The notes beneath the pieces were generated by a model. It was not told the origin of the DNA, did not search any database, and saw nothing but the letters and a program-made list of their open reading frames with translations. The translations under genes were made by a program, and so were the position numbers. A stretch of DNA of 64,000 bases from Parachlamydiales bacterium. Its GTDB lineage: Bacteria; Chlamydiota; Chlamydiia; Chlamydiales; JAJFMK01. The stretch lies in NCBI GenBank assembly GCA_963765145.1, contig CAVXVG010000029.1, forward strand, positions 128,001 to 192,000, in the 5' to 3' direction. Numbering within the stretch: position 1 is the stretch's first letter; each line of letters starts with the position of its first letter. This document shows, in pieces, positions 1 to 64,000 of the stretch.

Positions 1-2
1 AA

Positions 3-224
3 CTTGTTCAAAACTCAGAGCCGGTCACCCACCTTCGGGATGTTAACTCAGCCCTCTCTTTCGCCAGACAAGGAAAGTTTAAATTTGCCGCTGTTACTTT
101 AGTAAGCCCCCTCACCAGCGCGTGCAGGCATCTTTTTATGTATGCTTGCAAACAAAGTATGCCTCCACATGTGTACGACACCGCTAAAACCGTTGCTTAT
201 TTACAACAGCATGGCATTGTATAA
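3..224 (+). CDS. 3' end of an ORF entering from outside the window, hypothetical
   Basis: Open frame from base 3 (LVQNSEPVTHLRD...YLQQHGIV) to TAA at 222-224; no recognisable motif. Confidence 0.45.
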   Translation, partial: LVQNSEPVTHLRDVNSALSFARQGKFKFAAVTLVSPLTSACRHLFMYACKQSMPPHVYDTAKTVAYLQQHGIV

Positions 225-438
225 TCAAGAAAAAAGGCCCGGCCCCTTTAAAGCCCAACTTACTCAACCACATTTCGGCCCTATTTTCCTTCTCATAATC
301 GCCAAGCGGTTCATCTTTAAGTGCTTCTAAGAGAGGTCATGAAGGTACGATTTTAGCTAGCTTCATTCAAAATTTATATATCATAAATATTTTTAAATTA
401 AAATAAAAATATATTTAATGGGGGATGAGGGATAAACA

Positions 439-1059
439 ATGGCTAACAAAGTAGATAGACCATCCGTAGGGGGAGATTACCCTTCCGAGGGAGAAAAAAA
501 CGTTCAACTTTCGGTCAAATCAAAGCCTAGTGCTTCTATTCAAGCTACCACCAACCCTTCTTTTTCTTCTTTAGATAAAATACTTCAAAAAATAAAAGCA
601 TTGTTCGCAAAAATGCGTCCTGTTAGTCCTTCTTTTAAGGCATCGACCACTCCAACTAAAGAAAGTAAGGATGTGGAAATAGCGGTCAAAACTAGTCTAA
701 ATTTCAATACTATGGATATAACTGAGGAAAATGTAAAAGCGCATATACAGTATTTAAAAAATGAAATAGCGCAAAGAAAGGATGCGGTCAAGGAATTGAA
801 GGCTGACTTAAAAAAATACCGCCAACAATTTGATACGAATCCATCTTACAAGAACGCAGAAATAGGGATTAGGCGCATAGAATCTGAATTGGAAGATTTG
901 CTTTCCAAAATCAAGAGAGATAAAGGCTATCTTGAAGTAGCAGAAAAGCACACCCTTCCACAGGCCATAGAGTTGGATAAGAGTAGGAAGGAACATGAAG
1001 AATTCCAAAAACGCCTCCCATCTAAATATCCTCCAGCTGACCTTGACTCTAAGCGATGA
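439..1059 (+). CDS. hypothetical coiled-coil protein with Ser/Pro/Thr-rich N-terminus (possible secreted effector)
   Basis: 206 aa ORF, GAGGG RBS, AT-rich upstream region, heptad-like C-terminal half. Confidence 0.7.
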   Translation: MANKVDRPSVGGDYPSEGEKNVQLSVKSKPSASIQATTNPSFSSLDKILQKIKALFAKMRPVSPSFKASTTPTKESKDVEIAVKTSLNFNTMDITEENVKAHIQYLKNEIAQRKDAVKELKADLKKYRQQFDTNPSYKNAEIGIRRIESELEDLLSKIKRDKGYLEVAEKHTLPQAIELDKSRKEHEEFQKRLPSKYPPADLDSKR

Positions 1060-1112
1060 AGTTTGGAGTCGAAGTTTACGTATTGGATCTCACTCAGCTC
1101 TTTTTTAGTCTT

Positions 1113-1262
1113 CTAAAACACAATGTTGATGGCGCCGACGACGCTGGAAAAGCGGGGGGTGTTTCTGCCTGCGACGGAGAAGATGGAGCCAACAATGACC
1201 CCAATGTCTTTATTGAAATTATATTCGACCGCAGGAACTAAGCTGAATTGGATGTCAGAACC
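1113..1262 (-). pseudogene. C-terminal fragment of an outer-membrane beta-barrel/transporter-like protein
   Basis: Minus strand reads SDIQFSLVPAVEYNFNKDIGVIVGSIFSVAGRNTPRFSSVVGAINIVF*: alternating beta-strand pattern, terminal Phe, no start or upstream body. Confidence 0.5.
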
Positions 1263-1336
1263 TCGATATTACCATGCCGGAGCCGAGCTTCCAAGGAGTG
1301 GTGGCAGACTGGACCAAGCCCTTCTAATTAATGGAG

Positions 1337-1768
1337 TTATTGAATCGGATAGGCGTACGAAATCGATATTTTCCAAGACCCATCTTGCTGGCGCCTGAAT
1401 ACATCCAAGCCATTTTCAACGATGGTTTCTGTCGAGGTTTTTAAGACCCACACTAACCTAACGACTGCTAAATCTCGATCCACCATGATCGATTGAATTT
1501 GAGGTGGAGAATAGGAGTATTTTTTACCAGGATCGGAGAGAACTTCTTTAAAATGTCGGCACATCGCCTCATAATTTCGATCCGGCGCTAAAGGATATTG
1601 AGCAACAAGATCCGGAGCAAAAAGACTGCAAACAGCCGGTATATTTTTATCGTTGAAATCCTGAGACCATTTGACTAGCGCTTGGCGGATCTCATTCGTA
1701 GGATCTCCTCCATCAGCAAACATAAAAGAGATCGAGAATAGAGTGAAACAAAGTAGAAACCGAAACAT
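1337..1768 (-). CDS. secreted NTF2/SnoaL-like (YybH/DUF4440-type) protein
   Basis: Signal peptide; C-terminal DVFRRQQDGSWKI motif typical of NTF2-like proteins. Confidence 0.8.
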   Translation of the reverse strand: MFRFLLCFTLFSISFMFADGGDPTNEIRQALVKWSQDFNDKNIPAVCSLFAPDLVAQYPLAPDRNYEAMCRHFKEVLSDPGKKYSYSPPQIQSIMVDRDLAVVRLVWVLKTSTETIVENGLDVFRRQQDGSWKISISYAYPIQ

Positions 1769-1888
1769 TTTTAGTCCTCACAGTCGCACAATGGTAATAA
1801 CCACCAAAATTTGCAAATGCTATTTTTACCGTTTTAATTTTTACTTAACAATTTAGGAGTACAATGGACGATCAATCAAGAGGTAACG

Positions 1889-2875
1889 ATGTCGTCCATT
1901 AACCTAAACTGGCTAAGAGAGTACACGCCTGGTTTGCCCGATGCAGAACGCTTGAGTGACTGCAAAATCATGTTAGGGATCGGCGCAGCAATTTTAAACT
2001 ACCTCCCGCCAACAAGAACCGCCGGATCACTTCTACTCCGCTCCATCAACCTTGTCTCATCTTCTTCCTTAGCAGTAAAAGCCCAAACTAATAACGATCG
2101 TTGGAACCTTTTTGTCGAAAGCACAAAAGTGATCACACTTGCCATTGGAATGGTAGGTGTTATCACAGGACACCGCTTGACTGAGACCGCATGCGTCGCA
2201 TCTGACACTGGTCTTCAGGCTCTAGAGCTTTGCAAAGCCTTGCACAAGGGGCATCACGGGGAAGCTTGGAGTCACTTAATTGGCATCGGCATGAACGCCT
2301 TCACACTGGCAGCTCTTCTCTCACGCTCTACAAACCCTCTACTGGTAGCAGCTGGTGTCAATGTGATCGCCTTTTGCGCTATCTCGGCCATCAAAGCTTC
2401 TGCCTTCGCAAGCATCAACAAACAATTCCAGACCGAACAGGCGCCCGAGAAGAAAACGCAACTTCTACAGCAGCAAAGACGACTGCTGATTGAAATGCTC
2501 TACTACTCAATACTAGGTCTTGGCGCTTACGGCAACCTCTACCACACAATGAGCAAAATGAAACCGCAAGAACGGACCCATTTTACCGTCAACAACCCGA
2601 CGGGTCGACTAATGGTGATTGAAAGTGACCGTGTGCCAAAACAGGTGATTCAACCTGGAGGAACAGCAGAATTCGACATCGTGCATCAAGGAAACTCTTC
2701 TCAATCATTTTTCAAAGTGGCCAGTATCCACTACTACAATACCGATAAAACGCCACATAAAACCCCTGTCAAGATTGGCTACGCCCTTTTTCATCGTCCG
2801 GTAGATCCCAAAACAATTGCCACAGCGACTCTCCCCCACCCCACCCCTTTTGGTCATTTTTTTGATATCACTTGA
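1889..2875 (+). CDS. multi-pass membrane hypothetical protein with C-terminal beta domain (paralog 1)
   Basis: 328 aa with several hydrophobic segments; N-terminal ~220 aa similar to the next ORF. Confidence 0.75.
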   Translation: MSSINLNWLREYTPGLPDAERLSDCKIMLGIGAAILNYLPPTRTAGSLLLRSINLVSSSSLAVKAQTNNDRWNLFVESTKVITLAIGMVGVITGHRLTETACVASDTGLQALELCKALHKGHHGEAWSHLIGIGMNAFTLAALLSRSTNPLLVAAGVNVIAFCAISAIKASAFASINKQFQTEQAPEKKTQLLQQQRRLLIEMLYYSILGLGAYGNLYHTMSKMKPQERTHFTVNNPTGRLMVIESDRVPKQVIQPGGTAEFDIVHQGNSSQSFFKVASIHYYNTDKTPHKTPVKIGYALFHRPVDPKTIATATLPHPTPFGHFFDIT

Positions 2876-2933
2876 GCCACTTGCGGCTCTTTAACAGACG
2901 CGAGTACAATGACGTCGAAACCAGGAGGTTACG

Positions 2934-3596
2934 ATGTCTATCATCACCAATTGGATCAGGGCCAATGCGCCCAGACTACCCGATGGAGAAACGCTCATCA
3001 ACTTTAAAATCGGGTTGAAAATCGGGGCAACCCTATTAAACCAGCTTCCTCCTACTAAAGCAGCCGGATCACTCATACTTCGCTCCATCAACGTAGCCAC
3101 ATCTGCAAGAATTGCCACCAATGCTAGAGACCGTTGGAGTTTTTTTATTGAAAGCACAAGAGTGACCATTCTTGCCATTAGCTTGGCGGGTGTTGCCACA
3201 GGACGCCCTCTACTTGAAGCAGCATACATGGTCTCTGATGTTGGCCTTGAGGCTATAGAGCTGGGCAAAGCCTTGTATGAGAAGGACCGAGAGGAAGCAT
3301 TAAGTCATTTAATGGATATCGGCATGAGCACTCTCACACTAACAGCGATTTTCACACATTCCAAACGCCTCCTAATGCTAGCAGGTACTATCAACATGAT
3401 CACATTTTGCACCCTCATGCTGAAAAAAGACTCTGTCCTTGCAAGCATCAACAAAACAATTAAGGCTCTAGGGCCACCCGAGGAAAAAACAGAGCTCCCA
3501 CAAAAGCGAAAAAGGCTGCTGCTTGAAACCGTTTATTACATCACATTGAGCCTTGGCGCCTGCAATAGCCTCTACAGCACAATTAGAAAGAAGTAG
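2934..3596 (+). CDS. multi-pass membrane hypothetical protein (paralog 2)
   Basis: Shares NW.R...P.LPD, IGA..LN.LPPT..AGSL.LRSIN, ASINK and RLL.E..YY with 1889-2875. Confidence 0.75.
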   Translation: MSIITNWIRANAPRLPDGETLINFKIGLKIGATLLNQLPPTKAAGSLILRSINVATSARIATNARDRWSFFIESTRVTILAISLAGVATGRPLLEAAYMVSDVGLEAIELGKALYEKDREEALSHLMDIGMSTLTLTAIFTHSKRLLMLAGTINMITFCTLMLKKDSVLASINKTIKALGPPEEKTELPQKRKRLLLETVYYITLSLGACNSLYSTIRKK

Positions 3597-3604
3597 TCTA
3601 CTAC

Positions 3605-4722
3605 CGCGAAGCGTTTGGAGTGCTAAACGGCCTTGTTGCATAATTAAGCTTAATTTGGACAAATATTGTAGCTTAGGCTTTAGAGGCACTTGCAAAAATC
3701 AGGTTAAGCTTAAAATAGGCCCGCAAGGGCCGAAATATGAAAGCCCAGCGCCGAAGGCCTGGGTAAGAGTTGCAAATAGAAATTGGAGTCCTGAAGGGAC
3801 GACATATCCTGTTCTATAAATAGTCTAGAAGGCAATTATGCCGTCCTTTCAGGACTCCAATTATATTTCACATTTGTAACCCAGGCCTTCGGCGCTGGGC
3901 TTTCATATTTCGGTCCTTCGGACCTATTTTCTAGAGAAAAACCAACTATTCGAATTTTGCAAGTGGCTCTTTAGCCTGAGCTTGTTTTGCGGGGTTTTAA
4001 CCCCGCACATCTTCTGCAGGACTAAAGTCCTGCAAAACGAGCTCAGACTAAAGGGGCACTTGCAAAAATCGGACTCCAGATCACAATAGACCCTTATGTA
4101 TTGCATTAACCTAAGGAAAAGCTTCCTATAAATTAAACAGGATGAACAGGATCGCTCATCGAGCGACAGGATAAGCTCCGCCTAGCTTTATCATTTTGAA
4201 AATAGAAATCATTTTGTTGGCGAAGCTTATCCTGTTCACCCTGTTCATCCTGTTATTTTTATCTTGTAACCAAGAACTCTTAAGAGATGTTAAGGGCTTT
4301 ATCAGAGTTTATTCTGATTTTTGCAAGTGCCTCTAAAGTCTAAGCTACATTTTTTAATTAGAGATTGAATTATGCAACAAGGCCGTGCTAAAGTCCTGTT
4401 TAGCACGGCCTTGTTGCATAATTGTTCGCAACGTTTCTCTACTCCTGCAGCCTTACAGGCTGCCAATTTTATTCTCCAACTTAACCCGGGGCGTTGCCCG
4501 CGGGCTGTTGCAACTATCCGGCTTTCAGCCGGAAAATCCTAGCAATACAGGCTTTTCCCTTGGCCTGAAAGGCCAAAATTGCAACAGCCCGTGGGCAACG
4601 CCCCGGGTTTAGGATGAAACTTTATATGGCAGCCTGAAGGGCTGCAGGAGAAACGGGGAATCACGTGCAATTATGCAACAAGGCCGTGCTAAACTCCTGT
4701 TTAGCACTCCAAACGCTTCGCG
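3605..4722. mobile_element. nested composite of palindromic/MITE-like repeats: A[B1[C[D1[E], D2[F]]], B2[G]]
   Basis: A arms CGCGAAGCGTTTGGAGTGCTAAAC/GTTTAGCACTCCAAACGCTTCGCG; B1 3629-4384 and B2 4407-4685 (TIR GGCCTTGTTGCATAATT); C 3665-4351; D1 3683-3969 and D2 4053-4333 (TIR GAGGCACTTGCAAAAATC, TSD TTTA/TAAA); E 3712-3930; F ~4074-4280; G 4442-4650. Confidence 0.9.
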
Positions 4723-4739
4723 GAATAAAAATAAAAGAT

Positions 4740-5927
4740 TTAGGCTTTGCGCAAGGCTTTCTTTTTGGATATTTGAAATAAAATGGGGTTCAACACAATA
4801 GAAATGATTGCGCAAGCAACAATAACGTCATAGCCTTCAACGGGCAAAAGCTCAATCCTTGAAGCTTCTTCAGCTAAGATAAAAGAGAACTCGCCGATTT
4901 GTGCAAGTGCAATCCCTACTGTAAGGGCTACTTGCCTTGAATAGCCCATACCAATGGTAATCAAAAAGGCAGTTAACGGCTTTATCAATATAATAACAGC
5001 TAAAATCCCCAGAAAAATTGGATAGTAGGAAATAACAATAGCAGGGTTAAACAACATCCCGATAGACAAGAAGAAAATAATCGAGAAAATATCTCTAAAG
5101 GGCAGCGCATGTGTTGCTGCTTGACGCCTGTCATTTGATTTTCCAATGATCATTCCTGCAATAAAGGCTCCAAGAGGAATTGAAGTGCCGAAAACGACCG
5201 CCGACCCCGTTGCTATCAAGAAGACAAGGGCTAAAACTGCTAAAGTGAACATCTCTTCAGAATGTAATTTAGCTACCTTAGCCAGTATATACGAAACTAT
5301 CTTCTGCCCCCATGTAAGCATTAAAGCAACCAATACTGCAAACTTTAAAAGCAGAAATAAAATAGAGCCTAAAATGTCGAGGCCAGAAAAATCGGTGCCG
5401 TGTGAAAAGGCAGCGACTTGAGGCAAAACAAGCAATACAATGACAGTGAAAATATCTTCAACGACAAGCCAGCCGATTGCAATTTGCCCTTCAACAGTTT
5501 TTAGAAGACGATTGTCCGTTAAATTCTTCACTAGAACAGCTGTGCTCGCGACTCCTACTGAAATCCCTGTAATCGCCCCTGCCATAAGAGACCAACCGGC
5601 ACTATAAGTTAATAGCATAGTGACGATGGTAGCTATTAGCGTTTGAGTCAACGCCCCTGTAATAGCTATGTTTTTTACCTTAATTAAGTCATCTATTTTA
5701 AAGTGCATCCCCACGCCAAACAGCATTAAGATGACACCAACTTCTGCAAGTTGTTCTGCAATGACTAAGTCGGCAACAAATCCAGGAGAAAACGGACCGA
5801 TAATATATCCAGCAATGAGATATCCGAAGACAGACGATAATTTCAACCTTTGCGCAATATAAGCAAAGACGCAAGCCAGAGACAGTCCTATGGTAAAAAT
5901 AAATAGTATCTCTAAATGTGCTTGCAT
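4740..5927 (-). CDS. CPA2-family cation:proton antiporter (YbaL/KefC-like), membrane domain only
   Basis: GYLIAGYIIGP, LAEVGVILMLFGVG, STAV, GWLVVED, GAFIAG and AQIGEFSF motifs. Confidence 0.9.
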   Translation of the reverse strand: MQAHLEILFIFTIGLSLACVFAYIAQRLKLSSVFGYLIAGYIIGPFSPGFVADLVIAEQLAEVGVILMLFGVGMHFKIDDLIKVKNIAITGALTQTLIATIVTMLLTYSAGWSLMAGAITGISVGVASTAVLVKNLTDNRLLKTVEGQIAIGWLVVEDIFTVIVLLVLPQVAAFSHGTDFSGLDILGSILFLLLKFAVLVALMLTWGQKIVSYILAKVAKLHSEEMFTLAVLALVFLIATGSAVVFGTSIPLGAFIAGMIIGKSNDRRQAATHALPFRDIFSIIFFLSIGMLFNPAIVISYYPIFLGILAVIILIKPLTAFLITIGMGYSRQVALTVGIALAQIGEFSFILAEEASRIELLPVEGYDVIVACAIISIVLNPILFQISKKKALRKA

Positions 5928-5957
5928 AATTTTTTCCTATACTTATCTATATTCCCT

Positions 5958-6686
5958 TTAAAAGTTTAAGCCAAGCTCAAGACTCCTTCCTGTAGAGACT
6001 ACCACCTCAGATCCTTCAGCCAAAAAAGCTGATGTTGGCTTACTTTCTAAAAAGGGTGCAAAAGCAGCCCCATACAAATCTTTCATTTCCACGTCTACGT
6101 CACATTGCTTTGCTTTCCAAATACGCCAACGAGGATGCTCTACCTGATATTCCATTGTGCTTTTATCTCGTTGAGTACTATATCCCCAAAAATGTTCGGT
6201 TATAAATTCTTCTTCAGATCCAGCTATTGGAAGGTAAGGCTCTCCTTGGCACTGCAAACTCATTCGTTGCCATCTTTTATTGAATTGCCATGCATATTCG
6301 GCTGAAATGGCTGTCTCTTTTTGCTCAATGTGATGCTTCATAGGAAGAGATGTATAATTTTCGTTGTACAAACGACGGGCTAAATAGGCTATTGCCCATC
6401 TAGGAACAATCTCCTTTATAAAAACCACTCCCCTACGGCCATCCTCATCCTTTTTTGCGTAAAAACGTAAATTAACTTCCTCGAAATTTCTGTGAAAAGG
6501 AATAGGAAACCCTTTTACACGTGTATCAAGGAACATAAACCCAACAAGGCTCACATAAGCTTTCCCGTTCCAAAGATCAATCTTTGTCCCTTGTGGAGTA
6601 AAAGGAACCAATACAGAGGGGTCTATTTCGTAATTGATCATTACGAGATATTTCCACTTAGCTGTAAGAAAAGGATCTAGGACCAT
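5958..6686 (-). CDS. YqjF/DUF2071 family protein
   Basis: FLTAKWKYL, FEEVNLRFY, FITEHFWGY and VEHPRW motifs. Confidence 0.85.
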   Translation of the reverse strand: MVLDPFLTAKWKYLVMINYEIDPSVLVPFTPQGTKIDLWNGKAYVSLVGFMFLDTRVKGFPIPFHRNFEEVNLRFYAKKDEDGRRGVVFIKEIVPRWAIAYLARRLYNENYTSLPMKHHIEQKETAISAEYAWQFNKRWQRMSLQCQGEPYLPIAGSEEEFITEHFWGYSTQRDKSTMEYQVEHPRWRIWKAKQCDVDVEMKDLYGAAFAPFLESKPTSAFLAEGSEVVVSTGRSLELGLNF

Positions 6687-6701
6687 TAGTGAATTTCCCT
6701 T

Positions 6702-7442
6702 TTAGGGCAAAAGTAAGGCGCTAGCTTCGACTCGAATCTCTTTTAATTTGGCGCAAAAAAAAGTGTAAGACAACCAAATCATATTGACGAACATAAACGA
6801 AAATATAATATATAGATCAATCTTCACGGACATTATTCTGAACATGAATATAACGAGAATGAGAAATTGCATCCCCATTCCAATCAGGTTTCCTATTCTA
6901 AAATTGAAGCTCTGATACAAAAAGAAGTAAAACCACCCACCAACTAATATAAAAACAAAAAATATTGGTGCTAACCATACAAATAGTCCAGAATCTAGAA
7001 GAAGGTTTTTTCCTTTATCATTCTGATAAACAGCGCTAAAAATCCGATCTTTTGAATAGCCCTTTTCGAGATAAACATTCATCTCTTTTTTAAATTTTTC
7101 ATCCGCTTTTAACAGAGAATCAAACTTTTCCTTTGCATATATTTCTTCAACACAAAAAAAGGAAAGTAAGAGAGAGAATGACATGCTGAGTATAAAAGAG
7201 TACAACCAAAACCTGCTCATTCTATGTTCTCTTTTTTTTAGGGTCGATGTTGCGTCAGGGCTGACTTGACCTAATAGAGAGGCCTGTTTTCTTTTGTAGA
7301 CTTTCAAGGCCTCATCATAAAATTGAGGGTTTTCGTTCAATATTTGATGGAATGCAGTGTCTAGGGACGCAATATCCGTAGAGGAGTTCATTTTGCTAAA
7401 CATTTGATCGACAACATCCTTGTCGTTACCCTGCTCTTTCAT
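6702..7442 (-). CDS. hypothetical membrane protein (AT-rich)
   Basis: 246 aa ORF with about 4 hydrophobic segments. Confidence 0.6.
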   Translation of the reverse strand: MKEQGNDKDVVDQMFSKMNSSTDIASLDTAFHQILNENPQFYDEALKVYKRKQASLLGQVSPDATSTLKKREHRMSRFWLYSFILSMSFSLLLSFFCVEEIYAKEKFDSLLKADEKFKKEMNVYLEKGYSKDRIFSAVYQNDKGKNLLLDSGLFVWLAPIFFVFILVGGWFYFFLYQSFNFRIGNLIGMGMQFLILVIFMFRIMSVKIDLYIIFSFMFVNMIWLSYTFFCAKLKEIRVEASALLLP

Positions 7443-7552
7443 CTTGCATTTCTCTTTAGAACATTAAAATTTTACACCCTATAAGCAAAATTTACAACAG
7501 AAGGAGCCACTTCCTCTTTTACTGTAAAAATTCTTGATTTAACGATTGGAAG

Positions 7553-8878
7553 TTGGTATCAGGAAGCAAGGTTTCTTTTGAATACATGAATAAATTCTTC
7601 CTTATAATCACCCTTACACTTGGCTTTCTAGTCATATTGGCAGATGGAATCTCCATTACCAGTGGCTTAGCTCTGGCCCTAATGGCCTTTTCTCTTATTA
7701 CCATCTATTTGTATGCCAAAAGGGAAGAAATGAAGGAAAAGGAAGTGATCTCTTTAGAGAAAATAAGAAATGCGATCATGACCCATTCTCGAGAAATCAT
7801 TCTTACATTGGATCCAGAAGGAATCATCTTGTCATGCAATAAAATGGTAGAGAAAATGACAGGTTATAAAGCCTCTGATTTGATTGGCAAAAACTTTACT
7901 GGTTTTATCCATGTAAAAGACGATGAAAAAAATTTGAAAAATTTCTCCAAAAAATATTCCAAGGATTTTAAAACTTTTTCCGACCTTCTTCTTTTTGCAC
8001 AAGAGCTACCGATTGAAGAGGATGTAATTTGGAGTTTTAAAGAGAACAAACAACTTTATTTTCAAGCTTCGATTACTCCTCTTAGGGATGCGGAATCGGC
8101 TTTTATTGGGTTTTTGGTAGAGGGCAATGAGATCACAGACAGAATTAAACTGAGTGAAAAGCTTCTCGAAAGCAGCGCTGCCACTCAAAATGCCCAACAA
8201 GCGCAACATCGATTTTTAGTCAGTATGAGCCATGACCTTCGCACTCCTTTAACAGCAATCATTGGGTATACTGAAGTGTTAAGGACAAATAGCGAAAATA
8301 ATTTATCGGATAAACAACTGGCGTTTTTGCAGCGGATAGATGAAAGCGGACAGCATCTGTTAGAGATGATCAACGACATCATGTTGCTTGAAAAATTTGA
8401 AACAAGAAAAGAGGTTCTTAAAATATCCGAAGTTAGAGTTGGTGATCTGCTCACAGAGATTTTCCAGGATGTTGAAACGCTTGCGGAAAAGAAAAAGATC
8501 AGTTTAGAGATAGAAGGGCTGCAAAATTGCGCGCCTATCTCAACTGATGAAGAGAAACTCTACCGTATTTTATCAAACCTCATTGTGAATGCCGTTAAGT
8601 TCACTCCGCAAGGGTCGGTAAGAGTTGTGATAACACAGGATGAACAGACTCATCAACCTGTTAAGATACAAGTGATAGATACAGGCATTGGAATTGATCT
8701 CCGTTATCACCCTCAAATCTTCGAGCCCTTTTTTCAGATCCATCGTGAAGCGAATAGAGGAACAGGCAACGGGTTAGGACTCTCTATTTGCAAAGCCTAT
8801 TCACAACTCCTAGGCTACAAAATATCTTTTAAAAGCGAGTTAGGAAAAGGCAGCACTTTCACTCTTGACCTATCCTAA
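7553..8878 (+). CDS. PAS-domain sensor histidine kinase
   Basis: N-terminal TM segments, PAS, H-box MSHDLRTPL, N-box NLIVNAVKFT, G-boxes DTGIGI and GNGLGL; true start probably ATG 7586. Confidence 0.92.
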   Translation: MVSGSKVSFEYMNKFFLIITLTLGFLVILADGISITSGLALALMAFSLITIYLYAKREEMKEKEVISLEKIRNAIMTHSREIILTLDPEGIILSCNKMVEKMTGYKASDLIGKNFTGFIHVKDDEKNLKNFSKKYSKDFKTFSDLLLFAQELPIEEDVIWSFKENKQLYFQASITPLRDAESAFIGFLVEGNEITDRIKLSEKLLESSAATQNAQQAQHRFLVSMSHDLRTPLTAIIGYTEVLRTNSENNLSDKQLAFLQRIDESGQHLLEMINDIMLLEKFETRKEVLKISEVRVGDLLTEIFQDVETLAEKKKISLEIEGLQNCAPISTDEEKLYRILSNLIVNAVKFTPQGSVRVVITQDEQTHQPVKIQVIDTGIGIDLRYHPQIFEPFFQIHREANRGTGNGLGLSICKAYSQLLGYKISFKSELGKGSTFTLDLS

Positions 8879-8935
8879 GCAAGAACCCTTTATTTCCCCT
8901 TTGCTTTCAAAGGAATTTATACTATTACCTGGCAT

Positions 8936-9514
8936 ATGGACAGCTTCACCGTTTCAGGAAACATTGTAAATTTGGTCGATCGAAAGATCTTTTCAGGAAC
9001 GATCGTTGTTAGTGATGGAGTCATTGCATCTGTGACCCCATCGAAAGAGGCTTCATCCCAACAATTTATCTTGCCCGGTTTTATTGATGCCCATGTGCAT
9101 GTAGAAAGCTCCATGCTTGTCCCATCAGAGTTTGCAAGGCTGGCTGTCCCTCACGGAACTGTCGCAACTGTTTCTGATCCCCATGAAATTGGGAATGAAG
9201 CGTTTCTCGACGGAGATAGGTGCAGCACATATCTTGAATATAACGCTCGCAGAGGTCACCTCTTAAAAGTTAAATTCATATTAGCTCACGCAGCAAACCC
9301 TAATGAAACGCATCAAGACAAACACCTGCCCACACTTTATGCAGCAATTGAAGGAAAAGACCAAGAGGTGATCAAAGAGATCATAAAAAAAGGGGCGCGC
9401 CCTTTAGATAAGCATCCATTAAGTGCACTCAACAAAAGAAGCAGGCACCCCGGTGTTGTTTACGACCTGGCCAGCATTGCCTTTGCTGAGGCCGAACTTG
9501 CTGCTATCGATTAG
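8936..9514 (+). pseudogene. chimeric ORF: adenine deaminase N-terminal fragment fused to ankyrin-like repeats
   Basis: PGFIDAHVHVESSM...HGT...SDPHEIGN is the Ade N-terminus; then an abrupt switch to TYLEYNARRGHLLKVKFILAHAANPN / PTLYAAIEGKDQEVIKEIIKKGA. Confidence 0.7.
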
Positions 9515-9555
9515 AAGCTTCGCTATATCCCAAAAGTGGTAAATCAGCTAAAGAA

Positions 9556-10584
9556 GTGGTAAGGATCGGTGCCATTATGGGTAGCAAATTTTTCTTCAGC
9601 TTAAGTTCTATTAAACCTCTAAAAAATGCATCGGGGGGAAGTATTACGTATGTCACTGAAAATGAAGTTCCTGGATTTGTCAACATCTCGTTTGCGGCTT
9701 TAAAGCTGGACCCAAGGGGCTCGTTGGAGCCTATTTGGCATCCAAATGCCAACAAAATTGGATATTGCTTAGAAGGCAAGGCTATTATCTCTATCCGCAG
9801 CCCTAGCAGCTCTGATGTTTTCACTGTGAAAAAAGGGGACATCTTTTTTGTACCGCAGGGCTATGTTCACCATATTTTTAATGCTGGCGACCAAACGGCA
9901 ACCATTCACTTTGCGCTGAACCATGCCGAACCTGAAACCATGACCCTTTCGAATGCTGTCTATTCCATCTCAGACAACGTCTTCAACTCCACATTCAACA
10001 CGCCATCAGGTTTTGTTGAAGGGTTGAAAAAAGGGAAAAATCGTGATCTGATTAAAACTCTCCCTGCACAAAAAGAGGGCGAAAAATGCATTTCCAGTCG
10101 TTATAAATTTAACATTGAAGCTAGCAGCAAGCCAATTTTGACAAAAGGGGGGTATGTTCAACTGGGAACAAAACAAAACCTTCCAATGCTCTCCGGACTT
10201 GGCATTTTAGGCTTTGGATTAAACCCTAAAGGAATTGTAGAACCTCATTGGCATACCAATGCTGGCGAGCTTGTTTACATTGTTCGCGGTCAGACTCGTA
10301 TTACCGTGGCCTCTCCCGATGGCAAAACGGAGGTATTAAATGTGAATGCAGGCCAAGGTGCTTTTGCCCCTGCTTCCCATTTTCACAATATTGAAAATGT
10401 TGGGGACGAAGACGTTGAGGTGATCGCTTTCTTCAGTCATGAAGACCCAGATTATATTGGAATTGGCGAGGTGGTTGGCTCTTATTCAAACGACCTACTA
10501 GGATCGCTCTTCAATGTCCCCTCTTCCTACTTTGATACTTTCAAAAAACCCACAGGACCTCTAGTCATCGTTCCGATCGTTTAA
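9556..10584 (+). CDS. bicupin protein, oxalate decarboxylase-like
   Basis: Two cupin domains (EPIWHPNANK...GYVHHIFN; EPHWHTNAGEL...HFHNIEN). Confidence 0.8.
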   Translation: MVRIGAIMGSKFFFSLSSIKPLKNASGGSITYVTENEVPGFVNISFAALKLDPRGSLEPIWHPNANKIGYCLEGKAIISIRSPSSSDVFTVKKGDIFFVPQGYVHHIFNAGDQTATIHFALNHAEPETMTLSNAVYSISDNVFNSTFNTPSGFVEGLKKGKNRDLIKTLPAQKEGEKCISSRYKFNIEASSKPILTKGGYVQLGTKQNLPMLSGLGILGFGLNPKGIVEPHWHTNAGELVYIVRGQTRITVASPDGKTEVLNVNAGQGAFAPASHFHNIENVGDEDVEVIAFFSHEDPDYIGIGEVVGSYSNDLLGSLFNVPSSYFDTFKKPTGPLVIVPIV

Positions 10585-10721
10585 GAACTTTATTTTTTTC
10601 TTCAGTTTTTAACAACAATCCATCAAGCGCATTATTTATCTCTTGAGAAGAGTAAATTAAATAGATAAGATTAGGAGCAACAAACGCATTTGCAGTTTGC
10701 AATAACATGAAGGAGAAACAG

Positions 10722-10868
10722 ATGAAATCATCATTCACTAAATGGACACTGTCAGTTTTAGGGGTTTGCCTCTTGACAGCTTGTTGCCTTGCCACAGCAT
10801 CAACAATGCTGGAATCGACACATCAGTGCGCTGCTTGCAAATGCCCTGGCAAATGCAAATGTAAGTAG
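10722..10868 (+). CDS. 48 aa secreted Cys-rich peptide (not in ORF track)
   Basis: AAGGAGA RBS; MKSSFTKWTLSVLGVCLLTACCLATASTMLESTHQCAACKCPGKCKCK*; followed by a terminator. Confidence 0.7.
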   Translation: MKSSFTKWTLSVLGVCLLTACCLATASTMLESTHQCAACKCPGKCKCK

Positions 10869-10877
10869 TTGAACTAG

Positions 10878-10904
10878 AAGGGGGATTTAAATCCCCTTTT
10901 TTTT
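10878..10904 (+). terminator. intrinsic terminator between convergent small genes
   Basis: GGGGATTT/AAATCCCC hairpin followed by T8. Confidence 0.7.
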
Positions 10905-11052
10905 AATGTCTTTTAAAATATTGAATTTCTCTCTCGTGTTTCATGGCAGCTTCTTTAGTATCGAACGTGCCTAAATTTCTCCGCTTGCCTGTTTTTGGGT
11001 TTACGGAACGAGAGTAAAGACGATATTTTCCCGATTTTAGCTTGTGAAGCAT
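10903..11052 (-). CDS. 49 aa basic conserved-hypothetical protein (not in ORF track)
   Basis: MLHKLKSGKYRLYSRSVNPKTGKRRNLGTFDTKEAAMKHEREIQYFKRH*, with GGAGGTG RBS. Confidence 0.8.
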   Translation of the reverse strand: MLHKLKSGKYRLYSRSVNPKTGKRRNLGTFDTKEAAMKHEREIQYFKRH

Positions 11053-11209
11053 GTGTCACCTCCCTGTCTATTTATATGTTGAGCCATCAAGATAAATTTT
11101 CCATTAAAATATCTACCTCACAAACAACTAATAATCAATAGATTGTAACAGGTTGATTTTACATCATTTCCGGTAGTATGATCCAGAGCCACATCCGGAA
11201 AAATATATT

Positions 11210-12982
11210 GTGGTTACCTATAAAGAGCTTATTAGATTTATTTGGCAATTTATCCGACGGCAAAAAGGGCTTTTTGGCTTTATTTTCTTGCTGGATGCTG
11301 TTGCCTGGCCAATGGATGCAATGGTATGGCCTTACATTGTCAATGTCGTTGTCGGAATTTTCACCCGCTTTGAAGCAGATCGTGCCGCAGCATGGCAAGC
11401 CTTGCAAGGGCCGATCGTCGGAGCCATTTGTTTAATTCTCTTCGTTGAAGTTGCCTCGCGATCAATGGGTTTTTTACTCGGCAAAGCCCTTCCCAAGTTA
11501 CAAGCCGATATCCGGATGGAGATGTTTGATCATATCCAACGCCACTCCCCTCGCTATTTTAACGAACGGTTTTCCGGAAGCCTTGCAAACAAGATCACCG
11601 ACATGACCACACAGGTTGAAATGATCCTGAGGCAATTATTTTGGCCTATCATTCCTGCGACTGTCGCATCCATAGTTGGCTGCGTTATTCTTTGGTTTAT
11701 CAGCCCGATTTTTGCCTTCATTCTTTTCGCTTGGATTTTGATCCATTTGGGCATTACTTTGACATTTACTCGCACGATCGACGCTTATGAACACCGGCAT
11801 GGAGAAGCGCGCAGCACTTTATTAGGCAAAATTGTCGATAGTTTTACCAATAACTTTGCCGTTAATCTCTTCTATCGCTTTCAAAAAGAAAAAAGCACGA
11901 TTGCCTCCTATCAACAAGAAGAAGAAACAACGAATATTCGGGCTCAGCAATATACCGAAAGGATGTCTTGCTTCACCTCATTGTCTTTTTTTCTTGGCGC
12001 TTTTCTATGTATGAACGGCTCTTTGATCTATTTTTGGCTTCATTATTACATTACAACGGGCCAAGCCATTCAAGTCTTTATGACAGTCTGGAGTATCACC
12101 GCCATCATGTGGGTGATAGGCCGATCAGTACCTTTAATTTTTCAATCCTTTGGTACCTTGAAACAGGCCTACAGCCTGATGCAAGACAAGGAAGATTTGG
12201 GTAATAAGCAAGATGCAAGACCCTTGCAGGTCTCTTCCGGCCAAATTGCCTTTGACAACGTCTCATTTCAATATGGAGAAACGAAGTTATTCGAAAACAA
12301 GCATGTAGAAATCGACGGTGGAGAGCGTGTAGGACTTGTTGGCTATACCGGAGCAGGAAAGTCCACCTTTGTCAGCCTAATTTTACGTTTTTTCCCTCTC
12401 AATCAGGGGAAAATCGTGATTGATGGACAAGATATTGCTAGTGTTTCTTTAGAGTCACTCCGAAGTCAAATTGCATTGATTCCTCAAGATCCTGTTCTTT
12501 TTCATCGTACGATAAAAGAGAACATTGCCTATGGAAACCTCACAGCAACCGAAGAAGAAATAGTGCAAGCAGCAAAGCTTGCCCACTGCGACGAGTTTAT
12601 CCGAAAAATCCCTAAAGGCTACGAAGCAAAAGTGGGCGAGCGGGGGACGAAACTATCAGGCGGAGAAAAACAACGCATTGCGATTGCAAGGGCCATTTTG
12701 GCTGACGCCCCGATCCTTATTTTGGATGAAGCTACCTCCTCTTTAGATTCTGTTACAGAAAGATACATCCAAGAAAGTCTAGATCAGCTGATGCAAAATC
12801 GTACCACTCTTGTCATTGCCCACCGTCTTTCTACCCTTTCTCGAATGGATCGCATTTTAGTCTTCGATAAGGGTAAAATTGTCGAAGAAGGCACACACAC
12901 TGCATTACTTGGCAAAGAGGGGCTCTACGCCAAGATGTGGAAAATGCAGGTGGGTGGTTTTTTACCCGAGGTCCCTGCGTGA
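11210..12982 (+). CDS. ABC exporter, fused permease/ATP-binding (MsbA/MdlB-like)
   Basis: TM domain, Walker A GYTGAGKS, LSGGEKQR, ILILDEATS. Confidence 0.95.
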   Translation: MVTYKELIRFIWQFIRRQKGLFGFIFLLDAVAWPMDAMVWPYIVNVVVGIFTRFEADRAAAWQALQGPIVGAICLILFVEVASRSMGFLLGKALPKLQADIRMEMFDHIQRHSPRYFNERFSGSLANKITDMTTQVEMILRQLFWPIIPATVASIVGCVILWFISPIFAFILFAWILIHLGITLTFTRTIDAYEHRHGEARSTLLGKIVDSFTNNFAVNLFYRFQKEKSTIASYQQEEETTNIRAQQYTERMSCFTSLSFFLGAFLCMNGSLIYFWLHYYITTGQAIQVFMTVWSITAIMWVIGRSVPLIFQSFGTLKQAYSLMQDKEDLGNKQDARPLQVSSGQIAFDNVSFQYGETKLFENKHVEIDGGERVGLVGYTGAGKSTFVSLILRFFPLNQGKIVIDGQDIASVSLESLRSQIALIPQDPVLFHRTIKENIAYGNLTATEEEIVQAAKLAHCDEFIRKIPKGYEAKVGERGTKLSGGEKQRIAIARAILADAPILILDEATSSLDSVTERYIQESLDQLMQNRTTLVIAHRLSTLSRMDRILVFDKGKIVEEGTHTALLGKEGLYAKMWKMQVGGFLPEVPA

Positions 12983-13021
12983 CAGTAGATCAAAAAATGT
13001 TAGCCTTATTCTTAATTTTAA

Positions 13022-14530
13022 ATGGATGCATCCAAAATGAGCTTTAAACCATCCCCATTGATTCAACACCTTGCCGTCACCTGCAAAGGAGATGGGCAGA
13101 TCCGAGACGATGGACAGCAGATCACTTGGTGGAATCGCACCGTCGATTATTTCAAAGGCCGCTCCCCTCGCCATCATTTTGCACATGTGCTCGCCAATTT
13201 GAACTTACAAGATTCAGGGCAAACAAGCATAGAAATCCTTGGCAGGTGCATCCAAATATCCGCAAAAGTAAGTAAAAAATTAAACACTAGCAATGAAACG
13301 TCAAAAACCTATCGTTATAATGAGCTTGATGCGCTTAGTAACATTGACCGCTTGAAAGTGGCAGTCTATGGTAGCGTGAATGAAGACAATGTTGAAGAGG
13401 TAGTAAAACCCATTTTTGCTAAATTCGAGCAAGCGGCCAAGACGCAAGATCGGGCGCTGCTAGAACGTGGCATTCGAGAGTTAAAGCCCCTTGTCGAGTA
13501 TCATAGCGTGCTAAATGCCCCCGTTGCTCGCCAAATAATCAACCTGTGGATGACGCATCAGAGCAGGTTCGAATACAGGGAGAGCAGCAGCTTTTTGTCG
13601 CGTGTATATCGTTATGCGATCAGTCTGTTTTTCAAAACCTCTCCGGTCAATGTCATAGAAAGCGTTAAAAATGCCATAGTTTTTCCAACGCCATTAACAC
13701 TTGACAAGCCTGCGTCTCCAGCGCCATTAGCACCTCGCAAGCCTGTCCTTCCACCTCCTAAGCGTCGTCAGAGGCCTTTGCCGGCAATGTATGGGCATGT
13801 GTTTGGGACAGTGCGTAAAAACTCCTTGGTGGAAGGGCTGCACACTAAACCTCCATTAGAAGGAATACAGCAGCTAATGGTGCAGGTAAGTAAGATCGAA
13901 GATAGTAGAGATGTTACCTCTAAGGCTCTCCGTGCTATCTTGTGGGCACAAATATGCGCAAAACTGTTTAATGTAAAAAACTCTTTTTTACTGACAGTGA
14001 CCAGTGCATTTAGTGTGTTTGATAACAGTAATAACAGCAACGAAGATCTTTTAGAGAATTTCTTGGACTCAGTTTGCAGTGATGACACTTTGAGCATCAA
14101 GTACTCCGACCTTCTCCGTAAAGCATTGGATAGTACAACAAAAGCAGACGACATCGAAGAGGCCATCATTTGCGATGCTTCAGTTGTTTGCGGCGCCCAG
14201 AAAACTAAAAATACTGATTTCGACTTCCTATACTTCGACAAAACAAATACAAAGGATTTGAAGAACTTGTATAAGGAAATGAAGAACTTAAAGAAAGTTC
14301 TCACTTTAGGTGGCCTCGATGTAGTCTACACTGATAAAGATCATTATGGGAACCTCATCGCATTAGTGAAGCACCTGCACGCCAAGAACAAAACACTCTT
14401 TAAAACGTTGATGTCGCTTCTGCCGGAGGATGTGACGCCTCCTCCCTCTGAAGGGAAGAATGCTGCGCTAGAAGACGCGATTACTCTTATGGCGACCAAG
14501 ATACAGCGCAAAGCGATCAAATTTGAATGA
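13022..14530 (+). CDS. hypothetical protein with Pro-rich linker (possible effector)
   Basis: 502 aa ORF; PASPAPLAPRKPVLPPPKRR linker. Confidence 0.7.
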   Translation: MDASKMSFKPSPLIQHLAVTCKGDGQIRDDGQQITWWNRTVDYFKGRSPRHHFAHVLANLNLQDSGQTSIEILGRCIQISAKVSKKLNTSNETSKTYRYNELDALSNIDRLKVAVYGSVNEDNVEEVVKPIFAKFEQAAKTQDRALLERGIRELKPLVEYHSVLNAPVARQIINLWMTHQSRFEYRESSSFLSRVYRYAISLFFKTSPVNVIESVKNAIVFPTPLTLDKPASPAPLAPRKPVLPPPKRRQRPLPAMYGHVFGTVRKNSLVEGLHTKPPLEGIQQLMVQVSKIEDSRDVTSKALRAILWAQICAKLFNVKNSFLLTVTSAFSVFDNSNNSNEDLLENFLDSVCSDDTLSIKYSDLLRKALDSTTKADDIEEAIICDASVVCGAQKTKNTDFDFLYFDKTNTKDLKNLYKEMKNLKKVLTLGGLDVVYTDKDHYGNLIALVKHLHAKNKTLFKTLMSLLPEDVTPPPSEGKNAALEDAITLMATKIQRKAIKFE

Positions 14531-14552
14531 TCTTATCGCCTCCGGACGCCGC

Positions 14553-15134
14553 ATGACAGATACTCAATTTCTAGAAGATCAACAGGTTTTATCTGTCGAT
14601 TTTTCAGGTAAGTCGCTGGAAGGCGATACCTACATCAAATGCCAGTTCAAAAACTGCAATTTCTCTGACACCCTATTGAGAGGTGCAAAATTCATCTCTT
14701 GCACCTTCAAGAGCTGCAATTTTAGCCTCGCAAAAATGGAAGGGTGCCGTTTTCAAGATGCAACATTTATAGACTCCAAAGTTGTTGGCGGGGCTTTTTT
14801 CAAATGTGAAAGGATCCTTTTTTCGGTTAACTTTACAGGCAGCACTCTTCTTTACTGCAACTTTTCAGAGCTCAATTTGAAGGGCGTCCATTTTAAACGG
14901 TGCACCTTGAAAGAGTGCCATTTTTCTAATACACAACTTTCTGGGGCAAGTTTTGAAGAGACCGATCTTTCGGGCACTCTCTTTCACAACTCAGATTTAT
15001 CTAATGTCAATTTTGCCAGTGCCACACACTACAACATCGATCCCCGTACCAACAAAATTAAGCATGCCAAATTTTCCCTTCTCGAGGCAGTAGGTCTTCT
15101 ACAAGCCTTTGAAATCACTATTGTCGACCTTTAG
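14553..15134 (+). CDS. pentapeptide repeat protein
   Basis: Tandem CxFxx/AxFxx pentapeptides; NKIKHAKFS C-terminal motif. Confidence 0.9.
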   Translation: MTDTQFLEDQQVLSVDFSGKSLEGDTYIKCQFKNCNFSDTLLRGAKFISCTFKSCNFSLAKMEGCRFQDATFIDSKVVGGAFFKCERILFSVNFTGSTLLYCNFSELNLKGVHFKRCTLKECHFSNTQLSGASFEETDLSGTLFHNSDLSNVNFASATHYNIDPRTNKIKHAKFSLLEAVGLLQAFEITIVDL

Positions 15135-15158
15135 TTCAAGCAAATCTTCAACAACTAT

Positions 15159-15268
15159 AATGTAGCTTAGGACTTAGCCTGAGTTCGTTTTTGCGGTTTT
15201 TAACCCGCAATATTCCGGCAGGACTAAAGTCCTGAAAAACGAGCTCAGACTAAAGTCTAAGCTACATT
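15159..15268. repeat. repeat family C (inverted pair of GTAG-type REP hairpins, REPIN-like)
   Basis: AATGTAGCTTAG...CTAAGCTACATT flanked by TAT on both sides; related copies at 3665, 21701 and 43137. Confidence 0.85.
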
Positions 15269-15413
15269 TATTTGGAAAAGATGTCCACTTCCCTACGGGC
15301 CAAACAGTTGTTCGTGGCGTTGATCCCCTCAACGAGTTACACAAAAGTGTAAACAACGGGCCAGAAGAGATTGAGCTGATCATTATTCAGTTATTAAACG
15401 AGGTAAATGCAGA

Positions 15414-15581
15414 ATGACAGGCCAGCAAGAAGGCAATGTTTTTGGAGGGCACATGTTAGATGGTTGCCTTATCAATTCAACAGCAGAAGTTGTGGTAGAC
15501 GAAGCCAAGCACCTCTTCTTTTCACGAGAAAAAGATGCTGACACGGGCTACACAGAGCTTGTCGTCAACAGCAGACAATGA
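15414..15581 (+). pseudogene. C-terminal half of a PPC/DUF296 domain protein
   Basis: GNVFGGHMLDGCLINSTAEVVV...FSREKDADTGYTEL is the DUF296 C-terminal signature; N-terminal half missing. Confidence 0.65.
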
Positions 15582-15624
15582 GATTTTCACAAATCAACTT
15601 CTTTTCCAAGGTCTAGAAGTGATT

Positions 15625-15719
15625 CGCGAAGCGTTTGGAGTGCTAAACTCCTGTTTAGCTTTCACTTTCACTGATAAGTCAAAGCTAAACAGGAGTTTAG
15701 CACTCCAAACGCTAGCGCG
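15625..15719. repeat. repeat family A, uninterrupted copy (95 bp palindrome)
   Basis: CGCGAAGCGTTTGGAGTGCTAAACTCCTGTTTAGCTTT...AAAGCTAAACAGGAGTTTAGCACTCCAAACGCTAGCGCG. Confidence 0.9.
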
Positions 15720-15777
15720 AGATAACATTTTAATGAGTACGCCTACCCTAATTTGCAGTGTATGCTAACCTTAAGCT

Positions 15778-16374
15778 GTGGCAAAAATACCCCTATCCTT
15801 TTATGAGCACCACGATGTGGTCCAATTGAGCAGAGATTTGATTGGCAAATATCTGTTCACCTGTTTGGAGCCTGAAAATGTCGTGACAGGAGGGATGATC
15901 ATCGAAACAGAGGCCTACCGAGGTGTCGATGATCGAGCAAGCCACGCTTATAACAACAGAAGAACCCCAAGAACAGAGGTGATGTTTTCAAAAGGAGGTG
16001 TAGCTTACATCTATTTTTGTTACGGCATCCACCACCTTTTCAATGTGGTAACAAATAAGGAAGGGGTTCCACATGCAGTCTTAATACGGGCTATTCAGCC
16101 CGAAGTTGGCGTGGATGTAATGGTAAAAAGAAGAGGCAAAAAGAGCGCTATTCCTACTTTGACCTCGGGGCCGGGCTCTGTTTGCCAAGCCTTAGGAATG
16201 ACCAGAAAGCAAACTGGCATCTCGCTTACAAGTGACTCTATTTGGCTTGAAGATCGGGGCGTTTTCATCCCCGACGATAAAATCCAAGTCACTCCACGCA
16301 TTGGTGTTGACTATGCCAAAGAAGACGCCTTTAAACCGTGGCGATTTGTTCTGTCTAAAACAGCGTTAGCTTAA
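15778..16374 (+). CDS. mpg: DNA-3-methyladenine glycosylase (MPG/AAG family)
   Basis: IIETEAY, AYIYFCYGIH, AVLIRA, GPG, PRIG and PWRF motifs. Confidence 0.93.
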   Translation: MAKIPLSFYEHHDVVQLSRDLIGKYLFTCLEPENVVTGGMIIETEAYRGVDDRASHAYNNRRTPRTEVMFSKGGVAYIYFCYGIHHLFNVVTNKEGVPHAVLIRAIQPEVGVDVMVKRRGKKSAIPTLTSGPGSVCQALGMTRKQTGISLTSDSIWLEDRGVFIPDDKIQVTPRIGVDYAKEDAFKPWRFVLSKTALA

Positions 16375-17457
16375 TTTTGGCCAGTAGCGAGTGTGGCGAA
16401 GTTCGCCTGTTTTAACAAGGGCCCCTTTTTCAACGAGATCAGAGAGGTCTCTTGTCGCTGTGGCTTTTGACGCATGGGTGATCGAAATGTAATTTTCTGC
16501 ACTCAAGCCCCCTTTAAAACCTGTTGGCCCCTCTGCAAATAGGCGCAACAAGACCTTTTCTTGCCTCTCGTTGATTTTGCCTGCTAAAGCCGTAAGGATT
16601 TTGGATTTTTGAATTAAGAAGGAAAGAAGCTTCATAGACTCTTCTTGCCCTTCCAGCACAACATCTGCAAAAAATTCTACCCACTCTTGAACCTGCAACG
16701 TCCGGTTACACTTCTCAAGCGCTGCATAGTACTCTTTTTTTCTTGTCTCTAGTATTTTTGAAACAGCAATGAGAATGGGCCGTGAAACCCCTTGAGATAA
16801 TATTTTCTCTACCAATAGACGCCCAATTCTACCATTGCCATCTTCGAAAGGATGGATACTTTCAAAGTAAACATGGGCAATGGCTGCACGGCTCAAAATA
16901 ACTTCTGAGCTCTCCGTAGCGTTAAACCAACTGATGAATTGCTCCATCTCTTTAACCACTTGCTTCGACGGAGGCCCTTCAAAAAATACCTTTTGTGAGC
17001 CATATCGATTGGAAACTATTTGCATCGGTTCAGCATGCGTTCGGTACTTCCCAAGATCTTCAAGATCAGTAGATCCTTTAAAAAGAGTTGCATGCCAGTT
17101 AAAGAGCATTTCATGAGTCAAAGGTTGATCAAACGAGCTATAGACGTCGTATAACAGTTCAGCCATCCCCCACTCTTTGGGGCGTTTTTGTTTTTTTGAA
17201 GGCTGCAGACCAAAATGTTGCTTTATCGAAGATTGCAAACTTTCTCTATCGAGGATTTCTCCCTCGATTTTGGAGCTATCTATACCCTCAGCGCTCAAAA
17301 TATCTACGACGAATCGGTTATATTCGTCTTGGCCGATATTTTTTAAGAAAGCAAACGCACCACCTACGCCTAAAAGGAACTCCTTTTCCTGTTTAGCAAC
17401 GGCAGCTTGTTCAAATTTAAATTTGGGCCATTCGGCCAACTCCCAATTCCAAGACAT
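16366..17457 (-). CDS. Fic family protein with DUF4172 N-terminus and C-terminal winged HTH
   Basis: WNWELAEWPKF; Fic motif HPFEDGNGRIGR; SKATATRDLSDLV HTH. Confidence 0.92.
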   Translation of the reverse strand: MSWNWELAEWPKFKFEQAAVAKQEKEFLLGVGGAFAFLKNIGQDEYNRFVVDILSAEGIDSSKIEGEILDRESLQSSIKQHFGLQPSKKQKRPKEWGMAELLYDVYSSFDQPLTHEMLFNWHATLFKGSTDLEDLGKYRTHAEPMQIVSNRYGSQKVFFEGPPSKQVVKEMEQFISWFNATESSEVILSRAAIAHVYFESIHPFEDGNGRIGRLLVEKILSQGVSRPILIAVSKILETRKKEYYAALEKCNRTLQVQEWVEFFADVVLEGQEESMKLLSFLIQKSKILTALAGKINERQEKVLLRLFAEGPTGFKGGLSAENYISITHASKATATRDLSDLVEKGALVKTGELRHTRYWPKLS

Positions 17458-17531
17458 GAGTTATAGACAACCTCTCTATAACTCATATTTATAGGATTTT
17501 TTGAGTTATAGAACAAGGGTCTATAACTCAT
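17456..17531. promoter_or_regulatory. two tandem palindromic operator-like sites at the Fic gene start
   Basis: (A)TGAGTTATAGA-N7-TCTATAACTCAT at 17456-17486 and 17502-17531. Confidence 0.55.
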
Positions 17532-17558
17532 TTCCTCTTGTCTGGTAAATTGGTTGGT

Positions 17559-18665
17559 ATGATCGTTTACTCTAACAACATCGTCCGCTTCATCGAAGAG
17601 ATCAAGTTTGCAGTCAAAGAAACCCTGTCTAAAAAAGTGGGGTTAAAGGTAGTTGGAAATCGGTTCTACGATAAAGCTCAGAAATATTCGTATCCGATTA
17701 AGGTTGTCATCTTTAATAACAAAAAAATATTGGGCTACTATGACCCTGAATTTTATGAAATGGGGTTTCATGAATGCTTGATGCAAGGGTCAAGAGAACA
17801 ATTGCTTCATGTCATACAGCATGAGGTCGCCCATTACATGACTCACATCAGTTTTGGCCCACATACACAACCCCATGGCAGCGAGTTTAAAGCATTTTGT
17901 CTCAAAATGGGCTGGGACGAAGAAGTGTCTAGGGCAACCCTTTGTTTCGAAGAAGAGGGGGCAGACTTTATAGGCGTAAAAAGCGCTTTGTTTAGAAAGA
18001 TCGAAAAATTGATGGCCCTTTCAACGAGCAGCAATTCTTATGAAGCTGAACTTGCGTTATTAAAGTCTCAAGAGTTGGTTTTAAAGCACAATATCGACAC
18101 CACCTTTGCAACCGGTCAGCCTGAAGAGCAAATGCATCTCAAACGGATCATCAAAGCGAGAAGAGAAACTGCTAAGATGCGCTGCATCGCAAGAATATTA
18201 GAGACTTTTTTCGTAAACGTCATTTTTAACCGGGGTCAAGACTATACATACCTTGAAGTGCTAGGCGAAGAGGCCAACATCGAAATTGCCGAATACGTGG
18301 CAGGGTTTTTGGATCACGAATTAGAAAGCCTATGGAACCAGGTTCAAAAGAAAACCGGAATCAAAGGGGCGACCGCAAAGAACTCTTTTTTCTTAGGACT
18401 TGCCAAGGGGTACTGTGAAAAAATCCAAGCACTTAAACGTTCTTTTAAAGCGGAAACCAGCAAGGCCTTACTGGTCATAGAAAAAAAACTGGCAGACTCT
18501 GTATCGATGGCCTACCCTCGCCTGTCCACTTCACGCAGCAACGCAAACTTTTGTCCGGAGTCCTCCCTATTAGGCGAAAAAATGGGCAAAAATTTGAATA
18601 TTCACCCTTCTCTTCATCAACCTGCAAAAACTGTTAAACAATTAATCGGATTTTCAGTTAATTAA
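17559..18665 (+). CDS. SprT-like zinc metalloprotease fused to a DUF2786 domain
   Basis: HEVAH...PHGSEF; KIEKLMALSTSSNSYEAELALLKSQEL. Confidence 0.85.
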   Translation: MIVYSNNIVRFIEEIKFAVKETLSKKVGLKVVGNRFYDKAQKYSYPIKVVIFNNKKILGYYDPEFYEMGFHECLMQGSREQLLHVIQHEVAHYMTHISFGPHTQPHGSEFKAFCLKMGWDEEVSRATLCFEEEGADFIGVKSALFRKIEKLMALSTSSNSYEAELALLKSQELVLKHNIDTTFATGQPEEQMHLKRIIKARRETAKMRCIARILETFFVNVIFNRGQDYTYLEVLGEEANIEIAEYVAGFLDHELESLWNQVQKKTGIKGATAKNSFFLGLAKGYCEKIQALKRSFKAETSKALLVIEKKLADSVSMAYPRLSTSRSNANFCPESSLLGEKMGKNLNIHPSLHQPAKTVKQLIGFSVN

Positions 18666-18684
18666 TAAAAAAAGGGAGAATAAA

Positions 18685-18900
18685 ATGTCACGCAAGCACC
18701 ATAAAGACTCTAATGAACCTCAACCCCTTAATTTTGACAGGGATGAGAAAAAAGGACCTAGCGACCATTTAAAAAAACCCTTCCAAACCCCTGAAGAAGA
18801 GCGGGGCGACAACGAGGACGAGCAGTACTACGAAGAAGAGGAAGCTTTAAGCCCCGAAGAGGTCAAAGAGCGAAAAGAGGGCGATGATCTAATGGATTAA
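18685..18900 (+). CDS. small acidic hypothetical protein
   Basis: GGGAGA RBS; 71 aa. Confidence 0.6.
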   Translation: MSRKHHKDSNEPQPLNFDRDEKKGPSDHLKKPFQTPEEERGDNEDEQYYEEEEALSPEEVKERKEGDDLMD

Positions 18901-19237
18901 GTCCCTCTTTCTGGAACTTATACCAATCATAGCAGTTAACTTGTCATTTCAGCGCGTGAAAGCGCCGCGATTCAAAGATCTTAATCGAGATAGTATAGGG
19001 AATACAATCTCGATTAAGATCTTTGAATCCCGGCAGCTTTGACGCAGCTCAAATGACAAGTTAACTGCTATGATTGGTATTAGCTCCTTTCTTCCGAGCT
19101 TCTGATAAGCCAATTGCCACAGCTTGTTTTTTACTGGTGACCTTTTTATGGCTTCTTCCAGATTCTAAACTCCCTTCTTTCATTTCATGCATAGCTCTTT
19201 CAACCGACTTTTGAGCTTTTGGACCATATTTGTTCAT
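18897..19237 (-). CDS. DUF6496 family protein, 3' end interrupted by element I
   Basis: MNKYGPKAQKSVERAMHEMKEGSLESGRS...QAVAIGLSEARKKGA; original tail KVPERGT* lies beyond the element. Confidence 0.8.
18920..19080. mobile_element. 161 bp long-hairpin MITE-like element (family I)
   Basis: 30 bp perfect TIR ATACCAATCATAGCAGTTAACTTGTCATTT; inner arms GATTCAAAGATCTTAATCGAGAT/ATCTCGATTAAGATCTTTGAATC. Confidence 0.85.
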
Positions 19238-19343
19238 ACAGGCCTCCCTTATTCTATAGATCTCCACATCTTTATTTAAATATAAGTAAACAAACTAAAT
19301 ATAAATATTTAACTAAATTATTGTTTTATAATATAGTTTATAT

Positions 19344-21464
19344 ATGTCCATTGATTTTAACCCATTAGCTCAAGCTGCCGTATTCCAACAATTCGGTTTA
19401 ATTGGTCCTTTGCATCGCGGGCTAGTAGATAGAGTTTCGAATCTATTTCAACCCCTCGTATTTATGGCAGAAGATGTCAAAAGAACGTTCTATCCTCCTG
19501 ATAAAACCCCATTGGACCGCACAATAGACAACTATGTCAAATCGGGCCGCATTGAAGAGGACTTTGACCAGGTAAAACCAGATCTACTGAAGGCTTTTCC
19601 TCAGGCAAAACGGTGGCAAATCGAGCAATATAAAACTATTTTTCAAACACTGTCAGACGAAAAATTAAACATTTTTTTAAACGAACTTTTTAAACAAGAA
19701 GCTGAGGGTTCGGTCGCTTTTTTAATTGACCGGATCACAAAAGTTCTCTCTTTAGAAAAAGTAGAATCTGCCATCCGTCACATCTTCCCTCTTTTTGAGG
19801 CTCGGCAAGCAGTTCTAGATATCTCTGGATTATCGGGACAAGACTTAAAACTAAAAAATACAAAGGTGCGTGATTCATTGATCGGAATCACCCTTCTCCA
19901 TTTGAAGGAGGGAATCGATCAAATGGCCGAACACATTCTCCGTACTTTTCATCTGAATAGATCTCCCCGCGACCATTATCGCGACCATCATATGGATAAA
20001 TCCTACCAACTTCAAAACAATTACTACATTCTTCAGCAAAATATGGCCCTTTTAGGAGGGTGGTTCTTAGGGTTATCTTCTCTTCTAGGAAGCAAATGGA
20101 AAGCTATTGTTGTCTCTACATTTTTAGGAACCTTTGGAGCGGCCTTCCTCGTTAGCTATGTAAAATGGTTTAAAACAGTTCCAGACGAATTTTTAGGTTA
20201 TAACAACCTAGTTTCGGATGTGATCAAAGGAAAGATTCCTCCTATTTATGGGCGAGAAGCCGAAGTTCAAGAGATCATTGACCAGCTAAAAGCCAATCAA
20301 AACAATACCCGCGTTCATCCGATTGTCTTGGGCAAAACAGGGGTCGGTAAAACAGCTTTGATCAATGCCCTTGCATGGAGATTAGCAAGAGGTGGGGACG
20401 GGCTTCCACCTAAACTCTTTTTGATCCCCGCAAGCGATTTAATTTCAAATCAACCCTATGAAAACAAGATTGAGATGATCAAAACTAGTTTAGAAGGCCA
20501 ACAACCTATCATCTTTATCGACGAATTCCATACAGCCTGCATTGAAAAGGGTCCAAATAGTGAAAAATTCAAAACCCTCTTTAACCCAGGTGGACAAGGG
20601 TTTCAATATTGTATTGCAGCGACTACCCAGTTGGAATATGAAAAGTACATCGAGCCAGACGTAGCTATGGCTCGCCGTTTTAAAATCATCGACCTTGACT
20701 CGCTTTCAGATAGTCAAACGTTCGGGGTCCTGTCTGATGCAGTGCAAGAAAATGGTGGAGGGTTAATTGTTGAACCTGAAGCTATCCGAAAACTTGCCTA
20801 TATTCGAAAGGAAGACCCCCGCTTTACAGAGGTGGTACAACCTTTCACTTCGATGTCTATCTTAGATCAGGCCTTTGCAAAAGCCCGCCCAAACTTAGAA
20901 AATTCCTCTATAGAAAGAAGCATGCTGGAAGATAAAAAAAGAGAATTGGAATGTATGCAAAAGGGTATTCCTCATCTATACACAGATGAAGGGAAAAAGA
21001 TGCTTAGCGACAAGCAGGCGATCGAGAAGCAAATTGCGGAAATTGATGAAAGGAGAGCTTTACAACAAAAAGAGCATATTGCTTTTCAGCAACTCTTACA
21101 CGCCGAGCATCACAGACGAACCACAGAGCTTTGGGCTACTATGCCCCTTTCTGACTTGATTAAGCAAAAGAAAGCGACAGACAAAGATGTGCTCTCTTTT
21201 ATTTTGTTCCATCATTATCTTGGCCATGGAATGAAAGCATTAATTGAAGAGAAAAAGCAGCTTCATCCAAATGCTTTTACTGTGAACACGCAATTAATAG
21301 ATCAGCTTCTTGCTGAACATGCAAAATCAAAAAAACACGAGGCTCAAGCATTACCCGAGACGACAGAACGTAAGAAGAACAGGATAAGCAGGATCGCGAA
21401 GCGGCAGGATCGGCTGCGCCGGCAGGATAGACTCCGTCTGGTGCTACTTTCTTTTGGTAAATAA
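19344..21464 (+). CDS. ClpA/B NBD1-like AAA+ ATPase with N-terminal extension and hydrophobic hairpin
   Basis: IYGREAEV, GKTGVGKT, IIFIDEFH, IAATT..EY, AMARRF; only one AAA domain. Confidence 0.8.
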   Translation: MSIDFNPLAQAAVFQQFGLIGPLHRGLVDRVSNLFQPLVFMAEDVKRTFYPPDKTPLDRTIDNYVKSGRIEEDFDQVKPDLLKAFPQAKRWQIEQYKTIFQTLSDEKLNIFLNELFKQEAEGSVAFLIDRITKVLSLEKVESAIRHIFPLFEARQAVLDISGLSGQDLKLKNTKVRDSLIGITLLHLKEGIDQMAEHILRTFHLNRSPRDHYRDHHMDKSYQLQNNYYILQQNMALLGGWFLGLSSLLGSKWKAIVVSTFLGTFGAAFLVSYVKWFKTVPDEFLGYNNLVSDVIKGKIPPIYGREAEVQEIIDQLKANQNNTRVHPIVLGKTGVGKTALINALAWRLARGGDGLPPKLFLIPASDLISNQPYENKIEMIKTSLEGQQPIIFIDEFHTACIEKGPNSEKFKTLFNPGGQGFQYCIAATTQLEYEKYIEPDVAMARRFKIIDLDSLSDSQTFGVLSDAVQENGGGLIVEPEAIRKLAYIRKEDPRFTEVVQPFTSMSILDQAFAKARPNLENSSIERSMLEDKKRELECMQKGIPHLYTDEGKKMLSDKQAIEKQIAEIDERRALQQKEHIAFQQLLHAEHHRRTTELWATMPLSDLIKQKKATDKDVLSFILFHHYLGHGMKALIEEKKQLHPNAFTVNTQLIDQLLAEHAKSKKHEAQALPETTERKKNRISRIAKRQDRLRRQDRLRLVLLSFGK

Positions 21465-21796
21465 CAAAAAATAGAGTGGCTTCGCCGAAAATAAAAGTTC
21501 TTAGAGAGGCGAAGCTACTTTCTTTGTTTTTCTCAACGAACAAACCGCTCATGCAAGGTGAAACTTATCCTGCCGGCGCAGCCGATCCTGCCGCCGTAGG
21601 CGATCCTGTTCATCCTGTTAAATTTATAGGAAGCTTTCCTTAAGTTAATGCAATGCATACAAGTCCATTTTGAGCTAAGCCTGATTTTTGCAAGTACCTC
21701 TTTAGTCTGAGCTCGTTTTTGCGGGTTTTAACCTGCAAGCTTCCAGCAGGACTAAAGTCCTGCAAAACGAGCTCAGGCTAAAGCCTAAGCTACAAT
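21378..21796. repeat. truncated nested repeat: F, right TIR of D and most of C
   Basis: AACAGGAT.../ATCCTGTTCATCCTGTT arms; GATTTTTGCAAGTACCTC at 21683-21700; TTTA; then C ending GCTACAAT. Confidence 0.85.
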
Positions 21797-21812
21797 GTGT
21801 AGGCGGATTCTT

Positions 21813-24671
21813 CTACCAGAAAAGCTTCACGCCGCCAAGAACGGAGTAGCTGGTTGAATTGTTCCAAACCTCGCCGCTAAATTGGCCAATAAACCGAACT
21901 GTTTCGTCGGCATAATATTCAACGGTAAGGGCGCCATCTACGCTATTGCGAGGAACACGGACCCCTTCAGTGACAAACTCTGGACCAAAGCCGTTAAAAG
22001 CCATCGTCAGGTTATTTTTTGTGGTTGTCAGCTGATATTCCCAAGCAACATCAACACTAAACGAAAAGTCTGAAAACCATTCCATGGTGGTTACATGGAG
22101 GCCTAAGCGTGAGAAAGCAGAAGCCCTGTCTTTCTTCGATACTAATAGGCTCAAACCTTCTGCATTTTCTTCAGCAACGCTGTTTCTGCAAGAAGTGAAC
22201 CCTTCAATACCCACAAAAGGCTGTATCAAAATGTCACAAAGGGGCAAATCGACCCCTGCTTCAGCATAGGCGCTCCACTGTGTCAATTCTGGACGGCTGA
22301 CCGCATCAAAGGTCACCTCGCCTGCTCTTCCCTTTCTAAAAAGATGGTTTTGGGTGTATCCATAGGCCAAGTTACCTAAGGCATAAAAGTATTCGGGGCG
22401 GTACAGGGCGTAAAAGCCTGCATAACCACCCGTCAAGTCTCCGTGCCCACCGATGTTGTAGTTCAGTGTATCTGCAACATAAGAACCGGCAAAGCCCAAA
22501 ATCCAATCTTGGTTCATGTGGCTTTGGAAACCGAAAGTCACATCATAGCCTGAGAGGGTAAACCCAAAGCCGTTTCCGTCATTTCTTAAACTTTGACGGT
22601 CAAAACTTACTTCGCCCCATGTATCAATCCCTGAATAGCACTCCATTGCATACTGGTTACATGGCAATGTTGTGACCATGTCTCGTAACGGATCAAACAT
22701 CCTTCTTAGAAAGTTTCTGGTTAACAACGCGGTCGCATATAGATCTGCAGTGTGTTGGTTTCCAGAAAGTTCGTCCAACACTTCAATTGCTTGTGGAGTT
22801 GGAAGCAACGCAAGAGCCCCCAGAAAGCTATCTGCAAAAGGAGGTAAAGAATCCGATCTGTCTAAAACAGCAGCCACCGCTTTTTCATTAGGCGATATAG
22901 CAACAAGGCTAAACGTTGGGTTAAATTCTAAAAAGACTGAATTACCTACATAACTTATCAACGAATTTGCTAGGAGTGGGTTTACTCTTGCAATATTTAC
23001 GCTATTGAATGTCCCGTCTAAAGTTCCGGCATTTAAAATAGGGTATACTGTTGTAAAACTAATGCTGGGACCTATAGGCAACACTTGTAGATCAGCGCCA
23101 GAGATGGCAGCAGTTCCTGAAACATTCAACAGCGAACTTGTTGTGCCGCTAATTTGAGTGATAAGCGAACTACCAGGCTGGAATGTCACATCTCCTGTTA
23201 TATTGAGTGTGCCAATGCTGTTGCCTGGTTGAATAGAGCCTCCGGCTGCAACCACCGTACTAGAACCATTCAGCGTCCCTGCCCCTTGCAGTTGACCTTG
23301 GATTAAGTTGGTGTTGGTGTTGCTTCCGAAAAGGCCATTGATGGCTAAAACACCCGCCTGTACTTGTAACGACCCTTGAAAATCGGGAGAATTGCCTATC
23401 AAATTTAAAAGACCGGTTCCCGATTTAACAAAATTAACCCCGCTTCCCTCTATAGGACCTGCAAAGATAGAGTTGAAATTTTGGTTAACTTGCAAGTTAT
23501 CTAGAAGCATAATCGAGGCCGGAAAGGCATTATTTATACTGACTAAACCGGCGATTGTTTGTGGAGCTGCAACCGTTAGCTTCGTGCCATTGTCGTTTTG
23601 TGGATTAAACACAATAACCGAGTTAGGGCTTAATGAACCCGAAACATTTGTCCCTATCAATTCCCCTGTAAGTAACGTAGTTAAGCCTGAATAGGTATTA
23701 GGCTCAGTCAAAATGAAATCGCCGCCTTTACATGTCGACAAAGTCAAACCCCCGGCTCCAGAGATGGACCCGGCAAAAGTACCGCAGGAGGTTATTGTAA
23801 GAGTGGTTGTAGGCAACTCTCCCAAATTGATCATCCCAGATCCGCCAACCTCGACTGAAGTGATGCTGACATCATTCATGTTCAACTGGCCGTCTACGTT
23901 AAGCAAAGCTAATGGGTTAATAGTTGCTTTCTCTAAATTGAGGGCACCTGCGACTTGAACCTGCCCTCCAGATAATGAACCTGAAAACGTCAAAGTGTTG
24001 TTAGGTTGAATGAAGAGTGCAGAGTCTACCGGAAGGGTAATAGAACCTGCATAGGTATCTGCAACAGTCGCCGAATCTCCAAGCAGCAGGGTGCTAGTAG
24101 CGCCTAGAACAACAGATGAAAGCGCTGTACCAGACAACGATTCAATCGTTACATCTGCAGTAGGCCCAATCTGCAGAAGCGAATTATCGTTTAAAACAAC
24201 GTTTGCTCCAGTCGAAGTAGAGGTGCCTTGAAAAGTTAATGTAGAAGGGCTTCCATTGGCACCTGTCAAATGATATTGAACCGGTCCTGTAGAAGCTGTA
24301 TTTGCTGGAAAAGTTAAACTAGCGCCGGGAGCACCTGCCTCACCTACATTAAAAAATTGCACAGGAGTTGAACTGTTAGTAACACCAGGAGCACCTGCGA
24401 AAGACAAAGCGCTTCCCGGAGTAAGAGTGAAAATGTAGCTTGTCGTGTTTGCAACAGGAAAATCGATCGATCCTAAAGTCAAACTTCCGCTAAGGGATGG
24501 ATTTAACCCGGTATCAAGAAACTCGCCGGCCGAACCCACTGTGTTAGGAACCACTCCCCCTAACCAGTTTGTTCCGAGAGTTAAATCTGAGGTTGTACCT
24601 ATCCAGGGAGTATCTCCCGCTATGTTTACAAATGATCCAAGACATGCAACAATTATGATATTTTTTAACAT
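21813..24671 (-). CDS. autotransporter (type Va) with beta-strand-repeat passenger domain
   Basis: Signal peptide, G/S/T-rich passenger with NTYSGLT and KSGTGLL repeats, PGNSIGTL, C-terminal beta-barrel ending in FW. Confidence 0.9.
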   Translation of the reverse strand: MLKNIIIVACLGSFVNIAGDTPWIGTTSDLTLGTNWLGGVVPNTVGSAGEFLDTGLNPSLSGSLTLGSIDFPVANTTSYIFTLTPGSALSFAGAPGVTNSSTPVQFFNVGEAGAPGASLTFPANTASTGPVQYHLTGANGSPSTLTFQGTSTSTGANVVLNDNSLLQIGPTADVTIESLSGTALSSVVLGATSTLLLGDSATVADTYAGSITLPVDSALFIQPNNTLTFSGSLSGGQVQVAGALNLEKATINPLALLNVDGQLNMNDVSITSVEVGGSGMINLGELPTTTLTITSCGTFAGSISGAGGLTLSTCKGGDFILTEPNTYSGLTTLLTGELIGTNVSGSLSPNSVIVFNPQNDNGTKLTVAAPQTIAGLVSINNAFPASIMLLDNLQVNQNFNSIFAGPIEGSGVNFVKSGTGLLNLIGNSPDFQGSLQVQAGVLAINGLFGSNTNTNLIQGQLQGAGTLNGSSTVVAAGGSIQPGNSIGTLNITGDVTFQPGSSLITQISGTTSSLLNVSGTAAISGADLQVLPIGPSISFTTVYPILNAGTLDGTFNSVNIARVNPLLANSLISYVGNSVFLEFNPTFSLVAISPNEKAVAAVLDRSDSLPPFADSFLGALALLPTPQAIEVLDELSGNQHTADLYATALLTRNFLRRMFDPLRDMVTTLPCNQYAMECYSGIDTWGEVSFDRQSLRNDGNGFGFTLSGYDVTFGFQSHMNQDWILGFAGSYVADTLNYNIGGHGDLTGGYAGFYALYRPEYFYALGNLAYGYTQNHLFRKGRAGEVTFDAVSRPELTQWSAYAEAGVDLPLCDILIQPFVGIEGFTSCRNSVAEENAEGLSLLVSKKDRASAFSRLGLHVTTMEWFSDFSFSVDVAWEYQLTTTKNNLTMAFNGFGPEFVTEGVRVPRNSVDGALTVEYYADETVRFIGQFSGEVWNNSTSYSVLGGVKLFW

Positions 24672-24751
24672 TTTTCACCTTTTCAACCATCTTTGATAAA
24701 CTTTTCCCACTCTTAAAGCAAGGAAAAGTAAGAGAAGAACGACAGCTGCCG

Positions 24752-25132
24752 ATGAAACTTTTTTTAATCTCACTTTTATTATTGAATCTTCCCATGGTTA
24801 TTGACGGAAAAGAACTTGCAAAAAAACACTGCGTCCCCTGCCAGGGAGGAATCCCTGCTTTGAAAGGCGATGAACTCGTTGCTTTAGAAAAAAGTCTCGG
24901 GTCTGGCTGGAAAGTAGTGGATGAACACCATTTAGAAAAGGAATATGTCTTTAAAAACTTTAGAAAGGCTCTTGAATTTACAAACAAAGTAGGCGAGCTG
25001 GCAGAAGCTGAGGGGCATCACCCTGACATCTATTTAGCTTGGGGCAAAGTCAGGCTCACAGTGTGGACCCACAAAGTAAATGGACTGACAGAAAGTGATT
25101 TCATCTTAGCCGCAAAGTGCAATCAACTGTAA
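24752..25132 (+). CDS. phhB: pterin-4-alpha-carbinolamine dehydratase
   Basis: CVPC, AEAEGHHPD, WTHKVNGLTESDFILAAK. Confidence 0.9.
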   Translation: MKLFLISLLLLNLPMVIDGKELAKKHCVPCQGGIPALKGDELVALEKSLGSGWKVVDEHHLEKEYVFKNFRKALEFTNKVGELAEAEGHHPDIYLAWGKVRLTVWTHKVNGLTESDFILAAKCNQL

Positions 25133-25380
25133 AATCAAAAATGGAATTTTGCTTTTTCTAACGCGTGAGCGTTTGGAGTGCTAAACTCCTGTTTAGCTTT
25201 CACTCTCACTAACAAGTGAAAGCTAAACAGGAGTTTAGCACATACTGTAATTGCGCTTCAGAGCTTAGCCGGTAAGAAAATGGGCTGTTCTAGGAGGGTT
25301 TTAAAAACCCCACGGAGTAGTACTAGACTCTCCAGGCTTTGGCTTGGTAGCCTAAGCAAGCAATACAGGAGAACAGCCCA

Positions 25381-26481
25381 ATGAAACATTATATCGGTTT
25401 AGACGTATCTTTGAAAACTACTGCCATCTGCATCATGGCTCAAGATGGTAAGATCATCCGAGAGATGACAGCCGCTACTGACCCTTTAGCTATCGCAACT
25501 GCGATCAAGACGACCAAGCTCACTATTGAAGCTATAGCAATTGAAGCTGGTGGAACAAGCCGATGGCTTGTTCAAGAACTTCAAGAGCTTGACCTTCCAG
25601 CGATATGTATCGACTCTCGCAAAATGGCTGCCGCCATCGCAATCAAAGCCAATAAAACAGACAAAAACGATGCGAGGGAAATCGCAAACGCCCTTCGGAC
25701 TGGCTACTTTCAAGAGGTCTATCAAAAAAACGATACAAATATGAGCATCAAAAGTCTCGTAAACATCCGACGCAATCTGGTGATACAAAGAACCATGACG
25801 AGTAACTGTATCCGCGGTACTTTGAGATGTTGTGGAAAGCTTTTTTTAGGGTCTAGTAGTAGTCAAAAGAACTTCATAGAGAAGGTAACAGAGTCGATAC
25901 AAGATCAACCTGAAGAGGTCGCAATGGGCATTCGTGCACTTTTAGTAACCTTTTCTCAACTTCACAAACTAGTAGATGAAATAGACAAGAAGATCGAAGA
26001 CATAGGAAAGAATGACGAAGTCGTTCAGCTGCTAATGACAGTTCCTGGTGTAGGGATCGTAACTGCAGTGAGCTATAAGGTTGAAATTGGAGACCCAAAA
26101 AGATTCACACGATCGAGGTCAGTTGGAGCATATGTTGGGATGACTCCAAGGCAGTATAGTTCAGGTGAAACCGAGCATCAGGGGAAAATAACAAAGATTG
26201 GATCAAATGAACTCAGAGCGCTGCTATCTGATGCCGCCATGAGCATGATGTATCGATGCAAAACATGGAGTAGAGCCAAAGTTTTTGGGCTAAAGATCAA
26301 TAAGAAGCATGGGCATAAAAAAGCTATAGTTGCCCTTGGTCGGAAGCTTGGTGTGATAATGCATCGAATGTGGACAGAAGGTAAACCATTTGAAGCTGGT
26401 GAAGTCGAGAAAAAAGAAATTGATAAAGTAACCAAGCCAAGTCGGAAAGAGAAGAAAAAATCAAAGCAGATGGCTGCTTAA
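25381..26481 (+). CDS. IS110-family DEDD recombinase/transposase
   Basis: GLDVS, IEAG, KTDKND, VPGVG, GMTPRQYSSGE (catalytic Ser), ALGRKL. Confidence 0.96.
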   Translation: MKHYIGLDVSLKTTAICIMAQDGKIIREMTAATDPLAIATAIKTTKLTIEAIAIEAGGTSRWLVQELQELDLPAICIDSRKMAAAIAIKANKTDKNDAREIANALRTGYFQEVYQKNDTNMSIKSLVNIRRNLVIQRTMTSNCIRGTLRCCGKLFLGSSSSQKNFIEKVTESIQDQPEEVAMGIRALLVTFSQLHKLVDEIDKKIEDIGKNDEVVQLLMTVPGVGIVTAVSYKVEIGDPKRFTRSRSVGAYVGMTPRQYSSGETEHQGKITKIGSNELRALLSDAAMSMMYRCKTWSRAKVFGLKINKKHGHKKAIVALGRKLGVIMHRMWTEGKPFEAGEVEKKEIDKVTKPSRKEKKKSKQMAA

Positions 26482-26556
26482 GAAAAGTTAAAAAAGTTCT
26501 CAAAGAGCGAAAGAGCAGAGAGAGTAAGAAAAAAGATTCAAATACGAGTTCGAAAT

Positions 26557-26706
26557 AAGGTTAAGACGCTTTGGAGTTGACGCTAATAAGACGTCGTGTA
26601 GCACATTGTCTTACCTTGTTTCTTTTGGAAAGTATGTTGGGGCTGAAGATCAGCTAATAAGGCCGAAATCTTCAATAAAAAGGACCCCGGAGAGAACTAT
26701 GACCGA
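26557..26706 (+). ncRNA. predicted bridge/seek RNA (target- and donor-binding loops)
   Basis: Target guides TTTGGAGT (26570-77) and GTGTAGCAC (26596-604) inside stem AAGG(T)TAAGAC/GTCTTACCTT; donor guides AGTATGT (26631-37) and AGAGAAC (26691-97); transcript ends unknown. Confidence 0.85.
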
Positions 26707-26872
26707 GTTAGAATTTTATTTTTTACGATCAAGCTTTGGAAGCCCATAGAGGAAGTTGTCAATTATCTTGGGGGAAGTATCCCCCAAACCCCCTCGGCTT
26801 AGGAAGGGGAAAGAGAAAAAATCATGCTTGCCTAGAAACGCAATTAGAGAACTCCAAACGCTTCGCGGACTT

Positions 26873-27521
26873 CTATTTTTTGAGGTCGACGGAGGGATCT
26901 GGAGTAAATCTTAAATAGGGGCGCAGTTCACGATAGCCTTTTGGAAAAAGAGCCTTTGGGTCTGAAACGCTTGGCAAAATAATGCACTCCTCCCCTTTTT
27001 TCCAATTCACCGGAGTTGCCACTTTGTATTGATCTGTCAGCTGCAATGAATCGATGACACGAAGAAGTTCTTGAAAGTTTCGGCCAGTTGAGGCCGGGTA
27101 GGTCAATGTCATCCTGACTTTTTTGTCCGGATCTAGAATAAAAACAGTACGTACTGTTTTGGTATCGGAGGCAGAAGGGTGGATCATTCCATACAGTGTC
27201 GCTATTTTCTTTTCCGGGTCTGCGATAATCGGAAAATTGACCTGAGCGTTTTGAGTCTCATTGATATCGGCAATCCACTTCTCATGAGACTTTAAATCGT
27301 TCACACTAAGTCCAATGATCTTAACGTTTCGTTCTTGGAACTGGGGTTTTCATTTTAGAAGCGACGCCAAGTTCTGTCGTACAAACAGGAGTAAAATCGC
27401 TTGGGTGAGAAAAAAACAGACACCATGATCCGTTCAACCATTCATGAAAGTTAATAGGGCCTAAAGTTGTTTCGGCCTGAAAATCGGGTGCAATATCGCC
27501 AAGTAACATAATTCCCTTCAT
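26873..27521 (-). CDS. 1-Cys peroxiredoxin (Prx6), split by one +1 frameshift near 27347-27350
   Basis: [16 protein letters not shown] in the 5' part; YPASTGRNF and ATPVNW in the 3' part. Confidence 0.88.
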
Positions 27522-27590
27522 AGCCCCTTTTTCAATTTTCTGTAAATTTTAATTCGCATAAGAGAATATCCGGATTTTAAGCGTGATCTG

Positions 27591-29216
27591 ATGAAAAAAC
27601 ACCTTCTTATTTTATTGTACTCTTCCTGCCTGTGCGCAGCAGGGGGCTTTTACTACGAAATACCCTCTAACTTTGGATTACAGTTTGGCAAAGGGATGGT
27701 CCACCATCCGGTTAGCACAAACAATCAAGAAGCTCAAACTTACTTCGATCAAGGCTTTAGTTATTTGTATGCCTTCAACCATGACGCAGCCTACTGGTCA
27801 TTTAAAAAAGCGTCCGAACTAGACCCCAACCTTGCCATGGCCTACTGGGGCATGGGCTATGCCATCGGCCCAAATATCAACACCGAAATAGACATTGCAC
27901 AAGAGAAACGGGCCTATGATTTTGCCCAGCAAGCTATGAAGTTATCTTCAAATGCTTCAGCCAACGAAAAAGCTTATATCGAAGCCCTTTCCAAGCGGTA
28001 TTCAAATCTAGATCAACCTCGTAATGCCCAACTGAACATCGATTACAAAAATGGGATGAAAAAGGTCGTGGAACAATTTCCTGACGATTTAGATGCAGCC
28101 ACTTTGTATGCCGAAAGTATTCTCGATACCTCTCCTTGGAACCAATGGGATGAAAATAAAAATCCCCGAGAAGGGACGATGGAAGCCGTCACTACATTGC
28201 AATCTGTATTAAAAAGAGACCCGCTTCATCTAGGGGCCAACCATTTCTATATCCATTCCGTAGAGGCTTCTAATCACCCGGAGTGGGCCCTCCCCTCTGC
28301 AGAAAGATTAACGACACTAGCTCCTGAGGCTGGCCATCTACTCCACATGCCCTCTCATATTTTTAATCCTATCGGTGATCAGCACGCAACCGTACTGACA
28401 AATCTTAATGCGTTACAGGCAGATCGGCAATACATGGCTCAATTTGGTCAGTATGGAGATTACTCCAACCATTACTACACCCATGTCCTCTATTTTTTAG
28501 CCACAGCACAAGCCCTAGAAGGGAATTATAAAGACGCCATCGCCTCCTCAGAGCTTCTTTCTAATTATGTGACTCCTCTTTTCGACCACATGCCTAACCA
28601 TGAGTTTGCTATTGCAGCTCCCTTCTTAACCGATTTGAAGTTTCACAATTGGCAAAGTATTTTACAGCGGCCACTCCCTCCCCCTCAATTTGTTCAGACC
28701 CTTACCATTGCTCATTTTGCAAAGGCCATGGCTAATGCTTCTTTAAGTTATCCAGAACAGGCAAAAGAAGAGCAAAAATTATTCCTTGAAAGCAACAGCA
28801 AGATAGGTCAAGAGGCCATGTGGGGGTATAATCCTGCAAGCCGAGTCATGGAGTTGGCCGATTTGACTTTAAAAGCAACCATGGCAGAGCAAGACAAGCA
28901 ACCAAAACTTGCCATTTCTTATTTAGAAGAGGCGGAGAAAGGGTATAAAAAGCTGAATTACAACGAGCCGGAAGATTGGTTTCTTCCCATTTTCACACAG
29001 AAAGGGGGAATCTATTTAAGAAATGGACAATATCCCGAAGCAGAACTTGCATTTAGAGAAGAGCTAAACCTCCACCCAAGAAATGCAAGAGCCCTTTTTG
29101 GGTTAATGACCTCCTTAAAACAACAAAATAAACTGTGGGATGCTTTCTGGGCAGAAACCGGTTTTAAAAAATCCTGGCAATATAGCACTGTCCCCCTCAA
29201 TGTGAGTGACCTTTGA
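27591..29216 (+). CDS. secreted TPR-repeat protein
   Basis: AQTYFDQG..YAFNHD, HLGANHFYIH, GHLLHMPSHI, YNEP motifs. Confidence 0.82.
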   Translation: MKKHLLILLYSSCLCAAGGFYYEIPSNFGLQFGKGMVHHPVSTNNQEAQTYFDQGFSYLYAFNHDAAYWSFKKASELDPNLAMAYWGMGYAIGPNINTEIDIAQEKRAYDFAQQAMKLSSNASANEKAYIEALSKRYSNLDQPRNAQLNIDYKNGMKKVVEQFPDDLDAATLYAESILDTSPWNQWDENKNPREGTMEAVTTLQSVLKRDPLHLGANHFYIHSVEASNHPEWALPSAERLTTLAPEAGHLLHMPSHIFNPIGDQHATVLTNLNALQADRQYMAQFGQYGDYSNHYYTHVLYFLATAQALEGNYKDAIASSELLSNYVTPLFDHMPNHEFAIAAPFLTDLKFHNWQSILQRPLPPPQFVQTLTIAHFAKAMANASLSYPEQAKEEQKLFLESNSKIGQEAMWGYNPASRVMELADLTLKATMAEQDKQPKLAISYLEEAEKGYKKLNYNEPEDWFLPIFTQKGGIYLRNGQYPEAELAFREELNLHPRNARALFGLMTSLKQQNKLWDAFWAETGFKKSWQYSTVPLNVSDL

Positions 29217-30658
29217 AAACAATCGATTTAGCACAACTTGCAGTTAAAGTAATGGAAGCTCACGGGCTTGAACCCTTCTTCCCCCATCAAGTTGAAGAGC
29301 AGCTTTCGCGCATCAATGAACCTGCAAAGCCGAATTCAAAAACGGTCGATCAAACCCATTTGTTGTGGTGCTCGATCGACAACGATGATTCGCTCGACTT
29401 AGACCAACTCACCTACGCAGAACTTGGCAAAGATGGGGGCACTACTTTGTATGTAGCTATCGCCGACGTAGATGCTCTTGTTTTTCTGAAAACAGCAATT
29501 GATGCGCATGCCTCTCTCAACACCACTTCAGTCTATACCCCTGCAAGAATCTTTCCTATGCTTCCGGTGAAGCTTTCGACCAACTTGACCTCATTAAATG
29601 AGGGGGTGGAACGCGTTGCCATTGTTGTGTCGGTCAATATTGGCCCTGAGGGCGATATCTTAAATGGAGACATTTGCCAAGCCGTTGTCAAAAACATCGC
29701 CAAACTGACCTACAATGGGGTGGGAGGATGGTTAGAAGGTGGACCCATTCCGGAAAAAGTCAAAGCCATTGCAGGACTTGAAGAAAATCTTATTCTACAA
29801 AACCAAATCGCCCAAAAAATACGTAATAAAAGGCATGCGCTTGGCGCTTTAACTTTAGACCCTGTCGATATCGAAGCAAAAGTGGTGAATCAAACCGAGG
29901 TTCTTTTAGAACAACCCACTCAGAATTTAGCTCAATTTTTGATTGAAAATTTCATGATCGCGGCCAATCACATCATCGCTACCAAATTGCTAGCTGCTAA
30001 AATACCGTCCCTACGAAGGGTGGTAAGGGTACCTAAAAACTGGCCGCGCATTGTCGAAGTGGCTGCACTATTAGGAGAAAAATTGCCTGAAGAGCCCGAC
30101 GCAAAAGCATTGGAAAACTTCTTGGTCAGACGTAAAAAAGCAGCTCCCGATTTATTTCAAGAGCTTTCTTTAACAGTCGTCAAGCTTCTTGGTCGTGGTG
30201 AATATGTTGTAGAAACTGCCGGTGAAAAGCCTATTGGTCACTTTGGCCTTGCTTTAAAGGAATATATCCATTCGACCGCACCCAATAGACGTTATCCCGA
30301 TTTGATCTCTCAACGACAGTACAAAGCACTCATTTTTGGAAAACAAAACCCTTACACTTTTGAAGAAATCAAGCAGTTGGCAGAGCATTGCACAGCCCAA
30401 GAAGATGCTGTCAATAAAGTGGAAAGGCAGTTAACAAAATCTGCAGGTGCTCTCCTCTTGTCATCTCAAATAGGACGAATGTTTAATGGGATCATCACAG
30501 GGGTCAACGAGCATGGCATCTGGGCTAGGGTGATTGACCCTCCTGTCGAAGGTAAAATCATGAACGGCGCCACTAAGCTTGCCGTCGGCGACAAAACCTT
30601 ACTCGAGCTTGTCAGCGTCGACATAGAGCGTGGTTTTATTAACTTTAACGCCCTATGA
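29213..30658 (+). CDS. RNB-domain exoribonuclease (RNase II/R family)
   Basis: SIDNDDSLDLDQ, LIENFMIAAN, HFGL...HSTAPNRRYPDL. Confidence 0.92.
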   Translation: MKTIDLAQLAVKVMEAHGLEPFFPHQVEEQLSRINEPAKPNSKTVDQTHLLWCSIDNDDSLDLDQLTYAELGKDGGTTLYVAIADVDALVFLKTAIDAHASLNTTSVYTPARIFPMLPVKLSTNLTSLNEGVERVAIVVSVNIGPEGDILNGDICQAVVKNIAKLTYNGVGGWLEGGPIPEKVKAIAGLEENLILQNQIAQKIRNKRHALGALTLDPVDIEAKVVNQTEVLLEQPTQNLAQFLIENFMIAANHIIATKLLAAKIPSLRRVVRVPKNWPRIVEVAALLGEKLPEEPDAKALENFLVRRKKAAPDLFQELSLTVVKLLGRGEYVVETAGEKPIGHFGLALKEYIHSTAPNRRYPDLISQRQYKALIFGKQNPYTFEEIKQLAEHCTAQEDAVNKVERQLTKSAGALLLSSQIGRMFNGIITGVNEHGIWARVIDPPVEGKIMNGATKLAVGDKTLLELVSVDIERGFINFNAL

Positions 30659-32151
30659 GCCAAATACCTGAGCACCCCTTTGAGGGGCAAATCCATGTGA
30701 CAGAAATGGGCAGCAGTTCTTCAGAACAGACCCTTCAAAGCTCCCTACAACAAGGGGTCCAAAGAACAGAGCATCCTTTAGACCTTCAAAGAATGCTAGA
30801 AAGCCAAGAAAACTTTAACCAAGAAATGTCGTTGCTAACATCACATGGGGATAAAATCCGCGTCAATTTTTCTGCCGATCTTGGAGATATCAAAAAAACA
30901 TATACGAAACTCTCTTTTGAAGAATTCATTGCGAATCCGACTGGGCGGAATGCCCTAAACCGATTTATAGAGAATAGGATTGCTTTTGCAGGCGAGGTTT
31001 ATGCTGATATCCATGCTGATATGGATGACATTTGTAGCCACTTTCAGATGAACAAGGAGGACATTAAAGAAATTTCGCTCAAATTTCTTGGTGCAGATTC
31101 CCACAACAAAGGAAAATCTACAGTTCTAATTGAATTCGTTACTAATACCGGGGAAACAAAAAGCATCTTTTACAAACCCCGATTGATGAAATTAGAACAC
31201 CTCACTTGCGATAATGAAAAGGGGATTTTCTCACAATTAAAACACTTTCCAGGGATCGATGAATTAGGCGACGTTGCAGCTTTCACCTACCCTGTACTTT
31301 CTGTAGTTAAAGAAGATAGACACTATGGCTATAGTCAAAAAATCGATGGACAGGTTCTATATGACGAAAAAGAGACACCACCGGACGAGGATCCATCGAT
31401 CACTTCTCCCCATTTCATGATTCCTGAAAATCCAATGACAACTCGGGAATTTCTAGAACTTGTGACTAGCTTAAAAGAGCTAGCAGGTGCGGATGTTGCT
31501 TTAGCAGAAACTTGTGACGCTAGTTTTTTTTCAACTAGATCTAATGAACAGCTTAAATCGGACTATCTTCTATTTTTTGTCTTATCTCTCTTAAAATTAA
31601 GCGATCTACACTGTGGAAACTTTATTCGTTCTGATCCTTCTGGGATTTTGGTGCCTATAGACTTAGAATGTATCCAAGAGGGAGATGCCGCAATGACTCT
31701 TTTACAAATACAGGTAGAACTGGACAGGAGAGGCATTGAACTGCCGCAAGGACCGCTCGATAAAATAAAAGACTATATTGAAAATCTACACCTCGACCAT
31801 GGAAATGAACCTCTTCGCGAGGTCCCAATTGCAACAGGATTATTGTGCGTTCTACGAGAAAAATATTTAACCAAAAGAGCACTTCCCGCAATAGCAGAAT
31901 TTAAACGTGAAATTCAAGAAAGTTATGTTATTGATGACATTAAATCTGTCGATAGATTGATAGATGAAAGTTTTAAAAATTTTGACATCCCTTACTTTAT
32001 TTTAAGAGGCGATCAACTCTTTTTTGACGGAGTTCATGTCGGACGAAGAAAAACTCAAGAAGAGCTCGAGCAAACTAGACTTGAAACTGAAGCCTTTCTA
32101 GCGTCTTCTGCTAACTCAGTCGTGATCAACGAAGATGAAGACTCCAGTTGA
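30655..32151 (+). CDS. DUF4135 (LanM dehydratase/kinase-like) domain protein, stand-alone
   Basis: GADSHNKGK, FYKPR, YGY, LSDLHCGN, PIDLE; no cyclase domain. Confidence 0.75.
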   Translation: MSQIPEHPFEGQIHVTEMGSSSSEQTLQSSLQQGVQRTEHPLDLQRMLESQENFNQEMSLLTSHGDKIRVNFSADLGDIKKTYTKLSFEEFIANPTGRNALNRFIENRIAFAGEVYADIHADMDDICSHFQMNKEDIKEISLKFLGADSHNKGKSTVLIEFVTNTGETKSIFYKPRLMKLEHLTCDNEKGIFSQLKHFPGIDELGDVAAFTYPVLSVVKEDRHYGYSQKIDGQVLYDEKETPPDEDPSITSPHFMIPENPMTTREFLELVTSLKELAGADVALAETCDASFFSTRSNEQLKSDYLLFFVLSLLKLSDLHCGNFIRSDPSGILVPIDLECIQEGDAAMTLLQIQVELDRRGIELPQGPLDKIKDYIENLHLDHGNEPLREVPIATGLLCVLREKYLTKRALPAIAEFKREIQESYVIDDIKSVDRLIDESFKNFDIPYFILRGDQLFFDGVHVGRRKTQEELEQTRLETEAFLASSANSVVINEDEDSS

Positions 32152-32194
32152 CAAAAATAAAAACTAAACTTTATGCTATTGTTAGGTAAAGATT

Positions 32195-32542
32195 ATGAGT
32201 GGTATAGGCCAAAAGTTCTACAGACACGCTCAGTATTTGTTTAAATTAGAATCAAAAAAAACAACTACTGACATAAAGCAGCACTGCGTAGATTTAGCTG
32301 GAGAGGCCTTAAAACAAAAAATCCGAGAAATCTCTAAAAAACATCTAACTGAAACCAAAATTCTTCTTAAAGAGCAAGCTAAAACGTCCTTTACACAAGC
32401 ACCCAGCACTTCTGATGTGAACAATGGCATTGAGTTGCTTGAAACCGGATTCAGTAAGCTAGAAACTTCGTTATTCAATGAACTTTCGACAAAACCAACA
32501 ACCAGCTCTGGCAGCGAGCAGCATCCTCCCATCAAAGTTTAG
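32195..32542 (+). CDS. hypothetical protein
   Basis: 115 aa ORF; upstream TTGACA-N17-TATGCT promoter-like sequence. Confidence 0.55.
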   Translation: MSGIGQKFYRHAQYLFKLESKKTTTDIKQHCVDLAGEALKQKIREISKKHLTETKILLKEQAKTSFTQAPSTSDVNNGIELLETGFSKLETSLFNELSTKPTTSSGSEQHPPIKV

Positions 32543-34083
32543 TGGGCGACAGCGGGGACTTTATCTTGTTTGCCTTGGACTTTCTTGCAGAGGAAAAGGA
32601 AGGGAATCATACCGAGGAAGAGCCAGGCGCCAAGCCAGGAAACATCATTGGTCGCTAGCATAAATGCCTGTTGTTCGACTAGAGTGTCTAAAAACTCGCT
32701 TGCCTTAGGAAATGTAAACGAAGAATTGAACCTCTCAATGTCCCTGTAAAAATCAAGCGTTGCCGGCTCAAAATAGGCGATTGCCTCCGAGAGGCGCGCA
32801 TGATGAAAAATCTCGAGCCTTGTCCAAAGTTGAATGGAAAGGGAGGTGCCAAAACCGCTACCAACCAATATTCGGATAAAATGGTACAGGCCGGTGGCGC
32901 TAGCATATTTTTCGCCAGGAATTTCGGCCATGGATAGTTGAACAAGGGGAAGAAAGAAAAATAGGATGCCAAACCCTTGTATAAACCTGGAATACATCAA
33001 CGTACCCAAATCAACGTCTGTCGTAAAATTGGCTTGGTAAAAGAATCCCAACGACAACAAGAAAAAGCTTAACGCCACCACTTTTCTCATATCAAAACGG
33101 TATAGATTTTTTCCCATAATGGTTGAAAATAGAAACGGAACCACACCGATGGGGGCAACTGCAATCCCCGCCCAATATGCCATATAACCTTGTTCTGTTT
33201 GCAACCAAAGAGGGATGGTCACCGTGCTCCCAAAGTAGATAAGGTATCCTATCGTTACTGCAATTGTCCCGATGGCAAAATTGCGGTTCGTAAAAAAAGA
33301 AAAGTCGACAATTCGAAAGGTTTGGTAACGGTTCCAGGCAAAAAAGAGGGCAAAAGAGACGATGGCAGCGACTGTCAATCCAACAATGAAGTTGGATTCA
33401 AACCAATCGAGATCTTTTCCTTTATCTAGCATGACTTGCAGACAACTAACGCCGGTAGCTAGAAAAGCAAGCCCTGTCCAATCGATGGGGTTTCTTTTGA
33501 TAATGCTTTCTTTATCTTTTAAAAATGTCCAAACAATAAACCCTGAAAACAACCCGATTGGAACATTGATATAAAAAATCCATGGCCAAGAATATTCTTC
33601 AGTTAAATACCCTCCAATAATCGGACCTAAAATGGGGGCAACAATCACAATCGTTCCCCAAAATCCGAGAGCCGAACCTTGATTTTCCGGCGGATTATGG
33701 ACCATCAACAAACTTTGAGACAGCGGAATAAGCGAACCTGCAACAGCCCCTTGCAGCACCCTAAAAACAACCAACATTGCAAGGCTTGTCGAAAGGGCAC
33801 ATAAAAAAGAGGTAATCGAAAATAAGATGACTGACCAAACAAACAGTTTCACTTGCCCAAAATAGTCTGATAACCAACCGGTCAATGGTAAGACAACCGC
33901 GTTACTCGCTGCAAAGGAGGTGATCACCCAAGTCCCCTGATCAGCACTTACACTCAAATTTCCGGCGATGTAAGGGATTGCAACGTTTGCGATCGAGGAG
34001 TCGAGGATCTGAATAAAGGTTCCGAGCCCGATGGCCACATTCAGCAGCATCAACCGCCCATCTGTGTAATATGTACTGCTCAT
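32539..34083 (-). CDS. emrB: DHA2 family MFS efflux permease (EmrB-like)
   Basis: LDSSIANVAIP, WVITSF, FRVLQG, APILGPIIGG, WPWIFYINVP. Confidence 0.9.
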   Translation of the reverse strand: MSSTYYTDGRLMLLNVAIGLGTFIQILDSSIANVAIPYIAGNLSVSADQGTWVITSFAASNAVVLPLTGWLSDYFGQVKLFVWSVILFSITSFLCALSTSLAMLVVFRVLQGAVAGSLIPLSQSLLMVHNPPENQGSALGFWGTIVIVAPILGPIIGGYLTEEYSWPWIFYINVPIGLFSGFIVWTFLKDKESIIKRNPIDWTGLAFLATGVSCLQVMLDKGKDLDWFESNFIVGLTVAAIVSFALFFAWNRYQTFRIVDFSFFTNRNFAIGTIAVTIGYLIYFGSTVTIPLWLQTEQGYMAYWAGIAVAPIGVVPFLFSTIMGKNLYRFDMRKVVALSFFLLSLGFFYQANFTTDVDLGTLMYSRFIQGFGILFFFLPLVQLSMAEIPGEKYASATGLYHFIRILVGSGFGTSLSIQLWTRLEIFHHARLSEAIAYFEPATLDFYRDIERFNSSFTFPKASEFLDTLVEQQAFMLATNDVSWLGAWLFLGMIPFLFLCKKVQGKQDKVPAVAH

Positions 34084-34120
34084 GCCATTGACCGACCTAT
34101 AGTAAAATTTCCTTTAATTT

Positions 34121-34213
34121 CGCGCTAGCGTTTGGAGTGCGAAACTCCTGTTTCGCTTTGACTTTCAAAAAATGAAAGCGAAACAGGAGTTTCGCACTCC
34201 AAACGCTAGCGCG
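34121..34213. repeat. repeat family A, uninterrupted variant copy
   Basis: Same arms as the 15625 copy, with GCGAAAC/GTTTCGC in place of GCTAAAC/GTTTAGC. Confidence 0.9.
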
Positions 34214-34279
34214 TTGTAAAATAACACCTACTCTTAACCTATCGCAAAAAGATGTTCAATAGTCTATTATTCGAAGGCT

Positions 34280-36766
34280 ATGGCGATCGCGACAGATACA
34301 AAAAAAGTGACACCCATGATGGCTCAATGGGAGGAGTGTAAAAAGAAAGCAGGCTCCGCCCTTCTCTTCTTTAGAATGGGAGACTTCTACGAAGCCTTTT
34401 ACGAAGATGCAGAAATCATCTGCCGTGAACTTGGCCTCACCCTGACCAAAAGGCAAGAGATCCCCATGGGGGGCGTGCCTGCAGGTTCAGTCGAAGGTCA
34501 TCTAGATAAGTTACTCTCTAAAGGCTATCGGATTGCTGTTGCCGAGCAGACAGAAGACCCTGCAACAGCAAAAGGGCTGGTCCGTCGCGAAGTCACTAGA
34601 ATCTTATCACCCGGCTCCCTTCTTGATTCGGCTTTGATCAAAGATGAAGATCTCAATCTATTCGTGTCGATCTCCCAAGTTGGAAAAACGTTTGGTATTG
34701 CCTTTTTAGATAGGTCTTGCAGCCACTTTCAAACCACTGAACTTGCAAGTTTTGATGAGGTTGAAACAGAGGTTTTAAAGTCCTCTCCTAAAGAAGTTTT
34801 GATTTCAGAAAGTTTATGGAGAAAACATAAAGAAACTTTTTCCCTGTGGAAAGAACGTCACAATCTTCTGATCCACACCTACGATGATTGGCGCTTTGAA
34901 CAACCAGAAAGCTTTGAAAGGCTTCGCAAACATTTTTCGGTCTACACCCTCGATGGCTTTGGCCTGCAAGGAAAAAATGGTTCGATCGAAGCTTCTGGAG
35001 GGCTGCTCGCCTATTTCCACGATGAACTTGCAGAACCACTTCGAAGCATCAAAAAGCTTTCTTACTATGATCCAAATGGCTTTTTAACGATTGACAAAGC
35101 GACAGAAACTCACTTAGAGCTTTTCGGACATAAACACTCCCTTTTTGCCCTACTTGATAAAACTGAAACCCCGATGGGCCGTAGGTTGCTTAAAGAGTGG
35201 CTAAAACGACCATTACAAGATTTGGTTCAAATTGAAGATCGTCAAAAAAGCGTCGAGATCTTGCTGGAAAAGCCCTCCGCCCTTCTAGAAATCCCCAAAA
35301 AACTTGAGAAAGTTAGAGATATCGAGCGGCTTGTTGTCAAAGTAGCAACCGGAATGGCTAATCCTCGCGATTTATCAGCCTTAGCCCACTCACTAAAAGC
35401 GATACCTCCCCTAAAAGCGCACTTAGAAGCTTTAGACTTACGTCCTTCACTCCTCAGTACAGCCCACCACTTTTTGTCTCCCCTTGAAGAGGCTGCTGAC
35501 CGTATTTTAACCACCCTTTCTGATCCTCCACCTGCTAAGTTGCAAGATGGTCATGTGATCCGTCCCGGTGTAAATGAAGAGCTCGATAACTACCGCTCTC
35601 TTGGCGAAAACGCACAAGAGCATTTAGCCAACTACCAAACAAAATTGAGAGAACAAACAGGCATTAAAACGTTAAAGCTTGGGTTCAACCGGATGTTTGG
35701 TTATTACATCGAAGTGAGCCGCGGGCAAAGCGATAAAGTCCCAGATTCTTTCTCAAGAAGGCAAACCCTTGCCAATGGAGAACGTTTTGTTACGCCTGAA
35801 TTAAAAGAGTTCGAAACAAAAGTTTTTGCAAGTGAAGAAAAGGTTCGTCAGTTAGAAAAAGATCTCTATTTCCAACTGGTCTCCTCTTTAAACCCTTTTC
35901 TTGACCTTCTCTTTGCCAATGGTAAATGGATGGCCACCATTGACACCCTCACCTCTCTTGCCCTTGTTGCCTACCATGGCCACTATATCAAGCCGTTGGT
36001 CGATGATTCGTCTACTTTAAGCATCAAACGGGGCCGTCATCCGGTTGTCGAGACGTTGCAGCAACACTTTATCCCGAACGACACTCTTTTGGATGGCGAC
36101 AGCAACCAGATGAAGCTGATCACCGGCCCCAACATGGCAGGTAAATCGACTTATATCCGGCAGGTTGCCCTGATGGTTGTCCTGGCTCAAATGGGAAGTT
36201 TTGTCCCTGCAGAAAGTGCTCATGTTGGACTTGTCGACCGTCTTTTCTCAAGGATTGGGGCAAATGATGACTTGGGACGTGGACAATCGACTTTCATGGT
36301 AGAAATGGCAGAAACAGCCTATATCCTTCACCACGCCACAGAAAAATCGTTGGTCGTACTCGATGAGATTGGAAGGGGAACCAGCACCTTTGACGGTATC
36401 TCGATTGCCTGGGCCGTTGCCGAATACCTGTTAACTGAAAAAGGCAAAAGGGCAAAAACCTTATTTGCCACCCACTATTTTGAGTTAACCGATTTGGAAA
36501 AGCAATTTCCTCATGTGAAAAATTACCATTCAGCAGTTGAAGAAAGTGGAGGGAACATCAAATTCCTTCGAAAAATTGTTCCGGGAGCTGCCGATAGAAG
36601 CTATGGTATCCATGTGGCAAAACTGGCCGGCCTTCCCCCTTCTGTCATCACTTCCGCTTTTGAAACGTTAAAAAAACTGGAAGGAAATGAGCAACATCTT
36701 TCCAATGAAAGAAAACAGCGACCTCCTACAAAACCTCTGAAAAATGACCAACTTCTGTTATTCTGA
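34280..36766 (+). CDS. mutS: DNA mismatch repair protein MutS
   Basis: TPMM, FRMGDFYE, ITGPNMAGKSTY, STFMVEM, DEIGRGT, FATHY. Confidence 0.98.
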   Translation: MAIATDTKKVTPMMAQWEECKKKAGSALLFFRMGDFYEAFYEDAEIICRELGLTLTKRQEIPMGGVPAGSVEGHLDKLLSKGYRIAVAEQTEDPATAKGLVRREVTRILSPGSLLDSALIKDEDLNLFVSISQVGKTFGIAFLDRSCSHFQTTELASFDEVETEVLKSSPKEVLISESLWRKHKETFSLWKERHNLLIHTYDDWRFEQPESFERLRKHFSVYTLDGFGLQGKNGSIEASGGLLAYFHDELAEPLRSIKKLSYYDPNGFLTIDKATETHLELFGHKHSLFALLDKTETPMGRRLLKEWLKRPLQDLVQIEDRQKSVEILLEKPSALLEIPKKLEKVRDIERLVVKVATGMANPRDLSALAHSLKAIPPLKAHLEALDLRPSLLSTAHHFLSPLEEAADRILTTLSDPPPAKLQDGHVIRPGVNEELDNYRSLGENAQEHLANYQTKLREQTGIKTLKLGFNRMFGYYIEVSRGQSDKVPDSFSRRQTLANGERFVTPELKEFETKVFASEEKVRQLEKDLYFQLVSSLNPFLDLLFANGKWMATIDTLTSLALVAYHGHYIKPLVDDSSTLSIKRGRHPVVETLQQHFIPNDTLLDGDSNQMKLITGPNMAGKSTYIRQVALMVVLAQMGSFVPAESAHVGLVDRLFSRIGANDDLGRGQSTFMVEMAETAYILHHATEKSLVVLDEIGRGTSTFDGISIAWAVAEYLLTEKGKRAKTLFATHYFELTDLEKQFPHVKNYHSAVEESGGNIKFLRKIVPGAADRSYGIHVAKLAGLPPSVITSAFETLKKLEGNEQHLSNERKQRPPTKPLKNDQLLLF

Positions 36767-37283
36767 CGTCGTCTCAAGACTGAAGCTTCATCTTTTGACT
36801 ACTTATCCTCCAGGGGCCATGATTTCTATGAGCGATTTTTCGACAAAAAAAGAAGAACAACCCGTTACCACAACTCCGGCATCGCCAAAAATTGCAAAAC
36901 ATTTAGAACTCCACGCTCCTCCCCCTCCGGTTTCATTTGAGAATAAAGCCTTAAAAAGCAAATTAGGGGAATTATTCCCTCAGATGGGGTTGCAAGGGTT
37001 TGCTTTAGTCGCCAAAAAAGCAGATGTGCAGGCGTCTCAAGCCCTTTTAACAGCTATCCGAACAAAACTTGCCCCGTGTGAATTGCTGATTTTAGAAGAG
37101 ATGAAGCCTATCCCAGACGGGACCTATAAAGCCCTCTTTGGAACCGAAAGCACGTTAGCTAACCTGTCAACATCTACACAAAAAGTTGCCTATCCTGAGT
37201 GGTCAATACTCTCTGTCAATAATGAAGCCAAAAAAGCCCTCTGGAATACGTTAAGTGAAATATGTCGAAGTTCTTCTCGATGA
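36744..37283 (+). CDS. hypothetical protein between mutS and priA
   Basis: Overlaps both neighbours; ends KKALWNTL. Confidence 0.7.
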   Translation: MTNFCYSDVVSRLKLHLLTTYPPGAMISMSDFSTKKEEQPVTTTPASPKIAKHLELHAPPPPVSFENKALKSKLGELFPQMGLQGFALVAKKADVQASQALLTAIRTKLAPCELLILEEMKPIPDGTYKALFGTESTLANLSTSTQKVAYPEWSILSVNNEAKKALWNTLSEICRSSSR

Positions 37284-39439
37284 GGGAATTGAAAAACCTT
37301 TAGACTATTGTCTGCATGAAGAACTTACCCATTCTCTTGGAATGAGGGTCAAAGTTCCTCTAAGAGGCCGTCAAGTAGAAGGATGGATTTTAAGAACTAA
37401 AGAAGAAAGTCAAACCCCCTCCCCTCTTCCTGTTACAGAAGTTCTCTACGATCATCCTTTATTTGACGAAGAGCTGTTCCGAATTTATCAATTTGTCTCT
37501 CACTACTACTGCACACCTCTACAAAAGGTGTTAAGGATCGCTATCCCAAAAGGGGTGAAAGAAAATGTAGTCACAAGAAAAGTGGGAAGCTATCAAATCA
37601 CTGAAGAGGGAAAAGAGGCTCAAGGTCGTTCAGAAAAACAGATCAGTATCCTTTCTCGACTGCAAGAGGGTGACCTTTCAGATGGCCAGATGAAAGAAAA
37701 TGGGTGGCTCCCCGCCCACATGAAGCCACTTATCGAAAAGGGATTCATCAAACGCATAGAAGGCGAGCGCGCCTTTTCTCCGCTTGAAGAGGCTGAATAC
37801 TTCCCGACAAAACCCAAAAAACTCTCTGTAGAGCAGCAAACCACTTTAACAGCACTCATTAACGAACTAGACAAAGGGGGATTTTCTCCTCATCTTCTTT
37901 TTGGTGTGACAGGCAGTGGAAAAACAGAGGTTTACATCCAACTGATGGAAAAAGCGCTTCAAATGGGAAAAGGTGTCCTTTTTTCTCGTCCCTGAAGTGG
38001 CTCTCACGGCACAGATCTTAGAAAGACTAAAAAGCCGTTTTAACGAAGGCTTATCGGTTTTACACCACAGACTATCTGCAGGAGAACGAAATGCCGGTTG
38101 GCAAGCCCTCTTGCATGGCACGGCACGCATTGTTGTGGGTGCCCGCTCCACACTTTTTAGTCCGATTCAGAATTTGGGGCTGATCATAGTCGATGAAGAA
38201 CATGAAGGGGCTTACAAACAAAATGAGGAAGCACCTTGCTACAACGCAAGAGATTTGGCCCTTTTAAGGGGTAAAGAGGCAGGCGCCCTGGTTTTACTTG
38301 GCAGCGCCACCCCAAGCCTAGAAAGTTATTCACGCGCTTTGGAAGGTAAATACACCCTACACAAGCTCCTAGAGAGGCCAACCCCCAAACCTCTTCCTAA
38401 AATCACCGTTGTCGATATGGTGCGAGAAGAAGAAAAGCATGGTGGATTTTGCCTACTGTCAGACCCTTTAATTGAAGCGATTAAAGATCGGCTTGAAAAA
38501 GGGGAACAGTCGATCATTTTTTTAAACCGAAGAGGCCACCATACTTCCCTTTTTTGTTCCGCTTGCCAAGAGGCGCTGCAGTGTGACCATTGCACCATCC
38601 CTCTTGTTCATCATAAGCAGGAAAATCAGGTCCATTGCCACGGGTGTGGGTGCGCAAAACCTCCTCCTCCTGCTTGTCCAACTTGTAAAACACCTCTGCT
38701 AGTCTACAGAGGATTTGGAACAGAGCGAGTTGAAAGCGTGCTACATGCCATTTTTCCCGAAGCGCGCATTTGTCGGATGGACCGGGATACAACAAAAAAT
38801 AAAGGGGCACACGAAACCCTGCTGAAGGCTTTTGCAAGTGGAAAAGCAGATATTTTGATTGGCACACAGATGGTGGCAAAAGGGCTTAACTTCCCTCAGG
38901 TTACATTGGTGGGTATTTTAAATGCCGATCAAAACCTCCACCTTCCAGACTTTAGATCTGGAGAATCTACTTTTCAGATCTTGACGCAAGTTTCAGGCCG
39001 AGCCGGCCGTGGTGATGTAGAGGGAGAGGTGATTCTGCAAACCCACCTCAAAAATCACCCTATTTTTCGTCATGTGTTAGCCCATGCTTTTGAGCCGTTT
39101 TACCATGAAGAAAAAGAGGGGCGAAAACTTTTGCAGTTTCCTCCTTATGCCAAACTTGCCAAGCTTGTTTTTAGAGGGGCAGATGGAAATGAGGTAAAGA
39201 AAACAGCCGAAGCTGTGCGAGAAGCTTTAATCAAACACCTGCCGCGCCACTTCACTGTTCATCCTATTGTTCCTTGCGGACGTGAAAAGGTGAGGGATGA
39301 ATATTATTTGCAGTGTCTTCTAAAAGCCCCCTCCCTCAAGCCTTTCCAGGATTGGGTATTCCAAGGCCATTTAAAACCCTTTCAAAAAAATAGAACCGTC
39401 CAAATCAAAGTCGACATCGACCCTGTTTCTCTCTATTAA
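37255..39439 (+). CDS. priA: primosomal protein N' (PriA), split by +1 T in the T6 run at 37979-37984
   Basis: GVTGSGKTEVY, VPEVALT, DEEHE, GSATP, CxxC zinc motifs, GTQMVAKG, GRAGR. Confidence 0.95.
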
Positions 39440-39441
39440 AT

Positions 39442-39706
39442 CGCGAAGCGTTTGGAATGCGAAACTCCTGGTTAGCTTTCACTTTCACTGATAAGTCAAA
39501 GCTAAACAGGAGTTTAGCACGGCCTTGTTGCATAATTAACCACTCCAGATCTCGAAAGAAAATTTGAGGTGGTGAGAAATAAATAAACGCCCTTCGGGCG
39601 TTTATTTCTATGCAGCGAGTAATTGTACAACAAGGCCGTTTAGCACTCCTGAGTAACTCAACTTTAATCAAAAAAACACTTTCTTCCTTGCTCCAAACGC
39701 TTCGCG
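39442..39706. repeat. repeat family A copy carrying element B (39521-39637) and a 41 bp extra insert (39650-39690)
   Basis: B flanked by a 9 bp duplication GTTTAGCAC (39512-20, 39638-46); second insert flanked by duplicated CTCC. Confidence 0.88.
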
Positions 39707-39758
39707 AATACTAAGAAATATTCGATAAAATTTGGGGTTCGTGTTAAACTCTTTGGCT

Positions 39759-41174
39759 ATGCTTAAGCTTTATAAAGAAAACCAAGACTCCTCCCCTGCA
39801 AATCCCAAATCTCCTAAAGACGGGTCATTAAAAATCCCAAAACTAGGGAACAAAATCCATTTCATCAGCCTTGGCTGCCCAAGGAATTTGGTCGATAGCG
39901 AGGTCATGTTAGGCATCTTGTTACAAGCAGGGTACGAAGCAACCGAGCAGCTGGAAAACGCCGATTACCTCGTCATTAACACCTGTGGTTTTCTTGAAGC
40001 TTCACGACAAGAGTCGATGGACACCGTTGACCACGTCTTAAAATCTAAAAAGCCGGGAGCCAAGCTTATCGTAGCCGGCTGCATGGTTCAGACTCACTCC
40101 CAAGAATTAAAAGATAAATTCAATACTGTTGACTATTACTTAGGTTCCGGCGATGTCGAAGGAATTTTGAAGGCCGTCAAATCGACAGAGTCAGGCGAAG
40201 AGATCTCTACTAGCAGAAGCTACCTTGAAGCAGGCGAAATACCTCGCCAACTCTCAACCCCCAAACACTTTGCCTACTTAAAAATTGCAGAAGGGTGTCG
40301 CAAACGGTGCGCCTACTGCATCATCCCCGAAATCAAAGGGCCTCTTAAAAGCAAGACAGTCGAGCAGATCATCAAAGAATTTAGGATGTTAAGGTCGCGC
40401 GGTGTCAAAGAGATCATCTTGATTGCTCAAGACCTTGGGGATTTTGAAAAAGATATCCGCCTTAGAAATCAATCAGGACTTGTCGATCTGTTAAAGACTT
40501 TGCTGCAAGAAGAGGGCGATTACTGGTTACGCCTTCTCTATCTCTACCCGGATGAAATCACTGAAGATCTTTTAGATCTCATGGCAAAAGACAAAAGAAT
40601 CTGCCCTTACCTCGACATGCCCATCCAACACATCAATGATGGGATGCTTAAATCAATGAGACGGATGACATCAAAACAAGAGATCATCTCAACCATTGAA
40701 ACGTTAAGAAAAAAACTGCCTGATGTATCGATCCGCACCAGTTTAATTGTCGGCTTTCCCGGAGAAACGGAAGAGGCTTTTGAAGAGCTCTGCCAGTTTT
40801 TGCAAACAACGCCGCTAGACAACGTCGGTATCTTTAAATACTCAAACGAACCAAAAAGCCCTTCCTACACATTTCCTGACCAAGTTTCTGAAGATGTCAA
40901 ACAAAAACGGTGGGATAAACTGATGCAGATCCAGGCCAAACAGGCCGAAAAATGGAATAAACGGTGGGTTGGAAAAACTATCCCGGTTGTCGTTGAAGGT
41001 TACCACCCTGAAACCCAGATGCTTATGATCGGCCGACACAGAGGACAATGTCCTGACATTGATGGAACTGTGCTCATTAATGATCCGCGCGGCGTTAAAA
41101 AATTTGGCGAAGTCTACAATGTCAAGATCTCCGACGTTGCAGGCTACGACCTAGTCGGCGCTGTTAAAAGCTAA
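39759..41174 (+). CDS. rimO: ribosomal protein S12 methylthiotransferase RimO
   Basis: SLGCPRNLVDSE, NTCGF, KIAEGCRKRCAYCIIP, PDIDG. Confidence 0.96.
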   Translation: MLKLYKENQDSSPANPKSPKDGSLKIPKLGNKIHFISLGCPRNLVDSEVMLGILLQAGYEATEQLENADYLVINTCGFLEASRQESMDTVDHVLKSKKPGAKLIVAGCMVQTHSQELKDKFNTVDYYLGSGDVEGILKAVKSTESGEEISTSRSYLEAGEIPRQLSTPKHFAYLKIAEGCRKRCAYCIIPEIKGPLKSKTVEQIIKEFRMLRSRGVKEIILIAQDLGDFEKDIRLRNQSGLVDLLKTLLQEEGDYWLRLLYLYPDEITEDLLDLMAKDKRICPYLDMPIQHINDGMLKSMRRMTSKQEIISTIETLRKKLPDVSIRTSLIVGFPGETEEAFEELCQFLQTTPLDNVGIFKYSNEPKSPSYTFPDQVSEDVKQKRWDKLMQIQAKQAEKWNKRWVGKTIPVVVEGYHPETQMLMIGRHRGQCPDIDGTVLINDPRGVKKFGEVYNVKISDVAGYDLVGAVKS

Positions 41175-41197
41175 GACAGTGTGTTAACTCAGGGCTT

Positions 41198-41395
41198 TAA
41201 CAGGGTGAACAGGATGAACAGGATAAGCTTCGCCCATACATGATTTTGTTCTGGTAAAAAGGACTGCGCCTATAGAAGCTGACGTCGAGGCGAAGCCCTC
41301 TTTTCCTTGTTTTTCCCATTTTAGAATAGACCTAGGTAGAGCTTATCTTGTTCATCCTGTTCATCCTGTTAAATTTTATAGGATGCCTTTTCCTA
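41198..41395. repeat. repeat family F (inverted arms built from 9 bp AACAGGATG units)
   Basis: AACAGGGTGAACAGGATGAACAGGATAAGCT ... AGCTTATCTTGTTCATCCTGTTCATCCTGTT. Confidence 0.85.
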
Positions 41396-41419
41396 GATTG
41401 TGGGCCTCTGCCTCCTGCT

Positions 41420-42070
41420 TTAACTGCAGTATTTGAGGAACCAGGCGGCGGCCAGATCGGCCACGGTTTTTAGGGCGCCGGGCTCTTCAAATAGATGGGT
41501 AGCCCCTGGCACAATTTCCAACTTCTTAACACACGTTAATTCATCTAAGGCAAGCTCATTTAAAGGGATTACCTCTTTGTCGTTCCCCCCCACAATCAAA
41601 AGAACAGGGGCCTTAATATCAGATAGGATGTCTAGGGCCAAATCGGGCCTTCCACCTCTTGAAACAATCGCAGAAACCTTATCCTTTTCTAGCTGGGCAG
41701 CTACTAACGCTGCAGCAGCGCCTGTACTTGCGCCAAAGTAGCCGATTTTCTTGGACCCTAGCTCCTCGTCTCTTTTTAACCAATCGGTGACCCCTTTTAG
41801 GCGATCAGCCAAAAGGACAATATCAAACCGGTATTCAGCGCTTACAGCATCTTCCTTTTCTTCTTCCGGCGTTAATAGGTCAAAAAGCAGCGTACCCAAG
41901 CGGTGTTCGTTTAACATACTCGCAACAAATTGGTTACGAGGGCTATGCCTTCCGCTTCCACTTCCGTGGGCAAAGAGAATAATAGAGGTGGCCCCCTCAG
42001 GAACCGTCAAATGACCCTGTAGGATAACACCCTGAAATTCGACCTTAATATCTTTGTCAACCGCAACCAT
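41420..42070 (-). CDS. dienelactone hydrolase family alpha/beta hydrolase
   Basis: FAHGSGSGRHSPRN, GYFGASTGA, SRGGRPDL, GATHLFEE. Confidence 0.9.
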   Translation of the reverse strand: MVAVDKDIKVEFQGVILQGHLTVPEGATSIILFAHGSGSGRHSPRNQFVASMLNEHRLGTLLFDLLTPEEEKEDAVSAEYRFDIVLLADRLKGVTDWLKRDEELGSKKIGYFGASTGAAAALVAAQLEKDKVSAIVSRGGRPDLALDILSDIKAPVLLIVGGNDKEVIPLNELALDELTCVKKLEIVPGATHLFEEPGALKTVADLAAAWFLKYCS

Positions 42071-42228
42071 CTGAGAACCACCTATTAGGCGTCTTTACAA
42101 TAATTAACAATTCTTTGCAATTTCTTAAAACAACGCAATGTTATGAAGAGTTTAAAGATGCAGGTTACGTGCCAATGGGCTCCTAGCCTAAAAAGTTAAA
42201 TAAAATAAAATATAAATAGGAGAAATGT

Positions 42229-42729
42229 ATGAATATCATCGTTAAATGTACTCTTGCCGCTTGTGCTTTGCTCTTTAGTGGCTCTACTTTATCTGCTGCA
42301 TACGACCAATGTGGTGTTTTCAACAACCGTGGGGAAATTGTTCCTTACAACAGACCTGTTGTTGAAAAGTGCTGCTGCACAAAACCTTGTCCACCATGCC
42401 CAAAACCTTACTGCCCACCACCAAGAGTGATCTGCTACTCATGCCCATCTTGCCCTGAGTATGCTGCTTACTGGGAAAAACAAGACGCGGCTATGACTAA
42501 CGACGTTAATAACGTACGTGGTGCTCCATCACCTGTTCAAGTTGATCAATGGGAATCAAAAGGCTTTAACGACAACGGCCGTATGATGAACCGTTACATG
42601 AACAAAGATGAAAACAAATCAGAAATGGACAACACTCGTGAAAACGGTGCAATGAACGGCAACAACATGAACATGAACAACAACATGAACATGAACCGTG
42701 ACATGAACATGAACAACATGAACAAATAA
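42229..42729 (+). CDS. secreted Cys/Pro-rich protein with Asn/Met-rich low-complexity tail
   Basis: AGGAGA RBS, signal peptide, CCCTKPCPPCPKPYCPPP, tandem AACATG repeats at ~42658-42723. Confidence 0.8.
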   Translation: MNIIVKCTLAACALLFSGSTLSAAYDQCGVFNNRGEIVPYNRPVVEKCCCTKPCPPCPKPYCPPPRVICYSCPSCPEYAAYWEKQDAAMTNDVNNVRGAPSPVQVDQWESKGFNDNGRMMNRYMNKDENKSEMDNTRENGAMNGNNMNMNNNMNMNRDMNMNNMNK

Positions 42730-42749
42730 TTTAAAAGGGAAATAAGTGT

Positions 42750-43073
42750 ATGAAAGCATTAACGTTATTTTTGGTAAGCTCTCTGATGGTGGTTTCAGAG
42801 GCAGATGCAGCGTATAGCGATTACTCTACATCTACACCAAACACGAACTCAACAAATAGCGAAGATGTCTATAGTAGGGTTAGAGCCGCTTTAGAGAACG
42901 ATCCGATATTGACCAAAAATGGGAACAATATCCAAGTGTCGATCGACTCAAGCAACCGAGTGACTTTAACCGGAACTGTTTCACAAGCCTCTGATAAACG
43001 GAGGGCCGAGACCCTCGTAAGAGGAATGAGAGGCGTTAAAACTGTGAACAACAACATCACTTATTCTCGATAA
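42750..43073 (+). CDS. BON-domain protein
   Basis: Signal peptide; VTLTGTV...AE...GVKTVNNNI. Confidence 0.88.
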   Translation: MKALTLFLVSSLMVVSEADAAYSDYSTSTPNTNSTNSEDVYSRVRAALENDPILTKNGNNIQVSIDSSNRVTLTGTVSQASDKRRAETLVRGMRGVKTVNNNITYSR

Positions 43074-43083
43074 TCAAAGCCTG

Positions 43084-43122
43084 GATCGGCTCTAACATTT
43101 ACGTTAGAGCCGATCTTTTTTT
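43084..43122 (+). terminator. intrinsic terminator
   Basis: GATCGGCTCTAAC/GTTAGAGCCGATC stem followed by T7. Confidence 0.8.
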
Positions 43123-43125
43123 AAT

Positions 43126-43257
43126 GCGAATTTGACAATGTAGCTTAGACTTTAGTCTGAGCTCGTTTTTGCAGGTTTTAACCTGCAACCATTGCCACGG
43201 GTTAAAACCCGTGGTAACGAGCTCAGGCTAAAGCCTAAGCTACATTGTTAAATTCGC
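43126..43257. repeat. repeat family C (43137-43246) with extra outer inverted arms
   Basis: GCGAATTTGAC-AATGTAGCTTAG ... CTAAGCTACATT-GTTAAATTCGC. Confidence 0.85.
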
Positions 43258-43277
43258 GTTTTTCTGCCTTCAGTGAA

Positions 43278-45077
43278 TCAAGAAACAACAATCAGCTCGA
43301 TGGAGCGGGGAAGCTTTCTCATGATTTCTGTAACCAGATTACCTCGTAAACTTGTTAACAACCTGTTGGTTCGATGCACCTGAAGAATGACAGCATTTGC
43401 TTTTAGCCTTTTGGCGTGCTCAACAATGTTGAGTGATGGGGCATCGGTCACATCGTACATAAAAATAAAGGGACGCTCTTGAAGGCTTTGCTTGATGTAG
43501 TCAAAAACAGCTTTTGCTTTTTCATCGCCACTCCAAGAGAGGCCTGATTCCTGCTTAAAAAGCTTATGCTCCCGAATAAACACCACATGCAACAGATCTT
43601 TCGTATTTTGAGCATACTTTAAAGCGAAATCAAGTCCTCTTCCCGTTTTTGTGACAGCGCAGAGAAACGAGCCGCTTGTCGGAATTGGCGGTTCTACTTG
43701 CCCAATAGGGATTGGGACGATTTTCTCTTCCTGTTCTTTAACAAGCGCATGGAGAAGCAAGCCGATAGTGACAACCGATAAAATAAAAAGCCTAGCTTCC
43801 GGCTTTTCAATAAAAAGAGTCACCTCAACGGCGATCATAATGAGTGCTGTTGCCAACATTAAAACCCGCTCTCGAACAGAAAGAGCAAGGCTTTTATCTG
43901 TTGATGTCGAACTTAAATTAGTTGCAATCGCCCCCACAAAGCCCATGGCATAAAGATTAGCAAGCATCACAAGATCATGAGCAAATAACAGAACAATCAT
44001 CGGCGCAGCTGTTGCTATGAAAAGGGAAAAAACAGGGACTCCAAACCGATTGATTTGGCAAAAAATTGCCGGTATTTGCCGATCTTTTGCCATCACAAAT
44101 AAAAGAGAGTTGAAAGCAACAATGGCTGTGTTGACAGCCGAAAGGAGGAGAATGCCTAAAGAGATGCTGAGCGCCACTCCAAAAAGAGTGCCAAAGCTAT
44201 CTCCAAAAAATTGGGAGGAGAAAACCTCTCCCATATACCGGAGCATCACATCCTGGACGTTTGGGTATCCCGGGGCAGACACCACTCCATCTTGCATCAC
44301 AAGCCCAGGAAGGGCGTTAACCACGAGACTGAACAATGTTGTCATGATGCTCACTTCAAGCATCACCGTCAAAATAGCCGGTGTGGAGGTTTGTGTCACA
44401 GATGGTTTTTTTTCTGTACCAGGATTCAGCCGCATAATGCCTGTCATGTTGGCAATCGACTCAACACCTGATAAAGCGACAATGATGCTGACGAAGCTGA
44501 CCCAACTAGACCATCCCTCTTCGAAAGGCCCCAGATGTTTTATCCCCTCTTCGATATGAAAGACCGAAAAAAAACCAAGGATAAGGACGGATACAAATGC
44601 GCACAAAGCGACAATGAATGCAAAATTTCCTGACCGTCTAGGGCCAAAATAATTGATGACTCCTATCAGACCGATTGCCCCTATAGCCCAAAAAGTAGCA
44701 TGCCCCACATTCATGTAACTGAAGGCGGAAAATGCGCTTAAGGAAGCCGTAATGATATAATCGCAAATCAGAAAAAGACCACCCACCATCGCCAAGCTTT
44801 CGGAGCGGTGCCTGACGCTTGCATAAACCCCTCCCCCATTGGGGTAACACCTGCAGATCACCATGTAATTAATACCCACCAGGAGGTTCAAAATACTGGC
44901 CATGAGAACAAGCCATGGAGAGCTGTAACCGGCCAAGATAAACGCTAAACCTACAACATAAGCTTTGCTTGTCCCCCAGTCTCCATAAAGAAAAGCGGCG
45001 GCCTGCGGAACGTCTAGATTACGGGGTCGTTCGGTTTGATAGACGTTGGATGGAAAAGCTTCTGTAGAAGTTGTCAT
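43278..45077 (-). CDS. APC-family permease with C-terminal USP-like domain
   Basis: GDWGTSKAY, YPNGGGVY, SGVESI; about 12 TM segments; cytoplasmic C-terminal domain. Confidence 0.88.
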   Translation of the reverse strand: MTTSTEAFPSNVYQTERPRNLDVPQAAAFLYGDWGTSKAYVVGLAFILAGYSSPWLVLMASILNLLVGINYMVICRCYPNGGGVYASVRHRSESLAMVGGLFLICDYIITASLSAFSAFSYMNVGHATFWAIGAIGLIGVINYFGPRRSGNFAFIVALCAFVSVLILGFFSVFHIEEGIKHLGPFEEGWSSWVSFVSIIVALSGVESIANMTGIMRLNPGTEKKPSVTQTSTPAILTVMLEVSIMTTLFSLVVNALPGLVMQDGVVSAPGYPNVQDVMLRYMGEVFSSQFFGDSFGTLFGVALSISLGILLLSAVNTAIVAFNSLLFVMAKDRQIPAIFCQINRFGVPVFSLFIATAAPMIVLLFAHDLVMLANLYAMGFVGAIATNLSSTSTDKSLALSVRERVLMLATALIMIAVEVTLFIEKPEARLFILSVVTIGLLLHALVKEQEEKIVPIPIGQVEPPIPTSGSFLCAVTKTGRGLDFALKYAQNTKDLLHVVFIREHKLFKQESGLSWSGDEKAKAVFDYIKQSLQERPFIFMYDVTDAPSLNIVEHAKRLKANAVILQVHRTNRLLTSLRGNLVTEIMRKLPRSIELIVVS

Positions 45078-45201
45078 TTTAAAAACCTAAAGGGGTCTAC
45101 TCACCTTTATAGAGCCGATCTTTTTTCTTGTCATATTTTTCACAAAATGTTTAAAGATAGGATTTCGGCAATGACGCCGTTCTTAACTTTTTGGTGATAA
45201 A

Positions 45202-45351
45202 ATGCGCTTTACCAGTAACATTGGCTTTATTCTGTTAGCTATCTATCTTATTCTTGTTGGACTTGGAATTTTAGCCGGCATTGCCATCCCTGCTATTATC
45301 ATGGGCATTTTGGCCATCGCTTCCGGCGTTTTCCTCCTCATCGGAAGATAA
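45202..45351 (+). CDS. 49 aa two-TM membrane protein (not in ORF track)
   Basis: MRFTSNIGFILLAIYLILVGLGILAGIAIPAIIMGILAIASGVFLLIGR*. Confidence 0.75.
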   Translation: MRFTSNIGFILLAIYLILVGLGILAGIAIPAIIMGILAIASGVFLLIGR

Positions 45352-45374
45352 GAAAGGTTATTAGAAAATAATAA

Positions 45375-45477
45375 CCTTGCCCGTGCCCTTGCCCTTGCCC
45401 GAAAAACTTGTTGGTAAAAAGGTTTTATACTTAGGCTGAACAGCTTTTTCGTTAAAAAATCGGGCACGGGCACGGGG
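45375..45477. repeat. repeat family H: inverted arms of 6 bp units
   Basis: (T/G)TGCCC units ending CCCGA ... TCGGGCACGGGCACGGG. Confidence 0.7.
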
Positions 45478-45497
45478 ATTTCTGATATAACAGTTAT

Positions 45498-46361
45498 ATG
45501 TACTACTGGTTACTGCTTCTTGCTTTTGTCTTACCGCCACCTCCGTTGCCACCAAAAACTAAGTTGGGTCCCACACCTTACATAAAAGGGGTGTTGGTCA
45601 ATCAGCTAGGCAATCAAATGTTCCAAGTGGCCACCGTTTTAAGCCATGCATGGGATAACGGTGCTGTCCCCATTTTCCCTGAGCTTGTCAACGACCCCAA
45701 AGAACATTGGTGGAAGTTTGGAACCAACTATCGTTATGTGTTTTGGAGACTCAATACACAGCCTCCTCCAAGAAAAATCGCTTTTAGACACTCATATCAA
45801 GGTCTTCCCTACCAAGAGATCCCGTTTGAACCTGACATGGAATTGTCGGGCTATTTTCAATCAGAAAAATTCTTTGCTCACCATAAAGACGAAATATTAG
45901 AGCTTTTTCAACCTCATGAAATATTGCTGAACTACATTGAAAAGCATTTTCCTTGGCTAGAAAAAGAAAACACGGTCTCTGTACACCTCAGATTTTATAC
46001 TCCAAACGATGGGTTGCATCTACTTCCTAACCTGCCTGCTAGTTGGTACGAAAAGGCGATGCTTTCTTTCCCTGACTATCATCTTTTTGTCGTTTTCTCA
46101 AACAACATCCCACGGGCCAGACAGGCCCTTGCCCGCATTCCTAGAAGGATGGTCTTTATAGAAGAGCAACCCCATTTCATTGACCTATTTGCTATGAGCA
46201 TGTGCAAACATAACATCATCGCAAACTCTTCTTTTTCCTGGTGGGGTGCTTATATGAACCGGAATCCTTCCAAAATTGTCATTGGCCCAAAAAGATGGTT
46301 CACCAAAGAATCTGGGCTTGATAGCTCTGACATCATGCCTTCAGACTGGATTGTTCAATAA
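45498..46361 (+). CDS. alpha-1,2-fucosyltransferase-like (GT11)
   Basis: LGNQMFQ, GYFQSEKFF, SVHLR, IIANSSFSWWGAY. Confidence 0.9.
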   Translation: MYYWLLLLAFVLPPPPLPPKTKLGPTPYIKGVLVNQLGNQMFQVATVLSHAWDNGAVPIFPELVNDPKEHWWKFGTNYRYVFWRLNTQPPPRKIAFRHSYQGLPYQEIPFEPDMELSGYFQSEKFFAHHKDEILELFQPHEILLNYIEKHFPWLEKENTVSVHLRFYTPNDGLHLLPNLPASWYEKAMLSFPDYHLFVVFSNNIPRARQALARIPRRMVFIEEQPHFIDLFAMSMCKHNIIANSSFSWWGAYMNRNPSKIVIGPKRWFTKESGLDSSDIMPSDWIVQ

Positions 46362-46380
46362 CGAAGCTTTAGACCAAGAA

Positions 46381-46582
46381 GGTTTTTTGGTCACAATAAA
46401 AAATAACAGGATGAACATGATGAACAGGATAAGCTTCGCCAACTAAATTAATTTTTATTTGCAAAATGACAATGCTAGGCGAAGCTTATCCTGTCGCCGA
46501 AGGCGATCCTGTTCATCCTGTTTAATTTATCGGAAGCTTTTCCTTAGATTAGTGCAATACATACGGCTACTGTGATCTGGAG
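46381..46582. repeat. repeat family F, near reverse-complement copy of 4074-4280
   Basis: Shares arms and the asymmetric flank GGAAGCTTTTCCTTAG..TGCAATACATA..GTGATCTGGAG. Confidence 0.88.
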
Positions 46583-46603
46583 CAAGCTTCAAAATAACGG
46601 ATT

Positions 46604-46804
46604 TTAGTAACCGTAGGGGCCGGGTCTTTGGGCTTGAGGGACAACGGCTTTTGTTGCCGGTGTAGCAGGCGTTGGAAAAATGCTGTCGTCAGGATTAATC
46701 CCGGGTTGTGCTGCCGAATTATTTCCAGGATTTTGACCCGGTAGATCAACTGCCTCTGCAAAAAGGAGTGGACTTGCTGCTAACAGCGCGAGAAATACTT
46801 TCAT
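46604..46804 (-). CDS. small secreted Pro-rich hypothetical protein
   Basis: MKVFLALLAASPLLFAEA signal peptide; overlaps the upstream stop (ATGA). Confidence 0.6.
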   Translation of the reverse strand: MKVFLALLAASPLLFAEAVDLPGQNPGNNSAAQPGINPDDSIFPTPATPATKAVVPQAQRPGPYGY

Positions 46805-47943
46805 AAAACAACCTTCCTTCCATTGATCCAAGTCCCGAGGACTTGAATGTTTTTAATTTGATGAGGATCTAATTTCTTCGGGTTTTGACTTAAGAGCACA
46901 AAATCGGCCTTTTTTCCCACCTCAATGCTTCCGATTTCTTTCTCTCTGAATGTTTGCCAGGCGGCATGTAGAGTTAATGCTTTGATCGTATCCTCCACTG
47001 TTAATCTTTCGTCTAAATTGGACAAACTTCTTCCTAATGTTTCTTGAATAGAGGCAATTTCTAACATCAAAAGAGGGTGATTAGCTGAAGGATGGGCATC
47101 ATCGCTAAAGCTAAATTTGCCCCCTGTCTTTTTAGCAAGACCGACTCGATCAATTTGGTTTGTGAGCGGCTCACATTTTAACCGTTCCTTGCAGGCAGTT
47201 TCCCAATAATAAGTGTGAGCATTGGTAAAGCATGGCGACGCCTTCACAGCGTATATCTGTTCTATTAGCTTTTGATCTTCTAAAGAGACATTCTCAAGTA
47301 AATAGCGATGATCCCCTTTGGGGTATTGTTGAAAAGCATTTTCTGCAAGAGTAAGTGCAGTTCTCACCTCTTCATCCCCACAGGCACAAAAAACGATCTG
47401 CAAATTGGACTTTCTGGCTTGCAAGACTAACGGTTGCATGGTCGATTTTTGGCCACCGATTCTGACGCCCAATACCTTGAATAGTTCGTCGTTGCCCTTT
47501 TGCAGTTCGGGCATCTCTTCGATTTTATCTGATGGCACATACCCTTGGATCCTGACAGGGCAGTTTTCTTGATGAGCAAGCTCTCGTATTGGTTCAATTG
47601 ACCCTTTCAGCTCCAAGTCGGTGACGGTAGTGAAACCATTTTTAGCATAAGCCTTTAAGTCTTCCATCTCGGCACTTAAAGGCTTAAACGCTATAAAACC
47701 AGGAAGCAGCACGCTACCATTTAGGTCGAGCAGCTCTGTTTGATCTCCTTTCCACTTCATCACCTCCTGCTTTTTCCCGACAGAAAGAATTTTTCCATTT
47801 CTAACCGCAACCGCTTCAACTGCAGGATTGGCTTCATTAACAGTCAGGATGTCGCCGCCAAATAAAATCAGATCTGCGCGATCAGAGCCAACTGCTGCCG
47901 CAAAGGAAAAGAAAAATAAGAAACACCAAAAAATGATCTGCAT
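46801..47943 (-). CDS. YtcJ-like amidohydrolase homolog, shortened and lacking His ligands
   Basis: EAVAVRNGKI, DLNGSVLLPGF, GSIEVGKKADFVLL; no HxH motif. Confidence 0.75.
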   Translation of the reverse strand: MQIIFWCFLFFFSFAAAVGSDRADLILFGGDILTVNEANPAVEAVAVRNGKILSVGKKQEVMKWKGDQTELLDLNGSVLLPGFIAFKPLSAEMEDLKAYAKNGFTTVTDLELKGSIEPIRELAHQENCPVRIQGYVPSDKIEEMPELQKGNDELFKVLGVRIGGQKSTMQPLVLQARKSNLQIVFCACGDEEVRTALTLAENAFQQYPKGDHRYLLENVSLEDQKLIEQIYAVKASPCFTNAHTYYWETACKERLKCEPLTNQIDRVGLAKKTGGKFSFSDDAHPSANHPLLMLEIASIQETLGRSLSNLDERLTVEDTIKALTLHAAWQTFREKEIGSIEVGKKADFVLLSQNPKKLDPHQIKNIQVLGTWINGRKVVL

Positions 47944-48096
47944 CCCGAGTGTTCATTTAACAAATCGCCTTTGCAACATCCAGTATTATTTTTCAGTAAA
48001 ATTAAGCTTTGAGCTGAATTGATCATTTCAGAGTGGAGAGACGCATTAGAAAACTTTTGACTGGGAAAGATTCTCTTTTCTCCATAGCATGTTTTG

Positions 48097-51000
48097 ATGA
48101 GTTCCTCTAATTTTATAACTTCGGGTTCCGCCCCAAACTTGCGGCAATATCTTCCCTATCCTCAAACCCCTTGGCGATTTAGCAGCTCACTTGAAGAAAG
48201 ATTAGAATCAACACTCACAGAAGCCGGCCTATCCTATAAACGATGCCCGATCCTCCCTATGGATAAAGAGTGGGATATTGCTATGGCAGCGTACGAGAAA
48301 CAAAGACCTCTGAGATATCAACCGAAACGCATTTGGTGCGTTCAGAAAAAAGATCAAACTAAAACTTTTGAGCATCACCTCCTTAATATAGAAGCGCAAG
48401 GAGAGCGGTTTCCACCTGATTGGAGGGCCAAACCGTCTGAAGAACGCGAAAACATCATCAAAAGGTGGAAACACATCACAGACTTCTACTCTCCCTTGCA
48501 GATAGGTGATGAGAAAGTTGCCCAGCACGCAAGAGTATTGCCTCTTTGGCATGGAAGCAGTGAGGAAAAATGCAGATCGATTTGCGATGCCGGCTACATT
48601 ATCCCCGGTAAACATCACGTTAGCCAAGGGGTACAGGCAGGCTCGATTACTGATATCGGCTTTTTTGGCAGCGGGATCTACTTCACACCAAGTGCACGCT
48701 ACGCAGTCGACATCTACAGTCGGGGGCATCTTCTTTTTGTTTGGGTTGCCATGCGCGAACCTTTTCCAGTGCGCCAAGAAGACATGCACATGCTCAAAGG
48801 GAAGGGTAGCTACGACAAGCATGACGCACATTACATTCCAGTAGTCCCCGAAAATGAGTCTGATCCTTTCTGTCCTAATTATTATCCTTGCCCCCCGGAC
48901 GGGACTCCTGTCTGTGACGAACTAGTTGTCTTTCAGAATATTCAGACCAAGACCCACTTTTGGTTTGAGCTGCAGGCCGACCTTCTTTATGTTCCAAAAG
49001 CCTCCCCTCAAACGGTCAGTGAACTTCTTGATCTCATCTTTCAAGTTCTTCAAGAACCCTCGATCAAGAACGACCCACAGATTAAGCAAGCTCTAAAAAG
49101 CCGAGCTGGAGCCTACCTTATGTGCAGAGGGGAGATGGTGTTAACAGAGAAAGACCGCCCCTTTTTGGAGACCCTTAGTGCGCTTTTTGAAGTTAAAAGA
49201 CAGGTTAACGACCTTGCGAGGCAAAACCTTATCTCCATAGGCTCTACGCCAATAGTAGAAAACCCTCTTCCCGGAAGAGCTACAGCTTATCCAAGAGATA
49301 TTATACGGAGGCGATTTCAACCTGGCCTGGAACACCCTCCTTCTTTACAGCTCAACACTATTTGCATCTCCTCTGGATGCTTCATCTATTACGCCTCTCT
49401 ATGCCATCGTCCGGAACATCTTGCCCTCTCTTGCATTCAGAGAGAAAAACAATCTCTTTGAAAAAATCCTGCCAGCTCTTCGTAGAGCAAAACTGCCAGG
49501 GCAACAGCTTTATTTAGAGCTGGATGTAGCCCGCTGGTTTTTATCTCATAGAGAAATCGCTTCAGCTTCTTACCAAACCATCTATGGGCCGGCTCTTGAT
49601 GGCTTTGTACGGGCATTACAGCATGCAGAAAAGCTGCGGTATTCCCAAATCGATTCTTTATACGAAGAGGCAAGTCACTGCTTGTCCATGCCGCTCCTTA
49701 ACAGTAACGCTCTCCAGACGCTTCAAAATGGCATAAGCAAAAACAAGGAAAGATCTGTCACAGAGCTTACCCTGATCAGAAACCTTTTTTGCTTTACCTC
49801 TGAAGATCGAAAAAAACTGATTCCCCTGTATAAAGTGGCGCTTCCTCTCTTTGCCAACACCCCATCATCCCCCTACACTCCCCCCATAATGGATGGGGTA
49901 ATTTCTGATAGGGGGGCAAATCCAACTCCCTATATTAAACGTGATCCAGACGGCTTTTACCAAGCTTATATGCTTTGGAAGGAGTATTTTCCAGAAGGGG
50001 AATCTTTCTCCTCCTCATTCCTTCAAGCTTTGCTCTTCTTAAAAGGAAATAAAGAGTTAGCAAGATGTGATTGGGGATGGGCAAAGCTCACAAATGGGGC
50101 TAGGGGCTGCTCTAAATACCTTCTTCGAGAGATGCTTCAAGGGTCCATCCAGCTATTTATCGATCAAAAAACTTTAGCTGTAGACTTCAGCAGCATTAAT
50201 CCTGGGGAACATAGTTACTTTTTTGAGGAGCTGCGCGAGCTTGTTGCCCACAGAAAAGAGATCAAATTTGTTAAAATAACCCATTCTCACCAAGTCGCTA
50301 CAAATCAACTTAAGGAGTGGCTTGGTCTGGGGTTACAAGAGCTTCATATCCAAGGTTCCAGCACAGGCGACTTAAAGTTTCGGTGGTCTGCCTTGGATTT
50401 GGCACAAGTGGATGTCGATTTAGAAGATATAGAGGACGCCCATCTGCTCCTCAGTTTTATTCAGAGCCTTCCTCTAACTGGGAAGCTCCACTTAAAGAAC
50501 TGTGCTGAGATCTCACTTGATCAGATGAAGGAATTGCTTACGTATGCACAGCAACTAATGGAACTGAAAGTTGACGACTGGCAGGAGAGCACATTTACCT
50601 TCAATTCGGCTCGCGATAAAGAGCTATCAGCCTTAGAAATAACCTTTGGTAATACCGCTACCCAGTCAGCACTGCTAGATGCATTTAAAGAGATGACACC
50701 ACCACAAAGACTTTCCCTATTCAATTACGAAACAGCTAAAGAATTGTCACGAATATCGGTTAAAGCATTGAGAAAACCTCCACAAGTAACGTTATATGCA
50801 ACCACGCCAAAGTCTTTAAGCCATATAATAACCAATAGACTCCACTCCTTACACCTCCACAATTATAAAGGCTCTAAAGCGTTCGGCTTCGACCACCCTT
50901 TTGGTAACCTAAGAAAATTCACGATCTCTTCTTGCCCTGAAATCGATAGGATTTCAATATTATCGGGCTTTTTAGACCATTTTACTGCGACTGACAACAA

Positions 51001-51832
51001 AAACTTAACAAAAGTGAGCTTAGAGACTAATGAGAAAGTCAATTGCTCAGTAACCGGCTCGAAATTAGCAAGCCCTATTCAAGTTTCCACTACCCCACTA
51101 GACGAATGCAGTGATCAAACAAGAACACTCATTTCACTTGCTCATACAAAATTAAAACAGAGCGTTAATAAGCTAAGCTACAAAATTGCTACCTCTGATG
51201 AGGCATTCTACTTAGCACATTTTTTACCTAAGCTTAAGATCGAAAATCTCGAAATAAACATTCATCGTGCCTACGCCAAAGAGTTACACCCAGTTGGAAG
51301 AGCTATGCAGCTTAATCAAACCGTCAAGCAATTGTCATTAACCCTCACAAGATATAGAGGCCACTCGGGCTACTCCCCGAGCGGACGTGATGACATAAAC
51401 CGAACTCAGGAGATTGGAAGTTTTCAACTAAACCAGACGACTCATGACCCTACGAAACAAAACCTAGAAGTTGAGGATTTAGAAGCGCTTGTCCCTTTCA
51501 TACTCAGCCTAAAGGGTTCATTGATATTACGACTGAATCGCAACTCAGGCAGTCCAAATGGCAGGGACCAATTATTCGATACTGTTTTTAACATGCTTAA
51601 GGAAAATTTACTGATCACTAGTCTTGACCTGAAAGGAGCTTGGGATATTCGTTATACCGACCGCTCGCATTTTCTTGCTAAATGCGTGTCCGAAACTGCT
51701 TTGCAAAAGCTCCGCATAGAGGTTTACACAGTCTTCGAAGACACCAGATACACTCAACTAAATGAACTTAACGCTTTGAATAGAAAACTAAAAAACAAAT
51801 ACCAGAAACTTGTAGAATTCAAAGCAAGTTGA
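48097..51832 (+). CDS. large protein with N-terminal PARP-like ADP-ribosyltransferase domain and LRR-like C-terminus; +1 frameshift near 49270
   Basis: LWHGS, GFFGSGIYFT..ARYA, DELVVF; the frame of the second ORF stays open back to 49271 (PEELQLIQEIL...). Confidence 0.72.
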
Positions 51833-51939
51833 CGTTACTCAGCATCTGGATACATGAAAGTTAAATGCAACTTAAATTGAATTTTCAGTTTTATTTTTAA
51901 AATATTGTAGAAATTGTCCTTTAGAAATAGGATGCAATT

Positions 51940-52683
51940 ATGACCACTTCCCCTGTTTCTTACCCCTCTTTCCCTTGCTATGATGAAAAGCAAAGGCTCT
52001 TGACAACAGAGGCCCTACAAAAACATAGCGGGATCGACGGCCTCCTCTTGTTTGGGCCCCATATGAAGTTTGGAGGGACTAAAGTTGTAGATGCCTCCCC
52101 TACCACCCTCTTTGCTCTGACACAAGGGATTAAAGCTTTGTGGCCTAAGCAAAACCTCAAAGCCTTCTATGATCCAGAGGACTTAGTCAAAAAAGTCGAC
52201 CCGACAGGTCATTGGTTTGAAAGATGCGGCCCCAACGGCAAAGGGGATTCGCTGAAAGAATTCGCAACTTGCTTACAAGAAACTCTGATCAAAATAGGGA
52301 TGAACCCCCCACCTTCAATTAAAGTTGAAACCATCCAATTCAAAGTAGCTGATCTATTGGCGCAACATACTGCCGTTGATTTGTTTAGCAATGTGATGAA
52401 TCAAATGGTCGATCCAAAAGAGGGTGAAATGAAAGTGGTCGTCGTCAACTACGACCACGCTCATGCCATTAGTGGAGCAACTAAACAGAGATTCTCTGAA
52501 GGAGAATTTGGTGGAACTTTTTCTATTGTAGGTGGTTACGATAAGGAAAAAGAGCTGGTTTTACTATTGGACACCGATGGGCTTATCTGGGTTCCTATTG
52601 CAGATCTTGTCGACGCTATGAATATCCCTGACCAAAAAGAATTAAGAGGTTACGTTTGCTTTACTTTGGAGGGCATTCAATGA
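51940..52683 (+). CDS. phytochelatin-synthase-like (papain fold) protein, probably inactive
   Basis: VVVNY, GGTFSIVGGYD, VLLLD, WV...L..AM..D...RG match the PCS C-terminal pattern. Confidence 0.6.
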   Translation: MTTSPVSYPSFPCYDEKQRLLTTEALQKHSGIDGLLLFGPHMKFGGTKVVDASPTTLFALTQGIKALWPKQNLKAFYDPEDLVKKVDPTGHWFERCGPNGKGDSLKEFATCLQETLIKIGMNPPPSIKVETIQFKVADLLAQHTAVDLFSNVMNQMVDPKEGEMKVVVVNYDHAHAISGATKQRFSEGEFGGTFSIVGGYDKEKELVLLLDTDGLIWVPIADLVDAMNIPDQKELRGYVCFTLEGIQ

Positions 52684-53633
52684 AACAAGCTGTTTCAACC
52701 ATCCAACTAGAAAAGGTCACACAAGATTTCATCGACAAATTAAATGCAGCTGGGGGTCCTCCCATCTACAAGCTTTCGCCAAACGATGCCCGTGCTCTTT
52801 TAGAAAAAGTGCAATCTGAACCTATCGAAACGCCTGATGTTCAACGAGATGACATACTAATCCCAGGAATTGCCGATCCTATTTCTGTTCAAATCGTCCG
52901 ACCTGCTGATAGCGTGGATGTTGCCGTGCCTATTATATTTTATCTCCATGGGGGTGGCTGGATCTTAGGAAGCCAAAAAACCCATGCTAGATTGACCGCA
53001 GAAATCGCTTCGGGCACAAAATCGGCCGTTGTTTTTATCAATTACACCCTTTCACCCGAAGCAAAATTCCCCTCCTCGATTGAAGAGTCCTTCACAGCGG
53101 CAAAATACATTGTCGAGCATGCAGAAGAGTATCATGTAGATCCGACAAAAATTTCCGTTGCTGGCGACAGCGTAGGTGGCAATATGGCCATCGCGTTAAC
53201 GCAATTGGCGCTCAGCAGCAAAGCTTTGCAAATTGATAGACTTCTTCTTTTTTACCCTGTAACAGATGGGGCCATGAGTTCGAATTCTTACTCTCGATTT
53301 GCAGAGGGCCCTTGGCTTACAAAACCTGCCATGGAGTGGTTTTGGAATGCTTACGAACCAATAGAAACAACGAGAAGTGACCCGCTTCTATCACCTGTTA
53401 ATGCCCCATTGCAACTTCTAAAACAATTTCCCCCCACATTGGTCATCACAGCAAAAAATGATGTTTTGCGCGATGAAGGGCTTGCCTTTGCAGACAAATT
53501 ACTGGAAGCAGGTGCAACCGTCACAGCCGTCTGCTTTGAAGGGACGATTCACGACTTTGTGATGTTGAATGCCTTAGCAAAAACCAATGCGACTCGTGGA
53601 GCAATGGAAATGGCCATTCGGTTTTTAAGTTAA
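52680..53633 (+). CDS. HSL-family alpha/beta hydrolase (esterase/lipase)
   Basis: HGGGW, GDSVGG, DVLRDEG, HDF. Confidence 0.92.
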   Translation: MKQAVSTIQLEKVTQDFIDKLNAAGGPPIYKLSPNDARALLEKVQSEPIETPDVQRDDILIPGIADPISVQIVRPADSVDVAVPIIFYLHGGGWILGSQKTHARLTAEIASGTKSAVVFINYTLSPEAKFPSSIEESFTAAKYIVEHAEEYHVDPTKISVAGDSVGGNMAIALTQLALSSKALQIDRLLLFYPVTDGAMSSNSYSRFAEGPWLTKPAMEWFWNAYEPIETTRSDPLLSPVNAPLQLLKQFPPTLVITAKNDVLRDEGLAFADKLLEAGATVTAVCFEGTIHDFVMLNALAKTNATRGAMEMAIRFLS

Positions 53634-53635
53634 AA

Positions 53636-54926
53636 ATGCTCTCTTTTCTTTTAGCCATCAGTCTTATTGTCAGCGAAGAACCTTTGGTTGTGAAGGGGCA
53701 AAAGACGACTGTTTTGTCGGTTCGTCAACCCGATGGGACCTGGGGTTTTAAGGCTAAAGAAGGTGACACCTTTGATGTTCATGTGGTGAATCAGTTAAAA
53801 GTGCCCACTTCTATCCATTGGCATGGGCTGCTTCTACCAAATGATCAAGATGGTGTGGCTTTTATCACCCAATTCCCGATCTATCCGGGTCAAACCTACC
53901 CGTATCGATTCCCTTTAAAACAATGTGGCACCTATTGGATGCATGCCCACTATGGAATGCAGGAACAAAGACTTCCTGCGGCCCCCCTCATCCTCACAAG
54001 CGCTGAAGACCATAAGATGGCCGATCAAGAGGTGGTGATGCTCCTCTCCGACTTCTCTTTCCAGTCGCCTGAATCTATTTTTTCAATCGTTAAAATGTAG
54101 AAAAATGGAGATGGGAAAAACCGATCTTGTAGACGTTCAGTACGATGCTTTTTTAACCAACTTAAAAACATTAGATTCTCCTGAAATCATTTCAGTCGAA
54201 GCGGAAAAAACTGTTCGTCTGCGTATCATCAACGGGGCAAGCAATACCAATTTCCTCCTCTCAATACCGCTTAAAAGCGCCGTCATCGCTGTCGATGGCC
54301 ATCTCGTCAAGCCAATATCGATGGACAATTACCCAATAGCAGCATCTCAAAGGATCGATCTGCTTGTTAAGATCCCAAAAGATGGGGGCTCTTTCCCGGT
54401 GCTGGCGCAAGCAGAAGGGACAAATCAGCAAACCGGATTGCTGCTGTCGACCAAAAATTCGAATCCTACGCTTCCCTCTACAACAGCAGACCAAACGATC
54501 GGAGCCCTCACCTATGCGTTAGAATTAAAGCTGCAAGCAATGCAGCCGCTTCCGTTAAAACCGATCGATCAAAAGCTGACACTCGTTCTAGGTGGCAACA
54601 TGTCCACCTACACCTGGACATTGAATGGCCAAAGTTGGCCTGAGGTGACTCCACTCCTTGTAGAAAAAGGGCAACGAGTTGAATTGATTTTTAAAAATGA
54701 AAGCTCGATGAGTCATCCGATGCATCTGCACGGCCATGTCTTTCAAGTCACCCACATCAACGAGCAACCAGTAAACGGAGCCATCAGAGACACCATCCTT
54801 GTAACACCTAACTCGACCGTCACCGTCCAATTTGACGCTGACAATCCAGGGGTTTGGCCCCTCCACTGCCACCTTCTCTATCACCAAGAAGCCGGCATGT
54901 TCACCGTCCTCCGCTACAAAGATTAA
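53636..54926 (+). CDS. multicopper oxidase, split by +1 T at 54078-54083
   Basis: IHWHG, WMHAH, HPMHLHGH, LHCHLLYH...GM. Confidence 0.92.
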
Positions 54927-54933
54927 AGTAAGC

Positions 54934-55015
54934 ACTTGTCATGCACAAGAAATCACGATTTCTTGTGCATGAGACTTGTCACATGCACACGAAATCACGA
55001 TTTCTTGTGCATGAG
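54934..55015. repeat. two tandem ~32 bp palindromes
   Basis: CATGCACAAGAAATC-AC-GATTTCTTGTGCATG twice (one mismatch in the second), each preceded by ACTTGTC. Confidence 0.8.
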
Positions 55016-55055
55016 GCTGTTGAATTCTCTTGCTTTTAGCAAAATATGGTCTTAT

Positions 55056-56151
55056 CTAGTTACCGCTCTTGGGCGCGCGACCTGCATTAGCCAATAGATC
55101 AAATAAAGCTAAATTAAGATAAAAATTCTCTTTATACACCTTGTGCTTAGTTAGCAATCCTATCTGAACCAACTCTTCAAGATATTTAGCTGCAGTATTC
55201 CGGTGAATTTGCAACTCCTGCATGACGAATTCAGTTTTAGTATAAGGGTGCCTAAAAAGATTGTTTAACAAATCCTGACTATAAATTTTGGGGAGTTCGC
55301 TGCGAAGCTTGTGCTTATAATGTTGCATTAAGTCTCTCATTTTTAGAATAAGGCTTATTGTTGACGAGAGGTTTGTTCAACTCCCTCCAACATGTACAAA
55401 ATCCAGGACTCCCATCTTTGAGTTTCTCGCACCTCTTGAAGCAATCGATAATATTCATTTTTATTTTGATTGATGTAGCGAGAAAGGTAAAGAATAGGTG
55501 AATCTAGCAGTCCAAGCTTTACGAGGTAAAGAATGTTAATAATACGACCAGTTCGTCCATTACCGTCATAAAACGGATGGATGCTTTCAAACTGATGATG
55601 GATCACAGCCATTTTAATAAGCGGATCGGTATCGCTTAAAGCTTCATCGTTAATGAATTGCTCTAAGTTGTTCATAAATGATCGAAATTTGGCGCTCATC
55701 CTGAGGAGGGCTATAAACAACTTCACCCGTTTGATCATTTTTTAGTACTGTGCGGGAAGTTTCCGAAAGCCGGCACTATTTTCTTCAAGAGTTTGTTGAA
55801 TTTCCAGAATATCGTTATTAACAAGAAGTCCTGTTTTCTTAACTTTCTGGTACCCACTTTGGAGTGCAGCAGCGTAGCTATAAACTTCCTTGGCTGCGAG
55901 GCTAGCAAATTGCTTTGCAGAAGCGTCACTTTTATATAACTCGTCATGAGTTGTGATAATGTTTTCAATCGTAGAGCTATCTTTAGCTTCTTGGAGAGCT
56001 AAAAGTATTTATCAGAATACTTTGGTTAGGGATGATTCCACTAACCCCCTTTAACTCTGCTAGTGCCTGATGGGCCCTAGCGAGCTTTTTTAAAACAGTC
56101 TTTGTTTCTAAACTCAACAGAAAGTGGCAAGAGCGGAATGGAATGACTCAT
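55056..56151 (-). pseudogene. Fic family protein (Fic_N + Fic + HTH) with about 5 frameshifts
   Basis: ALAELKG..IPNQ.IL, EAKDSSTIENI and [12 protein letters not shown] lie in shifting frames. Confidence 0.8.
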
Positions 56152-56319
56152 GATGAATGACCTACTGATTATGCTTCTCCTCCTTTAAAAAAAGGTGATC
56201 GTATACAAAAAGGATCTCTTTTACGACACAAATTTACTCTTTTACCAACGAGAGGCTGGCATGTTCACCTTTAGGGAGAGTTGCAAGAGGGCTAAAAAAG
56301 CGATAAGATCTTTTCGCTT

Positions 56320-57054
56320 ATGTCAGTCATTGAATATTACGACAAGATCGCAAAAGCATATTACGACAAGAAAGCTCCAATGGATAGGAGCAGCCTTTTG
56401 GCTTATTTTTTGAAGTATTTAAAGCCAAATGCCAGCCTTCTGGATGCTGGATGTGGCCCAGGCTTAGATGCGAAGCTTTTTTTAGACCAAGGGTTTATCG
56501 TCGAACCTTTAGATGGCTCAGAAGAAATGGTTAAGTTGGCCTCACTGCATTTAAAACCGACCCATTACTCAGCTTAGATTTGATAAGATAACATTTATAG
56601 ATCGTTTTGATGGGGTTTGGACCAATGCTTCTCTCATACATACTCCTCCAGAGGAGTTGCTGGAGTTGTTTCCCCATTTTATTAGAGCTTTGAAGACTAG
56701 TGGCTATTGGTTCATGTCTTTTAGATATGGCAAAGATGTAGAAATGATAGACAGCATTCCTTCCTATTTGCAAACGGAAGACTCTTTAAGCAAAGTCTTG
56801 AGTCAATTTCCAGAGCTCTCAATAGAGGAAATGTGGGTCAGGCCTAGGGGGTTGATTTAAGCAGCTTTTGCAGTCCAATTATGGCTATCAAATTTTGTCC
56901 TTAATTCGCGTTAGCGTTTGGAGTGAAAGTAATTTTTACCTTAATTTTTTGAGAGCGAAATCACCTTAAATCAACCCCCTAGGTCAGGCATACCTCAAAC
57001 CCAATTCTTCCTAACTGGCTAAACTGCATAGTCAAAAAAAATTCATTGAAATAA
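56320..57054 (+). pseudogene. class I SAM methyltransferase, frameshifted (~56553) and interrupted by element K
   Basis: LLDAGCGPG, FDGVWTNASL; C-terminus NWLNCIVKK lies after the element; paralog of 58984-59583. Confidence 0.82.
56844..56982. mobile_element. 139 bp MITE (family K)
   Basis: 18 bp TIR CTAGGGGGTTGATTTAAG; 7 bp TSD GTCAGGC; contains a family A arm fragment at ~56907-56926. Confidence 0.88.
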
Positions 57055-57100
57055 TTAGTCGAGGCGTGAAAAATATTTTTCACTCTAAAGGAGAATTGGT

Positions 57101-57304
57101 ATGGATTTAGAACGATTGGCTTCATTGGCACTGTTGGGCATGACTGTAGCACTTTCTGGAAGCCCTGATGCGATTTCTTCGGAGGTTGAGAAAGGATCAG
57201 CTTATTATGTGCGCGGCTGTCAATGTGGCGTAGAAAGAAATCAGAGAATAATTAGGCATCACAATCAAAACACCGACAAAAAAAATATTCCTTCGATTGG
57301 ATAA
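57101..57304 (+). CDS. putative MNIO RiPP precursor peptide
   Basis: AAGGAG RBS, hydrophobic leader, GCQCG core, directly upstream of DUF692. Confidence 0.65.
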   Translation: MDLERLASLALLGMTVALSGSPDAISSEVEKGSAYYVRGCQCGVERNQRIIRHHNQNTDKKNIPSIG

Positions 57305-57340
57305 ATGTTCATCCCTCGTTTACGCGACTACATATATTCT

Positions 57341-57360
57341 AGCCCTCTGTTAAGAGGGCT
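57341..57360 (+). terminator. hairpin between precursor and DUF692 (attenuator/terminator-like)
   Basis: AGCCCTCT-GTTA-AGAGGGCT followed by T-rich sequence. Confidence 0.5.
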
Positions 57361-57373
57361 TATCTTTACCTGA

Positions 57374-58222
57374 TTGCTTATGCCTCTTCCGAAATTAGAC
57401 ATTGGTGTTGGTTTCCGAATGCAGCACTTTAATGAAATCAGAAAAAGTCCTGTTAAAATCGGGTGGTTTGAACTCATAACAGAGCATTTCCTTATTCCGG
57501 CTAAAAGAAGCTCTTATGTCCTCGATTTTCTAAAGGAAAAATACCCTCTTGTTCTTCATGGTGTAAGTTTGGCGATTGGAAGTTCAACTCCCATTGACTT
57601 TGCTTACTTAGAACTGGTCAAAAAGCTAGTAAGAGAGATCAATTCTCCCTGGGTTTCTGATCATCTTTGTTGGGGACAAATTCCAGGAAAGCATTTCCAT
57701 GACTTGCTGCCCCTTCCATTTAGAAAAGATGTAGCAGATTACGTTGCTGAAAGAGCAAGGATTGTCCAAGATTACTTGGAAGTACCCTTTGCCCTAGAGA
57801 ACGTTTCTTCCTATGTTGAAGATGAAGACAAGGAAATGGAGGAGTGGGATTTCTATTCTTATATTGTAGAAAAGGCAGATATTCACATGATGCTTGATGT
57901 TAACAATATTTATGTCTCATCTCACAACCTAGGCTTTAACATTGATAACTACCTTGCAGACCTTCCATATGAACGGATTCTTCAAATCCACTTAGCTGGT
58001 CACACAGAAGAAGATGGTTGGCTTATTGACAGCCATGACCAGCCAGTAAGGAACGAGGTATGGGAGCTTTATGAGAGAGTTTGGCTTAAAGCTAATCAGC
58101 CCGCAACTCTTTTAGAATGGGATGATCATTTCCTCTCCTTCGAAAGAACCTGTGAAGAAGCATTAAAGGCTAAACAATTTCAAGAGAGGATCGTTCATGC
58201 TTCCGCCTGCTTCGCTTCTTAA
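57374..58222 (+). CDS. DUF692 multinuclear non-heme iron oxidative enzyme (MNIO)
   Basis: HGVSL, SDHLCW, DLLPLP, LENVSSY, LDVNN, IHLAGH, IDSH, LLEWD. Confidence 0.95.
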   Translation: MLMPLPKLDIGVGFRMQHFNEIRKSPVKIGWFELITEHFLIPAKRSSYVLDFLKEKYPLVLHGVSLAIGSSTPIDFAYLELVKKLVREINSPWVSDHLCWGQIPGKHFHDLLPLPFRKDVADYVAERARIVQDYLEVPFALENVSSYVEDEDKEMEEWDFYSYIVEKADIHMMLDVNNIYVSSHNLGFNIDNYLADLPYERILQIHLAGHTEEDGWLIDSHDQPVRNEVWELYERVWLKANQPATLLEWDDHFLSFERTCEEALKAKQFQERIVHASACFAS

Positions 58223-58940
58223 TTGGCAAAAGCATTTCTCTGATGTTTTGCAAGAGCCCCCTAAAGGAAATTGCCACAAAGGACTTCTGATTTACCAAGA
58301 AGCTTATTGGGGTCGATTAGAAAAGTTTTTACGACGTTATTACCCATCTCTTCCTAAGCTTATAGGAGATGAGCTTTGGATCAACGAGATCGCATATCCT
58401 TTCATCTCGAAAAATCCTGTGCAAAATTGGGCGCTTGAAGAATGGACTATGGGCCTTTTTGATTGGCTTCTCGCAACTGAAAAAGAAAACCTATCAGCCC
58501 TTCTAATTCCATTAGCTCATGTGGAAAGGCTTCAAATTGAAGTTTTTTTGTCTGCATCTCTTCCAACGCCTTCTCCAGAAAAGCTACATTGCACATTTTT
58601 TGCCCAACAGCCTCATGTTCGATTTTTTCTGTGCTCCTTTCCTCTTCTTTCATATAGAACAGCACTTTTGAACGATTCTCCTTTACCGTTTTTAGACACG
58701 GTCGAAGAACAATGGACAGCCCTTTCGCTGGGGAAAACGGGAGAGGTCATCCTAGGTCAAATTGGTGCAGAGGAAAAGCTGTTTCTAGAAATTTGCAGCG
58801 GAAAAACTCTTCGAGAAGCCCTTGAATATATTTCGAGGCAAGAACCAAAACTGTACAATTTGTTGGAAAATAATATCCAGAAATGGACTGTCAGATGGAT
58901 GAAATACAATTGGATAGGAGAGAAGTATGTCGACCTCTAA
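58197..58940 (+). CDS. DUF2063-like MNIO partner protein
   Basis: WQKHF...GLLIYQEAYWGRL...YPSL pattern; overlaps the DUF692 stop. Confidence 0.8.
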   Translation: MLPPASLLNWQKHFSDVLQEPPKGNCHKGLLIYQEAYWGRLEKFLRRYYPSLPKLIGDELWINEIAYPFISKNPVQNWALEEWTMGLFDWLLATEKENLSALLIPLAHVERLQIEVFLSASLPTPSPEKLHCTFFAQQPHVRFFLCSFPLLSYRTALLNDSPLPFLDTVEEQWTALSLGKTGEVILGQIGAEEKLFLEICSGKTLREALEYISRQEPKLYNLLENNIQKWTVRWMKYNWIGEKYVDL

Positions 58941-58983
58941 CATAGTGCGAAATCCCTAAAAAAACGATAAAATCTATTTTCTT

Positions 58984-59583
58984 ATGTCTGTCATTGAGCA
59001 CTATAATAAATTTGGAAGAAGTTACTGCGAAAACGCTGCCTCCATTGATCTAAAAGATACTCATGATCGTTTTCTAAAATACTTCAAAAAAGGATCGACC
59101 ATCTTAGATGCTGGATGTGGTCCTGGGCGAGACACAAAATTGTTTTTAGAGCGTGGATTTATAGCTCACGCTATTGATGGTTCAGAGGAAGTTGTCCAAT
59201 TTGCCTCAGAACACCTGCAAAGGGCTGTTGCCTGCGTCAAATTTGAGGAGATGGAATTTAATGAATGCTTTGATGGAATCTGGGCAAATGCTTCTCTTTT
59301 ACACATTACGACCGAAGAATTAAAGACAGTTTTTCCTAACTTCATCAAGGGGTTAAAACCAAATGGTTATTGGTTTATGTCCTTTAAATACGGAAAAGGC
59401 ATCACAAAAAGAGGTGATATTCTTTGCTACCTTCAAACAGAAGACTCCTTGAAGGATTTTTTGAAACAATTTCCAGAACTCCATTTGGAAGAGATGTGGG
59501 TGGTTGTTGGTGTGAATGCAAGACATAAGCCAACAAACTGGATAAATTGCATCGTAAAAAAACAGAGCCTTTTAATCCATTAG
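58984..59583 (+). CDS. class I SAM-dependent methyltransferase
   Basis: ILDAGCGPGRD, IDGS, FDGIWANASLLH, SFKYG. Confidence 0.9.
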   Translation: MSVIEHYNKFGRSYCENAASIDLKDTHDRFLKYFKKGSTILDAGCGPGRDTKLFLERGFIAHAIDGSEEVVQFASEHLQRAVACVKFEEMEFNECFDGIWANASLLHITTEELKTVFPNFIKGLKPNGYWFMSFKYGKGITKRGDILCYLQTEDSLKDFLKQFPELHLEEMWVVVGVNARHKPTNWINCIVKKQSLLIH

Positions 59584-59629
59584 GCTCCAACCTTGAAAAC
59601 ATGCGATCATAAGTCACTGTAGTAGTCCG

Positions 59630-59731
59630 GCACCCACTTCGTGGGTGCATCGTTTTGATACGTCGACATACCCAGGGTTGCACGCTTTGCGCTTACCCTG
59701 GGCTACAATCCAAAACGCTCTTCGAGCGTTT
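59630..59731. repeat. triple-hairpin REP-like unit (family J, resembles one half of E/G)
   Basis: GCACCCAC-TTC-GTGGGTGC; CCCAGGGT...ACCCTGGG; AAACGCTC-TTC-GAGCGTTT. Confidence 0.7.
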
Positions 59732-59762
59732 TTACCTTCGCAGCTATAAGAAAAAACTATTC

Positions 59763-59853
59763 GAAACTGTCCATCCCGTCTGTTAGCAAAACAACCGATT
59801 CGTAGAGGTTGTTGAAAATGATCGGCATGTAGACGTTAAGCTCAAAATTGCCT
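59763..59853 (-). pseudogene. 91 bp duplicated internal fragment of fumC
   Basis: 84/91 identical by manual alignment to 63438-63528. Confidence 0.85.
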
Positions 59854-59872
59854 CGAAGAGCTGCGACATTCA

Positions 59873-62429
59873 CTAAGAGGGTATGACTTCTTTGCCATAG
59901 TGGACAGCGATGAGAAGGAGGGCGGCGCTTAAAGGGGTGATCCCAGTAGGAGTGCCATATTCGTCGAATGTGAAGTAGCGTGTTCCGGGACCCTTACCGT
60001 CGTCTCCGGAATCGAGCCAATCGTCGTTGGTGGGTTTGATTTGCTCTTGTAAGACCTCAATAATTTGCATCATCCCGATAGCAGGCTTGTGCGCTATGTT
60101 TGCTCCTTTCTTGAAAACAGGCTTGCCAGAAGCTTGCAGCTCTTTGTTGACCCTTTCTTGGAAATCTTGGACAACTGAGGAAAAAGGAATTTCTCCTAAA
60201 TAGATTTCGGCAAGTTCTGCAGCACTTTTTTTGATCAGCTCATTTAGAATGAATCCAGCGTTTTGGTCAAATGTTACTGTGTGTTGGAGTCCAATGAGTT
60301 GATATATTTTATTTTTTACATATCCCGATTGGTGTGATATTTGCGAGGTGGTTCTTTTAATCCCCGCTGCCTTCCAAATGACGTCTTCATCCGCAGCAAC
60401 CTTTCCTAAAGCTGCTTGAAACGACAGGTTCAGCAAAACGTTTGACAGCTTCGTGAGAAGATCCAACAAATGCTTGCTGGTTGGAAAAGCCCCACTTTAA
60501 GATCAGGTTGTAGTAGCCTGCGAGGCCATCTTCTTGGCCCGTTTTGCATTCCCTGATGTAGTTTGCAAAGGCCAAAAGCTCATCTTCCTGCTCTGATAGT
60601 TGCTGCCCATTTTTTATTTCCGTGCTTAAAGTTGAAAGATAGGCGATGACTGTGTAGAGCTGAAGCAAACTTTGGGGGGCATTTTCATGAGGTTTACCAC
60701 TGGTCTTCAAGAGGTATGGGATGAGAGTTCCTTTAAGAGTATTCGTTTTGGCTTTAGTGATGCCGTCATTGCTAACTCTTGCCTCTAAAGTTGTAAAAGT
60801 CTTTTCGAAGAATTGTTTGTCGATCTCTGGCAAATCTCCAAAGGTTAATTTACGTCGTCCAGCCTGAAGGCCTTGCACATCAAGGCTGCACAATAAACCA
60901 TCTATATCAACGCTTGGAACGGGAATATCAACTAGAGCTATTTTTTGCAAAAGGCTGTTGTAAATATTATAGGGGTTTTTAGGGTTCTTGATGCTTTCAG
61001 GGTCGGCCATTATTTTAATGGCTACGGCTTTTTGAAACAGAGGGTGCTCTTCGTTAAGGCCAAGCGCTAGATAATTATAAATAATTTTATTAGATAAACT
61101 ATAACCTGCAAATCTAGAAGAAACCGCAGCTGCATCCAAAGTTTCTGAGAGATAATTATAAAGCGCTTCTCTAGATTCTTCGGTTTCAACCAACCATTGG
61201 TAAAGAGAATCGATGCTATAACTATTTTCTTTTAGGTGAGAAAATGCCTCTTTGATAATTCCTAGAGGAATTAGAGGCGCTGCAAAGAGCATGCATATCT
61301 GGTCGTTTACAAGAGTACTGGCAGCAAGAATCTCTTCTATTATTTTTGACCGGTTCTCTTCTGGAATCGAGATAATGCAATCCACGATGTTAAGGTAAAG
61401 AAGGTAGTCCACCTTAGAGGCGTCCTGAATAAAAGGGGCTGCATCTTGTGCTGCTTGTATATATGCAGTTGGACCTACTTTATTAACCATGTTAAGGGCT
61501 TTAAAAAGAGCGGACGGATTTGAAGCCCAAGAAAAATCATGAGGAAAGACTGCAGATAAAGCATTGCTCAGCTGTTTTCGAGTAGTTGGGTCTATTTTGC
61601 TAACTGCTTTTATAATTTGAGCACGTATGTTTACTTCAGAGATATCTTGAATAAAAGGGGCCGCATCTTGTGCTGCTTGTATATATGCAGTTGCACCTAC
61701 TTCAATAATCGTATCAAAGGCAATAATCGTATCACGGGCTCTAAAGATATACGGCGCTCTTAGCCGCTCCAAAGACAAATTATTAGAAAAGGCAGCAGAT
61801 AGTGCATCGCCCAGCTTCGCTCGATCAAGTGGGTCAATTTGGCTAATGCGTTGGATTATAAGAAGACGTGTGCCTGTATCAGAGGTTTCTTGCATAAAAG
61901 GGGCTGCATCTTGTGCTGCACGCAAAAGTTTTTCGAGACCGATTTCCTTGTACAAATGGCTGAGGTATTCGAAACACCAAGAATCGCGCGTAAAATCTGT
62001 AAAGAGGATTTTGGCATTTCCTTGAAAGAATATATCGATAAAACGATCCCATGCAATTTCGTCGGTGTTTTTTTCATCAAGATCTTTCTCGTGTAGGCTA
62101 GTGTAAAGGGATCGCATGGATAGTTTTGTCACTAGCTTATAGAGCGCCTCTTTTTGGTAGTCTTCGATATCACAAGAGTCGATATTTTTGATGAGAGAGC
62201 CCATTTGTTGAGATGGATCTATCTTCCTATGGGAAAACTCTACTTCCAGGGCAAGTGTTCGGATTTTGTCATCTGTTTCTGAAGGATCTAAGGCCTTACT
62301 TACTTCGGAAATGCCTGTTACCCATGTGAAAAGGCGGCCGGCAAAGCTCTTTTGAGGAAAAACTTCAGCAGGGTTGCTTAAAAAACGGTCTAAAATAGGG
62401 TCATTGCTCCCCTCTGTTTTGAATGACAT
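59873..62429 (-). CDS. large helical-repeat hypothetical protein (effector-like), one +1 frameshift near 60420
   Basis: Three AAQDAAPF(I/M)Q repeats with DNA-level identity; the two ORFs join if one base is removed at 60419-60421. Confidence 0.7.
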
Positions 62430-62655
62430 TTTTCCCTCCTTACCCCTCTCTATTTTTAACCGTAAAAGTTAAGGTAATGTTAAGTAAGGCTTACGACTTC
62501 GAGGAGCCATTAAAATGGCCATTCGGTTTTTAAGTTAATAAATGCTTTCAAAGACACTATCCTTTTAACACCTAACTCGACCGAATAGCTATTGAACTTT
62601 AAACTGTCTTGATTTTTGGATGGTAATAGTACCTTAAGCAAAAATAAGAGGTATT

Positions 62656-63198
62656 ATGAAAGCACTTAACGCATTAATTTTAAGCACTTTATTCACTCAA
62701 CTGTCTTTTGCCGATTTTGATACGCAGAAAGCGTCGGAAGCGGCTGGTAAGGCAAAAGCCATCACCATACCCGGGGATGATTCAGCCGACTGGGTCTTTT
62801 CTTACAAGGTGATGCTTGGAGATGGTTCTACTATTTACGAATGGGTTCCTACGGGAGAAACTGTCGACGATTGGACAAAACTGATCCAAGTGCAATTTAT
62901 CCCTCTTGAAGGGCAAAAGATTGATGCTAAAGATTTTGGTGATGCTTTTGTAAAAAGCTTAAAGGAGATGGTGCCGGAAGCTAATGCCAGCATGACCTCT
63001 ACCTCTAAAGATCGGGTCTTTGTTGAGTGGATCGTTCCAAAAGATACAAAAGATCAACAAGCGCAAGATGAGCTTGCCCAATTCATCTCCACACCTGATG
63101 GAATTTATCGGGTTGCTTACACAGAAAAGGTCCCTGCTATTGACCCACAAGTGAAGCAAAAATGGACCGAGAGATTATCAAATGTGAAGGTTCAATAG
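62656..63198 (+). CDS. secreted hypothetical protein
   Basis: Signal peptide; YEWVPTGETVDDWTKLI motif. Confidence 0.75.
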   Translation: MKALNALILSTLFTQLSFADFDTQKASEAAGKAKAITIPGDDSADWVFSYKVMLGDGSTIYEWVPTGETVDDWTKLIQVQFIPLEGQKIDAKDFGDAFVKSLKEMVPEANASMTSTSKDRVFVEWIVPKDTKDQQAQDELAQFISTPDGIYRVAYTEKVPAIDPQVKQKWTERLSNVKVQ

Positions 63199-63203
63199 AA
63201 AAA

Positions 63204-64000
63204 TTAGATCATGTTTTCGGGGCGCACGAGAGTGTCATAGGTTGCTTCATCGAGAAGGCCGAGAGAAAGGACTACCTCTTTCAGCGATTTTTCCTCAACG
63301 TGCGCAATTCTGGCAGCTTTAGCTGCTTGGTCGTAGCCGATTGTGGGTACAAGAGCTGTGACCAACATTAAAGAGTTCTCTAGATGCCTTCTCATCTGCT
63401 TGATATTGGCTTTCAACCCTTTTAAAAGATGGGTGCGGAAACTGTCCATCCCATCTGAGATCAAAACAACCGATTCGTAGAGGTTGTAGAAAATGATCGG
63501 CATGTAAACGTTGAGCTCAAAATTGCCTTGAGAGGCAGCCATGCTTAAGCTTGTATCATTGCCAAAGACATGGGTTGCAACCATCGTCAGCGCTTCACAT
63601 TGGGTCGGATTGACTTTGCCAGGCATGATCGAAGAGCCGGGCTCGTTGGCCGGCAAAATCAGCTCCTGCAGGCCTGCGCGAGGCCCTGAGCCCATCCAAC
63701 GGATGTCGTTAGCCAATTTGATCAAAGAACAGGCCAATGTTTTGACAGCGCCACTAGCAAAAACAAACGGATCTTTAGAAGAAAGGCCCTGAAAAAGATT
63801 GGGTGCCTGAACAAAAGGGATCGATGTTTTGGCCCTCAATTTTTCAATCGCTTTTCGCCCAAAATCGGGATGTGCGTTTAGACCTGTTCCTACAGCTGTT
63901 CCTCCCAGCGGAAGTTCCATGAGATGGGGTAAAACAGCTTCTAACCTATAAAGGTTTTGATCGGCCGCGGCCACATAACCTGAAAACTCTTGTGAAAGGG
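63204..64000 (-). CDS. fumC: class II fumarate hydratase (5' part outside the window)
   Basis: GGTAVGTG, GSSIMPGKVNP, GNFELNV, LVTAL..IGYD. Confidence 0.96.
   Translation of the reverse strand, partial: LSQEFSGYVAAADQNLYRLEAVLPHLMELPLGGTAVGTGLNAHPDFGRKAIEKLRAKTSIPFVQAPNLFQGLSSKDPFVFASGAVKTLACSLIKLANDIRWMGSGPRAGLQELILPANEPGSSIMPGKVNPTQCEALTMVATHVFGNDTSLSMAASQGNFELNVYMPIIFYNLYESVVLISDGMDSFRTHLLKGLKANIKQMRRHLENSLMLVTALVPTIGYDQAAKAARIAHVEEKSLKEVVLSLGLLDEATYDTLVRPENMI

Follow-up and report, generated by a model that had tools for sequence, protein, structure and literature searches.

A nested stack of seven repeat families in an intergenic region of an uncultured Parachlamydiales bacterium

In an uncultured bacterium (Parachlamydiales), the 1.1 kb that separate two genes, which end at 3596 and 4740, are filled by seven kinds of small repeat, nested up to five deep, and the question raised by this locus is how such a stack was built. 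It occupies positions 3604-4723 of the window, the whole stretch of 64,000 nucleotides that was analysed. It is a real stack of seven families, probably assembled by a few transpositions of ready-made composites rather than by seven separate insertions. The kinds of association are known (insertion sequences that target REPs, REPs inside MITE shells); the depth of the nesting is unusual.

Layers of the locus

Positions 3604-4723 consist of repeat DNA throughout, and the layers run A-B1(C(D1(E),D2(F)))-hairpin-B2(G)-A. Region 3550-4780 was compared with the genome using blastn, which returned 694 HSPs. HSP depth was 1 beyond approximately 3593-4737; within that interval it ranged from 10 to 137 and stepped abruptly at 3628/3629, 3683/3684, 3968/3969, 4053/4054, 4332/4333, 4367/4368, 4423/4424 and 4668/4669. 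A sequence-only reading had parsed the 1.1 kb completely as repeats, and these steps match the boundaries that it drew. Seventeen inverted-repeat pairs were located within 3550-4780. The whole window gave no matches to Rfam at gathering thresholds. For annotation, the locus cautions against taking the long "structured" intergenic palindromes of such genomes for RNA genes: they are piled-up selfish elements.

The outermost layer is a short form of A. Its left arm (3604-3628) is a 25-nt sequence 100% complementary to 4699-4723, and the last 9 nt of this arm (3620-3628) are the left copy of a 9-bp target duplication, GTGCTAAAC. The right part of A (4686-4723) comprises the right copy of GTGCTAAAC (4686-4694), the loop TCCT, GTTTAGCAC and the outer arm. 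Next to the left arm lies B1 (3629-4384), a MITE of an IS5-family (probably IS903-like) element bounded by 17-bp TIRs, GGCCTTGTTGCATAATT, at 3629-3645 and 4368-4384; the B TIR presumably resembles that of IS903. B1 is followed by an internal A-type hairpin, GTGCTAAAG TCCT GTTTAGCAC (4385-4406), a one-base variant of the GTGCTAAAC copies on either side, and then by B2 (4407-4685), a 279-bp MITE with the same TIRs at 4407-4423 and 4669-4685. The cargo of B2 is G (4442-4650), a 209-bp multi-hairpin palindrome related to an IS200-type Y1 element.

B1 contains C (3668-4348), a GTAG-tagged REP doublet of the REPIN type that would measure 104 bp if empty. It reads GTAGCTTAGGC TTTA GCCTGAGCT ... AGCTCAGAC TAAA GTCTAAGCTAC, an imperfect palindrome of two inverted REPs with the GTAG tag at the 5' end, and its two hairpin loops hold D1 and D2. 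D1 (3683-3969) is a 287-bp MITE of a second DDE element, flanked by TTTA at 3679-3682 and 3970-3973, and carries E (3717-3925), a 209-bp multi-hairpin palindrome that is a non-autonomous form of an IS200-type Y1 element. D2 (4053-4333), a 281-bp MITE of the same DDE element, is flanked by TAAA at 4049-4052 and 4334-4337; both C loops are thus occupied and duplicated, as had been read from the letters. D2 carries F (4098-4290), a palindromic element with TIRs of repeated AACAGGRTGAAC units and a core at 4136-4254. F does lie inside D2 and extends some 35-40 bp further on each side than had been drawn. D1, D2 and the B1-B2 block each have an intact target duplication at either end.

Other copies in the window had been cited as confirming the boundaries, and they fared unevenly. 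Empty copies of C, expected near 15159 and 43137, are present at 15162-15265 and 43140-43243. The supposed empty copies of A at 15625 and 34121 are uninterrupted, and are of the long two-hairpin form and not the short form of this locus. The "free F" at 46381 still has sequence matching the D2 interior, and the F-in-D-in-C arrangement read at 21378-21796 has just one D end.

Transposition of B into A and of D into hairpin loops

The A arm was found in 144 arm pairs genome-wide. The canonical A is a long form of approximately 96 bp with two hairpins, of which 92 copies are uninterrupted and so serve as empty sites for B insertion; the one-hairpin short form seen here occurs uninterrupted elsewhere just five times. 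The inserts found between A arms are B, D, an IS110-type element or ordinary genes, with no mobiliser of A among them. Nor do A arms border any of the six Y1_Tnp matches found in the assembly, and since the assembly is 84.8% complete a Y1 gene for A may be missing from it.

B inserts into A by transposition. Its target, duplicated as 9 bp, is the 9-mer GTGCTAAAC with GGA on one side and TCC on the other. B-end matches numbered 137, and a 9-nt flank was present for 136; 101 of these 136 ends adjoin the A 9-mer (60 GTGCTAAAC-like and 41 GTTTAGCAC-like) and 35 are off the canonical site. B occurs at either hairpin of A, and 29 of the 56 B pairs lie in a paired A. Direct 9-bp duplications flank 27 of the 56 pairs at no more than one mismatch, and three more at two mismatches; the flanks are inverted in six pairs and neither direct nor inverted repeats in 19, so that recombination or conversion between copies has reshaped many loci. 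The 9-mer was ruled out as a part of the B TIR, the left flank being GTGCTAAAC and not its complement.

B1 and B2 have the TIRs of an autonomous IS, no coding capacity, a target duplication and many relatives in the genome, where the 56 B pairs mostly span 97-500 bp. The intact B-type IS (contig C2:1-1115) is 1115 bp long with 17-bp TIRs and is likewise located at the A 9-mer. Its 316-aa product, P0001, scored 296.2 bits against NF033579 (IS5 family; cut-off 140) and also matches PF13737 and PF01609. Both B1 and B2 adjoin GTGCTAAAC/GTTTAGCAC, as had been claimed. The flanks of B2 are inverted 9-mers and not direct ones, so two simple insertions into one A cannot yield the B1/B2 arrangement, and the palindrome at the junction between them is unique to this locus.

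D inserts by transposition into 4-nt hairpin loops. Among 71 D ends, 43 lie in REP loops of C (TTTA 23, TAAA 19, TTTT 1), eight in loops of A (TCCT 5, AGGA 3) and 20 elsewhere. The expectation that B and D land at fixed places in other families was therefore borne out by the counts for both elements. Identical 4-bp duplications flank 21 of the 31 D pairs and inverted flanks seven. A duplication of 2 or 3 bp is indistinguishable from 4 bp in the C loops; elsewhere TCCT/TCCT, AGGA/AGGA and AAAA/AAAA fix the length at 4 bp. The IS5 group has a 4-bp target duplication.

Like the B shells, D1 and D2 carry the TIRs of an autonomous IS, lack coding capacity, are flanked by target duplications and belong to a many-copy set (31 D pairs of 163-358 bp, plus one IS). 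The autonomous copy (C27:207333-208791; 1459 bp), with TIRs as in D1 and D2, lies in the TAAA loop of a C within a B within an A. P0002, its product, comes from the sole gene-bearing D, a single copy, and carries DUF772 and DDE_Tnp_1 domains (PF05598 47.2 bits, PF01609 55.8 bits, both above cut-offs). NCBIfam scores were 119.8 for IS1182 (cut-off 270) and 69.4 for IS5_4 (cut-off 140), and its relatives are named merely "transposase" or "hypothetical protein". Both non-autonomous families thus have the autonomous partners in this genome that had been anticipated, P0001 for B and P0002 for D.

The insertions of B into A and of D into hairpin loops are the only containments demonstrated as transposition. 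They make this genome a natural experiment in which ordinary DDE transposases have gained near site-specific targeting: a probably IS903-like enzyme keeps to one palindromic site of 15 bp and a putatively IS5-like enzyme to the hairpin loops of two unrelated sequences, and both genes are intact.

Palindromic cargo and history of the stack

C, E and G are palindromes of Y1/HUH (single-strand) transposons whose cognate genes lie elsewhere in the genome, and at this locus they ride as MITE cargo. Two RAYT genes are flanked by C halves (C5:119131-119676, 103.3 bits; C28:46757-47143, 91.9 bits; model NF047646, cut-off 80), one of them shortened to 129 aa; the sequence-only reading had proposed a search for a RAYT bounded by GTAG REPs, and for C it exists. 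C is free at 61 of 76 loci and rides in a DDE MITE at about 13. E occupies D1 MITEs at 15 of 17 loci (16 of 21 in another count), and a Y1 gene (C24:56681-57169; 71.4 bits) has the left and right halves of E on its flanks in the element's own order. For G, which has 44 loci and lies inside B at 27 of 38 (150-bp minimum), the Y1 gene (C21:218943-219416; 76.7 bits) has a half of G on either side, the outer ends turned towards it. Both were scored with the IS200 model NF033573 (cut-off 55). The genome shows how MITE shells can spread the palindromes of single-strand transposons without the palindromes' own enzyme, and how palindromes with two occupants decay into new elements with longer inverted repeats. 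F is present as 54 pairs that measure 72-372 bp, and 44 of these lie free of the other six families; none of the 54, the longest being 372 bp, bears a gene, and no mobiliser of F was found in the 84.8%-complete assembly.

Several layers recur elsewhere as units. D1(E) is found at 96-97% identity, B2(G) at 100% (C29:29334-29634) and 99% (C18:130803-131103), and D2 at approximately 99% (C29:40503-40782). A B(C(D2(F))) unit, 99% identical across the B1 spacers, the C stem and D2(F), lies in another A at C29:40434-40912. No cargo-free B or D shell with matching spacers was found in the genome; at C12:8335-8435 even the smallest shell of the B(C) type, 101 bp in length, retains one REP hairpin. C, G, E and F may have entered the shells, or the shells may have grown around them.

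Under the reading preferred here, that of a few transpositions of composites, each MITE would have been moved in trans by the transposase of its own IS together with its palindromic cargo, which is C or G for B and E or F for D. A B(C) shell already holding D2(F) would have landed in a short A, and D1(E) would then have entered the other REP loop of C. B1, the internal hairpin and B2 may have come as one composite, the duplication of GTGCTAAAC at 3620-3628 and 4686-4694 being exact; this is one of at least two possible histories for that block.

The sequence-only reading had offered instead a strictly ordered hierarchy of seven separate non-autonomous elements, each with the next family as its specific landing site, and hence some seven site-specific insertions. 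This is unlikely. Guests are indeed strongly enriched in their hosts and sit at or near host centres: D lies in C in 18 of 31 cases, and the proportions for B in paired A, G in B and E in D are those given above. Yet E and G recur as whole D1(E) and B(G) units with homologous, diverged spacers, so that no insertion of either at 3604-4723 is needed, the B1(C(D2(F))) unit recurs at 99% identity, and a cargo-free shell of like type was not found in the genome. The order is also broken by A inside B (two cases, C21:240417-240624 and C29:265509-265753), D inside A (four cases) and F inside B, while C and F are mostly free. At the other extreme, an absence of any target specificity is quite improbable: one ancestral A+B(+C+D) composite would have been copied by whatever moves A, the site preference being an inherited junction. 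Composites do recur as units and A itself is dispersed, but B shells with unrelated interiors (an IS, C, G, F, an A, a terminator-like REP) share one 9-mer, mostly duplicated, and occur at either A hairpin. C loops hold the IS as well as D MITEs of three types, the host C copies being free or inside differing B shells. The junction types are moreover found in a second species of the genus, whose A and C variants have diverged: in G001, a complete one-contig genome, five of nine B ends adjoin A-like 9-mers and seven of the 22 D ends come directly after a REP stem with GTAGCT.

The same recurrence of all junction types, at other loci and in that one-contig genome, makes it very improbable that the stack is an artefact in which repeats from different loci of a metagenome-assembled genome were misjoined. 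The assembly is in 37 contigs, 84.8% complete with 3.26% contamination, and every layer is multi-copy at 96-100% identity; the duplications around D1, D2 and the B1-B2 block are nevertheless intact, and the 296-kb contig of the locus passes through many such repeats, which suggests long-read support but is no proof. Among 14 sequencing runs none contained more than 0.11 of the sampled words. No contig from four public runs (X1-X4), compared at 90% likeness, spans 3604-4723; these contigs are short repeat pieces and flanks of a relative at approximately 92% identity, and two that start at 4699, inside the A right arm (X4 record 32 and X2 record 13), neither support nor refute the assembly. An empty or partly filled orthologous site was unreadable among 31 genomes, the flanking genes of the same genus giving no DNA-level alignment. 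Growth mainly through recombination, hairpin-templated repair or slippage between palindromes is scarcely credible. Deletion between short direct repeats would explain the short A and C forms, and the inverted flanks in six of 56 B and seven of 31 D pairs are expected from recombination of two copies in symmetric hairpins; the 19 B pairs with mismatched flanks point the same way. Exact direct duplications of 9 and 4 bp are not created by recombination, however, and it leaves unexplained that gene-bearing B and D copies share sites with their MITEs. Recombination or conversion between copies could still have built part of the locus within a history of composite transposition.

A wider idea is tentative and, on present evidence, rather doubtful: that the two transposon classes, unrelated in mechanism, each insert into hairpins supplied by the other. 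It would be DNA shape that the D transposase reads: whichever 4-nt apical loop is extruded, TTTA/TAAA in C or TCCT/AGGA in A, would be entered and duplicated. Y1 palindromes would in turn settle in the centres of DDE-MITE palindromes. Alternating layers would then give self-extending "Russian-doll" palindromes that travel as units.

Relation to known systems

REP-targeting IS include IS1397, ISKpn1, IS621, ISPpu9/10, ISPa11, ISRm22 and ISNm1106, from five IS families including IS5 (Tobes and Pareja 2006, PMC1525189). As in those cases, the IS has a set position within an extragenic palindromic repeat, and the association is of their type 1 (101 of 136 B ends at the A 9-mer; 51 of the 71 D ends in a loop of C or A). 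Relative to the systems of that paper, two DDE elements are here each tied to a different palindrome family, mostly as MITEs, and D duplicates a 4-nt loop in two unrelated hairpins.

IS903, of the IS5 family, has the palindromic target WTTYA-N9-TRAAW and a 9-bp duplication (Table 1 of PMC2577343). B shares with it the IS5-family model match, the size (1115 bp, where the group has about 1.05-1.1 kb and short TIRs), the 9-bp duplication and symmetric flanks, here GGA-N9-TCC; the IS903 preference is loose, whereas about three quarters of B ends are found at a single 15-bp site in one repeat. In Coxiella burnetii the MITE QMITE2 is a hot spot for IS1111, and the target palindrome of IS1111 was earlier described as a GTAG REP (PMC5896051). 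Common to both genomes are a palindromic core in a TIR-bounded MITE, an IS inside the core and a three-level stack; the guest there is a DEDD element (IS110/IS1111), and the available text of that report describes neither deeper stacking nor a DDE MITE in loops.

In Anabaena variabilis (GTAG-15) and Halothiobacillus (CGTC-1), REP dimers regularly form the middle of a longer palindrome, itself not reported empty in the excerpts available (Di Nocera et al. 2013, PMC3733652). The outer palindromes are given no transposase link in those excerpts, whereas here they carry the TIRs of identified DDE elements and have target duplications. The TIRYTs of the same paper are Y1 transposases flanked by long TIRs, and E is likewise. 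C fits the REPIN-RAYT system (Bertels and Rainey 2011, PMC3116915; PMC3337134), being an inverted GTAG REP doublet with a RAYT gene flanked by its REPs; it departs from the accounts seen there in having two RAYT copies and in the C loci that lie inside a DDE MITE.

The phrase "nested MITE" occurs in PMC5172404, and the word "nested" is absent from a review of prokaryotic MITEs (PMC10969869). No paper on bacterial nests of at least four levels was found in the literature searched, which has most subscription journals outside its scope. Plant MITEs within MITEs were reportedly used by Jiang and Wessler in 2001 to read insertion preference. Such plant nests are eukaryotic and of one transposon class, whereas here a bacterial genome of 2.7 Mb has DDE and Y1 layers in alternation.

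A repeat nest between convergent genes

The repeat stretch at window 3604-4723 is flanked by convergent genes, an ORF ending at 3596 on the left and a minus-strand CPA2-type cation/proton antiporter gene (PF00999) ending at 4740 on the right, and fills the intergenic spacer except for about 23 nt. Positions 3550-4780 were compared by blastn with the window's own genome (2.68 Mb, 37 contigs, about 44% G+C), which yielded 694 HSPs. Copy depth was 10-137 inside the stretch and 1 outside (limits about 3593-4737), with sharp steps at the layer boundaries drawn in the sequence-only reading. The region holds 17 inverted-repeat pairs, and its outer 25-nt arms are complementary without mismatch. On the depth profile, the inverted-repeat pairs and the perfect outer arms, the nest of seven repeat families, A[B1(C(D1(E),D2(F))) - hairpin - B2(G)], was judged, as assembled, to be genuine and well outside chance expectation; parts of the parse needed correcting.

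In its canonical form A spans about 96 bp as a palindrome whose outer stem is GCGTTTGGAGTGC; inside it are two hairpins, GTGCTAAAC-TCCT-GTTTAGC and GCTAAAC-AGGA-GTTTAGCAC, and each tip bears a mini-hairpin, CGC-NNN-GCG. Genome-wide the CGC...GCG mini-stem is constant and the 3-4 nt within it vary (GAA, AAC, AGC, GCTA, GTTA); the internal hairpins covary (TAAAC/GTTTA, GAAAC/GTTTC, GCAAC/GTTGC), structure being conserved as sequence drifts. Pairing of A arms at no more than two mismatches gave 144 pairs: 92 long uninterrupted (arm starts 78-86 nt apart), five short with one hairpin (40 nt), two other short (24 and 50 nt) and 45 longer (at least 133 nt), the last mostly with insertions, a few of the longest spanning ordinary genes. 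The copies at 15625 and 34121, previously offered as empty A, are both of the long form; the A of the locus belongs to the rare short class. Such short copies match what would remain after a deletion bounded by the two hairpins' 7-nt direct repeats, and may have arisen that way.

Other sequences also interrupt A. An insertion of 1693 bp with a 376-aa frame lies between the right hairpin and the outer arm of an A at window 25169-26861 (C29:153169-154861, C29 being the window's contig), and inserts of matching length (1690-1694 bp) occur in further copies. At window 39638-39690 and in at least five other copies (for example C21:36336, C29:283944, C36:83978, C5:10305 and C23:11370) the right arm is interrupted after GCACTCC by TGAGTAA(G/C)TC; the junction recurs and looks like one terminus of a further A-targeting element, of which only about 50 bp is left at window 39638.

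Written out, the locus runs X-a-[B1]-a*-L-a'-[B2]-a-L-a'-X', with a standing for GTGCTAAAC, a* for GTGCTAAAG, L for the TCCT loop, a' for GTTTAGCAC and X/X' for the outer A arms. The flanks of B2 are inverted, which rules out two simple B insertions into a single A. The arrangement would be matched exactly if a short A had received, in its "a", a composite of B1, hairpin and B2; the 9-bp exact duplication would then be 3620-3628 and 4686-4694, and the carried hairpin would be recognizable by the odd base of a*. The alternative to composite insertion is conversion from another B(G) copy. The palindrome at the B1-B2 junction occurs once in the genome.

DDE insertion sequences and their targets

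The 17-bp B end motif GGCCTTGTTGCATAATT had 137 matches genome-wide at no more than two mismatches. In 101 of the 136 ends with full flank the neighbor was an A 9-mer, GTGCTAAAC-like in 60 and GTTTAGCAC-like in 41; variant A hairpins account for some of the other 35. Elements built from paired ends measured at least 97 bp, and two were about 1115 bp. One of these (C2:1-1115) is autonomous, encoding an intact 316-aa transposase (P0001) that scored 296 bits on the IS5-family model NF033579 (cut-off 140) and also matched PF13737 and PF01609; the other (C29:69607-70720) is frameshifted, and a third, broken copy lies on C25. A 9-bp direct duplication was present in 27 of 56 B pairs at no more than one mismatch and in three more at two; six had inverted flanks, 19 neither type, and one lay at a contig end. 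From its size, 9-bp duplication and NF033579 match, B is therefore the MITE set of an IS903-like element, and its TIR presumably resembles that of IS903. The B target sequence is GGA-GTGCTAAAC-TCC. Table 1 of PMC2577343 lists WTTYA-N9-TRAAW for IS903; on that listing, both have a staggered-cut palindromic target, and target use by B is far stricter.

In one series of B shells (105, 175, 305, 342 and 346 bp; C21:288939-289043, C2:92841-93015, C21:205202-205506, C21:33766-34107 and C29:84641-84986) two copies of a terminator-like hairpin enclose a second GTAG REP (TTGTAGCCCAGGG...), which is itself split by more palindromes. The series would be another growing nest.

For D, 71 ends resembling the TIR GAGGCACTTGCAAAAATC were kept after filtering of 84 matches. 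A C REP stem with its 4-nt loop preceded 43 (TTTA 23, TAAA 19, TTTT 1), an A hairpin stem with its loop preceded eight (TCCT 5, AGGA 3), and 20 lay elsewhere, including three at variant C stems, one at a variant A hairpin and two at D-beside-D junctions. The 4-bp flanks were identical in 21 of 31 pairs, inverted in seven and neither in three (one a false pair); the flanks TCCT/TCCT, AGGA/AGGA and AAAA/AAAA fix the duplication at 4 bp. The MITE forms are D1 (about 285 bp, cargo E), D2 (about 281 bp, cargo F) and D3 (163 bp, without E or F). The sole gene-bearing copy (C27:207333-208791, 1459 bp) occupies the TAAA loop of a C that is itself nested in a B within an A. Its 381-aa protein (P0002), found once in the genome, passed the Pfam cut-offs for DUF772 and DDE_Tnp_1 and fell under those of the NCBIfam IS1182 and IS5 models; its many relatives are metagenomic, of about 380 aa, with no family name attached. 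Because different D types fill loops of free C and of C in different B shells, D insertions into C are repeated and independent.

A second C with both loops filled, D3 left and D2 right, was found at C5:75753-76308. The inverted-flank B and D pairs would be what is left when two copies in symmetric hairpins recombine; on that reading, doubly occupied hosts such as window 3604-4723 are likely intermediates. At C36:44462-45061 a C carries D1 and D2 back to back with one TTTA in common and its centre gone, and at C26:84729-85341 a single A hairpin is host to two elements separated by 4 nt, B(G) at its 9-mer and D2(F) in its loop.

Y1 genes and the palindromic families

A Y1_Tnp (PF01797) profile search of the genome gave six matches. 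Two genes, C5:119131-119676 and C28:46757-47143, have left and right C halves on their sides and scored 103 and 92 bits on the REP-associated Y1 transposase (RAYT) model NF047646 (cut-off 80); since both passing genes sit between C halves, C is a GTAG-tagged REP doublet with its own RAYT. A third (C24:56681-57169) lies between both E halves and a fourth (C21:218943-219416) between G halves whose outer ends face the gene, with 71 and 77 bits on the IS200 model NF033573 (cut-off 55). By their arms and genes, E and G are non-autonomous kin of IS200-type elements with long arms, and resemble the "TIRYT" arrangement, as PMC3733652 presents it, in that a Y1 gene is bounded by long arms. In this assembly, 84.8% complete, none of the six matches was a Y1 gene bounded by A arms, no mover for A or F was found, and no F copy exceeded 372 bp. 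A frame of about 323 aa at C29:104197-105350, with none of the seven families on its flanks, has a Y1_Tnp domain at its N-terminus (60.6 bits); after it come tandem repeats of about 45 bp (ATAAAGCAAAACGCAAATGTCCGAATGCCAGGCCTGACCCCAAAC).

Site targeting by B and D was borne out by their end counts, and partners proposed to act in trans are present, among them the P0001 element for B, the gene-bearing copy for D and the RAYT genes for C.

Host assignments, composites and relatives

The immediate host of each copy was assigned by script, which undercounts B in A, both A arms having to be recognized. A was free in 128 of 132 copies and in B in two; B (n = 56) was in A in 29 and without paired A in 25; C (n = 76) was in B in 13 and free in 61; D (n = 31) was in C in 18, in A in four and free in nine. 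E was in D in 15 of 17 copies; F (n = 54) was in D in nine, in B in one and free in 44; G (n = 38) was in B in 27 and free in nine. Depth five was reached at three of 278 top-level loci (window 3604-4723, C29:40434-40912 and C26:177602-178107) and depth four at two more.

A strictly ordered seven-step hierarchy, as first proposed, did not survive this census. Two B shells, C21:240417-240624 and C29:265509-265753, carry a full A palindrome as cargo, and the former itself adjoins an A hairpin, so that A lies in B and B in A; F lies in B at C2:82213-82573, and D occupies A loops. Composites also recur whole: copies of B2(G) are 100% and 99% identical, those of D1(E) 96-97%, and the two B1 spacers with C stem and D2(F) reappear in another, long A (C29:40434-40912) at about 99%. 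Because of this recurrence, the five structural levels of the locus perhaps need three or four events, not seven. E is nearly confined to D1, where its spacers are homologous yet diverged, and G has about a dozen spacer variants within B. No cargo-free B or D shell with matching spacers was found in the genome; the smallest B(C)-type shell keeps one REP hairpin and is best read as a deletion product.

The type of nest is already known. PMC1525189 describes REP targeting by insertion sequences of five families, including IS5; PMC5896051 describes a Coxiella MITE, REP-like at its core, that serves as the IS1111 hot spot; PMC3733652 describes Y1 genes bounded by long TIRs as well as REP dimers regularly enclosed by longer palindromes. 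In the literature searched, no stack of such depth in which DDE shells and Y1 palindromes alternate was found (one MITE review lacks the word "nested"), nor a DDE element duplicating the 4-nt loops of two unrelated hairpins.

No orthologous empty site was readable in same-genus genomes, where the flanking genes have no DNA-level alignment. Public runs held only a relative of about 92% identity, in short contigs breaking in repeats, two of which start in the A right arm beside the antiporter gene. In a complete genome of the same genus (G001), where the host repeats are diverged, the junction types are the same: A-like 9-mers adjoin 5/9 B ends, a GTAGCT REP stem precedes 7/22 D ends, and E-like cargo occurs. 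G-like repeats extend to several further families of the order. At 72-82% identity, the G right arm (window about 4563-4649) is matched in at least five other genera (genomes G009, G012, G016, G025 and G001), the matches in G012 forming overlapping tandem rows (e.g. G012:C5:46515-46903).

Follow-up and report, generated by a model that had tools for sequence, protein, structure and literature searches.

A probable bridge-RNA-guided IS1111-group element inserted in a multicopy intergenic palindrome of a Parachlamydiales genome

The insertion sequence at positions 25242-26852 (1611 bp with one core counted) of the window, by which we mean the whole 64,000-nucleotide stretch analysed (G000:C29:128001-192000, G000 being the source genome), is very probably a recently active member of the ISMno22 branch of the IS1111 group that moves by bridge-RNA-guided recombination. 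The evidence at the level of the sequence comprises the insertion site, the core, the intact catalytic residues, the RNA stems and the covariation of guides with DNA. We infer transcription, processing, the circle, promoter activity, catalysis and the function of the handshake from published work on IS621 and ISEc11. The coordinates of all features are collected in Table 1.

Table 1. Features of the element, its predicted RNA and the occupied repeat, in window coordinates
Feature	Position	Strand	Basis or remark
Repeat A (~95-bp palindrome): left arm, loop and inner right arm; last bases TTTAGC = target left half	25162..25239	+	
AC core, left junction	25240..25241	+	identical in 5/5 copies
Left terminal extension ATACTG = donor right half	25242..25247	+	
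Left subterminal inverted repeat TAATTGCGCTTC	25248..25259	+	complementary to 26835-46 at 11/12
IS110-family DEDD recombinase, 366 aa	25381..26481	+	intact ORF, domain and residue matches
Predicted bridge (seek) RNA with target-binding and donor-binding modules	26540..26708	+	covariance model, consensus stems
First target guide TTTGGA+GT, complements top strand of core and right flank	26570..26577	+	covaries at positions 1-6 from core
Target-loop apical hairpin; contains the non-conserved 9-mer at 26582-90	26579..26595	+	
Second target guide (G)TAGC+AC, then handshake AT (26605-06)	26598..26606	+	covaries at positions 1-5
First donor guide AGTAT, then non-conserved GT	26631..26637	+	three covarying positions, n=27
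Variable apical arm of donor module; second 9-mer copy at 26653-61	26645..26673	+	
Second donor guide AGAGA+AC, then handshake TA (26698-99)	26691..26699	+	invariant
Predicted -35 box TTGCCT, circle-junction promoter	26828..26833	+	18 nt from CATACT, 8/12 consensus
Right subterminal inverted repeat GAAACGCAATTA	26835..26846	+	
Right extension GAGA (donor left half) + AC core, right junction	26847..26852	+	
Outer end of repeat A right arm; TCCAAA = target right half	26853..26867	+	

The left junction reads TTTAGC-AC-ATACTG and the right junction GAGA-AC-TCCAAAC. As the target and donor sequences diverge on each side of AC, the shared core is exactly 2 nt. The AC at both junctions (25240-41 and 26851-52) had been noted in the original prediction, which also gave a circle junction TAGAG-AAC-ATACT that is correct in sequence but not in its hyphenation, which should be TAGAGA-AC-ATACT. 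The subterminal inverted repeats are 12 bp long with 1 mismatch; their variants are mirrored in the homologues, the 9-nt core in all 31 scored. Across the junction they stand 12 nt apart (6 + 2-nt core + 4) in the element and its homologues alike. The terminal extensions canonical for IS1111 are 7 (or 6) and 3 bp, which the element does not have; the IS4321 and ISKpn2 controls fit the 7/3 spacing and ISMno22 has 6/4 as the element does. The 6/4 spacing appears to be a trait of the branch rather than grounds to exclude the element from the IS1111 group. The placement in that group, as first proposed, agrees with the 3′ non-coding region (371 nt 3′ of the gene vs 139 nt 5′ of it), the subterminal inverted repeats, the guide order and the 40% identity to ISMno22, though the end spacing is non-canonical. 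At one homologous locus (L110) the right end carries a short duplication, with two successive inverted-repeat-plus-core units 21 nt apart.

The recombinase matches Pfam PF01548 (RuvC-like DEDD domain) and PF02371 (C-terminal Tnp domain with the catalytic serine) above the cut-off and NCBIfam NF033542 with 240.9 bits (cut-off 140). Its residues D8, E55, D94, D97 and S261 align with D11, E60, D102, D105 and S241 of IS621, and the catalytic residues are invariant or nearly so among 36 aligned homologues. In the closed circle, the core C and the left extension would supply a -10 box CATACT (25241-46) to the predicted junction promoter. It may be noted that this is a weak consensus match. Several homologues have TTGAC-type boxes at the place of the TTGCCT of the element, and most of the 26 scored junctions reach 8-10/12 of the consensus, many of them with TTGAC at the equivalent place. 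A promoter scan of the linear element performed no better than chance. Between the RNA and the right end (26770-26809) lie two GC-rich hairpins exclusive to the five copies; the equivalent spacer of the homologues holds unrelated palindromic inserts.

A BLAST search of the source genome gave 5 full copies with identities of 99.6% or more, together with a remnant of 51 bp from the right end. In all 5 full copies the insertion is at the AC core of a repeat A arm, to which they are oriented alike, and the flanks are identical at both junctions; the remnant, which keeps the right flank only, is also at the AC core; the mapping of all copies that had been proposed as a check thus came out in favour of the prediction. 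The element is always in the 'right' arm because the palindrome is symmetric. The copies differ internally at 2 positions, one of which is a frame-breaking insertion of 1 bp in one copy. In this copy (G000:C29:48882-50491; L021/L022) the recombinase gene is split, and as its ends and RNA are intact it could be movable in trans. At window position 25759 the window copy alone has G, the other four having T, which changes the nearly invariant Leu127 to Val. The remnant (G000:C21:174121-174171) is joined to the repeat arm beside a different repeat, as an old insertion scar.

Repeat A is, like a REPIN, a high-copy intergenic palindrome of inverted end units, with 130 paired elements that mostly have 79-87 bp between the end motifs. 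There are 178 occurrences of the target 12-mer TAGCACTCCAAA, where 0.6 would be expected, and only 22 12-mers of the genome are as frequent. All 178 are perfect empty sites, including the five listed earlier for the window (3614, 4702, 15634, 15698 and 25172), each of which we found again. The predicted multicopy intergenic nature of the target is evident here, as 177 of the 178 sites lie in a repeat end and 172 lie outside long ORFs (6 are inside ORFs of at least 150 aa, which cover 77% of the genome). Since the target is frequent and almost always intergenic, insertions would be cheap for the host. The exact 16-mer was found in none of 40 relatives; for the shorter end motif there are 235 matches in G147, 122 in G388 and 63 in G240, and 28 of 401 genomes have at least one. 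By this distribution repeat A appears to be a patchy, mobile repeat. The right junction of the element was present in none of the 5 other genomes carrying the repeat end and in none of the viral contigs; 2 of these 5 genomes have IS110 genes. In the three distant genomes with 63-235 copies of the end, no element junction was found in the search made.

A RAYT cognate to repeat A was looked for among the 6 matches to PF01797 (Y1 transposase) in the assembly, which is 85% complete: two are associated with another repeat family and none of the 6 has family A ends within ~1.5 kb. The other family is a second palindrome starting TGTAGCTTAG, which flanks the Y1 transposase fragments L142 and L143 (G000:C5:119344 and C28:46907), a candidate RAYT locus, and has copies in the window at 15174, 21702 and 43152. 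A 952-aa protein encoded at window 21813-24671 (-) is autotransporter-like by eye.

For the RNA, homologous loci were drawn from three sources: metagenomes, with the best 80 of 343 loci confirmed; 401 genomes of the phylum, of which 31 matched; and 41 relatives. The resulting 137 loci gave 55 with a donor-loop anchor and 48 distinct bridge regions, of which 36, hand-picked by the analyst, constitute the structural alignment. A scan of the genome collection with a single protein gave 5 distant loci, which were left out of the analysis. The consensus has 23 pairs in three helices, 16 of them changed on both sides in the 36 regions, and 96.4% of cells are paired vs 84.1% when shuffled and 33-47% when slid. 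In the donor-module stem, which has compensatory changes, all cells (100%) are paired. The target-loop stem proposed at 26557-67/26608-17 is present with one bulge. The covariance model locates the RNA as given in Table 1 and has 23 more matches in 56 sources, including the 3′ end of ISMno22 (E 0.001); it has none in four classical IS1111-group elements, nor in a second IS110-family element of this genome described below. Rfam holds no family matching the RNA, and on the palindrome it gave only sub-threshold hairpin matches. The fold of 26482-26853 is more stable than expected (z=-3.86), and 26540-26720 alone reaches only z=-1.71. One metatranscriptome covers 25167-200 and 25305-508 only, at a depth below 3, and no joints were seen in the sparse low-depth contigs of 4 sequencing runs (best share 0.26).

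All four guide motifs of the original prediction are at their positions, namely TTTGGAGT (26570-77), GTGTAGCAC (26596-604), AGTATGT (26631-37) and AGAGAAC (26691-97). A 9-mer GCTAATAAG shared by the two apical arms is likewise present at 26582 and 26653, above shuffle chance (66/20000), but it occurs in only 1 of the 48 bridge regions; in the other 47 only 3-7 nt are common to both arms. The idea that it is a protein-binding motif of both loops was rejected as a family trait on this count. The guide motifs are short, and singly they turned up in 80, 84, 1322 and 393 of 5000 dinucleotide shuffles of 26482-26830, i.e. 2-26%, as would be the case if they were chance matches or scars of captured target DNA and the protein set the site choice. 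Jointly they occur in none of the 5000 shuffles. Such a reading is also contradicted already by the position-specific covariation, given below, in dozens of homologues with different targets, and we give it next to no probability.

The covariation of guides and DNA, proposed earlier as a check, was found for targets and donors across the homologues. Guides were taken from alignment columns, and 20000 permutations were used on the 48 bridge regions, scored where the end was recognisable (36 and 27 of 48). Ends were located by patterns requiring the AC core and loci with other ends were dropped; conservation of the AC core on the DNA side is circular because these patterns contain it. The first target guide matches the reverse complement of the right flank at 5.17/7 vs 2.56 permuted (maximum 3.42; n=36, the element itself excluded), positions 1-6 from the core covarying and position 7 not. 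The second target guide matches the left flank at 4.78 vs 2.07 permuted (n=27), or 4.73 vs 2.06 without our own element (n=26). Here positions 1-5 covary and positions 6 and 7 do not (p 0.21 and 0.94), therefore the effective guide is ~5 nt plus the core, of which 4 plus the core match in this element. The 8/9 match claimed for GTGTAGCAC is thus present, but positions 6-7 of its GTGTAGC are non-covarying scaffold. One wrong-pairing control was null (2.56 vs 2.42, p 0.16); the other, the first guide against the left flank, was weakly positive (2.41 vs 1.90, p 0.012). In disjoint pairs of nearest relatives, used to lessen the effect of relatedness, a guide matched its own flank better than the swapped one in 37:2 pairs for the first and 24:2 for the second target guide. 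The covariance model added 11 loci, at which the first target guide scored 4.0/6 vs 1.86 (p 5e-5); the second scored 5/5 vs 2.63 (n=4, p 0.044).

Without the own element the first donor guide scores 5.77 vs 4.39 permuted (n=26). Its covarying positions (n=27) match at 0.78, 0.85 and 0.96 vs 0.48, 0.37 and 0.51, the next two bases (AT) are invariant and the core-pairing bases vary, with GTT in 4 of 48 regions. Of the donor match AGTATGT first proposed, AGTAT stands, with three covarying positions, and GT is not conserved. The other proposed donor match, AGAGAAC, is an invariant match in 41 of 41, so no covariation can be read from this second guide. In disjoint pairs the own donor matched better in 6:0; in the held-out loci the donor guide was non-significant (n=4, p 0.086). 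We considered that the target loop (~26549-26630) alone may be functional, the protein recognising the ends through the subterminal inverted repeats and the second module being dispensable. For ISEc11, an RNA of 82 nt with target matches only sufficed (PMC11187229), the strict mirroring of the inverted repeats in the homologues suits such end recognition, and so do the invariance of the second donor guide and the unconserved core-pairing bases of the first. Against it, the first donor guide tracks variable donor bases across homologues, including all the disjoint pairs that decide, and the donor-module stem is maintained by compensatory changes. We regard a dispensable donor module as quite unlikely; the covariation supports a real donor loop in this IS1111-group element.

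Handshake pairing, as described in PMC11208158 and PMC13626964, was also read. In the element there are 0 matches before exchange and 3 after (hand-read; the donor begins with AT and the target with TC): the target-loop AT matches the first two donor bases and the T of the donor-loop TA matches the base with which the target starts. Averaged over 26 homologues, the matches rise from 0.85 before exchange to 2.88 after it, with 24 gaining and none losing, mostly via the invariant AT; core plus handshake, ACAT, is present in 44 of 48 bridge regions. The donor-loop handshake covaries modestly (0.98/2 vs 0.67, n=41), with only 6:2 among the disjoint pairs and p 0.049 for the held-out loci, which may support handshake pairing in an IS1111-group element.

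Pairing with the RNA may be required without being sufficient, if target choice also depends on the repeat A hairpin, as has been reported for ISPpu10 (bioRxiv 10.64898/2026.03.19.712850). Long hairpins (-32 to -53 kcal/mol) form in 4 of the 5 reconstructed empty sites, and the short form of the repeat, which makes up 40 of the 178 sites, is absent from all 5. Drawing all 5 from the 138 long-form sites would however happen by chance in ~28% of cases by arithmetic, the copy on C27 lacks the opposite arm, and the many flanks of a homologue in G084 are unrelated, non-repeat sequences with only the short motif in common. A role of the hairpin is rather unlikely on balance, and both it and a dispensable donor module modify RNA guidance and do not replace it. 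The G084 homologue (L145-L174) has 56 matches, many truncated, in degenerate and mostly unrelated flanks, which looks like relaxed targeting and decay. Repeat targeting as a trait of the clade was rejected on account of these flanks.

We take guided recombination, with both loops, as the preferred reading, and the steps would then be as follows. The recombinase and the RNA from the 3′ non-coding end would release the element as a circle joined at TAGAGA-AC-ATACT, whose junction would form a sigma-70-like promoter for transcription of both the RNA and the recombinase gene. The target (T)TAGC-AC-TCCAAA, in an arm of repeat A, would be paired on its two strands by the first loop, and the circle junction likewise by the second. 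Strand exchange would take place at the AC core, and the handshake dinucleotides would favour insertion by their gain in matches. The guide order, with the complement of the top strand before the match to the bottom strand, is the IS1111 order of PMC11187229.

PMC11208160 and PMC11187229 describe guidance by bridge or seek RNAs, REP targeting and the right-end RNAs of IS1111 elements. ISMno22 is the closest named relative (40% identical over 341 aa), groups with the element in the tree (94/99) and, like it, has a 2-nt core with inverted repeats at distances of 6 nt and 4 nt; unlike it, ISMno22 is alphaproteobacterial and GC-rich, with an apparent AG core instead of AC and other guides and target. 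Its cluster includes ISMex9, ISAzs32 and ISMpo4, and the source data of PMC11187229 assign it to the IS1111 family. The tree of 27 proteins, which has no IS110-group outgroup, joins the family of the element to ISMno22, apart from IS4321, ISKpn2, IS5708 and ISShdy1, to which the element is only 27-31% identical. With ISEc11, ISKpn4 and ISPa11 (PMC11187229) the element shares the guide RNA 3′ of the transposase, subterminal inverted repeats, guide order and a junction promoter (predicted in the element), and ISPa11 also targets a REP repeat according to that source. The differences from these classical elements are the 12 nt between repeats across the junction vs 10, the 366 aa vs 330-350 and the covarying donor module evident in the element. 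IS621 and ISCro4 (PMC11208160, PMC11208158; PDB 8wt6, 9t56) have in common with it the two-loop RNA, a 2-nt core and the same catalytic residues. IS621 moreover has a REP-type target (PMC11208160) and a target-loop handshake of AU, with three pairs after exchange against 1 match before it (PMC13626964). On the other hand, the RNA of the element is at the right end, its sites are inverted relative to the gene, its core is GT/AC vs CT, its inverted repeats are long and its protein is distant (E 3e-14). Its bottom-strand donor ACAGTAT-GT-TCTCT has the same 7-nt half ACAGTAT as the IS621 donor ACAGTAT-CT-TGTAT (PMC11208160). This identical inverted half would fit an ancestor common with IS621 in which the sites were flipped relative to the gene; promoter constraints could have contributed to it.

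A second IS110-family element, single copy, lies at G000:C25 ~31093-32619 (L023:1379-2905). It encodes a protein of 362 aa that is 26% identical to the first, has 14-bp near-terminal inverted repeats and a predicted 3′ bridge RNA at ~L023:2549-2690, and is inserted, in reverse relative to the first, in a repeat A of short form. The same core dinucleotide as in the first element was considered and rejected: read from homologues, the core is AG and overlaps the GT of the first element by one base. Its guides covary in loops readable at 11 of 19 loci (4.75/5 vs 1.98, n=8; 4.4/5 vs 1.72, n=5), and the first guide fits exactly an arm variant of 23 copies, with two mismatches to the occupied variant (177 copies). 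In its use of repeat A the second element is convergent with the first. ISPpu9 and ISPpu10 of Pseudomonas putida KT2440 (PMC12288879) are likewise two IS110-family elements on the same palindromic repeat in one genome. They are IS110-group and 58% similar, whereas the present two are 26% identical, have predicted 3′ RNAs and differ from them in their opposite orientations and in cores one base apart.

The end modules of repeat A diverge exactly at the AC/GT core after TTTAGCAC, being of type 1 in 174 and type 2 in 27 of 303 places (for example at window 39441-39545, 4368-4424 and 4669-4724). On dividing the 130 pairs, 96 are type 1-1, 32 mixed and 2 type 2-2, where free assortment expects 96.5, 31 and 2.5. 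Bridge recombinases might contribute to building repeat A as well as parasitising it. Acting at ~180 sites, two unrelated recombinases whose cores overlap would then shuffle its ends and rearrange the chromosome through RNA-guided recombination, either target-to-target or half-match. Half-match recombination is reported in a bioRxiv preprint. The guide of neither element matches the type 2 end, though, and RAYT activity, or ordinary arm-to-arm recombination, accounts for the assortment equally well; we hold such a role in building the repeat to be very unlikely. A homologue in G261 (L109, L176-L184), whose guides are changed, has TACGCA-AC-AA(A/G)GCC as its insertion site, a sequence similar to the type 2 end; G261 itself has only 1 empty match of this pattern.

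A literature search covering few subscription journals found no paper on the element or on bridge RNAs of its branch; one study (PMC5896051) reportedly covers IS1111 and MITEs in Coxiella. The element is a well-supported new example of the RNA-guided IS110/IS1111 mechanism described in 2024 and not a new system, and repeat targeting by IS110/IS1111 elements, even by two together, is already published in the sources on IS621, ISPa11 and ISPpu9/ISPpu10. Its importance is modest and the known mechanism is unchanged. It adds a naturally reprogrammed family of bridge recombinases, with 48 distinct guide sets, an AC core and very low scaffold ambiguity, and together with the C25 element it provides a natural pair of distant recombinases on one repeat in opposite orientation. 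The covariation of the donor loop bears on the very point that divides the bridge and seekRNA models, and the element allows a direct test of it.
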